Shown: one piece after another, positions 1 to 64,000 of the stretch
How the letters are laid out: every line of letters begins with the position of its first letter
Position numbering within the stretch: the stretch's first letter is position 1
From: Parcubacteria group bacterium
Lineage (GTDB): Bacteria; Patescibacteriota; Minisyncoccia; Moranbacterales; UBA11712
Reading direction: 5' to 3'
NCBI GenBank assembly: GCA_041659685.1
Contig: JBAZXV010000001.1
Span: forward strand, 178,771-242,770
Length of the DNA stretch: 64,000 nucleotides
Made by a program: the position numbers and the translations under genes
Notes under the pieces: model-generated
What the model was told of the DNA's origin: nothing
The model's input: the letters and a program-made list of their open reading frames with translations, nothing else
Database searches by the model: none

Positions 1-2320
1 TCGTCTTAAGTTCCATTGATTCAATTTCTGCGCCAAGTGAGATTCCCTGCTTGGTTTTTGCTTTTCGAATTTCATCAATTGCTTTGATAGCGCTTTCAAA
101 ATCGGAAATGTCCGGCTTCGAGGATAGTTTCATCTTTTCCGGCCATACTGAAACATGGACACTTTTCACTTTTTCCATATTTCTGAAAAAGGTCTGAAAA
201 ATTTCTTCCGTCACAAACGGCATGATAGGCGCGTACATTTTTAATATACTGAAAAAGACTGTGGAAAGCGTTTTTATGGCCGCATCTTTAGATTTTTTGT
301 CACTCCCAAAAAGGCGATATTTCACGAACTCGACGTAATAATCCGCCAGCTTTGACCAGAAAAATTTGTCTATCTCTTCCTTGGCCTTCGCGTAGGTATA
401 GTTTTCAAAATTTTTCGTAACAGCGGCAATAGTCTTATTCATTTCCTGAAGGATCCAGAGGTCGGATTTTTCCAACTTATCCTTGCTTCCCACAAGCATC
501 GGTTTTTTGGTATGCATCGAGAGAAGCCGCGCCACATTCCAAAGTTTCGTCGTCGTCCTCCGGCCTTTTTTCACTTCGAGAATATTGAACTTAAGGCTTT
601 GTCCCAGCGTCGCGCCCGTCGCCCAATACCGCACCGCGTCAGCCCCGTATTCTTCAATTATTTTTTCCGGAGGAATATAATTTCCAAGCCTTTTTGAAAT
701 TTTTCGTCCTTGTTCGTCAAGGCCGTGTCCTGATATCATCGCGCTTCGAAATGGCAAATGATTATGGTGATAATGGGATTTTACGATCGTATAAAACAGC
801 CAAGTCCTTATGATTTCAAAAGCTTGCGGACGAAGGGAAGAAGGATACAGTTTTTCCTGGATAGGTTTTTCGCTTACCAATTTTTGGGCGATAATCGGCG
901 TGAGAGATGATGTCGCCCAGGTATCAAGAACATCCTGTTCGGGGATAAATTTTTTTCCGCCGTCTGCCTCTCCGGCAGATAAACATTTCGGGCAGACTTT
1001 TATTTTCGGCTGCTCTTCAAGGGGATCGACCGGCAAATCTTTTTCTTCCGGCAAAATTATTTCTCCGCATTTTCCGCAGTACCAGACAGGAAAAGGAACT
1101 CCGTAATAGCGTTGGCGGGAAATGCACCAGTCCCATTTGATATTTTCGACCCATTCGTCATATATTTTTTTCATTTCCTTCGGATGCCATTTGAGTTCTT
1201 TGCCGCGCTTCAAAAAATCATTTTTTGCTTCGAGAATTTTAATGAACCACTGGTCCGATTCGATGTACTCGACGTCCGTTCCGCACCGCTCATGAGTATA
1301 GACGGAGTGCTTGATCGGCTCAATCTTTTCAATCGCGCCAACAGCCTCTAAATCCTCGACAATCATTTTTCTCACTTCGAGAACCTTCATTCCTTCGTAT
1401 TTTCCGCCTGCCTGCGAGAACCGGCCGTTAGGAAGAATAAGTTCTGTCGGCTCGGCTTCTGGATGGCGCGAAAGCCATTCAATGCATTCTCCGCCTCCAT
1501 AAGAGCAATAATAGACTACCCCGCTGCCATACTCCATGTTCGTGGCAACGTCGGCCGTGAGGACGACTTTTTTCTTCGTAAGCGGCATTGTCACTTTTTT
1601 GCCGATAAGTTTTTTGTACCGCTTGTCTTTCGGATTAACGGAAATTCCCATCACCGCCGGCAGAAGTTCCGGTCGCGTTGTGGCAAAAACCAGAGTGTCT
1701 CCCGTTTCCGCCTTAACTTTTATATAAACCAGATTGCTTTCTTTTTCCTCAGCTTCAAGGTCGGCTTGGGCGATGGCAGTTCGGCAAGTCGTGCACCAGA
1801 GAATCGGTTTTTTGGCTTTATATATTTTATTTTTTCTGTAGAGATCAAGAAAAGACCACTGGGAAATTTTTCGGCAATGATCATTGATTGTGCTGTATGT
1901 TTTTGTCCAGTCAACGGAAATTCCGAGAAGTGACCAAAGCTTTCGATAGGTTTCGGAACCTTTTTTGGTTTCCTTAAGACAGAGCTTTATGAATTCAGAT
2001 CTCGTTATTTTTGACTTGTTGATCTTGTATTTTTTCTCGACAAATCTTTCCGTCGGGAGGCCGTTGTCGTCAAATCCCATCGGATAATAGACATTGAAGC
2101 CGCGCATTCGCTTATAGCGGACGACAAATTCCGCCTGGGCATAACTCATTACGTGCCCCGCGTGCAAATGGTCGGCCGAGACATAGGGAGGCGGCGTATC
2201 AATTGAAAAAATTTCCCCTTTGGCTTTGGGATTGAATTTATATATCCCCTCTTTTTCCCAAAACTCGCGCCACTTCGGCTCAGCTTCGGAAGGATTATAG
2301 TGTTTTGAAATTTCTTTCAT
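1..2320 (-). CDS. valS: valine--tRNA ligase, partial (C-terminus beyond left window edge)
   Basis: Own minus-strand translation from ATG at 2320: MKEISKHYNPSEAEPKWREFWEKEGIYKF. It carries an HLHAGH (HIGH-type) motif, PMGFDDNGLPTE, KISKR (KMSKS-type) near 690-700, EYGADAVRYW and FFWSKLADYYVEFVKYRL. The portions I translated contain no stop, and the frame is still open at position 2 (no stop in the window), which explains its absence from the ORF track. Confidence 0.85.
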   Translation of the reverse strand, partial: MKEISKHYNPSEAEPKWREFWEKEGIYKFNPKAKGEIFSIDTPPPYVSADHLHAGHVMSYAQAEFVVRYKRMRGFNVYYPMGFDDNGLPTERFVEKKYKINKSKITRSEFIKLCLKETKKGSETYRKLWSLLGISVDWTKTYSTINDHCRKISQWSFLDLYRKNKIYKAKKPILWCTTCRTAIAQADLEAEEKESNLVYIKVKAETGDTLVFATTRPELLPAVMGISVNPKDKRYKKLIGKKVTMPLTKKKVVLTADVATNMEYGSGVVYYCSYGGGECIEWLSRHPEAEPTELILPNGRFSQAGGKYEGMKVLEVRKMIVEDLEAVGAIEKIEPIKHSVYTHERCGTDVEYIESDQWFIKILEAKNDFLKRGKELKWHPKEMKKIYDEWVENIKWDWCISRQRYYGVPFPVWYCGKCGEIILPEEKDLPVDPLEEQPKIKVCPKCLSAGEADGGKKFIPEQDVLDTWATSSLTPIIAQKLVSEKPIQEKLYPSSLRPQAFEIIRTWLFYTIVKSHYHHNHLPFRSAMISGHGLDEQGRKISKRLGNYIPPEKIIEEYGADAVRYWATGATLGQSLKFNILEVKKGRRTTTKLWNVARLLSMHTKKPMLVGSKDKLEKSDLWILQEMNKTIAAVTKNFENYTYAKAKEEIDKFFWSKLADYYVEFVKYRLFGSDKKSKDAAIKTLSTVFFSILKMYAPIMPFVTEEIFQTFFRNMEKVKSVHVSVWPEKMKLSSKPDISDFESAIKAIDEIRKAKTKQGISLGAEIESMELKT

Positions 2321-2330
2321 TGGTAATTTA

Positions 2331-2987
2331 TCAGTTAATAGTCGGCTCTTTTGCTTCGCCGAAAATCGCTTCCGATCTATTCAGTTCAAGAGCCCATTTC
2401 TGGTTCCCAAAATCAAAGTGCCACCATTCATCTTTGTCGACAGAAAAACCTTCGGCTATCATTGCCTCGCGAAGCATTTTTTGATTATTTCTAGCCTCGA
2501 TATTTGTGTCTGCGTTTTCAAAATAATACGAACTCGCCTCCGGACCGAAATAATCAAATTCGGTTCCCATATCCAGCTCATTCCCGTCTTTATCGACTAA
2601 TGTCAGATCAACCGAACCGCCAGTGGCGTGAGGGGGAATCCGATTCGCGTCATTGGCGTCGGTAACAAAAACTCCGACTTCGGCTTTCAGTTTTTCTTCA
2701 TCCCAATCGGGATTTTTTCCTTTCAATTCATTCCAAAATTTTTCATAGATGGCGTTTTGGACCTTTCGAGAGCGGTAACCATCCCAAAGTTTGAATTTAT
2801 AGCCTTTGAATCCTTGTTGTATTTTCAGCAATTTATCTGCGACAGTTTTTCTGAGAAACATTCTTGAGTCTTCCGACAAACCTTGCTTGAAATACATCGG
2901 CTCCAAAATAAAATCATAATTCTTAAGATCGACGAGCGGATCTTGCGATTCACTAATTGGAATGACTTGGAAGTTAAGTAAAGACAT
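2331..2987 (-). CDS. ddpX: D-alanyl-D-alanine dipeptidase (VanX/DdpX, peptidase M15D)
   Basis: 218-aa ORF with DGYRSRKVQ, HATGGSVDLTL and EWWHFD motifs typical of VanX-type zinc dipeptidases. Confidence 0.75.
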   Translation of the reverse strand: MSLLNFQVIPISESQDPLVDLKNYDFILEPMYFKQGLSEDSRMFLRKTVADKLLKIQQGFKGYKFKLWDGYRSRKVQNAIYEKFWNELKGKNPDWDEEKLKAEVGVFVTDANDANRIPPHATGGSVDLTLVDKDGNELDMGTEFDYFGPEASSYYFENADTNIEARNNQKMLREAMIAEGFSVDKDEWWHFDFGNQKWALELNRSEAIFGEAKEPTIN

Positions 2988-3006
2988 GCTAAAAGTGTAT
3001 TTTGAA

Positions 3007-5070
3007 TTATTTTCTTACTTTCACTTTCAGTTCTTTTTCGAGCGATGAGATTATTTTTTCCATCACCGCGTCGATTTCTTCGGAAGTCAAAGTTTTAGCG
3101 TCGGAGCCGATTTTGAGGCGCAAGGCTAAACTTTTCTCTCCCTCTTTTTCGAAAACATCAAAAAGATCAATATTTTTCACGAGACTCCCTCCGGTTTTTT
3201 TGACGTTTGCGACAATGTCAGCGTACTTTGTATCTTTTTCAATGAACATGGATAAGTCCCGCTCGACAATCGGAAACTTACTGATAGAGTGATATAATGT
3301 TTCTTTTGGAAGCAGTCTGAGTAGTTCTTCGGTTCCGAGTCCAAAATATGCAACGCGTTGTTTTATTCCGTATTTTTTTGATATCAGAGGATTTATTTCC
3401 CCGATTTTCCCGATTTTTTCTCCGTTAATTATAATCCTTGAGATTCTGCTTGGATGCCAAAAACCGAAATCCGTATCCTGCGCTTCGAATTTAATATTAC
3501 GCAATCCAAGCTTATTTAATATACTTTCCAATTCACCCTTTAGCGCTAAAATAGAGTTCTCTTTTGCTGAATTGCTAACCAATCCTCCCGCTAAAACACT
3601 TTCTTCATAAGGCGTATTCCCTTTCTTTCCAAATTCCCTTCCGATTTCGAAAATCTTGATATCGGAGAAATTTTTCAAGTTCAGATTAACATTTTTCAAA
3701 ATACCCGGAGAAAATGTTTCTCTCAAATATTGCTGCTCCGAACTCAATGGATTCGCCACTTCAATATGATCTTCTACTCTCAGGCCGCATTTTTCAATAT
3801 CCTCTTTTCCGTAGAATGAATAGTTCATAACCTCCGAAAAACCGAACCCGATCAAAATGTCACGCAGTTTATTTTCGAAATCCCTTTTCTCATTTCGGGG
3901 CAGTGCCTTCACTTCAGCGCAAGGCGCTTGCTCTTTGATATTTTCATATCCGTAGATGCGGCCGATTTCTTCAATGAGATCTTCCTGGGTTTTGAGATCA
4001 ATCCGGTGTGTTGGAATTTCAAAAAATATCCACTTAGACACCGAGTGTCTAAGTGATTTGAGGCCGAGATTTTCCAGGATATTTTTCATTTTTGCGATCG
4101 GAATATTTTCACCCAACAAACGATTTACATAGTTCGTGTCCAATTTTACCTGCCACGGCTTCACTTTTTTCGGATAAATGTCCATGATTGAGGCAGCTTC
4201 AATATTTTTTCCGCAAATCTCTTTTGTGAGTTCTATTGCCCTCGCCATCGCCGTTTCCGCCAAATTCGGATCAATTTCGCGCTCAAACCGGTGGGACGAT
4301 TCAGTGATAATATTTTGCGAAGTTCTTGTTTTTCGAATGCTTGTCGCATTAAAATTGGCCGATTCAAGAACAATCGAAGCAGTTTTATTGCTAATAGCTG
4401 AATCGGATCCGCCCATCACTCCGGCCAGCGCCAAAACTTTCTCGGAATCGGCGATCACTAAATCATTTTCACTTAACATATATTCTTTATCATCAAGCAA
4501 TATAATCTTTTCATTCTTCTTGGCTCTGCGAATAATAATTTTGATTTTTGAATTTGAAGTTTTGGATTTATTTGAGATTTCTCCTTTTATTTTCTCTAAA
4601 TCAAAGGAGTGCATCGGCTGTCCGGTTTCGAGCATGACATAATTTGTAATATCGACAATATTATTGATCGGCTTAACACCTGAAACCAGCAATCTTGTCT
4701 GCATCCATTTTGGCGAAGGGCTAATTTTAATATTTTTAATAACCGCCCCGACATAACGCAGACAAAGTTTTTTGTCTTTAATTTCAATATTCACCCCAAG
4801 GTCCGACCTTGGGACAGCTAGAGCGCTCCCAACATTAAATGTTGGAGTAAACTTCCGTCCTTCGAGAGCGCAGATTTCCCGCGCCATGCCGATGTGCGAC
4901 AGCGCGTCGTGCCCGCGGTTTGGGAGAATAGAAAATTCCATTTGCGTTTCTTTTCCTTCGGTTTTTAGGCCCTCAAACTCAAATGACCGCATGGTCAAAA
5001 GATCCGCCAATTGTTTTGGCGATTTTTTTGTTTTGGATAGTTCTTTTAGCCAGGTATATGAGTATTTCAT
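3007..5070 (-). CDS. pheT: phenylalanine--tRNA ligase beta subunit
   Basis: 687-aa ORF starting MKYSYTWLKEL, immediately downstream of pheS. Length and layout are typical of bacterial PheT. Confidence 0.9.
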   Translation of the reverse strand: MKYSYTWLKELSKTKKSPKQLADLLTMRSFEFEGLKTEGKETQMEFSILPNRGHDALSHIGMAREICALEGRKFTPTFNVGSALAVPRSDLGVNIEIKDKKLCLRYVGAVIKNIKISPSPKWMQTRLLVSGVKPINNIVDITNYVMLETGQPMHSFDLEKIKGEISNKSKTSNSKIKIIIRRAKKNEKIILLDDKEYMLSENDLVIADSEKVLALAGVMGGSDSAISNKTASIVLESANFNATSIRKTRTSQNIITESSHRFEREIDPNLAETAMARAIELTKEICGKNIEAASIMDIYPKKVKPWQVKLDTNYVNRLLGENIPIAKMKNILENLGLKSLRHSVSKWIFFEIPTHRIDLKTQEDLIEEIGRIYGYENIKEQAPCAEVKALPRNEKRDFENKLRDILIGFGFSEVMNYSFYGKEDIEKCGLRVEDHIEVANPLSSEQQYLRETFSPGILKNVNLNLKNFSDIKIFEIGREFGKKGNTPYEESVLAGGLVSNSAKENSILALKGELESILNKLGLRNIKFEAQDTDFGFWHPSRISRIIINGEKIGKIGEINPLISKKYGIKQRVAYFGLGTEELLRLLPKETLYHSISKFPIVERDLSMFIEKDTKYADIVANVKKTGGSLVKNIDLFDVFEKEGEKSLALRLKIGSDAKTLTSEEIDAVMEKIISSLEKELKVKVRK

Positions 5071-5073
5071 AGC

Positions 5074-6095
<1,022 letters not shown>

Positions 6096-6212
6096 ATTCT
6101 AAAAATACTCCAAAAATAAAAAAAAGTCCAGAATAAGGACTTGCTAAAAAGTTATGCGGCGGGGCAAGGAAACTGCAGATGCAGCCCTCGCCCCGGTCTA
6201 GTCAGATTTTAT

Positions 6213-6413
6213 TTAGGGCACGATTTTAGCGCGTTTCCAATCCTGCCAAAGCTTATACGCGCTAACAGCCGTTAGTGCAGCAGCTATGGCGGCCAGAATT
6301 AGGTGCGCTTGGGTATTTTCCAGATCCTTGCTTTCAATTGCTCCCAAGACCAATTTGCAGAAAAGGTTTGTGGTCATGAGAGTGGTCATGAATCGTATTC
6401 CTACGACGAACAT
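6213..6413 (-). CDS. small hypothetical membrane protein (66 aa)
   Basis: ORF preceded by GAAAGGAG Shine-Dalgarno. It has a hydrophobic helix (LILAAIAAALTAVSAY), lies in a locally GC-rich patch and is followed by two hairpins. Confidence 0.5.
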   Translation of the reverse strand: MFVVGIRFMTTLMTTNLFCKLVLGAIESKDLENTQAHLILAAIAAALTAVSAYKLWQDWKRAKIVP

Positions 6414-6468
6414 AATGGAGAATCTCCTTTCAAACCTTTATCAGGCGTCTTGGTTTTGGGCAGTCAGG

Positions 6469-6840
6469 TCAAGCGGCAGGTGGTCGGGGATCTTTGACCG
6501 ATACCACCAAACCTTCATGTTTGACGCACCAGCCCCGGCCGACATACAAGCCTGAGTAGCCAACAATGTAACGATCGCCTCCGGGCCAAAATTCGACTCG
6601 ATACTCGTTTTTACCCACTGCCTGTTTTACCAGGAATGGGATGTCCTCGGGAACATTTTCCCAGGGAATCGGCCTGCCGATCATGCGCCATTCAGCGAAC
6701 AGATAAGTCAGGGCAACGGCGCAAATAACTGCACTCAGCATAACGATAGCCATCTTATAACCTTCGACGATATAGCTATAGGTTATGGCGGAGACCACAC
6801 CGAAACTCATGAACGCCATCAATAACAATATTTTCTTCAT
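6469..6840 (-). CDS. hypothetical membrane protein (123 aa from MKKILLL)
   Basis: Internal ATG at 6840 is preceded by AAAAAGGA. Two N-terminal hydrophobic helices are followed by a soluble C-terminal domain. The ORF-track start at 6945 is probably too long. Confidence 0.55.
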   Translation of the reverse strand: MKKILLLMAFMSFGVVSAITYSYIVEGYKMAIVMLSAVICAVALTYLFAEWRMIGRPIPWENVPEDIPFLVKQAVGKNEYRVEFWPGGDRYIVGYSGLYVGRGWCVKHEGLVVSVKDPRPPAA

Positions 6841-7066
6841 AGTAGGATCCTTTTTAAAGTATATTTTCCCATTGCGTTGTTCCGCATACTGAGAATGTAT
6901 AATTACACTACTTTCAATGACAAAAGTCAAGCGTGAAGAACCCAACTCTAAAATTTACTTTAAGTATAGAAAAATACAGCCTCTGTTGGCTGTAAATTAA
7001 ATAATCAGCTTTGTATCGCGAAGAGATCTATATGATAATAAATGGCTTAATTAATGCTTCTTTGAC

Positions 7067-7104
7067 AGAGGGGCTAAGCCCCCAACTGGGGACTTAGCCC
7101 CTCT
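7067..7104 (-). terminator. long GC-rich hairpin downstream of the amidohydrolase gene
   Basis: AGAGGGGCTAAGCCCC/GGGG(A)CTTAGCCCCTCT gives a 16-bp stem with one bulge. A second hairpin, ACAGCC-N6-GGCTGT, lies at 6977-6994 and is followed by a T-run on the minus strand. Confidence 0.5.
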
Positions 7105-7153
7105 CAAGAGCTGAAATAATTTGAGTTGATCTGGTATAAAACATTAAGCAATA

Positions 7154-8584
7154 CTATCTCCCCGCCACTCTTTTTCTCAGCGCCATATGTCTTTTTTGGA
7201 GTTCGGCTAGGAGTTTGCTTTCATTAACAAGCTGATGGCGTCTCCCTGCCACGATAAATTGCCCGTTTATCATGAGATCCCGGACAACCCGCCCGCCGTG
7301 GGTAACGAGGTTTCCGAGAAGCGTCATGGGGTTTTTTTGATCGAATGGGATGAATCCGCGGTCTTTGAGTTTCCAAAAAGCAAGGTCGGCTTTCATTCCC
7401 GGCAAAATTCTTCCCCGGTCCGGCATATTAAGGACCCTGGCTCCGTTCACGGTCATCATTTTGAAAAGGGATCCGAATTTAACGGTTCTATTGTAAAGAT
7501 GGGTAACGCGAGTCTGATAGGCTTCAGAAAGAAGATCCAGGCGGCTCTTCGAAACCACTCCGTCGGTTCCAAGAGAAAGAAACTGCGAACCTTCGAAATC
7601 GCGAAATTTCCACAGCGGAAATGTCCCGCTTTTATGGATAACATTCGATGTCGGAAGATGAACGACTCCCACTTTGTTCTTGATAAGTTTTCTTATCTCG
7701 GCGTCGTTAATGTATATCGAATGGGATACTATCGTGCGATTGGTAAGCAGATGATATTTTTCCAGAGTTTCGACTTCCCGCATCCTGTGTTTTCTCAGGC
7801 ACTGCTCGGCCACATTTTCGCTTTCCGCCATGTGGCAGGTTATCAAAAGATCATATTTATCACTGAGCCTCTTCACTTCCTTTAATACTTTTGGGGAAGC
7901 TTTATAGACATAGTGAAAGCAAATGGCAAGATGCGAAGAATCATTTTTATTTTCTTTCACCAATCGCTCGATCAGTTCCGGGGAGTTTTCCGGATGTACG
8001 CTGGAAGCAACACTGACCGCATTTATGACATTCTGCTTTGTCGCGCGAGCAGCGATTTCAAGGGGATGATAAGAAGAAAAATGACTAAGTGTCGTTGTAA
8101 TTCCTCCTTTTTGCTGTTCGGTGATGTCACCTATTGATGAATATGAATAGTCTTCCTCGCTCATTACCTGCTCCCACTGGGGAAATGAAGCAATGGTTTC
8201 GTCCACTCCCTCCCCTTCATCAAGCATCATCGCAGACCGCATCAAATACATGGGCGGATGGGCATGCGCATTAATGAGCCCCGGCGTCACCACGATTCCA
8301 CCCCGCATGCCGGCATCGTATGTGTTATCGAATTTTTGATGTTTTACCTTTTTTGAAGGCAAGACCTCTTTTATGGTGTCACCCTGGATGATAATGGAAT
8401 GATTTTCATAGCAGCGCAGTTTCTCGGTTTCGTCGCAGGAAAAGAGATAAGGAATATTTTTAATAAGGATTGTTTTTGGTTTCCTTCCCCTCTTATCTTT
8501 TAGCCGGCTATGCTTGGCGCTTTCCTCAAACGGAATTGCCCTTAAACTGCTTTTGATTCTTTTATATAATTTTTCATGAGACAT
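7154..8584 (-). CDS. amidohydrolase-superfamily protein (MtaD/SsnA/chlorohydrolase-like deaminase)
   Basis: Metal-binding HxH (LINAHAHPP), CHMAE, HSIY and a GTDG aspartate motif. Start set at ATG 8584 (MSHEKLYK) because the track's N-terminal extension to 8722 overlaps an intergenic repeat. Confidence 0.75.
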   Translation of the reverse strand: MSHEKLYKRIKSSLRAIPFEESAKHSRLKDKRGRKPKTILIKNIPYLFSCDETEKLRCYENHSIIIQGDTIKEVLPSKKVKHQKFDNTYDAGMRGGIVVTPGLINAHAHPPMYLMRSAMMLDEGEGVDETIASFPQWEQVMSEEDYSYSSIGDITEQQKGGITTTLSHFSSYHPLEIAARATKQNVINAVSVASSVHPENSPELIERLVKENKNDSSHLAICFHYVYKASPKVLKEVKRLSDKYDLLITCHMAESENVAEQCLRKHRMREVETLEKYHLLTNRTIVSHSIYINDAEIRKLIKNKVGVVHLPTSNVIHKSGTFPLWKFRDFEGSQFLSLGTDGVVSKSRLDLLSEAYQTRVTHLYNRTVKFGSLFKMMTVNGARVLNMPDRGRILPGMKADLAFWKLKDRGFIPFDQKNPMTLLGNLVTHGGRVVRDLMINGQFIVAGRRHQLVNESKLLAELQKRHMALRKRVAGR

Positions 8585-8700
8585 ATTTTTTTCTGATTTA
8601 TGGATATTACCAAAGCCTGTCTCGAATTCATGACAGACTACATATTTCCGAGACAAGCTCCTAACTAAAACCACCCATTGCTGGACGATTATCATTTTAT

Positions 8701-8760
8701 CCCCTTGCGCAAAAGACCGCAAACGCCTGCCGGCAAGGCAGGCAAGCTTCGGGGAGCTTC
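8701..8760 (-). repeat. GC-rich two-hairpin intergenic repeat, copy 1 (also likely terminator of the Clp-like gene)
   Basis: The reverse complement GAAGCTCCCCGAAGCTTGCCTGCCTTGCCGGCAGGCGTTTGCGGTCTTTTGCGCAAGGGG aligns at about 80% identity with 63779-63840. Its core hairpin is CCTGCC-N5-GGCAGG. Confidence 0.6.
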
Positions 8761-8777
8761 ATTGGATTATACAGGCG

Positions 8778-11243
8778 CTATAGCAAATCATCAAGTCCCA
8801 CAGCGCAATCATCTCCTTTTCTTATGTCTCCGCCGATTAGCCTTTTGACTATCTTGTCGCCGATTTTATCCTGGATAAAACGATCGACGGATCTGGCTCC
8901 GAATTTGCGGTCAAAGCCCCTGTCGACAACATAGCTTGCGATTTCCGGATCGAACTGGATGTTAATGTTTTCTTCCTTTTTTAGGCGGGCGGCATATTTT
9001 TCGAGCTGTAGTTCGGTCACTTCCATTATTTCTTGTTTCAAAAGAGGATGGAAGAAAATAACTCCATCGAAACGATTGAGAAACTCCGGCCTGAAAATCC
9101 CCTCCTTAATAATATGATCAACCAGTTTCCCCTGAATCTCATCGGGGTTCATCCGGGCATCAACCGCTTCTTTTATGAAATCCGATCCGGCATTGGAGGT
9201 TGCGATAATTATCAAATTTCTGAAATTCACTTTTTTTCCGAAGGCGTCCGTAAGCCATCCTTCGTCAAGAATCTGCAAAAATAAGTTAAGGACATCCGGA
9301 TGAGCTTTTTCTATTTCATCAAGAAGCAGCAATGAGTATGGATTTTCCTTGACCTTATTGGTCATTTGTCCGCTCATATTTATTTCAACCGACCCGAGCA
9401 ATCGGTCAAGCGCTTCGGCTTTTTGATATTCGCTCATATCCAGGCGAATCATCCGGTTTTCGTCTCCGAAATAAGCTTCCGCCAGAGCTTTCGCTGATTC
9501 CGTTTTTCCGACGCCAGTAGGGCCCAAAAAAAGGAAACTGCCCATAGGCTTGGCGGCATTTGCCATGCCGACTCGCGCCCGCCGCATCGTTTCTGCAATT
9601 TGCTTTATGGCAAAATTCTGGCCGATTATCCGCTGATGGAGGATATCTTCAAGACTCAAGAGTTTTTCCTTTTCACCTTCCTGCATCTCGCCCAAGGGAA
9701 CTTTGAATTTTTTTGAGACCACTTCGGCAACTGTTTGCGGACTGATATGCTTTTCAGACGGTTTTTGCGACCAAAAAAGAAAAACTTCCTCCATAAGATC
9801 GAGTGCCTTTTCCGGAAAAGGAGAATCCGTAATGTATCGGTCCGAAAGCTTTACGATCTCCCTCAGAGCCTGGTAAGTGAATACAACCCTTTGCTCTTCA
9901 ATTTTTTTAAGGCCGAAAAGAAGCACTTCCATCGTCTGGTCGGCGCCTATTTCCTCAAGCTGAACTTTATCAAAATATTTGGTTATCCCCTCTTTTTTTT
10001 CTATATTTTCATGGAACTCGGCGGGAGTCGCCAGGCCGATTACTTGAAAAGTGGGAATGCTTAGGAATTCTCCAAGCACGTTTGAAATATCCTCGCCGGG
10101 ATTTTTTTGATTTGAAAGAAAGTGACGGCCGATATTATCAATAACCAAAATTATGTTTCCGGCATACGCCGCTTCAAAAAACATCGACCTCAAAATATCC
10201 TCGATTTGGTTCTGGTCGCTAAGGCCGGAGCACATTTCCCCCATATTGATTTCAAGAACTCTTTTTCCGATCAAATAAGGATTTGATTCCCCTTTTCTGA
10301 TTTTCCTCGCCAAAGAATGGACCAGAGTCCGCTTTCCGACGCCGGCTTCGCCGACAATAAAGGCGCTGTTCTGGCTGGGTCGGGTCAAAATCAGCTCCAA
10401 AAGTTCCATTTCCTGCGCCCGTCCGATTAATTTCGCGTTTTTATATTCCGTCAGATCGCCTTCTGAGAGGTCTGCCGCATACCTGTCCAGATGAACCGTG
10501 TAAGCGTAAGTCCAATACCGGCCAATAGGCAAAGTATTATAGAGGTTTTCTTTGATCCAAAACTTTTTCCTTTTTTCATTTTCCAGCCAGCGCATTGTCT
10601 CCCAATTGATAATTTTTTCAAATTCTTCCGTTGTGACATCGCATTCCCTCAGAATTTCTTTCAACGCATCCGGATCCGGCAAAGAACTTCGGTTGCCTCC
10701 CTCAAAGTCTTTTCCGATTCGCTGCCAGATCCTTGAAAACCATTTTTGCGAAATCAATTTTTCCAAACTGCCTGTCGTATTTTTTTTGGCGGCAGAAAAT
10801 GACCTCCAGGAAACAAGAGTAATGACAACCGCAACGGCGAAGGAAAAACCTTCAATAACAGCGGGAAAATACGACTTTGCGGGAACGGAATAAAAAAGCC
10901 CGACCCCTAAAAATAAAAAGAGCGGCAGGAAAAGCCACATAACCAAAATCATTAATCCCAAAACAAGAGTCGAAATTTCCGCCAACACTCCCAGGAGTAT
11001 GATAAAAGTTCTTACCGTCGCTCCTAAAAATCGGGTAATGAGATTCTCAAAGGCAGACTGCGCCAAAAGAAGCGGATGAAATCCCAGCCGCGAAACATGG
11101 GAAATATCTCTTCTCCAGGATGAAAACAATGTTCGAAAATGCCTGGAAACGCCGAAATACCACCAAAAAAATCCCAGATAATTTTTCCAAATATCCAAAA
11201 GTTTTCTTGTTCCTTGGAGATAATGCCAAGTGAGAAAATTCAT
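8778..11243 (-). CDS. membrane-anchored Clp/Hsp100-like double AAA+ ATPase
   Basis: Two Walker A motifs (GEAGVGKRT; GPTGVGKTESAKALA), a D2 Walker B (LLLLDEIEKAHPDV) and a ClpB/ClpC-like C-terminal D2-small domain. The N-terminal ~150 aa contain hydrophobic helices in place of a Clp N-domain. Start taken at MNFLTWHY (11243). Confidence 0.8.
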   Translation of the reverse strand: MNFLTWHYLQGTRKLLDIWKNYLGFFWWYFGVSRHFRTLFSSWRRDISHVSRLGFHPLLLAQSAFENLITRFLGATVRTFIILLGVLAEISTLVLGLMILVMWLFLPLFLFLGVGLFYSVPAKSYFPAVIEGFSFAVAVVITLVSWRSFSAAKKNTTGSLEKLISQKWFSRIWQRIGKDFEGGNRSSLPDPDALKEILRECDVTTEEFEKIINWETMRWLENEKRKKFWIKENLYNTLPIGRYWTYAYTVHLDRYAADLSEGDLTEYKNAKLIGRAQEMELLELILTRPSQNSAFIVGEAGVGKRTLVHSLARKIRKGESNPYLIGKRVLEINMGEMCSGLSDQNQIEDILRSMFFEAAYAGNIILVIDNIGRHFLSNQKNPGEDISNVLGEFLSIPTFQVIGLATPAEFHENIEKKEGITKYFDKVQLEEIGADQTMEVLLFGLKKIEEQRVVFTYQALREIVKLSDRYITDSPFPEKALDLMEEVFLFWSQKPSEKHISPQTVAEVVSKKFKVPLGEMQEGEKEKLLSLEDILHQRIIGQNFAIKQIAETMRRARVGMANAAKPMGSFLFLGPTGVGKTESAKALAEAYFGDENRMIRLDMSEYQKAEALDRLLGSVEINMSGQMTNKVKENPYSLLLLDEIEKAHPDVLNLFLQILDEGWLTDAFGKKVNFRNLIIIATSNAGSDFIKEAVDARMNPDEIQGKLVDHIIKEGIFRPEFLNRFDGVIFFHPLLKQEIMEVTELQLEKYAARLKKEENINIQFDPEIASYVVDRGFDRKFGARSVDRFIQDKIGDKIVKRLIGGDIRKGDDCAVGLDDLL

Positions 11244-11379
11244 TTTTATTTTTTTGATATATAAATATTTTAGCATAAATCAAGGGAAATAAAAACAACC
11301 CGGCAGACTGGTTGCTAGATCATTATACGATTAATTAATTTTACTAATCAGTTTCTATGCATATTGCTTAATTATCAAT

Positions 11380-11521
11380 TTTCCCTGTTCGATTGTGGGT
11401 GGAGAGGGATGCAAACATCGCTGCTGCGCTCCTTGAAACCCATCGGTTTCAATACTTCCGCCGCGGGAAAACTCCCGTTTTCCCGACCCCTTTCCCTGTT
11501 TGATTGTGGGTGGAGAGGGAT
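11380..11521. repeat. 31-nt direct duplication of the tRNA-Tyr 3' end/trailer bracketing an 80-nt insert
   Basis: tttccctgtt[c/t]gattgtgggtggagagggat occurs at 11380-11410 and 11491-11521 with one mismatch. The second copy overlaps the T-arm/acceptor 3' half of tRNA-Tyr. Confidence 0.85.
11405..11491 (-). ncRNA. candidate structured RNA / miniature element, copy 1
   Basis: On the minus strand there is a closing helix AGGGGT/ATCCCT. Hairpin 1 is GGGAAAAC-GGGA-GTTTTCCC (GNRA loop) and hairpin 2 is TTGAAACC-GATG-GGTTTCAA. A homologous copy lies at 23823-23911. Confidence 0.45.
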
Positions 11522-11589
11522 TCGAACCCCCGTAGCCCGAAGGCGCCAGATTTACAGTCTGGTACAATTGACCGCTCTGTCATCCACCC
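11507..11589 (-). tRNA. tRNA-Tyr (anticodon GTA), long variable arm, no encoded CCA
   Basis: Hand-folded cloverleaf: acceptor GGGTGGA/TCCACCC, anticodon stem CCAGA/TCTGG with loop CTGTAAA, variable arm GCGCCTTCGGGCTAC and T-arm GGGGG-TTCGAAT-CCCTC. Confidence 0.9.
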
Positions 11590-11602
11590 ATGTTCAATTT
11601 TG

Positions 11603-11675
11603 AGCCATCCATCGGAGTCGAACCGATAACCTACTGTTTACAAAACAGTTGCTCTGCCAATTGAGCTAGGATGGC
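11603..11675 (-). tRNA. tRNA-Thr (anticodon TGT), no encoded CCA
   Basis: Hand-folded cloverleaf: acceptor GCCATCC/GGATGGC, D-arm GCTC-AATTGGCA-GAGC, anticodon stem ACTGT/ACAGT with loop TTTGTAA, and T-arm ATCGG-TTCGACT-CCGAT. Confidence 0.9.
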
Positions 11676-11749
11676 GTTCTGGTGCAGGTGAACAAAACCG
11701 TTGTTCTGGCTGTGCGCCTCCGGCAGAAGCTACGCTGAATTTTTGTTTT

Positions 11750-12469
11750 TCAGTTCCCCAGCCTCATCCGCATTTCAATTTCTTTCAAGCTTGTTTTGGC
11801 CTTCAGATCCCTTGGACGCAGCCTAAGCACCATCTTAAAGGACTCTTTTGAGTCTTTTATGTTTCCGATCATCAAATAGTAGTCGCCCAGGTCCCGATAA
11901 GCTTCAATATCCTTGGGATTTTCCGCAATCCGATGGATCAATGCTTCTTCAACCACCTTATCCTCCGGAGCAGGCTCTTCTTTTATTATTGCAGGCGGAA
12001 TTTCGGGTTTTTTCCGAACCACCACTCCGGGAGCCAGTGTTTCGGGCTTTTTGGCTTCTCTTATTGATATATCGATATTTTCATCTTCGCTTACAAATGA
12101 AATATCGCTTTCCGTGAGATCAGGAGTTTTTATCTCTTCTCCGGGAAATAATACCTCTTCCCGGTTTTTCTTCCCGGTCCTTCTTTCCTTGATCTGCCGA
12201 AGCCAGTGGTTCAAGGCCTCTTCAGACTTTCTAAATGCAACCCTTATGTAATATAAAAGCGTCTCGAGTGTTCTTAATATGCCTTGGCCGATCATCTTGA
12301 ATCGTTCGCCTTTGTTTTTTTGGCCCGGAAAAGCTTCGGCCTGCGATTTTAAAGGCCTCTGCGCTTCAAATTTTTTAATAGCCGCCGTTTTCTTGCCCAA
12401 GACAACAGTCAGTCCGATAAGGGCGGCCAGTAGTATTATAGGCGGAACATAAAGCCAAATTGCGCTCAT
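11750..12469 (-). CDS. hypothetical membrane-anchored protein with C-terminal TPR-like repeat
   Basis: N-terminal TM helix (IWLYVPPIILLAALIGLTVVLG), a charged linker and a C-terminal AYRDLGDYYLMIGNIKDSKESFKMVLRLRP TPR-like segment. It overlaps the upstream gene by 4 nt. Confidence 0.5.
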   Translation of the reverse strand: MSAIWLYVPPIILLAALIGLTVVLGKKTAAIKKFEAQRPLKSQAEAFPGQKNKGERFKMIGQGILRTLETLLYYIRVAFRKSEEALNHWLRQIKERRTGKKNREEVLFPGEEIKTPDLTESDISFVSEDENIDISIREAKKPETLAPGVVVRKKPEIPPAIIKEEPAPEDKVVEEALIHRIAENPKDIEAYRDLGDYYLMIGNIKDSKESFKMVLRLRPRDLKAKTSLKEIEMRMRLGN

Positions 12470-13263
12470 GACAGGTCGCTTTTTTTAATAATTACGAAAT
12501 TTCTTCCCTCCAACTCAACCTTAATCTCATCTGATAAAACATTCACCTCTTTGATTATTCCCGTCTCGCCCTTCACTTTAATTTTCGTTCCAATCGGCGG
12601 ATACTCTTCAAGCATTTCCCTGTATTGATCGGCCTCATACGCCAGACAGCACATCAGCCTTCCGCATACGCCTGAAATCCTCTCTGAACCCCGATGGGCA
12701 ATATGCTGAACTTTTGCCATCTCAGAGGTTATGCTTGGCAATCCACCCTTGAATTTTGCACAGCAAAGTTCCCTTCCGCATATCCCATATCCGCCGCATT
12801 GCCGGCTTTCGTCCCGCGCGCCGATTTGATACAGTCTTATGGATCTTTGAAATTTTTTGGCAAGATTTTTTACCAATTCCCGAAAATCAATTCTACCGTC
12901 AGCGATAAATGCAACCGTTATGCTTCCCCCGTCAAACGAGAGTCCGGCATCGACTATTTTCATCGGAAGATCGGTTTTTTTCGCTTCTTTCCGGCACACT
13001 TCCGCCACTTCCTTTTCTTTCTTGCGATGTTCCTTGATTATTTTCAAATCGTTTAAATTGGCTTTGCGCACGATTTTGATGCCGTTTTCCGCCGATACTT
13101 CCGCCGGATTTTCATTTCCTCCGGGAACACTTTCCTCGACAATTGCCGCCTCCAAGCCGTTGGAATTCTCAATAATAACCACGTCTCCCTTAGAGAATTG
13201 ATGGGCGCTGGCGATATTTATTGAATTTTCCCAACTTCGTATTTTTAAAAATATTGTATTCAT
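12466..13263 (-). CDS. PSP1 domain protein (YaaT/RicT-like)
   Basis: 265-aa ORF with the Cys-rich PSP1 C-terminal pattern (CGGYGICGRELCCAKF ... GVCGRLMCCLAYE). Confidence 0.75.
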   Translation of the reverse strand: MNTIFLKIRSWENSINIASAHQFSKGDVVIIENSNGLEAAIVEESVPGGNENPAEVSAENGIKIVRKANLNDLKIIKEHRKKEKEVAEVCRKEAKKTDLPMKIVDAGLSFDGGSITVAFIADGRIDFRELVKNLAKKFQRSIRLYQIGARDESRQCGGYGICGRELCCAKFKGGLPSITSEMAKVQHIAHRGSERISGVCGRLMCCLAYEADQYREMLEEYPPIGTKIKVKGETGIIKEVNVLSDEIKVELEGRNFVIIKKSDLS

Positions 13264-13317
13264 TTGGCAATTGGCATAAAAATCATTCCCTAAAACATAC
13301 TTCTTCCGCGCATTAGT

Positions 13318-13917
13318 CTAGATCTCGAACCGTTCAATCCTTCCAATCTGGATATTTTCGCCAATTTTTGCGATTTTTTCTTTTATCAGATCCTCGATTG
13401 TCATTTCATTATTCTTTACAAAGGGCTGACTCATGAGAGAAATTTCCGCAAAATGCTTTTTAATTTTTCCTTCAACAATTTTCTCGATTATGTCCGCCGG
13501 CTTCTTCTCTCCCGAAACCTCTTCCCGGACGATTTTTTCATATTCATCCAGGTCATTCTTCTCTATCTTTTTGATCGAAACATACCTTGGCGCCATTGCC
13601 GCAACATGCATTGCAATATCATAAGCCAATTCCTGAAATTCTGAATTTTTAGCCACAAAATCGGTTTCGCAGCGGAGTTCCACCATTGAACCCACTTTTT
13701 TATTGCTGTGTATGTAGGAAGCGATTACCCCTTCCCCTGTCTGTCTTTCCGATTTTTTTCCGGCTTTTTCTTTCCCGCTTTGTCGCAGGTATTTTATGGC
13801 CTCTTCAAGATTTCCTCCCGATTTTTCGAGAGCCTTCTTGCATTCCATGATGCTGGCGCCGGTCTGCTCGCGAAGTTTTTTAACGTCTTCGGCGGAAATA
13901 TTTTTTTTATCCGTCAT
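13318..13917 (-). CDS. tsf: translation elongation factor Ts (short form)
   Basis: N-terminal UBA-like VKKLREQTGASIMECKKALEKSGGNLEEAIKYLR, then GSMVELRCETDFVAKN. It lies downstream of rpsB as in the canonical rpsB-tsf pair. Confidence 0.9.
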   Translation of the reverse strand: MTDKKNISAEDVKKLREQTGASIMECKKALEKSGGNLEEAIKYLRQSGKEKAGKKSERQTGEGVIASYIHSNKKVGSMVELRCETDFVAKNSEFQELAYDIAMHVAAMAPRYVSIKKIEKNDLDEYEKIVREEVSGEKKPADIIEKIVEGKIKKHFAEISLMSQPFVKNNEMTIEDLIKEKIAKIGENIQIGRIERFEI

Positions 13918-13953
13918 AATGCTGAAAATTTAATTTTATTTGCTCGAGATATC

Positions 13954-14775
13954 TTAACGGCTTTTTTCCGCTTGCGGTTTCACATTGACGCTCTTTTCCG
14001 GACTTTTCTTGATCTCTGATTTTGCCTCTTTTATGTTCTTCACAATAAGCCCTAAGATATACTTCAATGAAGAAAGCGCGTCGTCATTGGCCGGAATGGG
14101 AAAATCCACTTGAGTCGGATCAGTATTGGTATCGACTATCCCAACCACGGGAACTTTCGCCTTTTTTGCCTCTTTTACGGCCAGATTATTTTCTTTGATA
14201 TCAATGACAAACAGCGCCTGAGGATGGTTATCGATCTTTTTTATTCCTCCGATTTTTTCGTTCATCCGCTCCATTTCCTTTTTCATTTGGCTTTGTTCGT
14301 ATTTTGTATATTTATCAAGTTCTCCCTGAGCCATTTTCTTCTCCTGTTCATTCAAATACTTGATCCTTTTTTTTATTTCCGGAAAATTTGTGAGTGTTCC
14401 CCCGAGCCATCTCTTGGAAACAAAAGGCATTTCGGCTTCCCTTGCTGCTGTTTCCACCAACCTCTGAGCTTGCGGTTTGGTTCCGACAATCATTATCTTT
14501 CCGCCATTTTGGACCAAGCCTCTGATATAATTCAGCGCTTCCCGAAACAGTCCTTCTGTTTTTTCGAGATCGATTATATGGATGTCGTTCCGGCTGCCGA
14601 ATATGTATTTTTCCATTTTCGGGTTCCAACGGGATTTTTTATGGCCAAAATGCACCCCTCGTTTGAGCATTTCTTCGACCGAAAGTTTGAGATCTTCGTA
14701 CATAAAATCAGCCCCGGAAACCTGGCTGTTTTCTGACGTCGAGCCTGTATTAGGCTTGTTTTCCTCTTTTTTCAT
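13954..14775 (-). CDS. rpsB: 30S ribosomal protein S2
   Basis: GVHFGHKKSRWNPKM, GGKIMIVGTKPQA, RWLGGTLTNF and VDTNTDP motifs. Confidence 0.95.
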   Translation of the reverse strand: MKKEENKPNTGSTSENSQVSGADFMYEDLKLSVEEMLKRGVHFGHKKSRWNPKMEKYIFGSRNDIHIIDLEKTEGLFREALNYIRGLVQNGGKIMIVGTKPQAQRLVETAAREAEMPFVSKRWLGGTLTNFPEIKKRIKYLNEQEKKMAQGELDKYTKYEQSQMKKEMERMNEKIGGIKKIDNHPQALFVIDIKENNLAVKEAKKAKVPVVGIVDTNTDPTQVDFPIPANDDALSSLKYILGLIVKNIKEAKSEIKKSPEKSVNVKPQAEKSR

Positions 14776-14992
14776 GATAATTTCCTTTAATTATTACGGC
14801 TACTTCCTTCATTGCGGCTTTTGGACCCGATTTGGATAAGTCCGCGTCGGGGCAAGGAAAAACCGCTCTGGAAGTATGATATTTGCCGCACCAGTGTTTT
14901 TCAAAACGGGAAATAGCGCCTTGTCAATACGATAAATCGCATCAAACAATTGCGGAAACTCCCTGTTTTTAGTGCGGTATTTAACGTTATTG

Positions 14993-15021
14993 ATATTAGC
15001 ACCCGCCGAAAGACTTGTCAA
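14993..15021 (-). promoter_or_regulatory. candidate sigma70-type promoter for rpsB-tsf
   Basis: On the minus strand, TTGACA (15021-15016), a 17-nt spacer and TAATAT (14998-14993). This implies a ~200-nt leader. Confidence 0.4.
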
Positions 15022-15043
15022 TTTAGGACAATAATGCTATCAT
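15015..15043 (+). promoter_or_regulatory. candidate promoter for rpmE, -35 overlapping the divergent rpsB -35
   Basis: TTGTCA (15015-15020), a 17-nt spacer, then TGc-TATCAT (15038-15043, extended -10). Confidence 0.4.
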
Positions 15044-15176
15044 AGCTTAGAAATATGGATTCCATATGAATATATGAAAGTTTTTATCGTTTTTAAAAAT
15101 TTCATTCGTGTATTCATATTTTCAGCCCTGGGCTGATATCCGCCTTGAGCGGAGATTAATAATTCTTCAATAAATC

Positions 15177-15527
15177 ATGAAAAAAGATATCCACCCAAAA
15201 TATTATCCGGAAGCGAAAATAATTTGCGCTTGCGGAAATATAATTGTCACCGGATCAACCCGGCCAGAAATGAAAGTCGAGGTTTGCTCGGCTTGCCATC
15301 CTTTTTATACCGGAAAAAAACGGCTTGTCGATGCGACTGGACAGCTTGACCGTTTCAAGAAACGCTTTGAAAAATCGGAAAAAATAAAGGCTGAGAAGGT
15401 GAAAAGAGCCGAAGATGCAAAGAAAAAATCGAAGGCCGCCAAAGCCGGGAAAGCTAAGACGGAAAAACCAGCAAAGACGCCCAAAAAGAAGCCGGCCGTA
15501 AAAAAGACTCCGCCGAAGAAAAAATAA
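15177..15527 (+). CDS. rpmE: 50S ribosomal protein L31 with Lys/Ala/Pro-rich C-terminal extension
   Basis: [10 protein letters not shown] ... [11 protein letters not shown] core, followed by a ~50-aa basic tail. Confidence 0.9.
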
Positions 15528-15546
15528 TAACTTTGATATATTGCAT

Positions 15547-15575
15547 AAAAACCCGCCTCAGGCGGGTTTTTCTTT
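15547..15575 (+). terminator. rho-independent terminator of rpmE
   Basis: CCCGCC-TCA-GGCGGG stem-loop flanked by an A-run and a T-run. Confidence 0.7.
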
Positions 15576-15728
15576 CTTTGCAGTCGCGTGAAAAACTCAG
15601 CAATCCGTCCGAAAAAAAGATACACCTTATAAAATATGATTATTATTCAGAAAGAAATATTTTCTTTTTTTGAGTGTATTGGGGTATATAGCAAATTGTT
15701 TCAAATGAAAACAATAAGGAGGAGCCTT

Positions 15729-15926
15729 ATGCCTAAAGTTAAAATGGAAATGAAAGGCTGTACGGATTGTCAAAGTTTTCGATACACATTGGACGAAGGA
15801 AGCGTCTGCCTAAAGGTTGGGCTTGCGCGAATGCTGCAGGAAAAATTGTGGCACCAGTATAATCAAGATTTTCACGCGAACAAGCTCTTCGAATCGATTC
15901 CGGATTGGTGTCCGATCAGGCTATAG
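15729..15926 (+). CDS. small Cys-containing hypothetical protein (65 aa)
   Basis: ATG at 15729 lies 7 nt after AGGAGG. The protein has C-x2-C plus two distal Cys (CTDC ... C ... C), and a perfect 26-nt palindrome follows the gene. Confidence 0.45.
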   Translation: MPKVKMEMKGCTDCQSFRYTLDEGSVCLKVGLARMLQEKLWHQYNQDFHANKLFESIPDWCPIRL

Positions 15927-15947
15927 CGCAATTTTAGGTTCCCGTCT

Positions 15948-15973
15948 CAACCGGCTGGCATGCCAGCCGGTTG
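15948..15973. terminator. perfect 13+13 palindrome between convergent genes
   Basis: CAACCGGCTGGCA|TGCCAGCCGGTTG. Confidence 0.5.
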
Positions 15974-15977
15974 CAAT

Positions 15978-16232
15978 TTATTTATAAATAAATTTTGCGG
16001 CAATCAGCGCCCCTGCCAAAACAAGTTCCACCGTATTGGTAATAATCAGCGGCATTTCGTTGATCCCAAATGCATAAATTTGAAACAAAACCAATCCGAA
16101 AATATAAATTACATTCCAAAGAAGTGAAATGTCGGCGGTGGATTTTGTTTTCCAGGCTTTTGAGACCTGCGGCGCAAGCGAAACCGCGATTATGAATCCG
16201 GCGAGATAGCCCGTGAGTTGAATCGAGTTCAT
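15978..16232 (-). CDS. SemiSWEET / PQ-loop family transporter (84 aa, 3 TM)
   Basis: Three hydrophobic helices and a PQ motif (SLAPQVSKAWKTKS). The size is typical of bacterial SemiSWEETs. Confidence 0.7.
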   Translation of the reverse strand: MNSIQLTGYLAGFIIAVSLAPQVSKAWKTKSTADISLLWNVIYIFGLVLFQIYAFGINEMPLIITNTVELVLAGALIAAKFIYK

Positions 16233-16234
16233 TT

Positions 16235-16765
16235 TTATATTTTTAAATCAATAATTTCAGCTTTTTTTGTTGCGGTATCATAGAGAGCGACCGTGGCAGG
16301 CTGGATTCCTGTTTCTGCCATATATCCGATGAGGGATCCGGGGTTTACGACCAACGTTTTTCCTTTTTGTCCGATAAGCGGCTTGTGGGTATGGCCAAGA
16401 CACAAAACGTCAAACATCTGCGACTCTGTCAGACAAGCATTCATATTCTCATCGTCGCCATGGAAAACTCCGAAACGGATTCCTTCGATCGAAAATTCAA
16501 GGAAGCGGGACGACAAACTCAAATCCAAATCTTTCAACATCTCAATATTCTGCAATTGATAAAGATATTTCTGAATATCCGGATCGCCATTTCCCATAAC
16601 GCCCCTAATCGGGCATTTCAGCGCCAAATACGCCCTCAATGAGAATGGCGCGTCCCAATCGCCGCAATGAACGAGAAGGCTGATTTTTTCTTTGTTGAAA
16701 AATTCAATGGCCTTTTGAAGATGCCGCAAATTGTCATGCACGTCCGAAATTATGCCTATTTTCAT
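16235..16765 (-). CDS. metallophosphoesterase, YfcE/MJ0936 family
   Basis: ISDVHDN, HCGDW and GHTH motifs in a 176-aa protein. Confidence 0.75.
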   Translation of the reverse strand: MKIGIISDVHDNLRHLQKAIEFFNKEKISLLVHCGDWDAPFSLRAYLALKCPIRGVMGNGDPDIQKYLYQLQNIEMLKDLDLSLSSRFLEFSIEGIRFGVFHGDDENMNACLTESQMFDVLCLGHTHKPLIGQKGKTLVVNPGSLIGYMAETGIQPATVALYDTATKKAEIIDLKI

Positions 16766-16794
16766 TTTTTTCTAAAATTAGATGTTAGTAAATA

Positions 16795-17184
16795 CTAGAT
16801 TTCCTGCAATAATTTCTCCAACTCGCATTCGGCGAAATTGACGGAGGCGTGGTCGAATTGGTTTTTTAAAAAAACGGAGGCTTGAAATCTCTTGAGAGCC
16901 GTTTTTATGAATTCTCTCAATGTGTCAATATTATCTGGATAATCGGCTCTTAGTAAAACAACAATCACACGCCCGATTAATTCCGTTTTCTTGAGGTATA
17001 CGCTGACGACAAGTTGGACCGCTTCTCCCTGCTTTTGATAGGGCATCAGTTCAAGAAAATCCTTATGTTTCTCCGCGACTATTTCAATCTGCTTCTTGAG
17101 AGGCAGGAATCCGAAGTCCAGAAAATCATCATTCTTCGGCCGGTCGCTTGTCAATTCAATTTCACCGATGAAATATTCGGACAT
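16795..17184 (-). CDS. hypothetical protein (129 aa)
   Basis: ORF whose start overlaps the upstream stop (TAATG), so it is translationally coupled to the kinase-like gene. No motif recognised. Confidence 0.5.
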   Translation of the reverse strand: MSEYFIGEIELTSDRPKNDDFLDFGFLPLKKQIEIVAEKHKDFLELMPYQKQGEAVQLVVSVYLKKTELIGRVIVVLLRADYPDNIDTLREFIKTALKRFQASVFLKNQFDHASVNFAECELEKLLQEI

Positions 17185-17708
17185 TATTTTTTTAGCTTAC
17201 TCAATATCATCTCAGCAACTTTTTTGGGTGATAAATTGGTATTGTCTATCTTGATATTTTCGACAAATGGAATTTCTCCCCAGTGATGTTGGTCGCGTTT
17301 TAGAATTTTTATTGTGCTGATCTTTTTGTATTTCTTTCTTTCCGGGCTTTTGACTCGTTTCAGAAGTTCTTCTTGGGAGCAATCAATGTAGAAAAAGAAT
17401 ACTTTTCCGCCGTGCTTTTTGATAATCCTGACAATTTTCTTGATAAAATCGGGAGATTTTTTCGGACGGAAACCATATGTAAAAATCAAGTTCGGCACCT
17501 GGCCGCTTTTGGCGGCCGCTTCGAAAGCGCTCAGCATTATCTTTTTGTTGAGTTGGCTGTATTCGGGAGTTCCCCATTCAAAAAAAGTTTTTGCCAAATC
17601 AACGGAAAGGTGATTGTGGAAAAGCGTGAAGCCCGTCTTCTTCTTCAATTCTTTGGCGATAGTTAATTTTCCGACGGCCGGCTGGCCGTAAATGAAGATT
17701 AAATCCAT
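17184..17708 (-). CDS. P-loop kinase-like protein (AAA_33 / shikimate-kinase-like fold)
   Basis: N-terminal Walker A (IFIYGQPAVGKLTIAKEL) in a 174-aa protein. Confidence 0.6.
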   Translation of the reverse strand: MDLIFIYGQPAVGKLTIAKELKKKTGFTLFHNHLSVDLAKTFFEWGTPEYSQLNKKIMLSAFEAAAKSGQVPNLIFTYGFRPKKSPDFIKKIVRIIKKHGGKVFFFYIDCSQEELLKRVKSPERKKYKKISTIKILKRDQHHWGEIPFVENIKIDNTNLSPKKVAEMILSKLKK

Positions 17709-17711
17709 AAA

Positions 17712-18149
17712 CTATGCTTTGCTTCGTTCTTTGATAAAAGCCCTTATATCTTCCTTCATGCCCGGTTTTTCCATCATTTTCAAAGCTTCTTCCGCCGTGA
17801 CCCAGGCATAGCCCGAATGCTCCTCGGATACTATCACCTCTTCAGAATCAGTTTTGCACCAAAACATAATCCCTACAAGCTCATTTTCGGCGATTTTTTC
17901 GCCTCGAAAAATATGAAAAATAGAAATTGGTTTAACTATTTCCACTTCGAGTCCTGTTTCTTCCATAACTTCCCGCCTCAAACCGTCCTCAGGATCCTCG
18001 AATTGATGCAGGCGTCCGGTGGTGTATTCCCAAATTCCCGGCGAATAATCCTTTTTTCCGCTTCGTTTCAGCAAAAGAATTTTGCCGGTCGTTGAGTTTT
18101 CGACGATGGCGCCTGTCGCGACCAAAAATTTTCCGATTTTGTTTTCCAT
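17712..18149 (-). CDS. NUDIX hydrolase
   Basis: Nudix box GRLHQFEDPEDGLRREVMEETGLE. Confidence 0.8.
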   Translation of the reverse strand: MENKIGKFLVATGAIVENSTTGKILLLKRSGKKDYSPGIWEYTTGRLHQFEDPEDGLRREVMEETGLEVEIVKPISIFHIFRGEKIAENELVGIMFWCKTDSEEVIVSEEHSGYAWVTAEEALKMMEKPGMKEDIRAFIKERSKA

Positions 18150-18295
18150 AAAATCCTTCTATATTGCCAGTTTCCCTAATTTAGGCGCAGTCGAGGACCG
18201 TCCTCAACTGACTTGCTTTTAATTTTAGAGGGCGTTAGAAGATAAATACTGGGGGAGGAATAGCGCCAACGAACCATTCCTCCCATAATCTCCCC

Positions 18296-18523
18296 TTAAG
18301 GATTTCTCTTTTTCATTGCCAGCGCCAGGACTTCTTCCGGACTCATACCGAAGTCCTGTGGTAACGGCTTGCCGCTTTGCGACACGTGGATCTTCTCGTC
18401 GAGTGTCTGGGGAACGAGAATGAGAGTGTATTCCCGTCCGGTCGCTCGCTCAAATGTGGCAAGCGCGTCGTTCAACCTGATTAGAGCCGCGTCACATTCC
18501 GGACCAAGATGAAAAAATCCCAT
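18296..18523 (-). CDS. small hypothetical protein (75 aa), GC-rich patch
   Basis: Strong SD (AAAGGAGGTGA) upstream of the ATG. Local GC is higher than the surroundings, and a downstream hairpin is GGGAGGAAT...ATTCCTCCC. Confidence 0.6.
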   Translation of the reverse strand: MGFFHLGPECDAALIRLNDALATFERATGREYTLILVPQTLDEKIHVSQSGKPLPQDFGMSPEEVLALAMKKRNP

Positions 18524-18570
18524 ACCTCACTCACCTCCTTTGGATTCAGCTTGGGGTTGAAGAGAAAATC

Positions 18571-18804
18571 CTACGCCGCAAGCGCAAGCGGCATTTCCTC
18601 TTTTTCCGCCTTTCCCCTTTTTTCCTCCGGATCTGACGGAAAATCGCAGGCTGGAAACATATGAACCTTAAATACGAGCAACCGGCCCCTCTCCCACACC
18701 TGGACTGAGCCTTGGTAGCAATCGCCGGGTTCGATATATTTGCAGCACATGTCGCACCAGTGCTCGATTTGAGCGATATGCTGGAACGTTCGAAGTATCC
18801 GCAT
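18571..18804 (-). CDS. small Cys-rich hypothetical protein (77 aa), GC-rich patch
   Basis: Strong SD (AAGGGAGGAG) 5 nt before the ATG. Contains HWCDMCC and a distal Cys. Confidence 0.6.
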   Translation of the reverse strand: MRILRTFQHIAQIEHWCDMCCKYIEPGDCYQGSVQVWERGRLLVFKVHMFPACDFPSDPEEKRGKAEKEEMPLALAA

Positions 18805-19306
18805 ATTTTCTCCTCCCTTTGGAAATTCGAATTGTGCAACATTCTTAAATTGTTGATTTAATAGTAATATATCGCGGGCTTAAAGTCGAATTTGGCGTTT
18901 TGACAAAAGCACTTTTTTTTGCGAGTATTAGAATCAAGTGGTCATAGAAAATTTTTGAGGAGGTGATAACTAATTTGCGAAAGACGATCTTAACGCTTGA
19001 AAGGGATTAGCCCGGCGGGCCACACCTAGGGCACTCGAAAAAAGGTGGAGCAGGTTCCCATTCTCCTTCGGGAGGATTAGGCCCCGCGCCGCAAAAGAGC
19101 CACCCAGCTGACTGGAAATCGTTCACTTGATCCATTTGGGCTGGAGAGAGTGAAGACACCACCGGCGACGCCAGTTAGCGAACGGAGGGGAAATGGCAGG
19201 CGCCTAAGGTTTCGCAATTCTCCGAATCATGGCCACCAAGGGAGAGTAATTGCTTTATGCAGCATCAAAGCAATGTCCAATACTCTCCAGTTTTTTATTA
19301 TTACTT

Positions 19307-20374
19307 ATGAAAAGCCAGGTCGAAGAAGTGAAAAAAGAATACAAGAGCCTGAAAAGCGAGCTTGAAAAGCCCGAGATTGTTTCCAATTCCCAAAAAATGA
19401 AGACCGTGGGCAAGAGATTGGCCGAGCTTGAAGAAATTATGACTAAGATAAGAGAATTTGAAGATATTGAAAAACAAATGCGCGAGAACGCCGAAATTGT
19501 GAATACGGAAAAAGATCCTGAATTCAGGAATATGGCCATGGAAGAAAATATCAATCTTTCAAAGAACAAGGAAACGGTTGAAAAAGAGCTTCAGTCCCTC
19601 CTTATCCCCAAAGACCCGAATGATTCCAAAAATATTATCGTGGAGATCAGAGCCGGAGCCGGCGGTGACGAATCCGCTCTTTTCGCAGCCGAGCTTTTCA
19701 GAATGTACAGCCGTTACGCCGAAAAAGAGAAATGGAGGATATCTCTCCTCAATTCCAGCCAAAACGCAATTGGAGGCTTTAAGGAAGTAGTTTTTGGCGT
19801 CGAAGGATCAAGCGTATACGGAAAAATGAAATATGAATCCGGCGTCCATCGGGTGCAAAGAGTCCCGGAAACAGAAAAGATGGGAAGAGTCCATACTTCA
19901 ACAGCCACGGTTGCCGTTCTTCCTGAAGCAGAAGAGGTTGACCTCGAAATCAATCCCAATGACCTTCGAATCGACACTTACTGCTCTTCCGGTCCCGGAG
20001 GGCAAAGCGTAAACACGACTTACAGCGCCGTGAGGATTACCCACATCCCCACCGGGACGGTTGTCACCTGCCAGGACGAAAAATCGCAGATAAAGAACAA
20101 GGAAAAGGCGCTGAAAGTCCTTCGCTCCCGAATTTTGGCCGAGCAAGAAGCCAAAAAAGCGAAAGAAATGGGAGATCAAAGACGCAGTCAGATTGGGACG
20201 GGTGACCGCAGCGAGAAAATCAGGACTTATAATTTCCCTCAGGATCGAATCACGGATCATCGGATTAAAGAAAGCTGGAGCAATATCCAGGGAATATTGG
20301 ACGGAGATTTGGGGAAAATTATCAACAAATTGGAGGAAGAAGATATGAAGAGGAAAATGATCAACAGTCAATGA
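19307..20374 (+). CDS. prfA: peptide chain release factor 1
   Basis: RVQRVPETE (PxT tripeptide), the GGQ motif ([11 protein letters not shown]) and a 355-aa length from [12 protein letters not shown]. The ORF-track start at 19250 is probably too early. Confidence 0.9.
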
Positions 20375-21264
20375 AAGCCATCGACATAACCATCAAAGAT
20401 CTCCTGCAAAATACTGCTTTAGCAAAAAATTTAGCTCCTTTAGATCGGGAGCTTCTTTTATCCTTGGTTCTGGGAAAGGATCGGGAGTATGTTTTGGCTC
20501 ATCCGGAAAAAAAGCTGACTGCCGCCCAAACGGCAAAGTTTATTCAATTCGCAAAAAGACGGCTCAAGGGCGAGCCTGTGGCTTATATTTGCGGCAAAAA
20601 GGAGTTCTACGGATTGGAGTTCGATGTTAACAAAAATACATTAATCCCCCGTCCCGAAACCGAACTGCTAGTTGAAGCTTCGCTTCAAAGAATTATGAAT
20701 TATGAATTAGGAATTAGGAATATTATTGATGTTGGCACGGGTTCGGGCAATATTATAATTTCCATAGTTAAAAATATTCCAGCTAACATTAGAAAGAAAT
20801 TAAATTTCTACGCGTCTGACATTTCGGGAAAAGCCTTAAGAGTTGCTCAAAAAAACGCGCTAAAGCATAAAGTCAATCGATCTGTTAAATTCATAAAATC
20901 GGACCTCTTGAAATTCGCCCTAAAGAAAAAAATGAAGGGGAATGTCATAATTCTTGCCAACCTGCCTTATGTTTCTTCCAAGTTGTATAAGAAAAATAAA
21001 AAGAATCTTCAATTCGAGCCAAAAGAGGCTTTAATAAGCGCAAATAATGGCCTCGCCCATTACACTAGACTCCTCGAGCAGATAAAAATATTATCCGATT
21101 TGCGTCATGCGTTATGCGTTACGTGCTGCTTTGAGATAAGTCCCGAACAAAGGATTCCGGCAAAAAGGTTTTTATTGAAATATTTCCGAGGGGCAGAGGT
21201 TGTTTTTCATAAAGATTTGGCCGGAAAATTCAGAATTCTCGAAATCAATATTGAAACGAGATAA
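20371..21264 (+). CDS. prmC: release-factor glutamine N5-methyltransferase (HemK/PrmC)
   Basis: Overlaps the prfA stop by 4 nt. It has a SAM-binding DVGTGSGNI motif and NLPY in place of NPPY. Confidence 0.85.
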
Positions 21265-21285
21265 GTTCCCTTCTTTCCACTTAAA

Positions 21286-21315
21286 TTGACATTTTTTTCC
21301 TATTCCTGCTATATT
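21286..21315 (+). promoter_or_regulatory. candidate promoter for 21392 gene
   Basis: TTGACA (21286-21291), an 18-nt spacer, then TGc-TATATT (21310-21315). Confidence 0.35.
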
Positions 21316-21391
21316 TTATAGTACAAAAGGCATAATTCCGGAGGGCTCGAACATTAATAATTCAAACTAATCTAGAAAGGAAGGTGTACAC

Positions 21392-22057
21392 GTGGAAAAT
21401 AATTCTGAAAATTCGGAGAAAAAAGACGAGTCTTCTTCGAATGAAGGGAGGGAAAAAATGAAAGTCTGGCTCCAGGAGAATCTCCGCATGCTAGTCAGCA
21501 TTGTTATTGTGGTTGTTATAGCAGGCGGAATATACGCATATTCCAAGCGCACTCAGGCCCCGATGAACAATAACGAACCCGCTGTCAGCGAGGAATCCGG
21601 CGAAGGTAAAATAAGCGTTATTGGCGGCGACACAGCCAACGAAGAAAACAATGAAGCGGCTAATAACGAAGAACAAACCGCTCCTCAAGCCGAAGAAATG
21701 CAAAAACCGGCTGAAACAACGCAACAAAATGAAGCTGTAACAGCACCGGCAAGCCAGGAAACCGGATCTTCGTTTGTGGAAACGGCGGCTCCGGGCGACG
21801 GAACGACAAAATTAGCCCGAAGAGCGCTGGCAAATTATCTTGAGAAAAATCCCGATACCAGTTTAACAGCCGAGCACAAGATATACATCGAAGATTACCT
21901 AAGACGCCAGGTGCCAAACGGAAAACTAGCAATCGGAGCAACCAGAGAATTCAGCAAAGGCATGATTGCCAACGCGATTGAAAAATCAAAGAACTTGAAC
22001 GAGAAGCAGCTCCAAAACCTGCAAAAATACGCAAATGCTGTGCCTGGATTGAATTGA
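21392..22057 (+). CDS. hypothetical membrane-anchored protein (GTG start in track)
   Basis: Acidic N-terminus, one TM helix (LVSIVIVVVIAGGIYAY), a low-complexity Glu/Asn/Ala region and a conserved-looking C-terminal domain. Confidence 0.5.
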   Translation: MENNSENSEKKDESSSNEGREKMKVWLQENLRMLVSIVIVVVIAGGIYAYSKRTQAPMNNNEPAVSEESGEGKISVIGGDTANEENNEAANNEEQTAPQAEEMQKPAETTQQNEAVTAPASQETGSSFVETAAPGDGTTKLARRALANYLEKNPDTSLTAEHKIYIEDYLRRQVPNGKLAIGATREFSKGMIANAIEKSKNLNEKQLQNLQKYANAVPGLN

Positions 22058-22132
22058 TTAAATCCAAAACATCTTAAATAAAAATTGTTCCTTCTTATAA
22101 AACCGATCTTGATTAGTCTTTAAAGATCAGCT

Positions 22133-22158
22133 AAAAAACCGGCAAGGCCCGGTTTTTT
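22133..22158 (+). terminator. terminator after 21392 gene
   Basis: AAAAAACCGG-caaggc-CCGGTTTTTT. Confidence 0.5.
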
Positions 22159-22227
22159 AGTTTTTATTCCTCTTATGGTACCGGGGCAATCCTGTACAAA
22201 AGCGTCTATTTGATTTAATATGCTTCT

Positions 22228-23691
22228 ATGAAAAAGATTCACCGCCGCCTCATTTTTTGGCTTTTTTTCGTGTTATTTGCCGTTTCCACGCCGATAGCTG
22301 TGCTTTACTCTCAGGGATATCGTTTTGATCAGTATCGCCAAATTTTCATCCACAGCGGGTCAATCACCGTCAAATCAATACCCGCCTCAGCCAATGTATA
22401 TTTGAACGGAAAATTGCAAACCGGGAGCAGTCTCGATATTATCAATAATTCCTTCACCCTAAACGGCCTGCGTCCGGGAAGTTATTCACTGCAGGTAAGC
22501 GCCGATGGTTACCAGGAATGGGTAAAGCAAGTCGAAGTCCATAGCGGCATATCCAGCGAGTTTTGGAATGTTTTTTTAGCTCCCCAAAAGCTGTCTCCCA
22601 ATGAATTGTCAGCGACAAAGGTGGAACGTTTTTTCCCCTCTCCTTTTGGAAAATATGTCGCTTTTGTGAATAATGATCAGAACAAGTTTCACCTCTGGTC
22701 TTATGATGTCGAAAACAACGAATCGACAGCGATATACGAGGGTGACGAACTTGAATTTTCAAAAAATAAGTCTGAAAACCTGGAATGGAATTTTAAAGAA
22801 AGATTGTTATTGAGCCCGGTTTCAAGGAATGACCGGAAGGATTATCTTATTTCCGACCTGGAAAAGGAATATGACAGTTTTTTTCTCTCAAATTCAACCG
22901 AGCTCCGAAATTTTAGCAGTGCGCGCTGGAGTTCGGAAAATCAATGGACGCTATATTTTCTGGCAAGGAAATCAGATGAAGATCGGCAGAATTTATACAG
23001 TTACGATGTTTCAACCAAAGAACTGAGAGAGATAACGGAAGATGTGTTGGCGTTTGATTTTTCGGGAAGCAGTATATATGCCATACGGAGCAACAATGTT
23101 ATATATAAATTCAATATTGACGGAAAAGAAATAAATCAGGTCACAGTCAGTCCGATCTCCGACGAGGAGCTGGGAAACTCTTCAAGACTTATAATTTATG
23201 ACGAAGACAGGCAGGCGGTGATATCCGAGACAGGAGGGCTGTTTGTGCGCAATAATGAAACTGAGGATACCATCCGTAAAATAGCCGATAATGTGAACGA
23301 AATCCAATTTTCGGATGATGGGAAAAAAATGCTCTTTTGGAACAAAAATGAGGTCAGCGTTCTTTTCTTGAGGGATTGGGATGTTCAGCCGCAGCGAAAA
23401 GAAAATGAAATCCAGGAAATAATGAGATCCTCGTCTTCCCTTGACAATGTATTTTGGTTTCAGGATTATGAACATATTCTGTTCACATATCAGAATAAAA
23501 TTAAGATAATCGAACTTGACCCCAGAGATCATCGGGTTTCAATGAATCTCTTTGAGAATAATCTTGATTCTTTTCCCGCCGCCTATGATTCAAGGAATAA
23601 TAATTATTATTATATCGGCGATGGAAATGTGCCAGGAACTCTTTATCAAATACAGCTCCTTCCAAGACCCGGCCTATTTGGGCAACAATAA
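22228..23691 (+). CDS. PEGA domain protein with beta-propeller-like C-terminal region
   Basis: N-terminal TM helix and a PEGA-like segment (GSITVKSIPASANVYLNGK ... PGSYSLQVSADGYQEWVKQVEV). Repeated PD40/TolB-like strands follow. Confidence 0.6.
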   Translation: MKKIHRRLIFWLFFVLFAVSTPIAVLYSQGYRFDQYRQIFIHSGSITVKSIPASANVYLNGKLQTGSSLDIINNSFTLNGLRPGSYSLQVSADGYQEWVKQVEVHSGISSEFWNVFLAPQKLSPNELSATKVERFFPSPFGKYVAFVNNDQNKFHLWSYDVENNESTAIYEGDELEFSKNKSENLEWNFKERLLLSPVSRNDRKDYLISDLEKEYDSFFLSNSTELRNFSSARWSSENQWTLYFLARKSDEDRQNLYSYDVSTKELREITEDVLAFDFSGSSIYAIRSNNVIYKFNIDGKEINQVTVSPISDEELGNSSRLIIYDEDRQAVISETGGLFVRNNETEDTIRKIADNVNEIQFSDDGKKMLFWNKNEVSVLFLRDWDVQPQRKENEIQEIMRSSSSLDNVFWFQDYEHILFTYQNKIKIIELDPRDHRVSMNLFENNLDSFPAAYDSRNNNYYYIGDGNVPGTLYQIQLLPRPGLFGQQ

Positions 23692-23746
23692 ATCAAAATG
23701 ACTCTGGGCGAATCGTGCAATAAGCGCTTTTGATTCATTCAGAAAC

Positions 23747-23776
23747 AAAAAAGGCCCGTCTTTCACGGGCGTTTTT
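23747..23776. terminator. bidirectional rho-independent terminator
   Basis: An A-run, GCCCGT-CTTTC-ACGGGC, then a T-run, between convergent transcription units. Confidence 0.7.
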
Positions 23777-23822
23777 ATATATAGTCAAATGGCAAGAGCA
23801 AGAGCTATTATTTCTTCCATTG

Positions 23823-23911
23823 AGGGATCGCTCCGCCAAACGGCGACGCTCCTTGAAACCTTGCGGTTTCAATTCTTCCACCACGGGAAAACTCACGTTT
23901 CCCCGACCCCT
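23823..23911 (-). ncRNA. candidate structured RNA / miniature element, copy 2 (between rpsI stop and terminator)
   Basis: On the minus strand: AGGGGT ... GGGGAAAC-GTGA-GTTTTCCC ... TTGAAACC-GCAA-GGTTTCAA ... ATCCCT. The helices match copy 1 and both loops are GNRA here. Confidence 0.45.
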
Positions 23912-23933
23912 TTCCGCCCTTAATGTCAGGAAG

Positions 23934-24371
23934 CTATCGCTTTTTCCATTGAGGGGCGCGTCTGGCTTTTTTAAGGCCTGACTTCTTTCTCTCAACCACT
24001 CTTGCGTCTCTTGTTAAATATCCAAGATCTCTCAGGGGTTTTCGCAGCGATTCATTAAAAATGACTAACGCTCTTGCTACTCCAAGCCTGATTGCCTCCG
24101 CCTGCCCCCTTATTCCGCCTCCTCGAACAATAACGGAAGCATCGAACGAAGCTGTTTCCTGGACACTTATCAAAGGAGCAATGGCCGTATCGCGCAGTTC
24201 TACGGGACCAAAAAAATCATTCAGTTTGCGGCCGTTAACGATAAATCCTTCGTGAGAAGATTTCTTTTCATCCAAAGCAAAAAGCCTCACCTGGGCCACA
24301 GCAGATTTCCGTCGTCCGATACCCTTATAATACTTCGTCGGTTTCTTCTTTTCTTCTTTTTTTTCCGGCAT
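23934..24371 (-). CDS. rpsI: 30S ribosomal protein S9
   Basis: GIGRRKSAVAQVRL, GGGIRGQAEAIRLGVARAL and a C-terminal KKARRAPQWKKR. Confidence 0.95.
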   Translation of the reverse strand: MPEKKEEKKKPTKYYKGIGRRKSAVAQVRLFALDEKKSSHEGFIVNGRKLNDFFGPVELRDTAIAPLISVQETASFDASVIVRGGGIRGQAEAIRLGVARALVIFNESLRKPLRDLGYLTRDARVVERKKSGLKKARRAPQWKKR

Positions 24372-24393
24372 ATGGAATATTTTCGAGTAATGG

Positions 24394-24810
24394 CTAATTA
24401 GTTATCTTTTCTAACTTCTCTTTTATTCCGTGTTCCTTGTCCTTAAAAACCAAGAGTCTTTTCATCATCCGGTTTCTTAATTTATTTTTGGGAAGCATCC
24501 CGTACACTGATTCGACAACCACCTGGCGCGAATCTCTTTCCATTTTATCTTTTAACTTGCGCGATGTAATTCCTCCCGGGTAACCCGAAAAAGTGTGGTA
24601 CATTTTTTTATCCTTCTTTCCGCCGGTAGTCCTGATTTTATCAGTGTTCACCACTACCGTGAAATCGCCCCCGTCCTTGTTGGGAAGATAATCCTTTTTA
24701 TGCTTTCCCTGCAGGATAAAAGCGGCTCGCGCTGACATTCTTCCAAGAATAAAATCATCGCAGTCAAAAAGAAAATATTTCCTTGAATCCTTCGGCTGTT
24801 TGCTGTTCAT
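24394..24810 (-). CDS. rplM: 50S ribosomal protein L13
   Basis: LGRMSARAAFILQGKHK and YHTFSGYPGG motifs, in the canonical rplM-rpsI pair. Confidence 0.95.
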   Translation of the reverse strand: MNSKQPKDSRKYFLFDCDDFILGRMSARAAFILQGKHKKDYLPNKDGGDFTVVVNTDKIRTTGGKKDKKMYHTFSGYPGGITSRKLKDKMERDSRQVVVESVYGMLPKNKLRNRMMKRLLVFKDKEHGIKEKLEKITN

Positions 24811-24837
24811 AATATGTTCCCTCTTTATATATGCAAA

Positions 24838-25215
24838 TTATTCACTTAGCATTTCCAGGATTGCCATTTTTGCGCTGTCTGAGCGCCTGGCTCCCTTTTT
24901 GATTACTCTTGAAAATCCACTTTCTCTCTTGGAAAATCTTCCGGCAATGCTCTTTATTTGCTCCATTCCTACATTTTTAGGAAGCTGAGCAGTCAGGTAT
25001 CTCACAACGGCCAATTTACTGCCTTTTTCGTCAGTCGCGACCACCTGCTTGAATCTTGAAATAATCCGATCACTGATTCTTTTCAGCTCTTTGGCCTTAG
25101 CTTCAGTCGTGGTAATTCTTCCTTTCGTTATAAAGCTGCCAAGCATGGTTTTGAGCATCGCTTCCCGCTGATCCTTTTTCCGGCTAAATTTTCTGATTTT
25201 CTTTAAATGCTTCAT
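24838..25215 (-). CDS. rplQ: 50S ribosomal protein L17
   Basis: MKHLKKIRKFSRKKDQREAML ... TTTEAKAKELKR ... GFSRVIKKGARRSD, downstream of rpoA. Confidence 0.9.
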   Translation of the reverse strand: MKHLKKIRKFSRKKDQREAMLKTMLGSFITKGRITTTEAKAKELKRISDRIISRFKQVVATDEKGSKLAVVRYLTAQLPKNVGMEQIKSIAGRFSKRESGFSRVIKKGARRSDSAKMAILEMLSE

Positions 25216-25244
25216 TTTATTAGCAATTTCTCTAATGAATCAAA

Positions 25245-26231
25245 TTACGATTTCAGCGTCAGACCGAAATTTCCAACCGCTTTCTTTATTTCTTTTATGC
25301 CTTTATTTCCCATTCCTTCCATATTCATCAGTTCTTCCTCGCTGAATTTGATCAGGTCGGCAATCGTCTTTATGTTATTCTTTTCAATAATATTTGCAGT
25401 GCGTGTTGAAAAGGCAATCGTTTCCACGCTTCGATTCAGCGCTTCTTCATCCTGGTTCTTTTCAGTCCCTGCTTCAATTTTATCCGCGCCTTCTTTCTCG
25501 TCCGATTTTAACTCTTTTTCTTCATCGCTTTCCTCTATTTTTCCTTCGTCAAACGAACCGATGGCATCAAACTGCTCAATAACAATTTTCACGGATTTTT
25601 CAAAGGCTTCCTCCGGTGACATTGTGCCGTCCGTTTCGACTTCAAGGGTAATCTTGTCATAGTCAGTTCTCTTCCCGACACGGGTATTTTCAACGTTATA
25701 GTTAACTCTCTTTATCGGTGTATAAATAGCGTCGATAGCGATTAATCCTATCTCCTTTTTCTCCCTGTCCTGCTGTTCCACCGGAACATAACCCAGCCCC
25801 TTTTGAACTTCGATTTCCATTTCAAGCTCCCCTTTCTTATCCGTAATGGTGGCAATCGGCGCTTCTTTGTTTATCACTTCAACATCGGCCGGGCATTGTA
25901 TTTGCGCCGCCGTAATTTTCTTTTCGCCCTTTTCTTTTAAAGTCAGCCTTACGGGTTCATCCTTATGCACCTTGAAACGAACCTTTTTGAGATTCAAGAT
26001 TATTTGAATAACATCTTCCAGCACTCCCGGAAGAGTTGAAAATTCGTGAGATACGCCGGTGATTTTCACTGAGGTAATGGCCGCTCCGGGAAGCGAAGAA
26101 AGAAGCACTCTCCTGATTGCATTTCCAAGCGTTGTTCCATACCCTGGATAACATCCGTCTATTTCAATTTTTGCGGTATTTTTTCCCGTTTCGACGCATT
26201 TCGGTTTTTTGGGGACAGATACTTTTACCAT
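25245..26231 (-). CDS. rpoA: DNA-directed RNA polymerase alpha subunit
   Basis: GYGTTLGNAIRRVLLSSLPGAAI N-terminal domain and a C-terminal HhH domain (IAFSTRTANIIEKNNIKTIADL), joined by an acidic linker insert. Start taken at MVKVSVP (26231) after a GAGGG SD. Confidence 0.9.
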   Translation of the reverse strand: MVKVSVPKKPKCVETGKNTAKIEIDGCYPGYGTTLGNAIRRVLLSSLPGAAITSVKITGVSHEFSTLPGVLEDVIQIILNLKKVRFKVHKDEPVRLTLKEKGEKKITAAQIQCPADVEVINKEAPIATITDKKGELEMEIEVQKGLGYVPVEQQDREKKEIGLIAIDAIYTPIKRVNYNVENTRVGKRTDYDKITLEVETDGTMSPEEAFEKSVKIVIEQFDAIGSFDEGKIEESDEEKELKSDEKEGADKIEAGTEKNQDEEALNRSVETIAFSTRTANIIEKNNIKTIADLIKFSEEELMNMEGMGNKGIKEIKKAVGNFGLTLKS

Positions 26232-26305
26232 TTTTTTGCCGCCCTCTCTCAGTTTCAGAAAACTGAGCAAGGATTTAATTGTTTAATTGCTTATAAAAAC
26301 ATTAT

Positions 26306-26944
26306 TTATCTCGAGTAGTATTCAACGACCATTTGCGCATCCACATCCACACTCAAGTCATCCTTTGTCGGTCTTGATTTTACCAAAACAGTCATCTTTT
26401 CATCATTAACTTCCAGCCATCCGGGTTTTTTCATTCCTTCTCTGTTCTTTAAGGACTCAGCTAGCTTAACAAAGAAACCTTTGCTTTTCTTGCTTTGCTT
26501 CACCTCAACCAAGTCGTTAGGCTTTACTTCAAAGGACGGGACATTCACTCTTTTTCCGTTCACTGAAAAATGAGAATGGCTGACCATTTGTCTGGCTTGC
26601 CTCCGATTACTTGCCAAAGCCGCCCTGTAAATCACATTATCAAGCCTCATCTCAAGCTTTTGAAGCAGGAGATCTCCCGTTACGCCCTGTTTGTTCTGCA
26701 CTTCCTTAAAATATTTCTTGAATTGCCTTTCAAGAACATTGTAAATTCTCTTTATTTTTTGCTTCATGAGAAGTTGCTGCCCATATTCGCTCGACATTCT
26801 TTTCCCCTTCGCCCCATGGACACCTGGCGGATAAGCGCGCCGAACCATCGCACACTTCGGCGTCCCGCATCGATCACCTTTCAAAAAAAGCTTCTCTTTC
26901 GCTCTCCTGCAAAGCCTGCATTTTTTATTTAAATCTTGCGGCAT
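26306..26944 (-). CDS. rpsD: 30S ribosomal protein S4
   Basis: N-terminal CRLCRR ... C ... C zinc-type S4, YGQQLLMKQK and an S4 RNA-binding domain. Confidence 0.95.
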   Translation of the reverse strand: MPQDLNKKCRLCRRAKEKLFLKGDRCGTPKCAMVRRAYPPGVHGAKGKRMSSEYGQQLLMKQKIKRIYNVLERQFKKYFKEVQNKQGVTGDLLLQKLEMRLDNVIYRAALASNRRQARQMVSHSHFSVNGKRVNVPSFEVKPNDLVEVKQSKKSKGFFVKLAESLKNREGMKKPGWLEVNDEKMTVLVKSRPTKDDLSVDVDAQMVVEYYSR

Positions 26945-26979
26945 AATTTATATAGCTATCTAAGAATAATTACTTGCAA

Positions 26980-27534
26980 CTAAACTCTTCTGGGTTTTCT
27001 CGGCCGGCATCCGTTGTGAGGAATTGGAGTTATATCTTTAATCGACGTTATTTCAAAATCGTTATTCGCCAAAGCTCTGATTGACGCTTCTCTTCCTGAT
27101 CCCACCCCTTTTACATAAACTTCGACTTCACGAAGCCCGTATTTGGAAACTTTTTCGGCGGCTGTGTTGACTATCTGAGTGGCTGCGTATGGCGTCGCTT
27201 TTTTGGCTCCTTTGAAACCCAGCGATCCGGCGCTGCACCAAGCCAGAATCTTTCCTCCAAGATCGGAGAAAGCGACAATCGTGTTATTATAGGTGCATTG
27301 AACATGCACTTGGCCTTTGAGTACTTGGCGCCGCACCTTCTTTTTCTTTTTTTTCAGGGCTGCTTTTTCCTCATCCTTCTCATCACCCTCTTTTGGAGCA
27401 GTTGCCTCGGCCTCATTAATATTCCCGGGAATACTCTCGGTCTTTACACCCTTTTTTTTGGGAGCGGAAACATCTCCCGGTTTTTTCCCGGCGTCCTCTT
27501 TGCTTTCTTCGATTGTTTTAGTGTTATCGGTCAT
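26980..27534 (-). CDS. rpsK: 30S ribosomal protein S11 with ~60-aa Lys/Glu-rich N-terminal extension
   Basis: Core GQVHVQCTYNNTIVAFSDLGGKILAWCSAGSLGFKGAKKATPYAA ... PHNGCRPRKPRR. Confidence 0.9.
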   Translation of the reverse strand: MTDNTKTIEESKEDAGKKPGDVSAPKKKGVKTESIPGNINEAEATAPKEGDEKDEEKAALKKKKKKVRRQVLKGQVHVQCTYNNTIVAFSDLGGKILAWCSAGSLGFKGAKKATPYAATQIVNTAAEKVSKYGLREVEVYVKGVGSGREASIRALANNDFEITSIKDITPIPHNGCRPRKPRRV

Positions 27535-27593
27535 TTTATTCTATGGATTTTTCAAAAATACGATTATTTAACGCTATTTTATAAATTCAAGTC

Positions 27594-27983
27594 TTACGTT
27601 TTTTCAGCAGAGGGCTTCCTTCCGCTACCCGCAGTTTTTCTCACATTACCCCTGACTGTCCTGGTGTTCGTTTTGGTTCTCTGTCCTCTTACCGGCAGAC
27701 CCTTGGAATGCCTGATTCCGCGGTAGCATCCTATGTCTTTGAGTCTTTTTATATTCATCTGCTTCTGGTGCTTTAATTCCCCTTCAATCGTAAAATTCTT
27801 TTCAATATAATCTTTCAAATTATTGACAATGCTTTCGCTGAGATCCTTTGTCCTTATATTCTGATCCAATTTCAAAGCAGACAGTATTTGATTACTTCTT
27901 GATAAGCCTATTCCGTAAATATATGTGAGGGCGATTACTATTCTTTTGTCATCGGGTATGGTTACCCCTGCGATACGAGCCAT
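27594..27983 (-). CDS. rpsM: 30S ribosomal protein S13
   Basis: MARIAGVTIP ... ALTYIYGIG ... GLPVRGQRTKTN. Confidence 0.95.
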   Translation of the reverse strand: MARIAGVTIPDDKRIVIALTYIYGIGLSRSNQILSALKLDQNIRTKDLSESIVNNLKDYIEKNFTIEGELKHQKQMNIKRLKDIGCYRGIRHSKGLPVRGQRTKTNTRTVRGNVRKTAGSGRKPSAEKT

Positions 27984-28004
27984 ATGTTGGTATGTTTAAT
28001 TCTT

Positions 28005-28118
28005 TTAACCCTGTCTTTGCTTGTGTTTGGGCACAGTGCAAATAACGTAAAGCTTCCCTTTCCTTTTTATAATTTTACACTTATTGCAAATTTTTTTTAC
28101 TGATGCTCTGACTTTCAT
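28005..28118 (-). CDS. rpmJ: 50S ribosomal protein L36 (37 aa; below ORF-track size cutoff)
   Basis: Own translation: [37 protein letters not shown]. It sits between infA and rpsM as in the canonical operon. Confidence 0.9.
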
Positions 28119-28153
28119 ACTATTATTAATTGATCTAAATTTAATAAAATTAC

Positions 28154-28372
28154 TTACATTCTTTGCACAATCCTGCCTTTCGTAAGATCATACGGACTCA
28201 TTTCAACCATAACCCGGTCACCAGGCAAAAGCCTGATATAATTCACTCTCATGCGTCCTGATATGTGAGCCAGTATTTCATGGCCATTTTCAAGTTCAAC
28301 TCTGAATGTCGTGTTTGGAAGAGTTTCTTTTACCAAACCCTGCAGCTTAATTATCTCTTTTTCTTTTGACAT
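28154..28372 (-). CDS. infA: translation initiation factor IF-1
   Basis: [42 protein letters not shown] ... S1-like fold. The start at 28372 is preferred over the track start at 28438. Confidence 0.9.
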
Positions 28373-28508
28373 AATTATCGCCAAAGCGCATCCAAAATCA
28401 AAACAAAGGCTAATGCCCTGCCTTGTATAGCTTAACATTTAGGGCATTTCAATCCAATAGCTTGATTTGCTGTCTTTTGACTTTATTCAATCTTTTTAAA
28501 CTTTATAT

Positions 28509-28536
28509 ATATTAACAATTCTGTTTATTTTGTCAA
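28509..28536 (-). promoter_or_regulatory. candidate promoter of the infA-rpmJ-rpsM... operon
   Basis: On the minus strand, TTGACA (28536-28531), a 16-nt spacer and TAATAT (28514-28509). Confidence 0.4.
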
Positions 28537-28566
28537 CCCCAAAAGAACACTGTCTCAATATCTTCC

Positions 28567-30552
28567 TTATTTAATGGTAATTTCAACTCTTTTTTCGCTC
28601 ATAGGAACTCGAGAAACAAAAAACGGCCAAAAACTAATATCTGCTTTTAAAATGGCCGGATAAGTTTCCGCAAGGGAATTGATTTCACTGGCCTTTTTCC
28701 CCAAAATACCCCTTTTAAAATTTTCAATGTCAACGGCGCTGGCAACTCCAAAATCAGCCTTGGCTCCAAACTTTATCTCCCCTTCTTTCAGTTTTTCCTC
28801 CGACAAAACATATGTTATGGAGTTATTAAAGTTAACGAGCTGGCCCTGCTTGCTGATTTCCGCCTCTACAACTTGTCTTACATCATCGTCCGAAAAAGAA
28901 AGGGTTTGGGCTTTCACTTTCACCGCATATGTAAATTTTTCAGCCTCCGTCCCCGCGCTTTCCGAGGGCGCCGCACTCACCGTTTCCGTCACCACTGAAT
29001 CTTCAAATATTTTTTTACCGGACGGAAGATTTCTGCTTATTCCTTCAATAGCTTTTTTTTCCGCTTCAGCCACCAATTGTTCTTTCGCTTTCTCGATATC
29101 TTGCGCTGACACTATCAATGTTTCACCTTCCGAGCCGCCGCTCATCGCCTTTGAGGATTTGGCGTAAAATTTGTCGTATTTCGGTCCGCCTTCAAAGCCG
29201 GGTATCTTAAAGTCCGCCGGTTCGATATTGAAATCTTTTCCGGCTTTATCGGCCGCAACATCGACTTCAATTGCTCCAGGTTTTGTTTCGGACCCGACTT
29301 TAGTCATTCCGGGGACAATAACCGATTTTTTTATCCTGAATATCTTTCCGTCAGCCGTTTCGAGTCTCGTGGTGCTGACAAGCGGCTGATCGTCCGAACT
29401 AAATTCATTATATATCACGACTTTTCCGGTCGCCTTTCCTCCTCCATTCTTGCTTCCGGTCGCGTTAAAATCCCGTGATTTTTCCTGCGTTATTTCTTCA
29501 ACAGCCGCGGGGATTTTATTTTCGCTCCAATTGATTCCGGCTTGCGATGTGCTGGCGACAATATCCGCAGAACTTGTTTTTTCCTGCCCCTTTAGATGAA
29601 GGACCACTTGAGCCTTCGGGAGATTGAAATATGCCCAGGCAACGCCCGCCATAAGGAGAAAAACAACAGCGAAAAGCATAAAATACAAGCCGACTTTGCT
29701 CTTTATCTTCGTCTCCTTTAATTTTCCGGCCTTTCTTTTCGACACCTTTTCTTGCTTCTGAAGAGTTGGCGAGCCGCCAAAAAATTTTTCCGCCTGATTC
29801 TCAATATGGGCATCATTGTTTGTTTTTTGATAGAATTGTTCCATTGCCTCAGATTTTTTTTCGTCTTCCTGAAATCCTTTTTTTTCTGCTGCGGCAACAT
29901 CGCGGCTCTTTGCTTTTGATTTTGGCCTTGGTTTTGGTTTCGGGCTCGCCACAATATCAGACATCCGGACCGATTTATCCGTTTTTTTGTGTGTTTCGCT
30001 TTTTTCGGATTTTTTCCCCCCCTCTTTTTCATTGTTTAAATCAGCCATTATTTTCTCACTGCGGTCCGAAAATTCTATGTTTTCGATGTTGCTGTCCTTT
30101 GCTTCACCCCCTTCAGAAAACTTTTCCCCTTGACCCTGATTTTGGTTGATCCTGGGAGGATCTTCAAAATAATTTCCGGAACCAAATGATTCTTGTTCGT
30201 CATTCTCTCTCAAAATTTCTTCTCTTTCTCCCTCGCTGATCGTCATATTTTTCTGAAACGAATTTTCCGATATTTCTTCGTCCTCCATTACCGGCCCTTC
30301 AATTTCCCCTTGCACTAAAATTCCCGCCTTTTCTATCAGCTTCTTGCCAATCTTGTCTTGAGTCACGATCATAATTCTTCTTTTTCTCCGATCAGATTCT
30401 TTTTTAAGCAACTTTAAGTTCACAAGACTTTGAAGAAGCAAGGCTCGTTTCGGGGCAACAATAATAACTTCTCCGGCTTCAGCCTTCCTGATTCGATCGA
30501 TTATCGAAGTTATTTCTTCGTCTATGTCGATGTAAATGGTTTTATGAGACAC
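28567..30552 (-). CDS. hypothetical single-pass membrane protein (661 aa) downstream of ftsA
   Basis: Compact N-terminal cytoplasmic domain (KTIYIDIDEEITSIIDRIRKAEAGEVIIVAPKRA...), a ~200-aa charged low-complexity linker, a TM helix (VGLYFMLFAVVFLLMAGVAWAYF) and a ~360-aa extracytoplasmic domain. No motif recognised. Confidence 0.6.
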   Translation of the reverse strand: MSHKTIYIDIDEEITSIIDRIRKAEAGEVIIVAPKRALLLQSLVNLKLLKKESDRRKRRIMIVTQDKIGKKLIEKAGILVQGEIEGPVMEDEEISENSFQKNMTISEGEREEILRENDEQESFGSGNYFEDPPRINQNQGQGEKFSEGGEAKDSNIENIEFSDRSEKIMADLNNEKEGGKKSEKSETHKKTDKSVRMSDIVASPKPKPRPKSKAKSRDVAAAEKKGFQEDEKKSEAMEQFYQKTNNDAHIENQAEKFFGGSPTLQKQEKVSKRKAGKLKETKIKSKVGLYFMLFAVVFLLMAGVAWAYFNLPKAQVVLHLKGQEKTSSADIVASTSQAGINWSENKIPAAVEEITQEKSRDFNATGSKNGGGKATGKVVIYNEFSSDDQPLVSTTRLETADGKIFRIKKSVIVPGMTKVGSETKPGAIEVDVAADKAGKDFNIEPADFKIPGFEGGPKYDKFYAKSSKAMSGGSEGETLIVSAQDIEKAKEQLVAEAEKKAIEGISRNLPSGKKIFEDSVVTETVSAAPSESAGTEAEKFTYAVKVKAQTLSFSDDDVRQVVEAEISKQGQLVNFNNSITYVLSEEKLKEGEIKFGAKADFGVASAVDIENFKRGILGKKASEINSLAETYPAILKADISFWPFFVSRVPMSEKRVEITIK

Positions 30553-30672
30553 AATAAAAATAAAAAATTAAAGTTTTAAAATATTTTGAATGTTAAAATC
30601 ATTTTGGCATTAAAATAATTTTTGCACTTTGGATTGTCATTTTTCATTTTTATTTTTACATTTTCAATTAAT

Positions 30673-31935
30673 CTAGTTTTGCATCATTTTAACTGCCCGA
30701 CGGAGCATGCTGGAGAGCACTTTTTCCTCTCCAACCAAATCAAGGGCCAGGTTTGCGAGACCCATCGGAGTGACATCCTGCGGATTTTGCAAAAACCCCG
30801 TATTGTCATGAATGTTTGTGACATCTTTTGGCTGCAGAAATCCAACCGACGGCACTTTGGAAAAGGGGAGATTCTTAAGCCATTCCTGACTCTGCAAAGC
30901 CTTTTTTATGCCCGGCAGCGCCGAGCCTCCGCCGCAGAGCAGTATTCTGCGGGGCAAAAGATCCGATTCGGCATATTCTCCCAAAGAGAGCTCAACCCCG
31001 TCCAGCCACACCTGACAATCTTCCGCAAGCATCTTTTCAATCCTGCGGCTGACATCTCTCCCTGTTTCACCGCGGCCATATCTTATTTTAAGTTGTTCGG
31101 CTTCTTCAAAGTTAATGTTAAGCTCCTGCGCCAAACGTTTCGTGAAAGCCCTGCCGCCCAGAGCAAACATTTTTGTGCCTTCAAGGCCTCCGTTTCTGAC
31201 TAAGGCTATATCCGTAGTACCGCCCCCGATATCAATGAATATGGCGCTAAAATCAACTGTATTTTCAAGTCCCATTGATCTGGCGACAGCGTACGGCTCA
31301 GCCGCAATGCTGAGAAGATCCAGATTAAGTTCCTCCGCGATTTTTTGGAGCGCTCCCAGATGAATCATTGGAGCGTAAGCGTTAAAAACTCCTATGGAAA
31401 CATCCCTGCCCTGGAAACCGAGAGGATTTGTGACCCGGTATCCGTCGATCCTTACATCAACAATGGCGGCGTTAATAAGTTTGACATCGATTTCGCTGTG
31501 CCCCGTTTCCCAAGCCAATTGCTGCCTGATGCGGTCAAACGCCTTCCATTGAACTTTTTGGACAATATTTTTAAGTTCCGGAAGATCAATCCTGATTTCC
31601 GGCTTTACCCGCTCGTAATGGACAGTCGTTGTTGATCCCTTTACGAGCTCTCCCGCAATTCCCATTATGGTTTGTTCGACTTGCCGAACTCCTGCCATCT
31701 CCTCGGCTTTGGAGATCGCCTCTTCGCAAGAGCTGACGACGCCGGCAATATCGCTCACTGCCCCCGATTGCATGTCCCCCAGACGCTGCCTGGCACGCCC
31801 GACGCCGGCCACGATTCCTTTTTCCGATTCTTCGTCAATCTTAAAAATCAGGGCTTTTACAACCTCTGTGCCGATATCCAAAGCCAGCGCGTGACCGGCG
31901 CTTCGCCTCCGAAATATTTTCGATATTATTCCCAT
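30673..31935 (-). CDS. ftsA: cell division protein FtsA (actin-like ATPase)
   Basis: ALDIGTEVVKALIF phosphate-1 motif, an inserted 1C/SHS2-like segment, IFIDIGGGTTDIALV and LCGGGSALPGI. Confidence 0.8.
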   Translation of the reverse strand: MGIISKIFRRRSAGHALALDIGTEVVKALIFKIDEESEKGIVAGVGRARQRLGDMQSGAVSDIAGVVSSCEEAISKAEEMAGVRQVEQTIMGIAGELVKGSTTTVHYERVKPEIRIDLPELKNIVQKVQWKAFDRIRQQLAWETGHSEIDVKLINAAIVDVRIDGYRVTNPLGFQGRDVSIGVFNAYAPMIHLGALQKIAEELNLDLLSIAAEPYAVARSMGLENTVDFSAIFIDIGGGTTDIALVRNGGLEGTKMFALGGRAFTKRLAQELNINFEEAEQLKIRYGRGETGRDVSRRIEKMLAEDCQVWLDGVELSLGEYAESDLLPRRILLCGGGSALPGIKKALQSQEWLKNLPFSKVPSVGFLQPKDVTNIHDNTGFLQNPQDVTPMGLANLALDLVGEEKVLSSMLRRAVKMMQN

Positions 31936-32083
31936 ATACCGTTGTTCTTTGTTTTCATTTCAATTATACTAGAATATATGAAAGAGGAAAAGCGCCGCCC
32001 CATAAAATTTAATATTGAATAAGCCTCTCTTCGCATATCGGGTTCGGCATACTATCCGTAAACACGACATAATCTTCAAAAAA

Positions 32084-33079
32084 ATGAATTTCCCGTACGA
32101 AAAAATTTATAAAATATTGAGATTTATAATTTACCTTATTCCGGTTGCATCAGTAGTTATCGGTCTTTATCTGATCCTTTTTCCGATTGAAAGCTTTAAC
32201 TATTACAGCGACAAGCCAAGTCTTTCCAAATTTGAGTTTATGAAAAATATCGATGCGAACGAAATTCGTTTCGGTGTTTTTCCCCTTCGAAACCATCGCT
32301 TCATCAATCTCAAGATAAATTCAGCGCAAACAGAAAAAGACTCGTGCCGGAAGAATCCCCCGTCTGTGTATCTCGAAAGGACTTATCAGGCTTTTCTATA
32401 TCCCGATGGAGGAACAGTGAACTCAAAAGAGGAATTAAAAGATCTTTTATTCGCTGATAACAACACGGAATATCCCAACGGGTCACTGCTTCACCTTAAA
32501 CCGACCGATGAAGTTTTCTTCATAAGCCATGGAAAAAGGATTCTGTTTCCCGGTCCGGAAATATTTTTTTCGTTCGGATTCAATTTCGACAACTTAAACG
32601 AAGTGGATCAATCGACAATCGACCAATTTCCCGAAGCGGACGATAAAGTTTTTCTTTGGACTAATCCTCATCCCGACGGAACAATTTTTCAAGGATTTCC
32701 TTCCCATTCGCTCTATCTCGCGCTGAACGGAAGGAAATATCTGATTCCCAGTCCGGAAATTCTGAAAGATTTATGGCCGAACTATTACACAATCCCGGTT
32801 GATGACATATCGCCGGAAAACAAAACAGAGTGTCGTCCGTCTGAAAAAGATTATGCCCAGGGCGCCGTAGCTTGCAGTTTCGATACAAATAATCTGCCTC
32901 TTTCCATCGGAAAATATTATTTATTTACCGTGAAATATCCTGATTCGTGCCCCGTCTCGGATATCCACCCTGAAAATGCCCGGATAAACTTCATCGCTGA
33001 AAGATCTTATGCGACAATCAAGGATACGATAAGAACAATTTTTGCTTCAGTTCTCAATCGTTATATACAACAGCAATAA
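32084..33079 (+). CDS. hypothetical secreted/membrane-anchored protein
   Basis: From MNFPYEK there is one N-terminal TM helix, then a ~300-aa domain with no recognised motif. The track start at 32015 is a TTG codon. Confidence 0.5.
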   Translation: MNFPYEKIYKILRFIIYLIPVASVVIGLYLILFPIESFNYYSDKPSLSKFEFMKNIDANEIRFGVFPLRNHRFINLKINSAQTEKDSCRKNPPSVYLERTYQAFLYPDGGTVNSKEELKDLLFADNNTEYPNGSLLHLKPTDEVFFISHGKRILFPGPEIFFSFGFNFDNLNEVDQSTIDQFPEADDKVFLWTNPHPDGTIFQGFPSHSLYLALNGRKYLIPSPEILKDLWPNYYTIPVDDISPENKTECRPSEKDYAQGAVACSFDTNNLPLSIGKYYLFTVKYPDSCPVSDIHPENARINFIAERSYATIKDTIRTIFASVLNRYIQQQ

Positions 33080-33094
33080 CAGTAAATTATCTTT

Positions 33095-33481
33095 ATGACG
33101 CAAGATAAATTTTTTTACCGGTTGACAAAAGATCTTCTGATATCACTCGTGATAACTTATTTTTTGTCCCTAATCCCCGAACTTATTCTGCCCGGAGTGG
33201 TGAGTTCCCATTTTAATCCGAAATATCTTTTGTTTTTTATTTTGATTCTGGGAATAGTCTTCTTTTGGCTGGGTAAAAAATATCCCGTCCAGGAAAAATT
33301 AAGATTCAGAGCCATCTCAAAAAATCTTTTAAATTTCATGCTTTTCGTCGTAATGGTAATGTTGGCTCTAAGTCTTTATAAGATGAAGATTTGGCAGATA
33401 TTGATTGTTCTGGTACTATCATTAGTCCTCCTGATATCGGCCGAGAAAATGCTCGTACCGGAAAATAATGAGGAGCAGTGA
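33095..33481 (+). CDS. hypothetical integral membrane protein (128 aa)
   Basis: Four predicted hydrophobic helices. Confidence 0.5.
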   Translation: MTQDKFFYRLTKDLLISLVITYFLSLIPELILPGVVSSHFNPKYLLFFILILGIVFFWLGKKYPVQEKLRFRAISKNLLNFMLFVVMVMLALSLYKMKIWQILIVLVLSLVLLISAEKMLVPENNEEQ

Positions 33482-33529
33482 TTGTTCTTTAGACAGAGTT
33501 TGCTGTTAAACCAAGGAGGTTTGCGCATA

Positions 33530-33907
33530 ATGACCGACAGGCAAAAAGCAAGCGTTTTTTCTCTCGTGGCGGGCTTGATAATCATGCTAGCGGCACAGTG
33601 TGCTTATCTTGGATCGGGATATTCTTATCTCAAGAATGATATCCCCAAGCCTCTCGAATTATTCCTGGTGATTTTTGTCTTTGTATTCCTGCTTCTCCAC
33701 TTCTCCATGATTGACGGAAAAAGAAGCAGGCTCCTGCATTATCTGACCATAACCCTGCCGGCGATTTATTTTTTGGAAATATATTTTTTTCCAATCGCCA
33801 AAAGCAAAGAAGTCAAGTATTTGCTGGCTTCCGTGACGGTATGGTGGATTATCGGATGGTGGACAATTGCCTGGGCTGATTTTCTAAAAATTTTAGACGA
33901 CCATTAA
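33530..33907 (+). CDS. hypothetical integral membrane protein
   Basis: ATG at 33530 lies 9 nt after AAGGAGGT. The protein has multiple hydrophobic helices. Confidence 0.5.
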   Translation: MTDRQKASVFSLVAGLIIMLAAQCAYLGSGYSYLKNDIPKPLELFLVIFVFVFLLLHFSMIDGKRSRLLHYLTITLPAIYFLEIYFFPIAKSKEVKYLLASVTVWWIIGWWTIAWADFLKILDDH

Positions 33908-33966
33908 AAACGGGCTCGGTTATTATAACCGGGCCCAGCGTATTTTAGCGGATACATTCGTTCTAA

Positions 33967-35529
33967 TTATTCTATTTTTTTCCCCTCTCCGACTCCTGCC
34001 ATTTCGGTTCGCTTTGCTTTTATAATATTTTTATATCCCATGGAAGCGGCGAGGCTTTTTGTCGCAAACTGCCGCCGCGCTCCGTTTTCGATGAAATAAT
34101 ATTTACTGCGATAATTCACCGTCGCGCCGCTCTGAAAAGGAAAAACTTCCCTTGTTTTGTATTTTTTCAAAAATTTCTGTGAAACTTTTATGGCCATTCC
34201 CCGGGAAAAAGTGGCCCGAAAAACGTCTTTCGATATTTTTTTCTTAAGGCCTTTTTCAGAAACATAGAAATAATTTTTATAGTCGCCCGTAAGAAGCGCG
34301 CCTGCTGGAAAACTATCCGCGCTGGAAATAATTTCACCCTCTGCATATCGGGCGCTTTCCCCGTCCGAAATATCGTGCGCAGAGCTCCGGTCTATTGATT
34401 TCAGATCACTGTCCGAGAGAATTATCCTTCTTTTTTTATTTCCTGATAAAATGAAATAATTCCCTCCTAAATCTTTCACGAAGGCGCCGTTTCGAAATTC
34501 CGCCGGCGATCCGCTTGGGAAACTTGCCCATTTTTCGCTCGTAATTTCCACAAAACTTGAAGAGTCATAACTGGAAGAAAGAAGGCTGTCACCGCTTATT
34601 GTCCGCAAATTTCCATTCTCAATAATCCCCCGCTTTCCCTCGGAAGAAACCTTGACCAATGTTCCGGACGGATAATCAAACAACCCTTGCTGGACGGAAA
34701 CTTCCGCATCGCCTCCCGATCCATAAGCAAGAATCTGGTTTTTCGAGATATTGACTACCGGCTGCCGCCCGCTTTTCGAATATCTTTTTCCGTTTGCTAT
34801 TTCATAGGCAGTACCGCCAACTTCGTATGAATATGCGTAATTTGAAAATTCTTCCGAAAACTCGGCGCCCTTTGATCTCATCGCATCCAAATTATCGTAT
34901 ATTCTTTTTCCCGGACAGTCGGTGCTGCCGATATCCCTGTGGCCGATAACTGTGTTATCCAGCTTTTTACCGTGAAACTTTATGTCGGAATTGACGGTGA
35001 TGCTATTATTGGCCGCCAGCCATCCCACAAGTTTTTGAAGCGAATCCTGCGCTTCGGCCGATAATTTTTCGTCATCGTAATTTCCAATAACTGCAATTCC
35101 GATCGATCCCTCATTGTAATTCGTCCCGTTGTAATAAGCGTGTCCGCCGACTGCGCCGTTCCCGCCATAACGACCTTCGAAAATCTTCCCGTCTTTTCCG
35201 ATTATATAATTATATCCGATGTCACCCCATTTTTTGGTGTATGAATGGTATTTATATATTTTCCTGACTTGCTTTGCCGTCGATCCGGAATATGACGCGG
35301 CAGTGTGATGGACAACGATTACTTTCGGATCCTCATATTTCGCCGGCCAAATATTTTTCGTTCTTTTTTCATAGCTTGACTTGGACCAGCTCGATCGCGG
35401 ATATATTTCCGGAACGTCTGAGACGGACAGCTTCGAATTCTTGGCCGAGACAAAACAAAAAGGCGCGCCCGACAGACCCGCGATTGCAATTAATATGATG
35501 ACAGCTTTTTTTGTTTTTATTTTAGTCAA
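33967..35529 (-). CDS. N-acetylmuramoyl-L-alanine amidase (Amidase_2/PGRP domain) with C-terminal repeats
   Basis: Signal peptide, then VVHHTA ... WGDIGYNYIIGKDGKIFEGR ... GHRDIGSTDCPG. Confidence 0.75.
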   Translation of the reverse strand: MTKIKTKKAVIILIAIAGLSGAPFCFVSAKNSKLSVSDVPEIYPRSSWSKSSYEKRTKNIWPAKYEDPKVIVVHHTAASYSGSTAKQVRKIYKYHSYTKKWGDIGYNYIIGKDGKIFEGRYGGNGAVGGHAYYNGTNYNEGSIGIAVIGNYDDEKLSAEAQDSLQKLVGWLAANNSITVNSDIKFHGKKLDNTVIGHRDIGSTDCPGKRIYDNLDAMRSKGAEFSEEFSNYAYSYEVGGTAYEIANGKRYSKSGRQPVVNISKNQILAYGSGGDAEVSVQQGLFDYPSGTLVKVSSEGKRGIIENGNLRTISGDSLLSSSYDSSSFVEITSEKWASFPSGSPAEFRNGAFVKDLGGNYFILSGNKKRRIILSDSDLKSIDRSSAHDISDGESARYAEGEIISSADSFPAGALLTGDYKNYFYVSEKGLKKKISKDVFRATFSRGMAIKVSQKFLKKYKTREVFPFQSGATVNYRSKYYFIENGARRQFATKSLAASMGYKNIIKAKRTEMAGVGEGKKIE

Positions 35530-35581
35530 GATATTCCGATCCCCTAATTTTATTATAAATTACTCTTGGAATTATTTTCAA

Positions 35582-36550
35582 CTAATCCGCTTTTCCCAAT
35601 TCCGCGTCATCGTTGACATACTGAAATGTGCAATTTTCATTTGTTTTTGCATCAATAGCGCTAAAAGCCTCCGGCGAAAGTCCGCCAACCCGCCCCGTCC
35701 AAATAGCCGGCCCCGATTCAAGGATCGCAGCCACAACTTTTTTTCCGTTTCGCTTGTTGGTGACCAGCACTTTTTTCTTTTTATACCACTTTTTTTTGGC
35801 AGTGTTCGCGTCCAGAGCGCGCGTGACTCTCTCCCATTGTCCTCCTTTATACCGATATTCCAATTTCACGCTATCCCCTTTGTCATGGCTCGCCACTGAG
35901 CTCTTATAGCCTCTCTTCAGGCCCTTTAGCTTGTCTCCTTGCTTTGATGAATATCTTATATATTCGCTTCCGATTTTGACATAACCGGATTTAGGAAAGT
36001 CATCCGCCGAGTCAAGGAGTAAAGAAGCGCTGTCTTTTCCCAGTTTTTCTTTGAGATCCGATTCCGGCTCTTTCCAGTCGGCATATTCCCAGCGCATCGT
36101 AACGTAATATTTTTCGTATTTTTCATCGTCTTTATCAAGAGGACCGAATGAACCGTATCCTCCGGCCATGCCATTGCGGCAGGACGACGGAGTGTCCGCC
36201 ATTTTATAGTGACTTGAAGCTGACTGATTTTTTTTCAGCCAAAGATGCTGTTCGCGGGCAATTTTTCCGGACGAATCGGGAAGGGGATACTTTCCTTCAA
36301 CAATGTTTACGCTGCCCCCTGAGCCTTCTCCATTTTCTTCGCTTCCGTTGTTTTGGCCCGCCTGACAGTTTTTAACCGCTGTCTGATATTCGCTCCGGCT
36401 TATTTTTGGGAGATATTTTTGCCAATAAGCCTGGGGCACATTATTTTTTTCCAGCAAATTCTGCCACTTTGATTCTTTAGCGGCGCACAAAGTGGAATTC
36501 ATTCCAAAAACAGCAAACAAAACTAAAAGTATTTTCCAATTTTTTGGCAT
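35582..36550 (-). CDS. secreted protein with C-terminal RlpA-like double-psi beta-barrel (putative)
   Basis: Signal peptide. The C-terminal VLVTNKRNGKKVVAAILESGPAIWTGRVGGLSPEAFSAI resembles the DPBB_1/RlpA signature. Confidence 0.45.
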   Translation of the reverse strand: MPKNWKILLVLFAVFGMNSTLCAAKESKWQNLLEKNNVPQAYWQKYLPKISRSEYQTAVKNCQAGQNNGSEENGEGSGGSVNIVEGKYPLPDSSGKIAREQHLWLKKNQSASSHYKMADTPSSCRNGMAGGYGSFGPLDKDDEKYEKYYVTMRWEYADWKEPESDLKEKLGKDSASLLLDSADDFPKSGYVKIGSEYIRYSSKQGDKLKGLKRGYKSSVASHDKGDSVKLEYRYKGGQWERVTRALDANTAKKKWYKKKKVLVTNKRNGKKVVAAILESGPAIWTGRVGGLSPEAFSAIDAKTNENCTFQYVNDDAELGKAD

Positions 36551-36668
36551 TTTGCAATTTGCTTGTTAAATGTTTTTAGACTTTCTCTGCCTGCTTATTG
36601 ATATCATAACACATTTTACTGAAGCCCGTTTAGAGACTCCGGATCAACCCGGCAAGTCCGATAATTTC

Positions 36669-37145
36669 CTACGGCTGTAAATTTTCGGGCCTGATCTGGA
36701 TGCCGTCAGCCGTCATGGTGCCGTCGGAATTGCTTTTTCCGCTCACCATAACCTGTTCACCCATGTTAAGATCGGAAGAAGATCCCTGAATTGATTTTCC
36801 AATGGAAGTGCTGTCGGAAAAAAATATTATTTTCGATCCGCCATCCCTGGTCTTAATTGTCATGCTTTTGTCGTCTTTTGACATTATCTCCCCCGCCGCA
36901 ATGCCTCCGTTCTGAGCGCCCCCAGCTCCCTTTGCAAACCCGGAACCTCCCGCTCCTGCCGGACCGCCTTGTCCGCTTCCCATTTTTCGCTGCTGGCCGT
37001 CTTCAAACTGGCCGCCGCTGGCCTTTAAAAGCCCCTTTTTTCCAAGACTGCTTTTCTCAAAAGCCGTCCCGCCATAAAAAGCTCCTCCGCCGACAATAAT
37101 AATTAATATGATTCCGATAGATACGTACTTATTATTCATATGCAT
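36669..37145 (-). CDS. secreted Gly-rich protein with DUF5666-like C-terminal domain
   Basis: TM/signal helix, a Gly-rich linker, then [23 protein letters not shown] ... [27 protein letters not shown]. Confidence 0.5.
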
Positions 37146-37245
37146 TAAATTAAAAATTATTCATGAAGCTCCCAAGTTTGCAAAGGGGAATATAAACTCT
37201 AATTTTTTAAAAATCCAAATTTCTGGGATTTTGAGAAAAACTCTG

Positions 37246-37821
37246 TCACCTTGAGACGACATTGACGCTTGTCGTTTCATAGACAACTTTTCTGGCTCCG
37301 TCGAAGAGACCCTTTACGTCAATTTTATAATTCTTGTGAAGATAGGTTAATTTTTTCGTGCTGCCGCTCTTGGATCGGATAGTCGTATCATCAGACACAT
37401 ATACTTCCACTGTCCCGTGGCTCGATGTGCTTATCTTGATTATTTTTTTGGTCTTATCAATCTTTCTTATTTTTCCCCTTAGCGGATCTTCCAGCTTCCA
37501 AATAGAAAGATTGGTTACGCTGTCAGCCGATATGTCTTTGGAATTGTCTTTTTCTCCCCTTACATCGATATGGTCATTCTTTTTCATTTCATCGAGACTG
37601 GCTTTTTTCCCGTCATACCGGAAGAAATTAGCATCCGAAGTGTCAATATAATATTTTTTTCCGTTCAGTTTGGCTGTGATTGTGTCACCGGATACTTTGG
37701 TTATTTTAGCGTTCTCAAGCACCAAATCGCTTGACGCTTTAGCTGGCAAGATTGAAAAGAGTAAGGCAAGGGAGAAAAGAACAACTTTAACGGCAGTTTT
37801 CATTTTTAATGTTTTTTCCAT
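37246..37821 (-). CDS. secreted protein with two DUF5666-like repeats
   Basis: Signal peptide and two repeats of the pattern seen in 36669-37145 and 41068-41565. Confidence 0.5.
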   Translation of the reverse strand: MEKTLKMKTAVKVVLFSLALLFSILPAKASSDLVLENAKITKVSGDTITAKLNGKKYYIDTSDANFFRYDGKKASLDEMKKNDHIDVRGEKDNSKDISADSVTNLSIWKLEDPLRGKIRKIDKTKKIIKISTSSHGTVEVYVSDDTTIRSKSGSTKKLTYLHKNYKIDVKGLFDGARKVVYETTSVNVVSR

Positions 37822-37858
37822 TTTAGTTTTACTTTATTGATATATATTAAATTATTGC

Positions 37859-39073
37859 TTATTCGTATCTCAATGCTTCGATAGGGTTTAAATTGGCCGC
37901 CCGCCGGGCTGGATAGAATCCAAAGACTATTCCGACTGCCGCCGAAACCCCGAAGGCAAGCAGGATTGAATACGTTGAAATCTGCGTATTTTGGCCGGCA
38001 AATTTGGTGACGGCAAGAGATGCGCCCCAACCGACTAAAATTCCGATTATTCCGCCCAAAAAGGTCAGGGCAACCGCTTCTGACAGAAATTGCAGATTAA
38101 TATAGGCTTTTCTGGTACCAACCGCTTTCCGAAGTCCGATTTCCCTCGTTCTCTCCGTCACATTCATTAGCATCATATTCATTATCCCGATCCCTCCGAC
38201 AAGAAGCGAGATTCCGGCAATAGAGGAAAGCAGAATGGTGAATGTATTTGTCACGCTTGTCGCTGTGGCAATAATATCATTTTGGTTCAAGATATTGAAG
38301 TCCGCCTGCGTCGCATCCGAGATTTTGTGCCTCACAAGGAGGAGATCGGAAATTTGCTGCTGCACCGAAGTCATCGACGATTGGTCCACTGCGGCAATGC
38401 TGATGTCTGAGAGATAATTATTCCCGGTAAGATAATGCTGGGCAGCCGTAATCGGAACATAAACATAGTCGTCCGGATTATTAAATCCTGACCCGCCTTT
38501 AGCTTGCGTCACGCCAACCACCTTGAAATCAACTCCCTTTATTTTTATGGATTGGCCGACCGGATTGGAATTTTCGCCAAAAAGATCATCCCTGGCAGTG
38601 GGACCCACAATAGCCGCTTTTGCCGAGCTTTTGATTTGTTGGTCGGAAAAAAATGAACCGATGTCCATCGTCACGTTTCGGGCTGTCAGATAATCAGCGA
38701 TGGTTCCAACCACTTCCGTGTTCGTATTATTGCCTTTCGCCGTCACCTGATATCTTCGCGAAGATTCCGGAGCCACCGCCTTTACGCTTTGAATTTGATC
38801 TTTGATTGCCTGGGCATCCTCAGTCGTAAGCGTTTGAGAACTGCCGGCACCTTGGCTTATCCCGCCGACTCTCTGGGCTCCGGGCATGACAATGATAAGA
38901 TTGGAGCCGATAGCCTCAATATTGCTTTCGATGGAGCTTTGGGCTCCCTGCCCTATCGCCACCATTGTGATGACGCTCGCTATGCCGATAACAATACCCA
39001 AAATTGTAAGTCCGGAGCGGGCTTTATTTTGAGTCAGGGCCCAAATTGTTTCCTCAATTAAATCTTTTATCAT
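37859..39073 (-). CDS. ABC transporter permease, MacB/FtsX family
   Basis: MacB_PCD-like periplasmic domain between TM1 and TM2, and a C-terminal FtsX domain ending NPIEALRYE. Confidence 0.85.
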   Translation of the reverse strand: MIKDLIEETIWALTQNKARSGLTILGIVIGIASVITMVAIGQGAQSSIESNIEAIGSNLIIVMPGAQRVGGISQGAGSSQTLTTEDAQAIKDQIQSVKAVAPESSRRYQVTAKGNNTNTEVVGTIADYLTARNVTMDIGSFFSDQQIKSSAKAAIVGPTARDDLFGENSNPVGQSIKIKGVDFKVVGVTQAKGGSGFNNPDDYVYVPITAAQHYLTGNNYLSDISIAAVDQSSMTSVQQQISDLLLVRHKISDATQADFNILNQNDIIATATSVTNTFTILLSSIAGISLLVGGIGIMNMMLMNVTERTREIGLRKAVGTRKAYINLQFLSEAVALTFLGGIIGILVGWGASLAVTKFAGQNTQISTYSILLAFGVSAAVGIVFGFYPARRAANLNPIEALRYE

Positions 39074-39130
39074 TTCTTCCTGCCCAGTTAAATGCCTCCG
39101 ACAAAGTCAAGGCAATTTCGCAAGGTGAAA

Positions 39131-39814
39131 CTATTTAACGGATTGAATGTCGCTTTCAATGAGGCCGTCACGGACAGAAATTATCCGGTCTGCGAAATCA
39201 GCCACCTCCATTTCGTGCGTAATAAGAACAATAGTATGGCCATTTTTGTTGAGTTTTTTGAAAGTATCCATGACTTTATGGCTGGTTTTTGTATCGAGAT
39301 TGCCTGTCGGTTCATCAGCCAAAATAATCGAGGGATTGTTTATAAGAGCCCGCGCAATAGCCACTCTTTGCATCTGCCCGCCGGAAAGCTGATTAGAGAG
39401 ATTAAAAAATTTTCCCTCCTCGAGTCCTGTTTGCTCCAATGCTTTTCTGGCTCTCTTCTCCCGTTCTTTATATGGCGTGCCCGTATAAAGCAGCGGCATC
39501 ATTACATTCCGAAGCACTGTTGTCCTGGGAAGAAGATTAAATGCCTGAAAAACGAAACCTATTTTATTTCGGCGCAGATCAGATAATTCATTATCCGAAA
39601 GCATGGAAACTTCTTTTCCGTCCAAAAAATATTCTCCGCTTGTCGGAGTGTCCAATGCCCCCAGCAAGTGCATAAGAGTGGATTTTCCGCTCCCGGAAGG
39701 TCCGATTATGGAAACAAATTCACCTTCCTTTATCCTGAATGAAACTTCCTTAAGAGCGGTTGTTTCCACATCGCCGTTAATATAAACCTTTTTAAGATTT
39801 TTACATTCTATCAT
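39131..39814 (-). CDS. ABC transporter ATP-binding protein (MacB/LolD-type)
   Basis: Walker A GPSGSGKST, signature LSGGQMQR and Walker B ILADEPTGNLD. Confidence 0.9.
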   Translation of the reverse strand: MIECKNLKKVYINGDVETTALKEVSFRIKEGEFVSIIGPSGSGKSTLMHLLGALDTPTSGEYFLDGKEVSMLSDNELSDLRRNKIGFVFQAFNLLPRTTVLRNVMMPLLYTGTPYKEREKRARKALEQTGLEEGKFFNLSNQLSGGQMQRVAIARALINNPSIILADEPTGNLDTKTSHKVMDTFKKLNKNGHTIVLITHEMEVADFADRIISVRDGLIESDIQSVK

Positions 39815-39845
39815 AGTTTATGTTGAGCTTTTCGGAACGCAATAT

Positions 39846-41066
39846 TTAACGGCCGCCGCCGCCCAATCCGGGAATCCTAAGGGATGACGATCCTCCCCCT
39901 GCCCCGCTTGAAGAACTTGCGCTTGTCGCATTCAGGTTGATGGTTTGGGTGACAACTTTATCTCCCTCATTAATCCCGTTTGCAATTTCCGTGTCTGTTC
40001 CGTTTGAAATGCCGATTTCAACGTTTTTCCGCACCGGAGTCTGGCCGTCATTTAAGACTTCCACATATGTTAATCCGCCCTGGCTTTTTACAGCGCTTGC
40101 CGGCGTTATTAAAACATTTTGCTTGACGTCGGTGATTATAGAGGCTGAAACGCTCATTTCCGGCTTAATTCTTGAATCCAGTGAATCAATATTAATCGTG
40201 ACGTTATAAGTCACAACACCTTGATCGATAGTGCCCAGAGAGTCTATTTTTTCAACTGCTCCCGTTGTCTGAAGCCCGTCGACAGCGTCAAAACTTAGCG
40301 AAACTTTTTGCCCTTGAGACACATTCGCCACATCCACTTCGTTAACTTGCACTTGGGCTTTCATCGTTCCAAGATCACCGATGATAATCGGCGCCTGTGA
40401 AGTACTGCTTGAAGAGAGCCGGCTGAGATCATCACCGTTCTTTATGTTTACGGCGTTAACAGTTCCGTCGATCGTGGCCGTTACCTTTCTTTTGCCAGCC
40501 TCGGTCAGAGTGTTGCTGTAATCCGCCTGGGTGGCGGCGAGATTTTTTTCCGCCTGGGTGACTTTATCTTCAGCCGTATCAATCTTGTCCTTCATTACTT
40601 TCAATTGTTTGTCAGTGTAAGTCCCCGGAGTCTTTTCTTCTTTCTTTTTGTTGGCATTATAGTCGGCTTTAGCTGACTTCACATCCACTTTTGCTGATTC
40701 AACGGCGTCTTTGGATTGTTTTAGCGAGGCATTCGCTTTCGCAACGCTAACCGTCAAATCACCGTTGACAATATTAAAAAGAAATTGGCCTTTTTTCACT
40801 TGGTCCCCCACAGCCACCGCCAAATCGGCCACCGTCCCTGTGATTGTCGGATCGACTGTGGCGCTTTGGTCCACTATAATATTTCCGCTTGCAGAGATAG
40901 AGGAAGTAAGAGTACCTTTTTCGACAGCCTGAGTGGTATACTGCGCCTGGGTGGTCGTCGTTTTTGATTTTTTGTACCAGTAATAGCTTCCCCCGGCTAT
41001 TAACAGCACTATCGCAATCCAAACATACTTCCTCTTTTTTCCAAGCATGGAGTGTATTTTTGCCAT
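39846..41066 (-). CDS. HlyD/MacA-like periplasmic adaptor (membrane fusion) protein
   Basis: N-terminal TM helix, a biotinyl-lipoyl-like segment (GTVADLAVAVGDQVKKGQFLF), a coiled-coil hairpin and beta-barrel domains. Start taken at MAKIHSML (41066). Confidence 0.75.
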   Translation of the reverse strand: MAKIHSMLGKKRKYVWIAIVLLIAGGSYYWYKKSKTTTTQAQYTTQAVEKGTLTSSISASGNIIVDQSATVDPTITGTVADLAVAVGDQVKKGQFLFNIVNGDLTVSVAKANASLKQSKDAVESAKVDVKSAKADYNANKKKEEKTPGTYTDKQLKVMKDKIDTAEDKVTQAEKNLAATQADYSNTLTEAGKRKVTATIDGTVNAVNIKNGDDLSRLSSSSTSQAPIIIGDLGTMKAQVQVNEVDVANVSQGQKVSLSFDAVDGLQTTGAVEKIDSLGTIDQGVVTYNVTINIDSLDSRIKPEMSVSASIITDVKQNVLITPASAVKSQGGLTYVEVLNDGQTPVRKNVEIGISNGTDTEIANGINEGDKVVTQTINLNATSASSSSGAGGGSSSLRIPGLGGGGR

Positions 41067-41067
41067 A

Positions 41068-41565
41068 TTAATTGTTTTCACTGCCGCTAAAAACTCGGAC
41101 CAGATCAGCATTCACCACGCCATTGTCTCCCGGGCTTCCCATAACTACGATTCGGTCATCCTTTTTAAGGTCGCCGATTTTAATGTCATCGCTTTGCCGC
41201 TTGATAATAGTTTTGTCCGTCACCGCAACAGTGTTTTCTTTTCCGTCTCTGTCCCTGACGATTATATTATTGTCTGAAATTGAAATAACTGCTCCGGCAA
41301 GCCCATGAGCATTTCTAAAATCCCGACTCTCCGGATCAAATGGCAGGCCGGGCCTCGCCTGCGGTCCCGGCGGAAAATCAGGCCTGATCCGGTGGGAACC
41401 GACAAAGTTTCGCTCGTAATTTTCGCCGAACTTATAGGAAAACCTGGCTTTTTTAAGACCAACCGCCACACCGCCGGCAAAACTGGCAAGGATTACCAAA
41501 AATACCCCTATAGCCAGAGCGGCCACTTTGATCATTTTTGATTTTGTCGCTTCTTGCGTATCCAT
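41068..41565 (-). CDS. membrane-anchored DUF5666-like protein
   Basis: TM helix plus ISISDNNIIVRDRDGKENTVAVTDKTIIKRQSDDIKIGDLKKDDRIVVMGSPGDNGVVNADLVRVF. Confidence 0.5.
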   Translation of the reverse strand: MDTQEATKSKMIKVAALAIGVFLVILASFAGGVAVGLKKARFSYKFGENYERNFVGSHRIRPDFPPGPQARPGLPFDPESRDFRNAHGLAGAVISISDNNIIVRDRDGKENTVAVTDKTIIKRQSDDIKIGDLKKDDRIVVMGSPGDNGVVNADLVRVFSGSENN

Positions 41566-41731
41566 ATATATTATATATCTTAATTAAATAATTACCCTTC
41601 GCCATCAGCCTGCCCTCCGAAAAAATTATATTTTTATACCTTTATTTAGCGGACCGCCGCCTCCCGCATCCGGCGCAAAAATAAAAACCTGAATCCTGTC
41701 CGCTAATTTTCAAAAAAGCGGATCAAAAACC

Positions 41732-42139
41732 TCACACCCAGTTTTTAGTGTGATAATTGCTTGTCGATTTAAAATAAAAATCGATCGACAAAATCAGAAG
41801 CAAAACCGACGCAAGAACTATGGCCAAAGAAGCGGCCGGAAATGTTTCAAGAAGCGAAAAGGCAAAATCCTTCCAAAATGAAGCGACTGCCGCCGTATCA
41901 GATCCCGCCAGCCTCAAAAGGCTCCAAAATTCCGATTTGGCGATTCCGTTCCAAAAATTCATAACAACAAAAATAAAAGCCCCGAGAGAGAAAAGTGTGA
42001 GCGCGTCCGCAAAAATAAGCCTTTTCTTTGACCGCCAGCTTTTTTCCAAAGCAATTGATTTCAGTATTTTCTCTTCGATCCCCTGCGAAGGTTCGATATT
42101 TTTGAGGTTTTTGAACAGGCTCTGCATAGTATGTGGCAT
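41732..42139 (-). CDS. hypothetical membrane protein (possible anti-sigma factor)
   Basis: Short cytoplasmic N-terminus followed by TM helices. Position near the ECF sigma gene is the only functional hint. Confidence 0.35.
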   Translation of the reverse strand: MPHTMQSLFKNLKNIEPSQGIEEKILKSIALEKSWRSKKRLIFADALTLFSLGAFIFVVMNFWNGIAKSEFWSLLRLAGSDTAAVASFWKDFAFSLLETFPAASLAIVLASVLLLILSIDFYFKSTSNYHTKNWV

Positions 42140-42245
42140 ATAATTATATTACGAGTGAATGCCTGTTATGGACGCATCCGTGTTTTTTGTGGTATTTTTG
42201 CCTTAGCTTTGATAAAGTTTTACTGATAAATCTGCCGACAACAAA

Positions 42246-42884
42246 ATGAGCCTGATTAAGACAAAATACGATAAAAATTATTTTGAAAATTATTTTTATC
42301 GAGAGAAATTAAACTCCCAAAGAAACGAAAAACGGATCAAGGAGCTCCTCAAAAACAAAAAGGATGGAGAATTGCTGGAATTGGGATGCGGCGAGGGTAA
42401 TTTCCTTAAGAAGGCAGAACCATTTTTTAATATTAGCGGATTGGACATTTCCAGTTATGCCGTAAGGAAGGCAATCAAATTGCTTGGATACAAAGTTTAT
42501 CAAGACGATATTAACGGAACTTCTCTACGAAAAAATTATTACGACGCAATTATAGCATTCAATGTGCTGGAGCACATGAAAAATCCTAAGATAATTATTA
42601 ATAAGTCATGCCAAGCGCTCAAAAAGGACGGGATATTGTTTGGGTCTGTTCCAAACAACTTCGGAGTTATTGGCAAAATAGCGACAAAATTTTCAAATAA
42701 AATTGATAAAACGCACTGTTCGACTTATATCCCTTCCGTTTGGAAAAAACATTTTTCTGACGCGGGCTTTAAAAGCATAATTTTCTTCGGCGAAACTCCG
42801 ATCGGAAGAAATCGCAATATCTACCTTAAGAATAAATTATGGAAATATTTTTCATTTAATCTTATATTTGTTTGCAAGAAATAA
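42246..42884 (+). CDS. class I SAM-dependent methyltransferase
   Basis: Motif I LELGCGEGN and an AFNVLEHM post-II motif. Confidence 0.75.
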   Translation: MSLIKTKYDKNYFENYFYREKLNSQRNEKRIKELLKNKKDGELLELGCGEGNFLKKAEPFFNISGLDISSYAVRKAIKLLGYKVYQDDINGTSLRKNYYDAIIAFNVLEHMKNPKIIINKSCQALKKDGILFGSVPNNFGVIGKIATKFSNKIDKTHCSTYIPSVWKKHFSDAGFKSIIFFGETPIGRNRNIYLKNKLWKYFSFNLIFVCKK

Positions 42885-42925
42885 TTCCTTACCCGTCCCG
42901 GCACTTAAAGTCGGGGTGAATTTTT

Positions 42926-43477
42926 TTATTTTAGAAATTCTTTCAGCTTTTTCAGCCCTCTTTGATGCCGGCTTTTGATAGTGTTATACGGCTCTTCCAA
43001 AATTTCAGAGATTTCGTGGAGGGAAAAGTCTTCCTTATAGCGCAGAAGCAATATCGCGCGGTAGTGCGGCGGGAGTTTTTGGAGAAGGGCGCCCAATTCT
43101 TCGGCGATGTTTTTTCGTTCCAGAATTTCATCCGGCAAAAATTTTTCGTCCTCAATATTTTCGAGCCAATTTTCCCCTTCTTCATCTGAAAATTTGGAGA
43201 AGGGAATTTCTTTTTTCTTCTTGAAATAATCAAAGGCCGTGTTTTTGGCGATGGCGAAAAGCCAAGTTTTGAAACTCTTCTTCGGATCGAAACGCCTTAG
43301 GTTCTTCCATACCTTTACGAAAGCGACTTGCGTTAAATCTTCGGCCGTATCGCGGTCGTTCACTAATCGGAAGATAAAATTATATACCGGTTTCAGGTAT
43401 ATTTTCACGATTTCCGAAAAAACGGCTTCATCGCCGCTTAAATGTTTTTTGATCAGTTCCTTGTCGTTCGATTCCAT
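42926..43477 (-). CDS. RNA polymerase ECF-type sigma-70 factor
   Basis: Region 2 (DTAEDLTQVAFVKVWKNLRRFD ... FKTWLFAIAKN) and a region 4 HTH (FSLHEISEILEEPYNTIKSRHQRGLKKL). Confidence 0.85.
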   Translation of the reverse strand: MESNDKELIKKHLSGDEAVFSEIVKIYLKPVYNFIFRLVNDRDTAEDLTQVAFVKVWKNLRRFDPKKSFKTWLFAIAKNTAFDYFKKKKEIPFSKFSDEEGENWLENIEDEKFLPDEILERKNIAEELGALLQKLPPHYRAILLLRYKEDFSLHEISEILEEPYNTIKSRHQRGLKKLKEFLK

Positions 43478-43490
43478 AAACTTTCCAAAT

Positions 43491-44603
43491 TCAACTTTTT
43501 AGCCATTCCAGTGTTTCACGCGCGCATTTCTCCCACAAAAAATCCTCAGCTCTTTTGAGGCCCTTTTCTGCCAGTTGTTTCTGCAGATTATTGTTTCCCA
43601 GGATTTCCCGCAAAGATTTTTCCAATTCAATGGCATTATTTGGCTTATATAAAATACCGTTTCCCCCTATGATTTCCCCCAGACTTGAATTATCAGCCGC
43701 AACAACCGGCGTTCCGCAAGCCATCGCCTCGAGAACAGGTATGCCGAATCCCTCATAAAGAGAGGGAAGAACGAAAACTTCCGCGCCCCAAAGGAGAGCC
43801 GGCAGATCCGCAGTCTCATATTTTCCCGTCGAAATAATCTTCGGATTATTTTTTATGCGCTTCATTGTCTCTTCATACATCCATCCCAGATCCCCGGCAA
43901 TCACAAGTTTTTTTTCTTTTACCGATCCGTCTCTTTGCAGAGATTCAAACGCGTCGATCAAGGCCTGGATATTTTTTCTCGGCTGCAAGGCTCCGGCATA
44001 GATTATATATTTGTCCGCCGGCAATTTGTATTTAGCTCTTATTTTTTCCATCCGCTCTTCCGAGACATTTCTGCTAAATAAATCTTTGTCGTATCCGTGA
44101 TAAATGACTCTTATTTTCTCTTCGCGCAGTCCCGGATATATTTTCAGGAGATCATTTTTTGTCGAATTAGAAACGGCAATCAGCTTGTCGGCGTTGCGAA
44201 CCGCATAGTCAGTGAAGAAATTCAAGCGGCGCAAATCTTTTTTAGGAAAATGATCGGGAAATAATTTGAAAGCGAGATCATGGATCGTGACAATGGTTTT
44301 AGTGTTCTTTGACCTGAGAAGGGGCAGGGAATGCATCGGCATCCAAAGGATATCAGGTTTTGTTTTTCGCATTTCCCAGGCAAAACGGGTTTGCGTCCAG
44401 TAAAAGGGAAACTTAAGCTTTATTATTTTGTAATTGTCAAAAACGGGAAATTTTAATTCCGGATTAAATTCATTTTCGTGATATATCAAAAATTGGTCCT
44501 CCGTGTCAAGAAGACCAAAATTTTTTAGAACGTTTTGAATATAAATCCGCGTGCCGTCAATCCGCTTATGGTCAAGATCCGCCGCACTTATGGCAATTTT
44601 CAT
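43491..44603 (-). CDS. glycosyltransferase family 4 (GT-B, group 1)
   Basis: C-terminal EGFGIPVLEAMACGTPVV signature. Confidence 0.8.
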   Translation of the reverse strand: MKIAISAADLDHKRIDGTRIYIQNVLKNFGLLDTEDQFLIYHENEFNPELKFPVFDNYKIIKLKFPFYWTQTRFAWEMRKTKPDILWMPMHSLPLLRSKNTKTIVTIHDLAFKLFPDHFPKKDLRRLNFFTDYAVRNADKLIAVSNSTKNDLLKIYPGLREEKIRVIYHGYDKDLFSRNVSEERMEKIRAKYKLPADKYIIYAGALQPRKNIQALIDAFESLQRDGSVKEKKLVIAGDLGWMYEETMKRIKNNPKIISTGKYETADLPALLWGAEVFVLPSLYEGFGIPVLEAMACGTPVVAADNSSLGEIIGGNGILYKPNNAIELEKSLREILGNNNLQKQLAEKGLKRAEDFLWEKCARETLEWLKS

Positions 44604-44604
44604 A

Positions 44605-46095
44605 TTAATAATTTTTGAATTTTCCTTTTTTCACATCCCTCAAAAATTCCATAAAACCTTCCTGCGCTTCCTGTTCAAACATCGCCCTAACGGCCATAGG
44701 CGTGGTCGCCGGTGATTTCCAGTTGTATATGGGTTTTAGGTTTTTTCTCATGATATAAGCGGTTTTGACCAAAAAGTTCGTGTCGCCCTGCACGGGACAG
44801 GCGTAGATATAGTCTTCAGGATCACCGCTTTGATTAAATCCGCCCTTGACCTCAAAAGTAACCGGCAAACCCTGGTTTTTTATTTTCCTGAACGCCTCAA
44901 CCGGATCCGGATAATGATTGAAATTTTTATTGAGATATTTTATATTCTCGTTTTTTATATCTTTGAGTTGATGAGACTCAACCATCACAGTGCGGCTGAG
45001 TTTCCGGTCAAAAAAACAGGCTCCGCCTTTTTGGGGCTTCAAGGGATTTTGGGCCACAATCTCCATCACCATGTTATATCCCTTTTTCCCAAGCTCAAGC
45101 GCCAGAGCAAGACTGGGAAGATCCACGGCGCAGGTGAGATAACCCAGATCCTCGACGTTATAAGAGAGCAGATCGTCATGAGCAGCCAGAATATCCTCAA
45201 ATTCCCGGCTGGAAAGAAAAAATCTCCTGCCTGTGTCCTTCGGATCAACCCTGAAAATGACATTGTCATGTGTTTTTTGCATGATCATCTGTCCGTGATT
45301 GTGAAGCCTCTTGTTTTTTTCCGTTGTTCGATCATAAAAAAGACTTCCTTCTTTGATATACATCCCGTGAAAACTTCTTTGGATCATGAAATATATCCTT
45401 TGCGGGCTAAACCCGAAAAAATTGAACCGCTTGAATTCATCAAGAATTTCTTCCGCCGTCTGCTCGTTCAAAACGATCAAGGCGCTTTGTTTTTCCAGAA
45501 CGTTGTTTGGATTTTTGTTATTCTGCCTTGCAATCCTGGCGACATCATAAGCCATTTGAAGCATGTGCCGATTGCCAAGGGAAATGCTTCGCATCTCCCG
45601 GGGATCTCTTCCTGCGATTTCCAGAACCTTTTTTTTGGTTATTTCTCTTGCTATTCCCCTTCTTTTCTCAGCCAGTTTTTTTCCTTTTACTCCGCCTTTT
45701 TTTAGTTCCTGAAGAGCCTCCTGGCGGATGTGTCCGACAACCTCGTCGAGAGAGAATTGGCTGAGATCGAGGAGATATTTTGTTCCCAACCCCAAACGGG
45801 TGGCTTCCCCCGCCGCCGTATGCTCCCAGAAAAATTTTCCCTCAAGGATCGCTTTTTCCGAGACCGAAGTTCCTATTTTGTCATCATCAAGCACAATTAT
45901 CCTTTTCTCGTCAATCGGCTCGAGATATTTATAATTTTCGTAGGCGTTAATCTTTGGCTGATCTTTTTTTATCTCGGCAATTGTCGTTTTTCCGGCATTC
46001 TTATAAAAACGATGCAGCATCCATTCAATATACCGCGCCACCGAGATGCGGTATTCCTCAAATGAATCGAGATGAATTTTCGGTTTATTGCCCAT
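44605..46095 (-). CDS. putative sugar-1-phosphate nucleotidyltransferase (UDPGP-like); function uncertain
   Basis: 496-aa ORF with AAGEATRLGLGTKY, resembling the G-x-G-T-R-L nucleotide-binding loop. It lies within the polysaccharide locus. Confidence 0.35.
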   Translation of the reverse strand: MGNKPKIHLDSFEEYRISVARYIEWMLHRFYKNAGKTTIAEIKKDQPKINAYENYKYLEPIDEKRIIVLDDDKIGTSVSEKAILEGKFFWEHTAAGEATRLGLGTKYLLDLSQFSLDEVVGHIRQEALQELKKGGVKGKKLAEKRRGIAREITKKKVLEIAGRDPREMRSISLGNRHMLQMAYDVARIARQNNKNPNNVLEKQSALIVLNEQTAEEILDEFKRFNFFGFSPQRIYFMIQRSFHGMYIKEGSLFYDRTTEKNKRLHNHGQMIMQKTHDNVIFRVDPKDTGRRFFLSSREFEDILAAHDDLLSYNVEDLGYLTCAVDLPSLALALELGKKGYNMVMEIVAQNPLKPQKGGACFFDRKLSRTVMVESHQLKDIKNENIKYLNKNFNHYPDPVEAFRKIKNQGLPVTFEVKGGFNQSGDPEDYIYACPVQGDTNFLVKTAYIMRKNLKPIYNWKSPATTPMAVRAMFEQEAQEGFMEFLRDVKKGKFKNY

Positions 46096-46113
46096 AACTT
46101 TAATATGTTTACG

Positions 46114-46923
46114 CTATAGTAATCTTTTTTTCGCAATCGCTTTCAATTCCGCGTTGAACTCTTCAATCGCCTGATCGATGAGAGGATCAAAATTCTTGTA
46201 TATTTCTTTGTCTCTGACAATATTCCCGGCATCGAGCAAAGAATCATAAGTTCCCGCATCCAGCCATTCGCCGGATATTTTGTTAACATTCAGCTCGCCC
46301 ATATCCAAATATTTTTTATTTACATCGGTTATTTCTATTTCCCCTCTTTCCGACGGCTTCAGGCTTTTGGCAATTTCTACGACGCGATTGTCGTAAATAT
46401 ACGCCCCCGTCACGCAATAATTGCTTTTCGGATTTTCCGGCTTCTCTTCGATTGAAATGGCTTTTCCGGTGCCGTCGAATTCAACGATTCCGAATCTTTC
46501 CGGATCCGGAACCTCTTTGGCGAAAATCATTCCTCCCTCTCCGAATTTCTTTATAAACGAAGAAAGATCGTCTTCAAAAATATTGTCGCCAAGTATCATC
46601 GTTACGCTGTCCTTTCCAATAAAGGGTTCTCCCAAAATAAACGCATCCGCCAGTCCTTTGGGAAGCTTTTGAACCTCGAAATAAAGATGAATCCCGTGAT
46701 TTTTGAAAATCGATCCGAGAAGATTCAGAAATTGGCCTGAATGATCAGGCGAAACAATCATCAGAATATCTTTGATTCCCGCCTTGATAAGGACATTCAG
46801 CGGATAAAAGACCATCTGCCGGTTATAAACCGGGAGAAGCTGCTTCGAGGTTGTCGCGGTAAGCGGAAACAGTCTTGTAGCCGTCCCGCCGGCGAGAATT
46901 ATCCCCTTCATTTTTTTTGCCAT
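46114..46923 (-). CDS. rfbA: glucose-1-phosphate thymidylyltransferase
   Basis: MKGIILAGGTATRLFPLTATTSKQLLPVYNRQMVFYPL and EITDVNKKYL ... WLDAGTYDSLLDAG. Confidence 0.8.
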   Translation of the reverse strand: MAKKMKGIILAGGTATRLFPLTATTSKQLLPVYNRQMVFYPLNVLIKAGIKDILMIVSPDHSGQFLNLLGSIFKNHGIHLYFEVQKLPKGLADAFILGEPFIGKDSVTMILGDNIFEDDLSSFIKKFGEGGMIFAKEVPDPERFGIVEFDGTGKAISIEEKPENPKSNYCVTGAYIYDNRVVEIAKSLKPSERGEIEITDVNKKYLDMGELNVNKISGEWLDAGTYDSLLDAGNIVRDKEIYKNFDPLIDQAIEEFNAELKAIAKKRLL

Positions 46924-46927
46924 ACGA

Positions 46928-47797
46928 TTATAAATTATAGTTTTTATTCAAATATTCTTTGAGCGCGTCTTTATAATTTCGGAGCGGCTTCAATTTAGTG
47001 TTGCGCAAGACCGAAGAATGCGGCCTTTTGGCGGGGCGGGGAAATTCCGACGACGGAACCGGGATTATTTCCATCTCGATGCCGGCCATCTTGAAAAGCT
47101 CCTGCGCCGCTTCATACCAGGTGCAGGGACCTTCATTGACGACGTGATAAATTCCAAAAGGAACGGCTTCCTCGATAATTTTTTTCGTCTCGAGAGCAAG
47201 ATCGGGAGTGTAGGTAAAACAGCTCCTTTCTTCATCAACAAGCTTCAGGGTGCTGTTGTCTTTTGCGAGTTGCATCATCGTATCAAAAAAACTTCGCTTA
47301 GACATTTCCGATCTCCCCGGATTTCCAAAAAGTTTTGAGGTTCTGATGATATAAAATTTATCCGCGTTCTTCCTGATTTCCTCTTCACCCAGAAACTTCG
47401 AACGGGCATAATTGGAGATTGGATTAGGTTTGTCATTTTCGTCATATTCTCCTTTTTCGCCGTCAAAAACATAGTCACTGCTGTAGTGTACGACCGGAAT
47501 TCCCTTTTCTTTTGCTATTTTAGCCAAAAATCCCGGACCAAAGCCGTTAACTTTTTTTGCCAGCTCAAATTCAATTTCATCCGACTCGCAGCGGTCAACC
47601 GCATTGTAACCGGTTGCATTTATGACCGCAATCGGATCAATTTCCTCAATCTTGTTCCTCAGACTTTCTTCGGACGTTATATCGATTTCACTGCGATCAA
47701 AAGCAAAAACTTCCCAGCTTTGGCTGTCTTCAAAAACTTTAACAAGGTCTTGTCCCAGCATTCCGTGCGAACCGATGACCATAATGCGATTATTCAT
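46928..47797 (-). CDS. rfbD: dTDP-4-dehydrorhamnose reductase
   Basis: GSHGMLG Rossmann motif, SSDYVFDG and YARSK catalytic motif. Confidence 0.85.
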   Translation of the reverse strand: MNNRIMVIGSHGMLGQDLVKVFEDSQSWEVFAFDRSEIDITSEESLRNKIEEIDPIAVINATGYNAVDRCESDEIEFELAKKVNGFGPGFLAKIAKEKGIPVVHYSSDYVFDGEKGEYDENDKPNPISNYARSKFLGEEEIRKNADKFYIIRTSKLFGNPGRSEMSKRSFFDTMMQLAKDNSTLKLVDEERSCFTYTPDLALETKKIIEEAVPFGIYHVVNEGPCTWYEAAQELFKMAGIEMEIIPVPSSEFPRPAKRPHSSVLRNTKLKPLRNYKDALKEYLNKNYNL

Positions 47798-47815
47798 TCT
47801 GCAGGGCGCTAATAA

Positions 47816-48874
47816 TTAATTATTTTCACCGGATTCCCCATATTGCTTTTCATAATATTTCATATATTCCCCGCTTTTAATTTTCCGCCACCAAGACTCG
47901 TTGGCTTTATACCATTCGACAGTTTTTTTCATTCCTTCGTCAAAATTTGTCCGCGGCTCCCATCCGAGTTCGTTTTTAATTTTCGTAAAATCAATCGCAT
48001 ATCTTCTGTCATGGCCGGGCCGGTCCTTTACGTATTCTATCATTTCCTCTCCCTTTCCGAGAAGATCCAGAATTTTTTTGGTAATTTCGATATTTGGCTT
48101 TTCCGAGTCGCCTCCGACACAATAGGTTTCTCCGATCTTCCCTTTGTGGATGATCAGGTCGATCGCCTCGCAATGATCCTCAACGAAAAGCCAGTCGCGA
48201 ACTTGCATCCCATCGCCATAGACAGGAAGCTTTTTTCCCTCAATCACATTCGTAATAAAAAGCCCGTGGAGTTTTTCGGGAAACTGGAATGGGCCGTAGT
48301 TATTCGAGCAATTGGAAATTGTGACTGGCAGGTTGTGGGTATGAAAATAGGCCATCACAAGATGATCAGCGGCAGCTTTTGAAGCGGAATAAGGGCTCCG
48401 CGGCGCAAAAGGGGTTTTTTCGTTGAAAAGCGGGTCATTCGGTCCCAAATGGCCGAAAACTTCGTCCGTCGAAACGTGATGAAATCTCTTCGGGCCGTTT
48501 GCTTTCGCGGCTTCCAGAAGATTATGCGTCCCGACGATATTGGTGCGGATAAACGCCGCGCTGTCGAGAATAGAGCGGTCTACGTGTGATTCCGCGGCAA
48601 AGTTAACAATAACATCAATGTCCTTAGCAAGATCATTAACCAAATCTTTATCCGCGATATCGCCTTTTACGAACTTATAATTCGGATTATTTTCGATATC
48701 TTTAAGATTTTCGAGATTTCCCGCGTAGGTTAAAAGATCAAGATTTACAATCTTGTAATCCGGATAATTCTTGAGCATGTAGCGGACAAAATTGGAACCG
48801 ATGAATCCGGCGCCGCCGGTGACAAGAAGTGAGAGTTGGGATTTGTGAGTTGGGATTTGTGAGTTATTTTTCAT
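47816..48874 (-). CDS. rfbB: dTDP-glucose 4,6-dehydratase (with unusual 15-aa N-terminal leader)
   Basis: VTGGAGFIGSNF, YSASKAAADHL and ISNCSNNYGPFQFPEK motifs. Confidence 0.9.
   Translation of the reverse strand: MKNNSQIPTHKSQLSLLVTGGAGFIGSNFVRYMLKNYPDYKIVNLDLLTYAGNLENLKDIENNPNYKFVKGDIADKDLVNDLAKDIDVIVNFAAESHVDRSILDSAAFIRTNIVGTHNLLEAAKANGPKRFHHVSTDEVFGHLGPNDPLFNEKTPFAPRSPYSASKAAADHLVMAYFHTHNLPVTISNCSNNYGPFQFPEKLHGLFITNVIEGKKLPVYGDGMQVRDWLFVEDHCEAIDLIIHKGKIGETYCVGGDSEKPNIEITKKILDLLGKGEEMIEYVKDRPGHDRRYAIDFTKIKNELGWEPRTNFDEGMKKTVEWYKANESWWRKIKSGEYMKYYEKQYGESGENN
48833..48865. repeat. 14-nt tandem repeat x2.4 at rfbB/4HB junction
   Basis: gttgggatttgtga occurs at 48835-48848 and 48849-48862, plus partial units. 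It encodes part of the rfbB N-terminal leader (SQIPTHKSQLS). Confidence 0.8.
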
Positions 48875-49217
48875 TATATTTGATTAATCCGCTTAGCATT
48901 TTCGCAATTTCTTCGCTTTGTTTATATAATTTATTGTAATCTTCTTTCGAAATATAACCTTGCATTAATGCTAAATCTAATAAACTAACGACTTCATACA
49001 ATGATCCCTTAGCGATATTGAATAAATTTCTGCTTTCTTTATTACTAATTCTGCCACTCGCTTCAGCTATATTAGCAATTACTGAAATTGCAGCTCTTAT
49101 AATTTGACTAATTAACGAAAATTTCAAATGTGGTGGAAACTTTTCTGATATTTTGAAAATTTCGCCATTAAACACTAAGGCTTTTTTGTAAACGTCCAGT
49201 CTCTCGAATTTATACAT
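48864..49217 (-). CDS. four-helix-bundle protein (23S rRNA intervening-sequence protein family)
   Basis: FERLDVYKKA ... IIRAAISVIANIAEASGR ... AKGSLYEV ... pattern typical of TIGR02436-type proteins. It is AT-rich and overlaps the rfbB start by 11 nt. Confidence 0.75.
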   Translation of the reverse strand: MYKFERLDVYKKALVFNGEIFKISEKFPPHLKFSLISQIIRAAISVIANIAEASGRISNKESRNLFNIAKGSLYEVVSLLDLALMQGYISKEDYNKLYKQSEEIAKMLSGLIKYNEK

Positions 49218-49220
49218 AAA

Positions 49221-49249
49221 TCTCTATCTCAATTCTCTATCTCAAATCT
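49221..49249. repeat. 13-nt tandem repeat x2.2 at 4HB/rfbC junction
   Basis: tctctatctcaat at 49221-49233 and tctctatctcaaa at 49234-49246, plus a partial unit overlapping the rfbC stop. Confidence 0.8.
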
Positions 49250-49814
49250 AAAACGGCGAAACAAAATCCTTAAAAAACTGCAGTTTTTCGTCCTTGCCCG
49301 ACAAAACCGGGTTTTCAATCGGCCAATCTATATTCAAAGTCGGATCATTCCAAATGATTCCGCTTTCCGCTTCCGGCGCATATAAATTATCCACCTTATA
49401 CATAAATTCCGTGTTGTCTTCAAGCGTGCAATAGGCATGGGCAAATCCGCGCGGGACAAAAAGCATCTTGGAGTTATCCCCGCCTGCCGGCGAGGCCGGG
49501 GCCGAAAGTTCAAATCCTTCCCATTTCCCGAATGTGGGCGAGTCTTTGCGAAGGTCAACAATCACGTCATAAACCTTGCCTCTTGTCACCCGCACCAATT
49601 TCGCCTGCGCATTTGGCGGAAGCTGGAAATGAAGCCCCCGAAGAACTCCTTTTTTCACTGAAAGAGAATGGTTATCCTGGACAAATCTTGAAACGATTCC
49701 TTTTTCAGAAAACACATTCTCACTGTACGACTCAAGAAAAAAACCTCGCTCGTCGCGAAATACTTTTGGTTTGATTAAGTATGCGCCCTTAAGAGTGGTT
49801 TCAATAAATTCCAT
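49248..49814 (-). CDS. rfbC: dTDP-4-dehydrorhamnose 3,5-epimerase (with 7-aa GC-rich insertion)
   Basis: FRDERGFFLESY, VLRGLHFQ, KLVRVTRGKVYDVIVDLR and VPRGFAHAY motifs, with an inserted PASPAGG after LSA. Confidence 0.9.
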   Translation of the reverse strand: MEFIETTLKGAYLIKPKVFRDERGFFLESYSENVFSEKGIVSRFVQDNHSLSVKKGVLRGLHFQLPPNAQAKLVRVTRGKVYDVIVDLRKDSPTFGKWEGFELSAPASPAGGDNSKMLFVPRGFAHAYCTLEDNTEFMYKVDNLYAPEAESGIIWNDPTLNIDWPIENPVLSGKDEKLQFFKDFVSPF

Positions 49815-49913
49815 ACAAAATAATACTACTCTATCTCGTAAAAAAAATCAAAAATCAGCCGTGAGCTGATTTATTGAATGATTATCGCGAAGCGATGGCT
49901 TAACTTTTACTTT

Positions 49914-50772
49914 CTAAAGCTCTCCCCGCATCAGCTTGTTGAGCCGCTCCTTCACTTCTGCATCGCTCGGTTCGCCTGTTTCTCCGGTTGAAACCACCGT
50001 TTTTTCCTGATCGCTTTCCGCTATCGGAAGATTGGACGGAGCGACATTCTGCATATCCCGCGAAGTAATAATCGGTTCGGGAGCCTCTTCCTTTTTCGTC
50101 ACAGCCGAAGTTTCCGCTTCAGACATCTTAAAAACTTTTTTTTCCGGCACAATAACCGGCGAAATTAATGTTTCCGCTGATTCTTTTTTCACTGCAATCT
50201 CGTCTGGAAAATCACTGCTGCCGCGCGGCATCCCGAACGCTTCAGAAAACAGCCAGAAAAGAAAATACAGCAGAAATCCAATGCCGAATCCCCAGCCGAC
50301 ATTTCGGATTACGTCCGGCTTGACCGGGCTCTGAGAAACTTGCGGATCGCTTACGAGTATATATTTAAACGGCGATCCGCCGTAAAGATCTCTCGCATGG
50401 GACGCGATTTTTTCCGGCAAACCGGAAATAACATCTTCTGCCGGTTTTATATCCGCTTCTCCCGCCAGAAAAATAACGGTAATCGTCGAAGAATTTGAAC
50501 TAAGCTCCGTATGGTCGTAATCCTTTGCATCGCTTCCCAGAATATTACCCTTGAAGCTGGGACTATTCATCATTTCTGCCGTGTTTCCCGCCTCAAGATA
50601 GAGATTCTGTCCGGCGGTTGCCGAGTTTCCGGACGGAACAATTACGATCTTTCCGGTTACCTGCCAGTATTTTGTGACAAAGAGCGAGTATAAACGCTGC
50701 CAGCGCAAAAATCAAGGCGGCGAATATCGCCCGGCTAAGTAAAATTTTAAATTGGCCTTGCTGCTGAGGCAT
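49914..50772 (-). CDS. Wzz-like (polysaccharide co-polymerase) 2-TM protein, apparent +1 frameshift near 50679-50681
   Basis: ATG at 50772 gives MPQQQGQFKILLSRAIFAALIFALAAFILAL (TM1) in one frame. The 264-aa ORF (49914-50708, TTG start in the track) continues FVTKYWQVTGKIVIVP ... and carries TM2 (VGWGFGIGFLLYFLFWLF). Removing one T of CTCTTTGTC fuses the two. Confidence 0.5.
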
Positions 50773-50795
50773 AATTATATGTTATCTAAAAAATA

Positions 50796-51992
50796 TTAAA
50801 GCCATGTGCCGCGCCTGGGGGCGAGAAATTGTTTGCCTTTCCCCGCATTCGCCTTTTCCCGCTTTTCAAGGACAACTTGATGATACACGCTCTCTATTTC
50901 GTCAACGATCTTATCCCAATTATACTCTTCTTTCACCATCCGGCGAGCCTTTTCCCCCATCGCTTTCGCTTTCAGGGGATGATTTACCAGATATTCAAAC
51001 TTGCTCATAAGGTCAAACGTATCCCCCACCCGAAAAACGAATCCGTTCTCATGGATAGCAGAAAGGTTCTCCGGAATATCGCTGACAAGCGGAGCAAGTC
51101 CCATCCCCATGGATTCGAGAAGCGCGAGCGACAAACCTTCCGCGCGCGATGGCTGGGCATAAAAAGCCGCGTTTTTATAGAGAGCCGCCAATTTTTCGCC
51201 TCTCTGCACACCCGCAAAAACGATGTCTTTCCGGCCCCGAATCATAGCCTTGAGCTCTCGGACATAGTCATCCGTATAGCTTCCTCCCCCGGCGACTACC
51301 AGCTTGAACTCTTTATCGATTTTTTCCTGAGCCTTGAGATTGATAAAAGCCTGAATAAGGGTGTGAATTTCCTTGTGGGCAACCAAACGGCTGACAGCTA
51401 AAGCGTATTTATTCTTCTTCAGCGGCCATTTTTTGAAAACATCCAGCGAAGACGCCTTTTTAAACACAGTGACGCCGTTGGGAATCACAAGGGAATCCCT
51501 TCCATATTTTTCCAGACCGATATTTCTCAAATGATCCGTAACAGAGATTGTCTTATCGGGAACATTAAGGATAATTCTTTCCCCCAGCCGCAGATAGGCC
51601 CGGGCTATGAATCCCCATTTATGATGCTCATAATCCTGAGACTGATAAGTCGAAACGACAGCGGTCCTGCCGCAAAAAATTTTTGGAATAAAAGAAAGGG
51701 TCGACGGTCCCAGAGAATGATAATGGATCACATCGTAATCCTGGAAAAGGGCATGGATCGTGGAAAGAAGAGTGTGGGAAATCGCATCAAGATGCTTCGT
51801 CTTGATGGTTGGTATATGAACCAGCTTTACTCCCTTGTAGCTTTTTAAGTTTTTGGGAGTATAATAGTCCCTCACATACACAAAAACCTCGTGGCCTTTT
51901 TTCGCCATCCGGACAGCCACTTCGTCCACATATCTTTCCACGCCTCCAATCTTGGCGGGAATTCCTTTTTGTCCTATGTATGCAAGCTTCAT
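50796..51992 (-). CDS. glycosyltransferase family 4
   Basis: N-terminal GGVERYV and C-terminal EGLSLALLESMGMGLAPLVSD signature. Confidence 0.8.
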   Translation of the reverse strand: MKLAYIGQKGIPAKIGGVERYVDEVAVRMAKKGHEVFVYVRDYYTPKNLKSYKGVKLVHIPTIKTKHLDAISHTLLSTIHALFQDYDVIHYHSLGPSTLSFIPKIFCGRTAVVSTYQSQDYEHHKWGFIARAYLRLGERIILNVPDKTISVTDHLRNIGLEKYGRDSLVIPNGVTVFKKASSLDVFKKWPLKKNKYALAVSRLVAHKEIHTLIQAFINLKAQEKIDKEFKLVVAGGGSYTDDYVRELKAMIRGRKDIVFAGVQRGEKLAALYKNAAFYAQPSRAEGLSLALLESMGMGLAPLVSDIPENLSAIHENGFVFRVGDTFDLMSKFEYLVNHPLKAKAMGEKARRMVKEEYNWDKIVDEIESVYHQVVLEKREKANAGKGKQFLAPRRGTWL

Positions 51993-52054
51993 AAAATTGC
52001 AAATTTGCCTTCCTTATAAGATTCTACGCCAGGCAAACGATAAACTTTGAATCA

Positions 52055-52663
52055 TTAGGGCTTTACGTAAAAATCCTGAGCATTGGAATTATTTTCTCCA
52101 TCCGTCACAAAAACAGAGTATGTCTTGTCTTTCGCAACATTGGGAACCGCGACACGAATAGTTTTGTTTGATCGCTTGATGATCTTTGCGCTCTCGCTTC
52201 CGAACTTTACTGATATATTCCTTTTGTTGAAATTAATCCCCTTTATTTCCAGTTTGTCTCCAACGCTTCCCTTGTAGTAATCGTTTTTATTGGAAATATT
52301 TTTTATCCGGTAAAGCTGAGGGCCCGGATACGTCACAAAAAATTTCATCGATTTTGTGCAAGCGCCGACATCCTTGCAAACCCGCACCCGGTATGTGTTT
52401 CCGAGCTCCACTTCCGGAACATAAACATAGATTTTTTTCTTGCTCCATTTCTTCACTTCGGCATTAGTGTCCCCGAATTTCACCTGTCCTTCTTCGTTTC
52501 CAAAATCTTTCCCGGATATCTTAATCAGCTTTCCCGGCGAGCCTTTGTATGCGGAAAATTTGTACAGTCTCGGACATTTGGCCGCCCCTGCATTTTGGAC
52601 GGATCCAACCAAAAAAGAACCGGCTAAAATTAGCGCTATGGCGGTTTTTCTTAGTTTTACCAT
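52055..52663 (-). CDS. secreted protein with two IPT/TIG-like domains
   Basis: Signal peptide and two repeats of the pattern GSPGKLIKISGKDFG ... VKFG ... YVYVP. Confidence 0.6.
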   Translation of the reverse strand: MVKLRKTAIALILAGSFLVGSVQNAGAAKCPRLYKFSAYKGSPGKLIKISGKDFGNEEGQVKFGDTNAEVKKWSKKKIYVYVPEVELGNTYRVRVCKDVGACTKSMKFFVTYPGPQLYRIKNISNKNDYYKGSVGDKLEIKGINFNKRNISVKFGSESAKIIKRSNKTIRVAVPNVAKDKTYSVFVTDGENNSNAQDFYVKP

Positions 52664-52710
52664 AAGTTTATATTACTTATTAATAAATATTAATAAATTG
52701 ACATTTCAGG

Positions 52711-54000
52711 CTAGCAAACAGACCGAAAAATGTCAATTATATCGCGATTATATTTTTCTGGGTTGAATTTTTCAGCCGGAAACTCAAAATTCGGCTTATT
52801 TCCCGATGCATATGCCATTATTTTGTCCTTAAATTCCTTTTGATTATTCGCCAGATAACCGTTTTGGCCATTTTCTATTATTTCGTCGTATCCTCCGGTT
52901 TTATAACCGACAAAGGGCTTTCCTGCGCTGATCGCTTCAAGTGCAATCAGTCCAAAAGTTTCCGGAAGCCGTGAAGCGGAAACAACGAAAACCGATTCCT
53001 GAATCAATTTATTTAACTCGATATTATTTTTAAAACCGGCATATTCCGTATTTGCGCAAAGCGGAATGTCGAAGCCGCTCTCTTTACTGCCTGCTAGAAC
53101 TAATTTTATCGGCATATCCCTGAAAATCTCGGTCAACTCATCGATATTTTTTTCTTTAGAGATGCGGCCGAAATAGAGAGCGAATTTTTCCCCGCCCGCG
53201 GCTGGCGCGGAATGCGCATTCCGGATATTCGCGAAATGAGGCAGAACTTTAATTTTGCCTTCGGAAAAGCCCGCCTGGACAAGAATATTTCTTACAAACC
53301 GGCTCGGAGCGATGAACAAATCGACATTTTTTTCATAAATGCCGAGCCAACGATGAAAATAAATTCCTAAAACGCTTATTAAGCTTTTAAGATAAGAATT
53401 TTTCACGCATTTTTTCGGAACGCAGTGCCAGTATTTTCCAGCGACGCACTTTTCGCAATAAGGCTTTTCGTCCGCCTTTGCAGAAAAATATTGTTTTTCT
53501 GCGGATTTTTCAGACCCTGAAATTATGTTCTGCTCCGGCGAATGTTCGCCGCAACGGTTCTTTTGCGGTTTATCCCCTGCAACTTCGCAGTTTAAAAGAT
53601 AATTCGGACAAATTAGCTTCCAGTCATGGACAGTCATAACAATCGGAATTCCTCGTTTTTTTATTTCAGGAAGAATTGAGGGGGAAATTTGATGGTAAAT
53701 ATTATGAATATGGACGACATCCGGCCGAAATTCATCCAGAATTTTTGCAATTTTTCGCCTGGCTTCAAATGACCAAAAAATGCGGAGTCCGCCTTTGATT
53801 TTATTTATCGCGCCGCCGTTTTCATAGTCCACCCGGCTGACAAAATGATTTGAAAAATCCGAATGCAGATTTTTCGGATGGCTCATTGAAAAAACAGCGG
53901 CTTCATTTCCGTTTGAATTCAGCAGCTTCACGAGATCGACAAAATGCTTGTCGGCTCCGCCTCGGACATGGTTGAATTTATTGATTTCAAGGATTTTCAT
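52711..54000 (-). CDS. glycosyltransferase family 4 with Cys-rich insert
   Basis: Start MKILEINKF (54000) overlaps the upstream stop (ATGA). It has a C-terminal ETFGLIALEAISAGKPFVG motif and a CEKCVAGKYWHCVPKKC insert. Confidence 0.75.
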   Translation of the reverse strand: MKILEINKFNHVRGGADKHFVDLVKLLNSNGNEAAVFSMSHPKNLHSDFSNHFVSRVDYENGGAINKIKGGLRIFWSFEARRKIAKILDEFRPDVVHIHNIYHQISPSILPEIKKRGIPIVMTVHDWKLICPNYLLNCEVAGDKPQKNRCGEHSPEQNIISGSEKSAEKQYFSAKADEKPYCEKCVAGKYWHCVPKKCVKNSYLKSLISVLGIYFHRWLGIYEKNVDLFIAPSRFVRNILVQAGFSEGKIKVLPHFANIRNAHSAPAAGGEKFALYFGRISKEKNIDELTEIFRDMPIKLVLAGSKESGFDIPLCANTEYAGFKNNIELNKLIQESVFVVSASRLPETFGLIALEAISAGKPFVGYKTGGYDEIIENGQNGYLANNQKEFKDKIMAYASGNKPNFEFPAEKFNPEKYNRDIIDIFRSVC

Positions 54001-55523
54001 TTGTTTTCTTTTGTGTGAATATTTTTGTTTATTTCTTCCGGATAGCCTCCCAGAACAGCCAGTCCTCCAAGGATAATCCAAAAGAATACTGCCAGAAGAT
54101 TCGTTTCAAGATAGGTTTGAAATAAAAAGGCGATCAGATAATTTATAAACAATACTACAAAAACCACTTGAAAAAATTTTATCTCAGCGTTTCCCGCCGG
54201 CCCTTTTCTAGGCTTTCTGATATTGGAATAGAGCGGCCTGAATATTGAATAAAATATCGCGGTTATGAGGGCAATGCTCCAAATTCCCATTTGGATAAAC
54301 ATCGTGAGAAGGGAATTATGGATATTTCGCACTTCAATAAAATCTTTGTATTTCAGCCCAATCTCAACGGAAACCATTTTTCCGTAGCCCAATCCAAAAA
54401 TCAGCGAATGCTGAAAGTCCGTCCAGGCCGCCTCCCAAACGGATTTGCGCCAATTGAGGCTTTCATCGGAACTGACTTGCGCCGTGGAAACAAATCTTTG
54501 TCCGGCCACTCCGGCCGCTCCCCTGAAAACTTTGGAAACTCCGGATTGGGGGAAGATAAAGGATATGTAGGCGGCCAGAATAAACAGCACGGCCCCGAAA
54601 AAAGCGTAATGAAGAAGCATGGTCTTTAAGGTCTTGCTGTTTTTTTGAGGAAGAAGATAAAAAAGAAATAAGACGGAAATAAAAAGGCTTATCCAAAGAT
54701 GGCGCATGAGAGACCCGATAATGCCCGCGGTCCAGATTGGAATAAGGGCATATAAAAATTTATTGACTTTTGATTTTTTAAAACTCAGCCAGACAAAAGA
54801 GGCCAGCAAAGCCATTGAGAAATAAAAAGCGTGCGGAAAAGCCAAAATTCTTGTCCCCGGAGTGGAAAGAGGGGTAAATTCCGTCCAAAGGCCTTCGCCG
54901 CGGATAATCCCTATGAAAATGAAAATGGATGCGGCGGATGCGGCGGCCAAAAAAAACTTAAGGAGCTGAAAAATTTTTTCTCTTTCACTGAACAGGAAAA
55001 TAAAGGCAAAATAGAAAAGTCCGTAGAAAGAATAATTCTTGAATGTGCTGAAAGCGATGGCTTCGTCGGCGTGAAGAAAAAAAGCGCTCGCGAGAAAATA
55101 AACCGCGCTCGCGAGAATGAAGATTGCAATCAAATAGTCAACAATTTTCAGTTTCCTCGGCAAGCCGTTTTTTATGATCTGATAAATCGTTCCCAGCATC
55201 ACGCCGGCAAACAGGATGTCAATGGGGTATATTTTATATTCCGTCCGGTTCCAATATATCGGAACCAAAGTGAAAAATCTTTCGAAAATCACGGTCAGAA
55301 AAACAATGGCATAAAATCCGCTTCTTGGAAAAACAATCGAAAGCGCAAAACCGGCAGCCATTGCAAAAAAATAGATCGGGAAATTGAACCCGGCAACAAA
55401 ATTAGCCAGAATAAAAAGCGAAACCGCCGCAATAATGAAAACAGCGGTGGAGGTTTCTATGAATTCGCTTTTAGCGATTTTGACTGAAATAGTTCGCATA
55501 ATGTTGGGTATATTTTTTCGCAA
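53997..55523 (-). CDS. O-antigen ligase/polymerase-like (Wzy/WaaL family) polytopic membrane protein
   Basis: About 12 hydrophobic helices and a large loop with GLGYG and HNSLL motifs typical of the Wzy_C domain. Confidence 0.7.
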   Translation of the reverse strand: MRKNIPNIMRTISVKIAKSEFIETSTAVFIIAAVSLFILANFVAGFNFPIYFFAMAAGFALSIVFPRSGFYAIVFLTVIFERFFTLVPIYWNRTEYKIYPIDILFAGVMLGTIYQIIKNGLPRKLKIVDYLIAIFILASAVYFLASAFFLHADEAIAFSTFKNYSFYGLFYFAFIFLFSEREKIFQLLKFFLAAASAASIFIFIGIIRGEGLWTEFTPLSTPGTRILAFPHAFYFSMALLASFVWLSFKKSKVNKFLYALIPIWTAGIIGSLMRHLWISLFISVLFLFYLLPQKNSKTLKTMLLHYAFFGAVLFILAAYISFIFPQSGVSKVFRGAAGVAGQRFVSTAQVSSDESLNWRKSVWEAAWTDFQHSLIFGLGYGKMVSVEIGLKYKDFIEVRNIHNSLLTMFIQMGIWSIALITAIFYSIFRPLYSNIRKPRKGPAGNAEIKFFQVVFVVLFINYLIAFLFQTYLETNLLAVFFWIILGGLAVLGGYPEEINKNIHTKENK

Positions 55524-55630
55524 TTGATAATTTTCAGAATTTTATGGAAACAAGCGGTGCTTTTTATTTCCATGAAACTCTGCCTCTCCCGCGGCATTGC
55601 TGCAGGAGAGGAGGCCTAAGGTACATTGGG

Positions 55631-56083
55631 TTATTTGCGCTTACGCCCGAATGGATCAGGCGTGACTTTCCAGGCGGTGACGAAGAACTCCTGGGCAGCA
55701 TAATCCCCTGTGACGGGACTGATGACGCCAACCTGGATCTTGGCCCATTTCACGGCACCGAAATCAAACTTGAGGATGTAGGTGTTGCCACCCGCATACT
55801 CAACCTTGCCGTCTTTCCAGTCGCCGTCGATATTATAGCGGGCGACCACGAAATCCCAATGGACCCGACGATCAAACTCGATCGCCATGCGGTAGCAAGT
55901 AATCCCGGAAACTGGCCCTGGTTCATTGTCTGGCCAGAGACCCTTCACAGTCCCCATAATTTGCCATCTGGGCATATCGTCCACGTATCTCACCCAGCTA
56001 AAGTCGGCCGCTTGACTACAGACTGCCCCGGCCAGCAAGAGAGCAAACCACACAAACAAGCAGACTATGCATTTTTTAAACAT
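55631..56083 (-). CDS. secreted hypothetical protein (150 aa), GC-rich island
   Basis: Signal peptide MFKKCIVCLFVWFALLLAGAVCSQA with predicted cleavage before ADFSW. No motif recognised. Confidence 0.55.
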   Translation of the reverse strand: MFKKCIVCLFVWFALLLAGAVCSQAADFSWVRYVDDMPRWQIMGTVKGLWPDNEPGPVSGITCYRMAIEFDRRVHWDFVVARYNIDGDWKDGKVEYAGGNTYILKFDFGAVKWAKIQVGVISPVTGDYAAQEFFVTAWKVTPDPFGRKRK

Positions 56084-56101
56084 AACTCACAACCTCGCAG
56101 T

Positions 56102-56614
56102 TTATTGAATTTCAATATTGATGTTGCCGCCGCCGTTTTCCATGGTGACAGCTATGCCATACATCCCAAAGGCCAAGTCTGAGTTGGTTCCCCAGTATTT
56201 CATGACCTTTTCAGGCCAAAAGGAGAAGAGAAACATTCTCTCGACATCCAGAGCATCGTTGACATTCGCTCCCCGAGCAGATGCCACATAAACAAGAGAT
56301 GTTTTGATGAGGTCTTTAGCCGCCTTTTGATCCGGTGGCATCGAGGCAAAGAGGGACTTTATTTTCTTCCCCGTTTCATCCGCGGTCATAATGACCGTGA
56401 TCCTGCCGCCAATGGTCATTTTCTGAAAAGACCGCGATTCCGAATACCAGTGTCCGCTGGTGAATTCGAAACCCTGCTCTAAAAAGGATCCGGTCGCCAG
56501 AATCGCCGAATGGGTCAAGCTGCCGACTTTTTCTTCACTGGCATTGGAAATATTCGCCAGGCAGAAAGTCGCGATGAGGACCATAATAGAAATTAAAAGA
56601 GCCGATTTTTTCAT
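56102..56614 (-). CDS. secreted hypothetical protein (170 aa), GC-rich island
   Basis: Signal peptide MKKSALLISIMVLIATFCLANISNA. No motif recognised. Confidence 0.55.
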   Translation of the reverse strand: MKKSALLISIMVLIATFCLANISNASEEKVGSLTHSAILATGSFLEQGFEFTSGHWYSESRSFQKMTIGGRITVIMTADETGKKIKSLFASMPPDQKAAKDLIKTSLVYVASARGANVNDALDVERMFLFSFWPEKVMKYWGTNSDLAFGMYGIAVTMENGGGNINIEIQ

Positions 56615-56841
56615 GGTTTACCTCTTCATTTAGAATATTCGGGAAAGATAGGCTTATCTCCCGAAAGATGCGCTTAAGGAAGCGAATTTTTCGAAAGATT
56701 AACTTTGTCCTCCTTTGCAGAACGCTATAAACGTAAACCCGCGAGTAGATGATAATGTTCTGCTTCGGCAGATTTCGCTCCGCCGAAGAATTAGAGAATG
56801 ACTTAGGAGCCAGTTCGCGGAGCTTCATTTTTTAACTCAAT

Positions 56842-56870
56842 ATAATATCATTTCGCCGCAAATTTGTCAA
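56842..56870 (-). promoter_or_regulatory. candidate promoter for 56102/55631 operon
   Basis: On the minus strand, TTGACA (56870-56865), a 17-nt spacer and TATTAT (56847-56842). This implies a ~220-nt leader. A divergent TTGTCA-17-TATAAG lies on the plus strand (56864-56892). Confidence 0.4.
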
Positions 56871-56983
56871 GTATTATTTTAGCTTATATAAGGCATTATT
56901 TTCTAATTTAGCATATATTTAATAAATTATCTATAATCTATCTCATGGATTTGCTTTAAGCAATAGGATCTTTCTCCAAAAAC

Positions 56984-57011
56984 TTGCCATTCCTGGGCGT
57001 ATGGTTATAAT
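56984..57011 (+). promoter_or_regulatory. candidate proximal promoter for the L,D-transpeptidase gene
   Basis: TTGCCA (56984-56989), a 16-nt spacer and TATAAT (57006-57011). A GGAGG SD lies 8 nt before the ATG at 57043. Confidence 0.4.
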
Positions 57012-57042
57012 GGGATATTAAAAAACAAAAGGAGGGCGAGGG

Positions 57043-57510
57043 ATGAAAAAATTTCATCTTTTGGTTTTTTTTCTTGTTCTTTTCAGCGCTTCCGCTCTCC
57101 GCTCCGAAACATCGGAAGAATTTTGGAGAGGGAAAGTAATTTTCGTCAACCAGTTGACCCAGGAGCTGATTACCTATCAGGACGGCAAAGAATTGCGCCG
57201 ATTCGATGTGATTATGGGAGACGCAAAATTCAAGACTCCGCAAGGAATTTACCGCGTGCAACACAAGGACCGGAAATATTGGTCCAATCAATACAGCACC
57301 TGGATGCCCAATTCTCTTTTTTTCATCTGGGACGAAAAAACCCGGATGGCCATCCACGCCGGTATTGTTCCGCTGAACAAGGAAATTACCCGCCAAAAAG
57401 CCACCCATGGATGCGTGCACGCGAGAAACAATGATGCGGAGTGGCTGTTCGACTGGGCGGAAGAAAAAGCAACCAAAATCATAATCTACGGGGATCGTTC
57501 CCAAGACTGA
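57043..57510 (+). CDS. L,D-transpeptidase (YkuD domain), secreted
   Basis: Signal peptide. The YkuD catalytic region reads IHAGIVPLNKEITRQKATHGCVHARN (H ... HGC motif). Confidence 0.8.
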   Translation: MKKFHLLVFFLVLFSASALRSETSEEFWRGKVIFVNQLTQELITYQDGKELRRFDVIMGDAKFKTPQGIYRVQHKDRKYWSNQYSTWMPNSLFFIWDEKTRMAIHAGIVPLNKEITRQKATHGCVHARNNDAEWLFDWAEEKATKIIIYGDRSQD

Positions 57511-57547
57511 CAGTCCTGATGTTGCATCAGGACTGTTTCATTTTTTC
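57511..57547 (+). terminator. rho-independent terminator of the L,D-transpeptidase gene
   Basis: An 11-bp stem CAGTCCTGATG/CATCAGGACTG with loop TTG, followed by a T-rich run. Confidence 0.7.
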
Positions 57548-57565
57548 TCCTATTTTAATTTGTAT

Positions 57566-57695
57566 CAGTAAACTAGTTTACTGGTTTGAAAAACCTAGAC
57601 ATCCGATGTCTTTTGACTTATGAATATTTATTCAGAAACTTTTTATAAGAAATAATTATTTTCGGTATCCTCAAGCGTTTGGACATCCAATGTCC
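57566..57695. repeat. cluster of palindromes: an 18-bp perfect palindrome plus two related 15-bp inverted repeats
   Basis: CAGTAAACTAGTTTACTG (57566-57583), AGACATCCGATGTCT (57597-57611) and GGACATCCAATGTCC (57681-57695). Confidence 0.7.
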
Positions 57696-57721
57696 AAAAT
57701 AGACAATTTTTCCAAATTAAA

Positions 57722-57755
57722 GAGCCGTATCAGTACTGACACGGCTCAATTTTTT
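57722..57755. terminator. hairpin terminator downstream of 57819 gene (bidirectional-looking)
   Basis: GAGCCGT-N12-ACGGCTC with T-rich flanks on both strands. Confidence 0.55.
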
Positions 57756-57818
57756 CTTTGCCCCCTTTGTTACCTCCTTATGGGGGCGGTTATTTCGTGG
57801 CCGGGGTCCGGCCGGGGA

Positions 57819-58301
57819 TTACTTAACGTTCAGCGACGGTGGCCAGGGGTTGCCGTTGGGATCTAGTCCCCGGTCCTTGTCGGCATAGAGACCACCCTCC
57901 AGTTTGTAGACATATTGACCAGAGTTGACTGCGCCCAGGGATTCTACCGGAATCAACAGCCAGTATTTCCCGTGCTTAAACTGGATGCCGGTGTAAGAAC
58001 CCATATCAACCTTTTCGCCAGTCTTGACACTCCGGTTGGGCCCAAACAAGACCACCTCGGAGGGCTGCCAGCCTTGAGAATTCTTCACCGCGAAAGAAAT
58101 ACTGTTGCCTTCCTTGACGGCCGTAAATACGGTGCCCGCGGGCGGCAGAAACGTTTTGGACTTCGCGGTGTCAACCACGATTTTGACGTTACCTTGGGCC
58201 AAAGCCGTGGTCGTCATAAAGAACATGGAGGCGCAGAGCAGGACGCTCATGAAAACTCCGATACCCAAAATCTGCCACTCGGTTTTCCTTAATTTATTCA
58301 T
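57819..58301 (-). CDS. secreted hypothetical protein (160 aa), GC-rich island
   Basis: ATG at 58301 follows a GAGAGGAG SD. Signal/TM segment WQILGIGVFMSVLLCASMFFMTTTALA. The track start at 58448 overlaps the upstream gene. Confidence 0.55.
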   Translation of the reverse strand: MNKLRKTEWQILGIGVFMSVLLCASMFFMTTTALAQGNVKIVVDTAKSKTFLPPAGTVFTAVKEGNSISFAVKNSQGWQPSEVVLFGPNRSVKTGEKVDMGSYTGIQFKHGKYWLLIPVESLGAVNSGQYVYKLEGGLYADKDRGLDPNGNPWPPSLNVK

Positions 58302-58395
58302 TACCGATCTCCTCTCAGTGTATTCCCCGCTAATGCAGGGAAGTTGTGTTCCGCGCCATTGGTTTTCACCTTTAGCGCGGAACGGGTTCATTGGG

Positions 58396-60963
58396 TCAGT
58401 CCTGATCAGGTCCCGCTTGTCTGACATCCTTTTTTTCAGGAACCGCAACAGGATTCTGTGGCTTTTCCAGAAACTGGGGCGGAGCGGACGACTCTGCCTT
58501 GGGTGTTTCCGGAGTTATTGGTTGTTCCGGCTTAACTTCTGCCGGAGTTTGAGGCGGCATAGCAGGCGGTTCCGCCGGCTTGGCCTCTGGTTTTTCCGGA
58601 ATTGATGGAATAATTATTTTTCCGTCCGGAACCTCAGGCAGAACAGGCTGTTCCACCTTGGGCGCATCCGGAACCGGCGTCGGAGCCTGGGCAGGTTGCT
58701 CAGGCTTGTCCGGAGTGATTGGTTGCTCCGGCTTGGTTTCTTGCGGAGCCGGGATTGGTAGCGCCGGAACCTTGATCGGCGTTTCCGGCTTGACTGCCGG
58801 ACACCGCTCCCTCAACTTCTTTTTACGTTTCGGCGGTTTTTTTACTTTTACCGGCGGAGCTTTTTCAACTGCGGGAGGACAGATAATTTTCGGCTCAGCC
58901 GGAATTATCGGTGCTGGAGGTAAAACCGCAGGAACAATCGGCTCAATTTCCGGCGTGTCCCAAGGAACTTCTTTGGTCCCGCATTCCACCATCGCGCCCT
59001 GGATGGTCCAAAATACGCGATAAAAATCGACAGAATCCAGATAGTAGTTTCTTTTCCCAAAATATCGGCCGTAGGAGAGGTATACTCCCCCAACTTCGAC
59101 CTGCACTTTGCCTCCGCCGCCCTTGGGGCCATGGCGGAAACGCAGAAAGGCCGGGCCCGCCGATATTTTGAACAGGTCATCGCACGGCGATTGATACAGG
59201 ACCGGCATAATACCGGCATGGAAAAACCCGTCCGTCTCCCAGAGCAGGAAGGCCTTCGCTCCCGGGAGCAGCTTGCCATATTTTCCGCTCTTCACCGGCT
59301 TCCACCAAAATTCCGTGGCGGCGTCAACCGTTGCATAGCGGCGGGACATCCGATAGTTAAAATCCCCTTTTTCCCAGCGTCGGCCCGCAAGAAGGCCAAT
59401 CGTCGTATCCGTCCCGCCCCAATCATGGCGGGTGATAATCTCCGGCCAAATGCCGAATGAACGGCTACAGCCTGATCCGGAGAATTCGGACGGGTGAACT
59501 TGATACTCATACCACCCGAACTTTGCCGCAGGTCCGACTCCCAAAAATACGTTGGGCGCCAATTCTGCTTCGAACGGCCGCAAAGCGATATTATGCCATG
59601 CAAACCGTCCCGAGAGATTCGGCTCACGGCTGATTCCACCTCCAATCGGTATTTCTACCCGTTTCGGATCGACCCACCAACGAATGCGCTGAGGAAGATC
59701 GATGTAGTCATTGAAGGTTTGACCTTGGCCTTTGACATCGGCAACAAACTGCCGATAGGGAATCTCACCGCCGATGTTGGCATTGTTTTCCCGGACATAC
59801 GACTGTCCATAACTTTTTTCGCTCTTCGCCGGGTTTGGATAGGCGCCGACTTTTTCATCTTTCCGGAAGGATTGCCAGAAAGCAAAATCCTTCTCGAAAA
59901 GCTCTACGCCATTTGTCTCGGTAGAGAGGCAAGGCGTGTTGTGATTGCGCAGAACGGTGGATGTAAATAATGCTGATCCAGCGCTCATTGCCATCCCAAT
60001 CGGCTCAGGACTGATTGTCAGCCCCCCATCATCGGCAAAGCGAACATAGCCACGGCGCCGGTCGGGTTTTTTGCAGGCCTCGACTAATTCGCCACGATCT
60101 GCCGCATAGCGGATCCCGTCCATCGGGACATAATACTTATTAAGGCCGGCAGCCCGAATAACTCCATCGAGCTGGCCTTTGTTGATGAGGCTCGTTCTCT
60201 GGAGACTATCAAGGCTCGTGCCATAGGTCTCGGCAACCAGAGCCATATACTCAGGATCTTTTTCTTCATACATTCCGCCCTGAAGTTTGGCATACTTGGT
60301 GCCTTCCAACCCCCAAACAACCAACTCACCACGTTTGTCTCCGCCAATGGCATTGTTGAAAAAACGGTCGCCACTGACAATTTTCCAATCGGAGGCAGAA
60401 CCAGTGAGTTCGGAGTTGAAATAGACTACGACCGGAAGCTTGCCATTCTTGTCGCTGCCGGACGGCAGAATAAAACCGTCCTCAATCCGACCAGAGCCGG
60501 AATTGACGGCCACCGCCTTCATGGTCTTTCCCTTAGCAAATTTAAGCGCAGGTGTGGGGATAAAACCTCTCACGGCAGTGACTTTTTTGGAGTCTTGCGG
60601 AGGTTTTTTGGTTGACCATGAATCACGAGGGGTGCAGAAGGGGGATTTCCATAATTTCCCATCTTCCCTATCCCCGTTCTCCGGGTTTTCCCACTTGTTG
60701 GGTTTGCGGGCCGTGTAAAACTGCCCGCTCTCCTGGTTCAGCCTTTCCTGGTAGATTTGGCCGTCACGAGAATTCTTCCACTCGCGGACCACACCGGGAT
60801 CGGCTTTTTCGGCGGAAGCGGCTTCTGAAACCTCTCCTCCGCTGCCGGAGCACTTATACCATCCCGGTTCGGAACCGGGAATTGGGTCTGCAGCTTTTGC
60901 TTGGCCGCTGGCAAAAACCAGCGAAAGGCCGAGCAGAGCAGCGATAAAAGACTTTCTGACCAT
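58396..60963 (-). CDS. large secreted protein (855 aa) with Pro-rich C-terminal tail, GC-rich island
   Basis: Signal peptide MVRKSFIAALLGLSLVFASGQAKA, a beta-strand-rich central region and a C-terminal ~170-aa Pro-rich region with KPEQPITP twice. Confidence 0.65.
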   Translation of the reverse strand: MVRKSFIAALLGLSLVFASGQAKAADPIPGSEPGWYKCSGSGGEVSEAASAEKADPGVVREWKNSRDGQIYQERLNQESGQFYTARKPNKWENPENGDREDGKLWKSPFCTPRDSWSTKKPPQDSKKVTAVRGFIPTPALKFAKGKTMKAVAVNSGSGRIEDGFILPSGSDKNGKLPVVVYFNSELTGSASDWKIVSGDRFFNNAIGGDKRGELVVWGLEGTKYAKLQGGMYEEKDPEYMALVAETYGTSLDSLQRTSLINKGQLDGVIRAAGLNKYYVPMDGIRYAADRGELVEACKKPDRRRGYVRFADDGGLTISPEPIGMAMSAGSALFTSTVLRNHNTPCLSTETNGVELFEKDFAFWQSFRKDEKVGAYPNPAKSEKSYGQSYVRENNANIGGEIPYRQFVADVKGQGQTFNDYIDLPQRIRWWVDPKRVEIPIGGGISREPNLSGRFAWHNIALRPFEAELAPNVFLGVGPAAKFGWYEYQVHPSEFSGSGCSRSFGIWPEIITRHDWGGTDTTIGLLAGRRWEKGDFNYRMSRRYATVDAATEFWWKPVKSGKYGKLLPGAKAFLLWETDGFFHAGIMPVLYQSPCDDLFKISAGPAFLRFRHGPKGGGGKVQVEVGGVYLSYGRYFGKRNYYLDSVDFYRVFWTIQGAMVECGTKEVPWDTPEIEPIVPAVLPPAPIIPAEPKIICPPAVEKAPPVKVKKPPKRKKKLRERCPAVKPETPIKVPALPIPAPQETKPEQPITPDKPEQPAQAPTPVPDAPKVEQPVLPEVPDGKIIIPSIPEKPEAKPAEPPAMPPQTPAEVKPEQPITPETPKAESSAPPQFLEKPQNPVAVPEKKDVRQAGPDQD

Positions 60964-61037
60964 GGTCTTACACTCCTTTGCCTCGCTTCCCTTTCGTTTC
61001 TTCCTAAGCCAGACTCGGCGCGAATTTTTTTCATTTA

Positions 61038-61102
61038 ACCCGGGGAACTTAACCCGGACATTAAACGAAGAAAATTCAGTTTTTATGACCCGGGGAACTT
61101 AA
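61038..61102. repeat. 15-nt direct repeat x2 upstream of the 855-aa gene
   Basis: ACCCGGGGAACTTAA at 61038-61052 and 61088-61102, 50 nt apart. Confidence 0.75.
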
Positions 61103-61330
61103 TCACCCAGAATGAAACACCATAAGAACTTTGCTTTTGTCTTGCTTTTGGAAAATCCGGAGGAGTCGCAAGAAATTTTTGTGGGACAGCCGCCAGGCGG
61201 CTGCCATATATTGACTTTATACTGACAAAGTTGTAAATGAGCTGGCCCTCGTTTTCAAGGGTTGAGTGTCCCAAAGCCGCGGCTTTGAAAAACTCAGCCT
61301 CCGAAAAGATGGTTTTCAAGCCATCACGTT

Positions 61331-61371
61331 AAAGGCAAAAGTGGAATTCGCAGCTAAACCGCAAATTCCAC
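61331..61371 (-). terminator. terminator of the Wzz-like gene
   Basis: 8-bp stem GTGGAATT/AATTCCAC (61341-61371) followed by TTTTGCCTTT on the minus strand. Confidence 0.55.
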
Positions 61372-61411
61372 CTGCCTTTCAGTGTGTTGCTCTTAAGGTT
61401 CAACTTGAAAT

Positions 61412-62146
61412 TTACGTTTCTTTGAAATTGACTATCTCTCCCGTTTCTACGTCGATAATGTTTCCGGAATCGTCTTTCGTTATCGTTCTTCCCCAAATGC
61501 CGTTTATATCTTTTCCGCTGCCCGCTAGTTTCCCCTGACTAACAAGGCCTGCATAAAATGAAATTGCAAATATAAGGAAAAGTCCCACAAGAAATGATGC
61601 GCCGACCGAAAACGCCAGCATTGCGGCTCCCGGATTATTCTTTATCACCGGCGCGTTAATCATCCGCACTTCAATTTTTTGGTTTTCGCTGATAAAAAGA
61701 TTATTATTGTCCGCCAAAACTCCGGCCACTGTTTTTGAGATATTTTCTGCGTTCGTTCGATCACTCGCCAAGACCCTGAGGTGACTCATCCCCAGCTCCA
61801 TATTAAGCGATGTCCGAACCGTTTTTGCCCAGGATTTCATCCTGCTCTCCCGATCAATGGGCAAAATTTTAGAAAGTTCCGGATAACCTTCCGCAGCCTT
61901 ATTAAGAAAAGTTTCCGTGTAGATGCTTTCCGAAAGAAGCTTCGAAAAATGTTCGGTCGACTTCGCCAGAGTATAGGAATCAACGAATCCTTCCTGGTTT
62001 TGAATGACCAGCACGTCCAAATTGGACTGATATTTGGGAGTAAAAAGCATCATCCCCCAAAAAGTCACGGCCGCAAAAAGAAGGCCTGCCAATATCATGA
62101 TTCCTGATTTTTGCCTTAAAATAGCGGCAATTTGAGAATAATTCAT
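61412..62146 (-). CDS. Wzz-like polysaccharide chain-length determinant (2-TM PCP)
   Basis: TM1 (IMILAGLLFAAVTFWGMMLF), a ~150-aa extracytoplasmic domain and TM2 (AMLAFSVGASFLVGLFLIFAISFYAGLV). Confidence 0.6.
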   Translation of the reverse strand: MNYSQIAAILRQKSGIMILAGLLFAAVTFWGMMLFTPKYQSNLDVLVIQNQEGFVDSYTLAKSTEHFSKLLSESIYTETFLNKAAEGYPELSKILPIDRESRMKSWAKTVRTSLNMELGMSHLRVLASDRTNAENISKTVAGVLADNNNLFISENQKIEVRMINAPVIKNNPGAAMLAFSVGASFLVGLFLIFAISFYAGLVSQGKLAGSGKDINGIWGRTITKDDSGNIIDVETGEIVNFKET

Positions 62147-62221
62147 GTTTATATAATTTAATTAATCAACCTGTTATTATACGCCTTTTTTATTATTTTG
62201 TCAATATGGACGTATGAATCG

Positions 62222-63628
62222 TTAAAAACTCAAGACTTTATCCCCTGTCAGCTTTTCATTCAATTCTCCTGTTGTCCCGTCGGTTTTTTGCATCTTAGCC
62301 GTGAAATCAATCTCTCCGGATCCGGACTGCTTCTGAACCAGCAGACTGTATGCCTTATTTTTCAGATCGGCCGGCAGGTTATACTCCAAAGTTACTGATT
62401 CCGTCTTCCCAATTTGAACATTTACGGGAAATCCAAAAACCTTTTTCCCCAGCTCATCGCTAAACCTCATTTCTTGCCCGGGAATACTCGACGTTTCAAG
62501 CCATGATCCTGCCGGAACGTAAACTCTCGCCCAATCATTGTAATTGGTGGTCATCCAGTCCTTGGCGCGGCAAGTGTGTTCATAAGTCAAAGTTAATTTT
62601 GCCTTCGGGTTTTCACCATTCATGTCAACGCTGTATTCAGCTTTTCTCTTGATACAGATATCGCTTTTCAGAGAATTAAGATTGGCGTCGACAACCATCA
62701 GATAGTCTCCGCTGTAATCCCGCACCTTTCCCGTCCAGTTCATATTTTCCGCCTCCGCCTCAAGGCTTTCGTCCTTAAAATACATCTGGATGTCTTTTTG
62801 CTTGAGGTGTTCTTCCATTTTTTTCCCGAGTTCCAACTGCTGGGAAAGCGTGAAATTATGGGCTTTTTCAATGAGAACCTCGGCCATTTCTTTCATGACG
62901 CTTTTTCTCTCTCCTTTGTCGATTCCCTGATCGCGATAGCCTTTTTCCACCTGGTATTCGAGCTGGAGAATGGCCGTTTCGTCGTTGTACTCCCCCGGAT
63001 AATCGTTGATTTTGACCGGCCCGGTTATCGAAAGGAAAGAATTAAGCACATTTGTGTTAACGGCAACGACCCCGTCAAAATTTTCTCCGCCCTGCCCGAG
63101 TTTATAGAAATATTCCGCTTTTTCGGCATTGGTCTTGAAATCAGGCGACCAGTTTGAATCGCGCAATTTCCAGGATTTAATATAGAGCATTTCCCCCATC
63201 GGATAAGGAGGGGTTTCCGTTTCAGGAATCCGCCCGTCGAAATTTCCCGTGTCGTGGATTTGAATATCGCTCACTTTTCCGTTTTTCGTCTTAAGAATTC
63301 CGAAAGACCCGATAAATCCGCCTCCGGGACGAAGTTCCATGTCATTTTGGAAAAGGATGAGAAAAGTTTGCTCGCGATTGAATCCGCCGGCTTTTTGATA
63401 TATGTCCGTCAAAACCTGAAGTTCGTTTCTGCGCTCGGATCCCACCGGCAAAATTTTCGCCAGCGGTTTTAGGTTTTCAATATTCCGGTTTTTCACCTGG
63501 AGAAACACATACCATCCGAAAAGCAGAACGACCGAAGCCAGCCAAAAAATCAGCCAAAACTTCCACGTGTTCTTCTTAATTTTCTTTTTTCCTTCTTTTT
63601 CAGGCAAAATTTCAGCCTTTTTTTCCAT
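62222..63628 (-). CDS. DUF4012 domain protein (membrane-anchored)
   Basis: N-terminal TM helix and an ELRPGGGFIGSFG motif, which I recall as the DUF4012 signature. It is adjacent to the Wzz-like gene. Confidence 0.65.
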   Translation of the reverse strand: MEKKAEILPEKEGKKKIKKNTWKFWLIFWLASVVLLFGWYVFLQVKNRNIENLKPLAKILPVGSERRNELQVLTDIYQKAGGFNREQTFLILFQNDMELRPGGGFIGSFGILKTKNGKVSDIQIHDTGNFDGRIPETETPPYPMGEMLYIKSWKLRDSNWSPDFKTNAEKAEYFYKLGQGGENFDGVVAVNTNVLNSFLSITGPVKINDYPGEYNDETAILQLEYQVEKGYRDQGIDKGERKSVMKEMAEVLIEKAHNFTLSQQLELGKKMEEHLKQKDIQMYFKDESLEAEAENMNWTGKVRDYSGDYLMVVDANLNSLKSDICIKRKAEYSVDMNGENPKAKLTLTYEHTCRAKDWMTTNYNDWARVYVPAGSWLETSSIPGQEMRFSDELGKKVFGFPVNVQIGKTESVTLEYNLPADLKNKAYSLLVQKQSGSGEIDFTAKMQKTDGTTGELNEKLTGDKVLSF

Positions 63629-63732
63629 AAATTTGCTTTAAATAAAGTAAAATTATTATCTGCATATTAATACGTACTGACCCCTTATTTTAACTTTATA
63701 AACTAGCAAAAAAAGCATCTTTTGTCAATGGC

Positions 63733-63760
63733 AACCCAGCCGGGCTGGTTTTTTTGTTTT
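63733..63760 (+). terminator. orphan plus-strand terminator-like hairpin
   Basis: CCAGC-CGG-GCTGG followed by TTTTTTTGTTTTTTT, with no annotated plus-strand gene upstream. Confidence 0.4.
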
Positions 63761-63778
63761 TTTCACATAAGTTAAGAT

Positions 63779-63840
63779 AAAGCTCCCTGAGCTTACCTGC
63801 CTCGCCGGCAGGCAGGCGCTCGCGGTTTTCTGCGAAGGGG
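63779..63840 (+). repeat. GC-rich two-hairpin intergenic repeat, copy 2
   Basis: AAAGCTCCCTGAGCTTACCTGCCTCGCCGGCAGGCAGGCGCTCGCGGTTTTCTGCGAAGGGG aligns with the reverse complement of 8701-8760. Confidence 0.6.
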
Positions 63841-64000
63841 AATAAACTCACTTCATCTTTTGGCCAAGAAAATATTTCTGGAACTTTCGGGAATTAATCG
63901 GGATTATTTGAATTAAAAAAAGATTATCCGCACCTTAAACATCGGAAGTATTGCGCTTTTTTTTGCCTATGCTATAATTTTCTCAAACCATGATCCATTT

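Follow-up and report, generated by a model that had tools for sequence, protein, structure and literature searches.

A lineage-restricted exported protein with a predicted 12-stranded outer-membrane-type beta-barrel, encoded within a wall-polysaccharide locus of a Parcubacteria group bacterium

Introduction

Outer-membrane-type beta-barrels characterise outer membranes and organelles, and their insertion depends on Omp85/BAM insertases. Type Va autotransporters (BrkA 3QQ2, Hbp 3AEH, AIDA-I 4MEE, EspP and NalP) combine a Sec signal peptide with a 12-stranded translocator that lies at the C-terminal end, carries an aromatic beta-signal and is preceded by a pore-occupying helix and a beta-helical passenger, and their hosts possess both an outer membrane and BAM. 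In the type Ve inverse autotransporters (intimin, invasin) an Ig-like/lectin passenger follows the barrel. A different logic, in which a membrane barrel is joined by an extended spacer to a wall-binding element, is seen in OmpA/OprF (barrel, Pro-rich hinge, peptidoglycan-binding domain) and OmpM/SlpA (SLH, coiled coil, barrel), whose barrels have 8 or more than 14 strands and whose wall-binding domain is OmpA_C (PF00691) or SLH (PF00395). KdgM, NanC, Tsx and FapF are small 12-stranded channels that occur as stand-alone barrels of diderms. Recombining surface-antigen cassettes within conserved envelope loci are known from the S-layer slpA types of Clostridioides difficile and from capsule/O-antigen serotype loci. 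To our knowledge, host attachment and nutrient uptake by CPR episymbionts are mostly not understood.

Patescibacteria are regarded as monoderm (PMC12102498; 10.1101/2021.05.31.446380; PMC11809585). In the literature that we searched there was no report of OMP-type barrels, porins or autotransporters native to Patescibacteria; the single mention of an autotransporter concerned non-CPR homologs of giant proteins. Here we describe a gene for which an earlier account made from the letters alone (the sequence-only reading) had proposed a barrel-like module, and had called such a module unexpected in a monoderm CPR-type host. The barrel prediction is puzzling, as these ultra-small bacteria are regarded as monoderm (PMC12102498).

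Results

The gene lies on the minus strand at 58396..60963 of the 64-kb stretch of DNA that was analysed as a whole (the window). It is a complete CDS with an ATG start and a stop codon at 58396-58398, and encodes exactly the 855-aa protein that had been claimed. The product matches P0001 exactly ('MAG: hypothetical protein WC831_01225 [Parcubacteria group bacterium]'), whose gene is carried on a 291-kb contig. A Sec-type signal peptide occupies residues 1-24 (60892..60963, minus strand), the sole hydrophobic stretch with KD>1.2, and AKA|ADP, where cleavage had been foreseen, lies at residues 22-27; the predicted cut falls after MVRKSFIAALLGLSLVFASGQAKA, the protein's sole strongly hydrophobic segment. 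The n/h/c layout and the AxA are kept in all full-length family members (alignment A1). There is no lipobox at the signal peptide, and a hydrophobicity scan of the 855-aa protein found no TM helix beyond it. The earlier remark that some 620 aa after the signal peptide carry no recognisable motif agrees with the searches: Pfam gave no match to the complete protein at E<=0.1 or to its two domains at E<=10, and the PDB gave no match by sequence. The same Pfam and PDB searches gave no match to a known soluble enzyme family.

Residues 439-646 (59026..59649, minus strand; barrel proper about 450-646), which are 16% aromatic and 14% Gly, are confidently predicted by AlphaFold2 to adopt a 12-stranded barrel fold of the outer-membrane type. 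The domain model covers residues 430-700 (pLDDT 82, rising to about 90 in the core) and shows long antiparallel strands in a closed meander, plus one helix. All five domain models have pLDDT 74-82, with about 90 over 210 residues, and were built from a shallow alignment (12 sequences, Neff about 3), on which AlphaFold2 may favour regular beta folds too strongly. Overall confidence was poor in the first full-length model (pLDDT 41.5); the barrel was recovered also in an independent full-length run. Since the domain model superposes 196 residues at 2.3 Å onto a closed 12-strand barrel, a fit that an open sheet could not achieve, we infer that the barrel is closed.

AlphaFold-type modelling had been proposed as a check in the sequence-only reading, and it returned a barrel for residues 439-646. 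The likeness of the aromatic strands to a transmembrane beta-barrel is supported, with face-specific substitution (see below) in agreement. The module's limits had to be redrawn, from about residues 480-690 to about 439-646. All five strand-like segments that had been quoted are present, at residues 472, 520, 569, 619 and 645; the fifth, VDFYRVFWTIQGAMVE (645-660), is modelled not as a strand but as an alpha-helix capping the barrel. A sequence match to OMP families, also proposed as a check, failed to appear for any of the 12 barrel-domain sequences (Pfam, E<=10; PDB profile, E<=10).

The amphipathic helix follows the last strand at residues 647-662 (58978..59025, minus strand; helix 218-233 of the domain model, pLDDT about 76-84) and is itself followed by a conserved K-E-V/I-P-W-D motif (664-669). 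It is the sole helix adjoining the barrel, with residues 430-438 modelled as coil. R649 and E665 are invariant in alignment A1, and the segment 647-669 is 83-96% identical within allele types.

Independently of AlphaFold2, the barrel strands show a strict two-residue periodicity. In the family alignment they carry apolar belts with aromatics, in line with the outward belt of about 9-11 residues per strand, the aromatic girdles and the polar lumen that are generic for transmembrane beta-barrels; the in/out orientation here was taken from superposition statistics and sequence patterns and not from model coordinates. Among close alleles the apolar face changes 6 times as often as the polar face (p = 8e-6), remaining hydrophobic; the comparison across allele types gave a trend only (p 0.07), and it was the close allele pairs that were decisive. 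Strands of the N-terminal domain have no such face-specific pattern. A variable yet hydrophobic apolar face together with a conserved polar face matches the expectation for a lipid-exposed surface around a conserved lumen. Moreover, the strong conservation of the lumen face and the helix within allele types points to purifying selection.

Structure comparison showed that the fold is best matched by type V autotransporter translocators, with type Ve scoring below type Va, and OmpA-type barrels are also among the structural matches of the barrel domain. The Sec signal peptide and 12-stranded fold are common to this protein and type Va, whereas identity to those translocators is 8-13%, with no PF03797 or other sequence match, and the architecture differs. 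The barrel here is internal, ending at residue 646 of 855, and lacks a terminal beta-signal (the protein ends in ...GPDQD and homologs in ...PKxM, while tail-less members run ~30 aa past the helix). The helix comes after the barrel rather than before it, no beta-helical passenger is evident, the poorly modelled N-terminal region showing no beta-helix in the full-length model, and the host lineage is regarded as having neither outer membrane nor BAM. In place of the type Ve passenger there is a low-complexity, disordered Pro-rich tail (pLDDT <35) that is absent in some members, and in the 855-aa protein Pfam found neither a LysM domain, which type Ve carries on the periplasmic side, nor a Big domain. 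The small diderm channels resemble the barrel in strand number but have no sequence relationship to it, and a channel function of the internal barrel here is putative. OmpA/OprF and OmpM/SlpA share the barrel-spacer-wall logic, with the Pro-rich segment here directly after the barrel; however, this barrel has 12 strands, Pfam detects neither of their wall-binding domains, the putative binding element is only a polybasic patch, and spacer and patch are dispensable in three branches of the family.

That tail spans residues 666-855 (58399..58968, minus strand) and is predicted to be disordered from its composition (27% Pro, 13% Lys, 10% Glu) and pLDDT. The sequence-only reading was right about its Pro richness (6.9% elsewhere in the protein) and short on its length, given as about 170 aa and found to be 190 aa. 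PxxP occurs 22 times against 14.3 +/- 2.7 in shuffles, with zero occurrences in the first 665 residues. KPEQPITP is present twice, as had been reported, at residues 744-751 (58711..58734) and 811-818 (58510..58533), both on the minus strand; a third KPEQP stands at residue 753. The comparison that had been drawn with TonB spacers holds for composition only, namely alternating Glu-Pro/Lys-Pro segments that are predicted to be extended and vary in length, whereas the N-terminal TM anchor and TonB_C domain of TonB are both absent from the 855-aa protein (Pfam, hydrophobicity). A conserved polybasic patch, KVKKPPKRKKKLRERC, absent from the earlier account, occupies residues 706-721 (58801..58848, minus strand), with a net charge of +10 over 706-725. 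All members with a tail, whatever their allele type, have the patch in the same place, and types whose barrels share 21-38% identity still share about 51% in the proximal tail. By member the tail is missing, about 100 aa or, as here, 190 aa long; the 73%-identical ortholog L003 has a short one, and P0010, P0012 and L011 have none. As these represent three branches, the tail cannot be a general tether. Gram-positive surface proteins of the LPXTG/sortase or C-terminal TM kind carry a C-terminal motif, a hydrophobic segment and a basic tail, an arrangement not found here: no family member inspected has an LPXTG-like motif near its C-terminus, and the last 78 aa of the 855-aa protein contain no TM anchor (maximum KD19 -0.28).

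The mature protein starts with a conserved motif, ADPIPGxEPGWYxC, at residues 25-40 (60844..60891, minus strand), which is invariant in alignment A1, C38 included. The motif is 75-88% identical even between allele types with bodies 21-38% identical, and is carried also by the most divergent member, L011. It is followed by an orphan region, residues 41-436 (59656..60843, minus strand), for which profile A5 found no PDB or Pfam relative, matches to these databases being at chance level (best E 0.4). This region is beta-rich at ~58-230, has a conserved small-residue helix and then PCLS at ~321-347, and ends in a variable low-complexity linker at ~350-436, which in P0012 is swapped for an Ala/Pro/Lys low-complexity stretch. 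Confidence here is moderate in the full-length model (pLDDT 55-74 for 125-260, <35 for 270-460).

The gene forms its own two-gene transcription unit inside a rhamnose wall-polysaccharide locus of Gram-positive type. Inspection of the upstream sequence (60964..61373, minus strand) revealed a terminator hairpin (61339-61373) and then a ~370-nt leader. The leader contains a promoter-like block and a GC hairpin, has AAGTTCCCCGGGT in two copies and includes the ribosome-binding site AAAGGAG. L003 and L001 retain parts of it; an Rfam search of the 64-kb window gave two tRNAs and no match in the leader. Downstream lies a co-transcribed ORF for a small secreted beta-rich protein of 160 aa (57819..58301, minus strand), and a terminator-like hairpin (57722..57747, minus strand) closes the unit. 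A secreted protein of 123-216 aa is found at this place in every locus examined and is hypervariable. Co-variation of this ORF with the large gene was considered and rejected, as the two vary independently. The upstream neighbour (61412..62146, minus strand; weak Pfam Wzz match) encodes a Wzz/CpsC-like polysaccharide co-polymerase with TM segments at 14-37 and 172-205; in all other loci the corresponding protein shares 64-70% identity with it. The downstream neighbour (53997..55523, minus strand; Pfam and synteny) encodes a Wzy_C membrane protein (O-antigen ligase/polymerase-like) and opens the GT4, TIG and RmlABCD part of the locus, which reaches down to about 46114. Among the annotated genes of the 64-kb window and its flanks there are no outer-membrane biogenesis or outer-membrane-related genes. 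Therefore, neither a membrane nor an insertase that could serve such a barrel is known in a host regarded as monoderm.

Lastly, we sought homologs and their taxonomic distribution, as had been suggested. Among 1.84 billion proteins the family comprises 12 representatives, its named genome records are all Moraniibacteriota or Parcubacteria MAGs, and nothing similar was found outside this clade. A profile search over the word index added no further members, and a broader 14-sequence profile, overrun by low-complexity candidates, gave fewer matches. At least 8 loci, which come from independent studies, carry the gene in this slot. Its allele types are deeply divergent (26-39% identity) and lie between flanks that are 60-88% identical, and the distribution of types is discordant with the flanking genes. 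The gene therefore behaves as a swappable surface cassette, with recombination deduced from identity matrices of 8 loci and not from breakpoint mapping. The slpA and capsule/O-antigen cassettes show the same divergent types between conserved genes, the same discordance with flank phylogeny, the same siting beside wall-glycan genes and the same conserved termini around a variable body, but their protein family and fold are unrelated. The GC content of the gene is 0.54-0.57 versus 0.42-0.46 in the surrounding DNA. Recent horizontal import from a diderm was rejected as its source, as orthologs diverged to about 30% identity have likewise elevated GC.

Discussion

The export signal, the barrel fold, the hydrophobic-belt pattern, the cassette-like evolution and the locus context are computational results; lipid embedding, topology, the part played by the tail and any adhesin or pore function are proposals that go beyond them. 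We think it somewhat probable that the protein is a lineage-restricted, Sec-exported envelope protein whose barrel sits in a lipid layer, as a variable surface anchor, adhesin or pore module. Its core would consist of the invariant N-terminal motif, the ~400-aa orphan ectodomain, the 12-stranded barrel and the capping helix, to which many members add the Pro-rich tail. The barrel would be the protein's only membrane anchor, with a conserved lumen probably lined by Gly and charges. Both chain ends and the tight 2-3-residue turns would lie on one (cis) side, and two extended polar hairpins (about 485-502 and 527-543) on the opposite side, like those of OMPs. Conserved cell components may be bound by the N-terminal motif and by the polybasic proximal tail; the obvious candidate would be an anionic polymer of the wall, produced through the flanking rhamnose-polysaccharide genes, with the Pro-rich segment as an extended spacer. 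The linkage to the polysaccharide locus is confined to fairly close relatives, however, and may reflect history and not function. The divergent body would be the exposed part, under diversifying selection, and the variable module may work at the cell's interface with phages or the host cell. The lipid layer could be the cell's own membrane, which the barrel would enter from outside, an outer layer not yet recognised or the membrane of a host. A more specific version, which is possible and which we put forward tentatively, is that monoderm Moranbacteria make a lipid-embedded OMP-type 12-stranded barrel without BAM, which inserts from outside into the host membrane or an unrecognised outer lipid layer and is tethered to the wall by the N-terminal motif and polybasic tail; it would be a self-inserting attachment or conduit device with its exposed parts swapped as antigenic cassettes.

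It seems rather unlikely that the barrel is real and lies outside any bilayer, in a wall-associated or S-layer-like protein whose hydrophobic exterior self-assembles or binds a lipid-linked or hydrophobic ligand while the polybasic tail sits on the rhamnose wall polysaccharide. This would suit a secreted protein that looks abundant, with a promoter-like leader, strong ribosome-binding site and terminators of its own, and that is encoded inside a wall-polysaccharide locus. The cassette-like allele types recall S-layer genes, and S-layers on CPR cells were reportedly described by Luef et al. in 2015. The organism is regarded as monoderm (PMC12102498), which also fits a barrel outside any bilayer.

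We doubt that the closed barrel is a modelling artefact and the region a beta-rich sandwich, solenoid or amyloid-like sheet. The shallow alignment, the low pLDDT of the first full-length model and the lack of sequence homology to any OMP would allow for this, but the five domain models and the independent full-length run agree, the superposition is beyond the reach of an open sheet, and neither the strand periodicity nor the face-specific substitution bias derives from AlphaFold2. Very unlikely, in our view, is a role as outer conduit of the adjacent Wzy-dependent polysaccharide pathway, as a functional analogue of OPX or porin partners such as Wza, PgaA, BcsC or Wzp. The gene can hardly be that of a common Gram-negative autotransporter or OMP, whether through mis-binning of a diderm contig or as a recent, non-functional horizontal acquisition, as its high GC and autotransporter-like fold might suggest, because the 291-kb contig also holds housekeeping genes, the slot is shared by the independent loci of one clade with nothing similar beyond it, the elevated GC extends to distant orthologs, the lumen face and helix are under purifying selection, and Pfam membership, a terminal barrel and a beta-signal are all lacking.

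Returning to the lipid-layer reading, were the barrel prediction over-confident, the family would be a cautionary case for structure-based annotation of orphan proteins. The monoderm status of CPR figures in current scenarios of outer-membrane gain and loss. An OMP-like barrel that is conserved and under selection in CPR could mean that there is an envelope layer not yet recognised, that a barrel can work without BAM in a cytoplasmic or foreign membrane, or that the fold has a use outside membranes. If the reading of a BAM-less, lipid-embedded barrel is true, Patescibacteria would have their first described transmembrane beta-barrel. Moreover, its cassette-like evolution marks the large gene and its small partner as a likely phage- or host-specificity determinant in an uncultured lineage.

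A secreted protein with a predicted beta-barrel

The sequence-only reading of the large gene was borne out in its primary-sequence claims. Window positions 58396-60963 on the minus strand encode, from an ATG start, the 855-aa protein described, which is identical to a hypothetical protein on a 291-kb contig of a 'Parcubacteria group bacterium' MAG. The proposed signal peptide, with cleavage between AKA and ADP, is present (AKA-ADP at residues 22-27), residues 1-24 being the sole strongly hydrophobic stretch. So are the five quoted strand-like segments (residues 472, 520, 569, 619 and 645) and the two copies of KPEQPITP (residues 744 and 811). The tail (residues 666-855) is indeed Pro-rich, with 27% Pro versus 6.9% elsewhere in the protein; it holds 22 PxxP motifs compared with 14.3 +/- 2.7 in shuffles and 0 in residues 1-665, and carries a +10 polybasic cluster (residues 706-725). 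Nor was any recognised motif overlooked: there were 0 matches to Pfam families or PDB chains, and separate domain profiles searched against both gave no match even at E<=10.

The beta-barrel suggested earlier is supported in silico by both a structure model and a face-specific substitution pattern. Full-length AF2 modelling was poor (pLDDT 41.5), with long hairpins at residues 464-641 already visible. Modelled alone from a 12-sequence domain alignment, residues 430-700 reached a pLDDT of 81.9 (~90 over model residues 10-220) and a pTM of 0.71, forming a continuous up-and-down meander of long strands with a single helix after it.

As a mean over non-redundant family members, almost all strands show 4-7 alternating never-polar positions with aromatics at both ends, for example V472-L474-V476-P478-A480-F482-W484 and F598-I600-A602-P604-F606. 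The positions between them are occupied by invariant Gly and Trp residues and by conserved charges. The discriminating test was the substitution rate per strand face in three independent close-allele pairs. Changes per site were 37/150 on the apolar face versus 6/120 on the other (OR 6.2, p 8e-6), a bias that persisted without Gly-Gly columns (p 2e-4), and across all five close pairs hydrophobicity was kept in 48 of 59 apolar-face changes. Control strands of the N-domain gave 11/76 versus 17/87 changes. The apolar face changes more yet stays hydrophobic, whereas a buried core would be expected to be the conserved face. Lipid exposure predicts a surface constrained solely to remain greasy, with a conserved lumen inside it. 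Turns PN470, HDW513, KPV555 and GG625 lie on the same side as both chain ends, with polar hairpin extensions (~485-502 and ~527-543) on the opposite side; from the turn lengths we infer an OMP-like polarity.

Two alternatives bear on these data. A structural barrel standing outside any membrane is the stronger of the two, yet it is unlikely. That the barrel is an artefact of modelling, to which the weak full-length prediction might point, is less probable again, with the substitution bias alongside the model.

Locus context

The large gene lies in its own unit, which follows a 16-bp terminator hairpin 3' of the Wzz-like gene. A leader of ~370 nt with an AAAGGAG ribosome-binding site comes next (window 60964-61373, minus strand), partly conserved across genera, with equivalents at 9640-10012 and 7660-8015 of the homologous loci L003 and L001. 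Its parts are, in order, a promoter-like block, the CCGCCTGGCGG hairpin, AAAAAATTTCTTGCGACTC and, in two direct copies, a short palindromic element that reads AAGTTCCCCGGGT in the window versus CAGTGGGAGCTCACTG-like in L003 and L001, the arrangement being retained. No Rfam model matched this leader, which may act in regulation or as an operator pair; across the 64-kb window Rfam matched only two adjacent tRNA genes (11507-11675, minus strand). A 160-aa small secreted protein lies 3' of the large gene, before a second terminator.

Neighbouring genes encode DUF4012, a two-TM Wzz/CpsC-like protein, YkuD, Wzy_C, GT4 glycosyltransferases, a TIG protein and RmlA/B/C/D. Together they form a rhamnose wall-polysaccharide locus of Gram-positive style, in agreement with a proposal for Patescibacteria (PMC11809585), and its gene order is preserved in every long locus. 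Elsewhere the window carries housekeeping genes and none for OM biogenesis. A polysaccharide conduit is a further alternative, and an improbable one.

The Wzz-like co-polymerase (61412-62146, minus strand) is short (244 aa, two TM segments), resembling Gram-positive CpsC/Wzd proteins; its Pfam Wzz match fell under the gathering threshold (20.1 vs 25.5 bits), and no tyrosine kinase partner was seen among the ORFs scanned. Between YkuD and Wzy (55631-56614, minus strand) lie two small signal-peptide proteins of 170 and 150 aa, the latter gene of high GC (0.53, GC3 0.64). Neither had a Pfam match or, by tblastn, a counterpart in L001 or L002, and they look like insertions specific to the window within this variable surface island. 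ORFs of 496 and 264 aa within the polysaccharide locus (44605-46095 and 49914-50708, both minus strand) also lack a Pfam match; the 264-aa ORF shows just 39-52% identity between genomes, compared with 59-81% for their glycosyltransferases.

Family distribution and architecture

Word-index searches of 5.8 billion clusters returned six relatives at 28-40% identity, and an exhaustive HMMER scan across 1.84 billion representatives yielded no more than 12 family proteins, several being fragments. In 185,579 species genomes the family occurs in 4 loci, all labelled Moraniibacteriota or Parcubacteria; further loci came from a metagenome scan with a neighbouring gene as bait. With these labels, a mis-binned or imported OMP is highly improbable.

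Members share a signal peptide, an invariant ADPIPGxEPGWYxC, a ~400-aa N-region with a variable linker, the beta-rich domain, a helix and K-E-(V/I)-P-W-D. In the majority a Pro-rich tail with a VKVKKxxxxKKxLRxRC patch follows. It is missing in family members P0010 and P0012 and in locus L011, and short in the 73%-identical ortholog of L003, so the tail is accessory, outside the family core. The tail-less L011 C-terminal domain nevertheless aligns with the barrel profile over 220 columns (hhalign E 6e-5).

Most tail-bearing members, from three allele types, share a P-(K/N)-x-M carboxy-terminus (compared in P0003, P0004, P0005, P0007, P0013, P0014 and the L003 and L015 proteins). The window protein ends in VRQAGPDQD (58399-58430) after a ~90-aa additional Pro-rich extension; the motif may serve in terminal sorting or processing and have been lost or replaced in this allele. 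In MAG JAZDKQ01 the large gene is split over two contigs (L005 4059-6206 and L006 2-430), one terminating within the gene and the other beginning in the tail. Assemblies therefore break at the repetitive tail, and database entries marked 'partial', P0006 and P0014 among them, are fragments of full genes.

Cassette-like evolution

Across eight loci the flanks share 60-88% identity, yet the large gene splits into four types: the window and L003 (74% identity within type); L002, L008 and L013 (62-71%); L001 and L015 (82%); and L011, a single member. Alleles of different types share 26-39% identity. The distribution of types contradicts the flanks: L003, L002 and L001 carry three different types although their DUF4012 and Wzz genes are 78-87% identical. 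Across types the N-terminal motif is 80-88% identical, the proximal tail ~51% and the body 17-38%.

The small ORF (window 57819-58301, minus strand) is always 3' of the large gene, secreted and beta-rich (123-216 aa in the window, L001, L002, L003, L008, L011 and L015). It is hypervariable, with types distributed independently of those of the large gene: identity between L002 and L001 is 71% for the small ORF and 33% for the large gene, and between the window and L003 it is 32% and 74%, respectively. This independence implies mosaic recombination within the island. In three genomes the large gene (window 58396-60963, L001 8001-10283, L002 8001-10292), diverged to ~30% identity, has a GC of 0.54-0.57 (GC3 up to 0.66) versus 0.42-0.46 for the locus, explained in part by Gly/Ala/Pro/Arg/Trp composition; the window small ORF is likewise GC-rich (0.525). 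Type discordance, conserved ends, the hypervariable small ORF and high GC are jointly the behaviour of a surface-exposed determinant that is swapped or retained in cassette form. The conserved ends of the protein would contact conserved cell components, and its variable body would be turned towards phages or hosts.

Taken together, the best reading of the models and comparisons is an exported envelope protein, probably anchored by a lipid-embedded OMP-type barrel. Membership of an autotransporter family was rejected on sequence membership and on the terminal barrel with beta-signal; as to linker position, residues 430-438 are modelled as coil and the only adjacent helix is C-terminal to the barrel. 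CPR bacteria are treated as monoderm (PMC12102498; 10.1101/2021.05.31.446380), and our literature search turned up no account of OMP-type barrels native to CPR. Both the sequence family and its architecture are new, the underlying fold is a known one, and the lineage in which it is predicted is unexpected.
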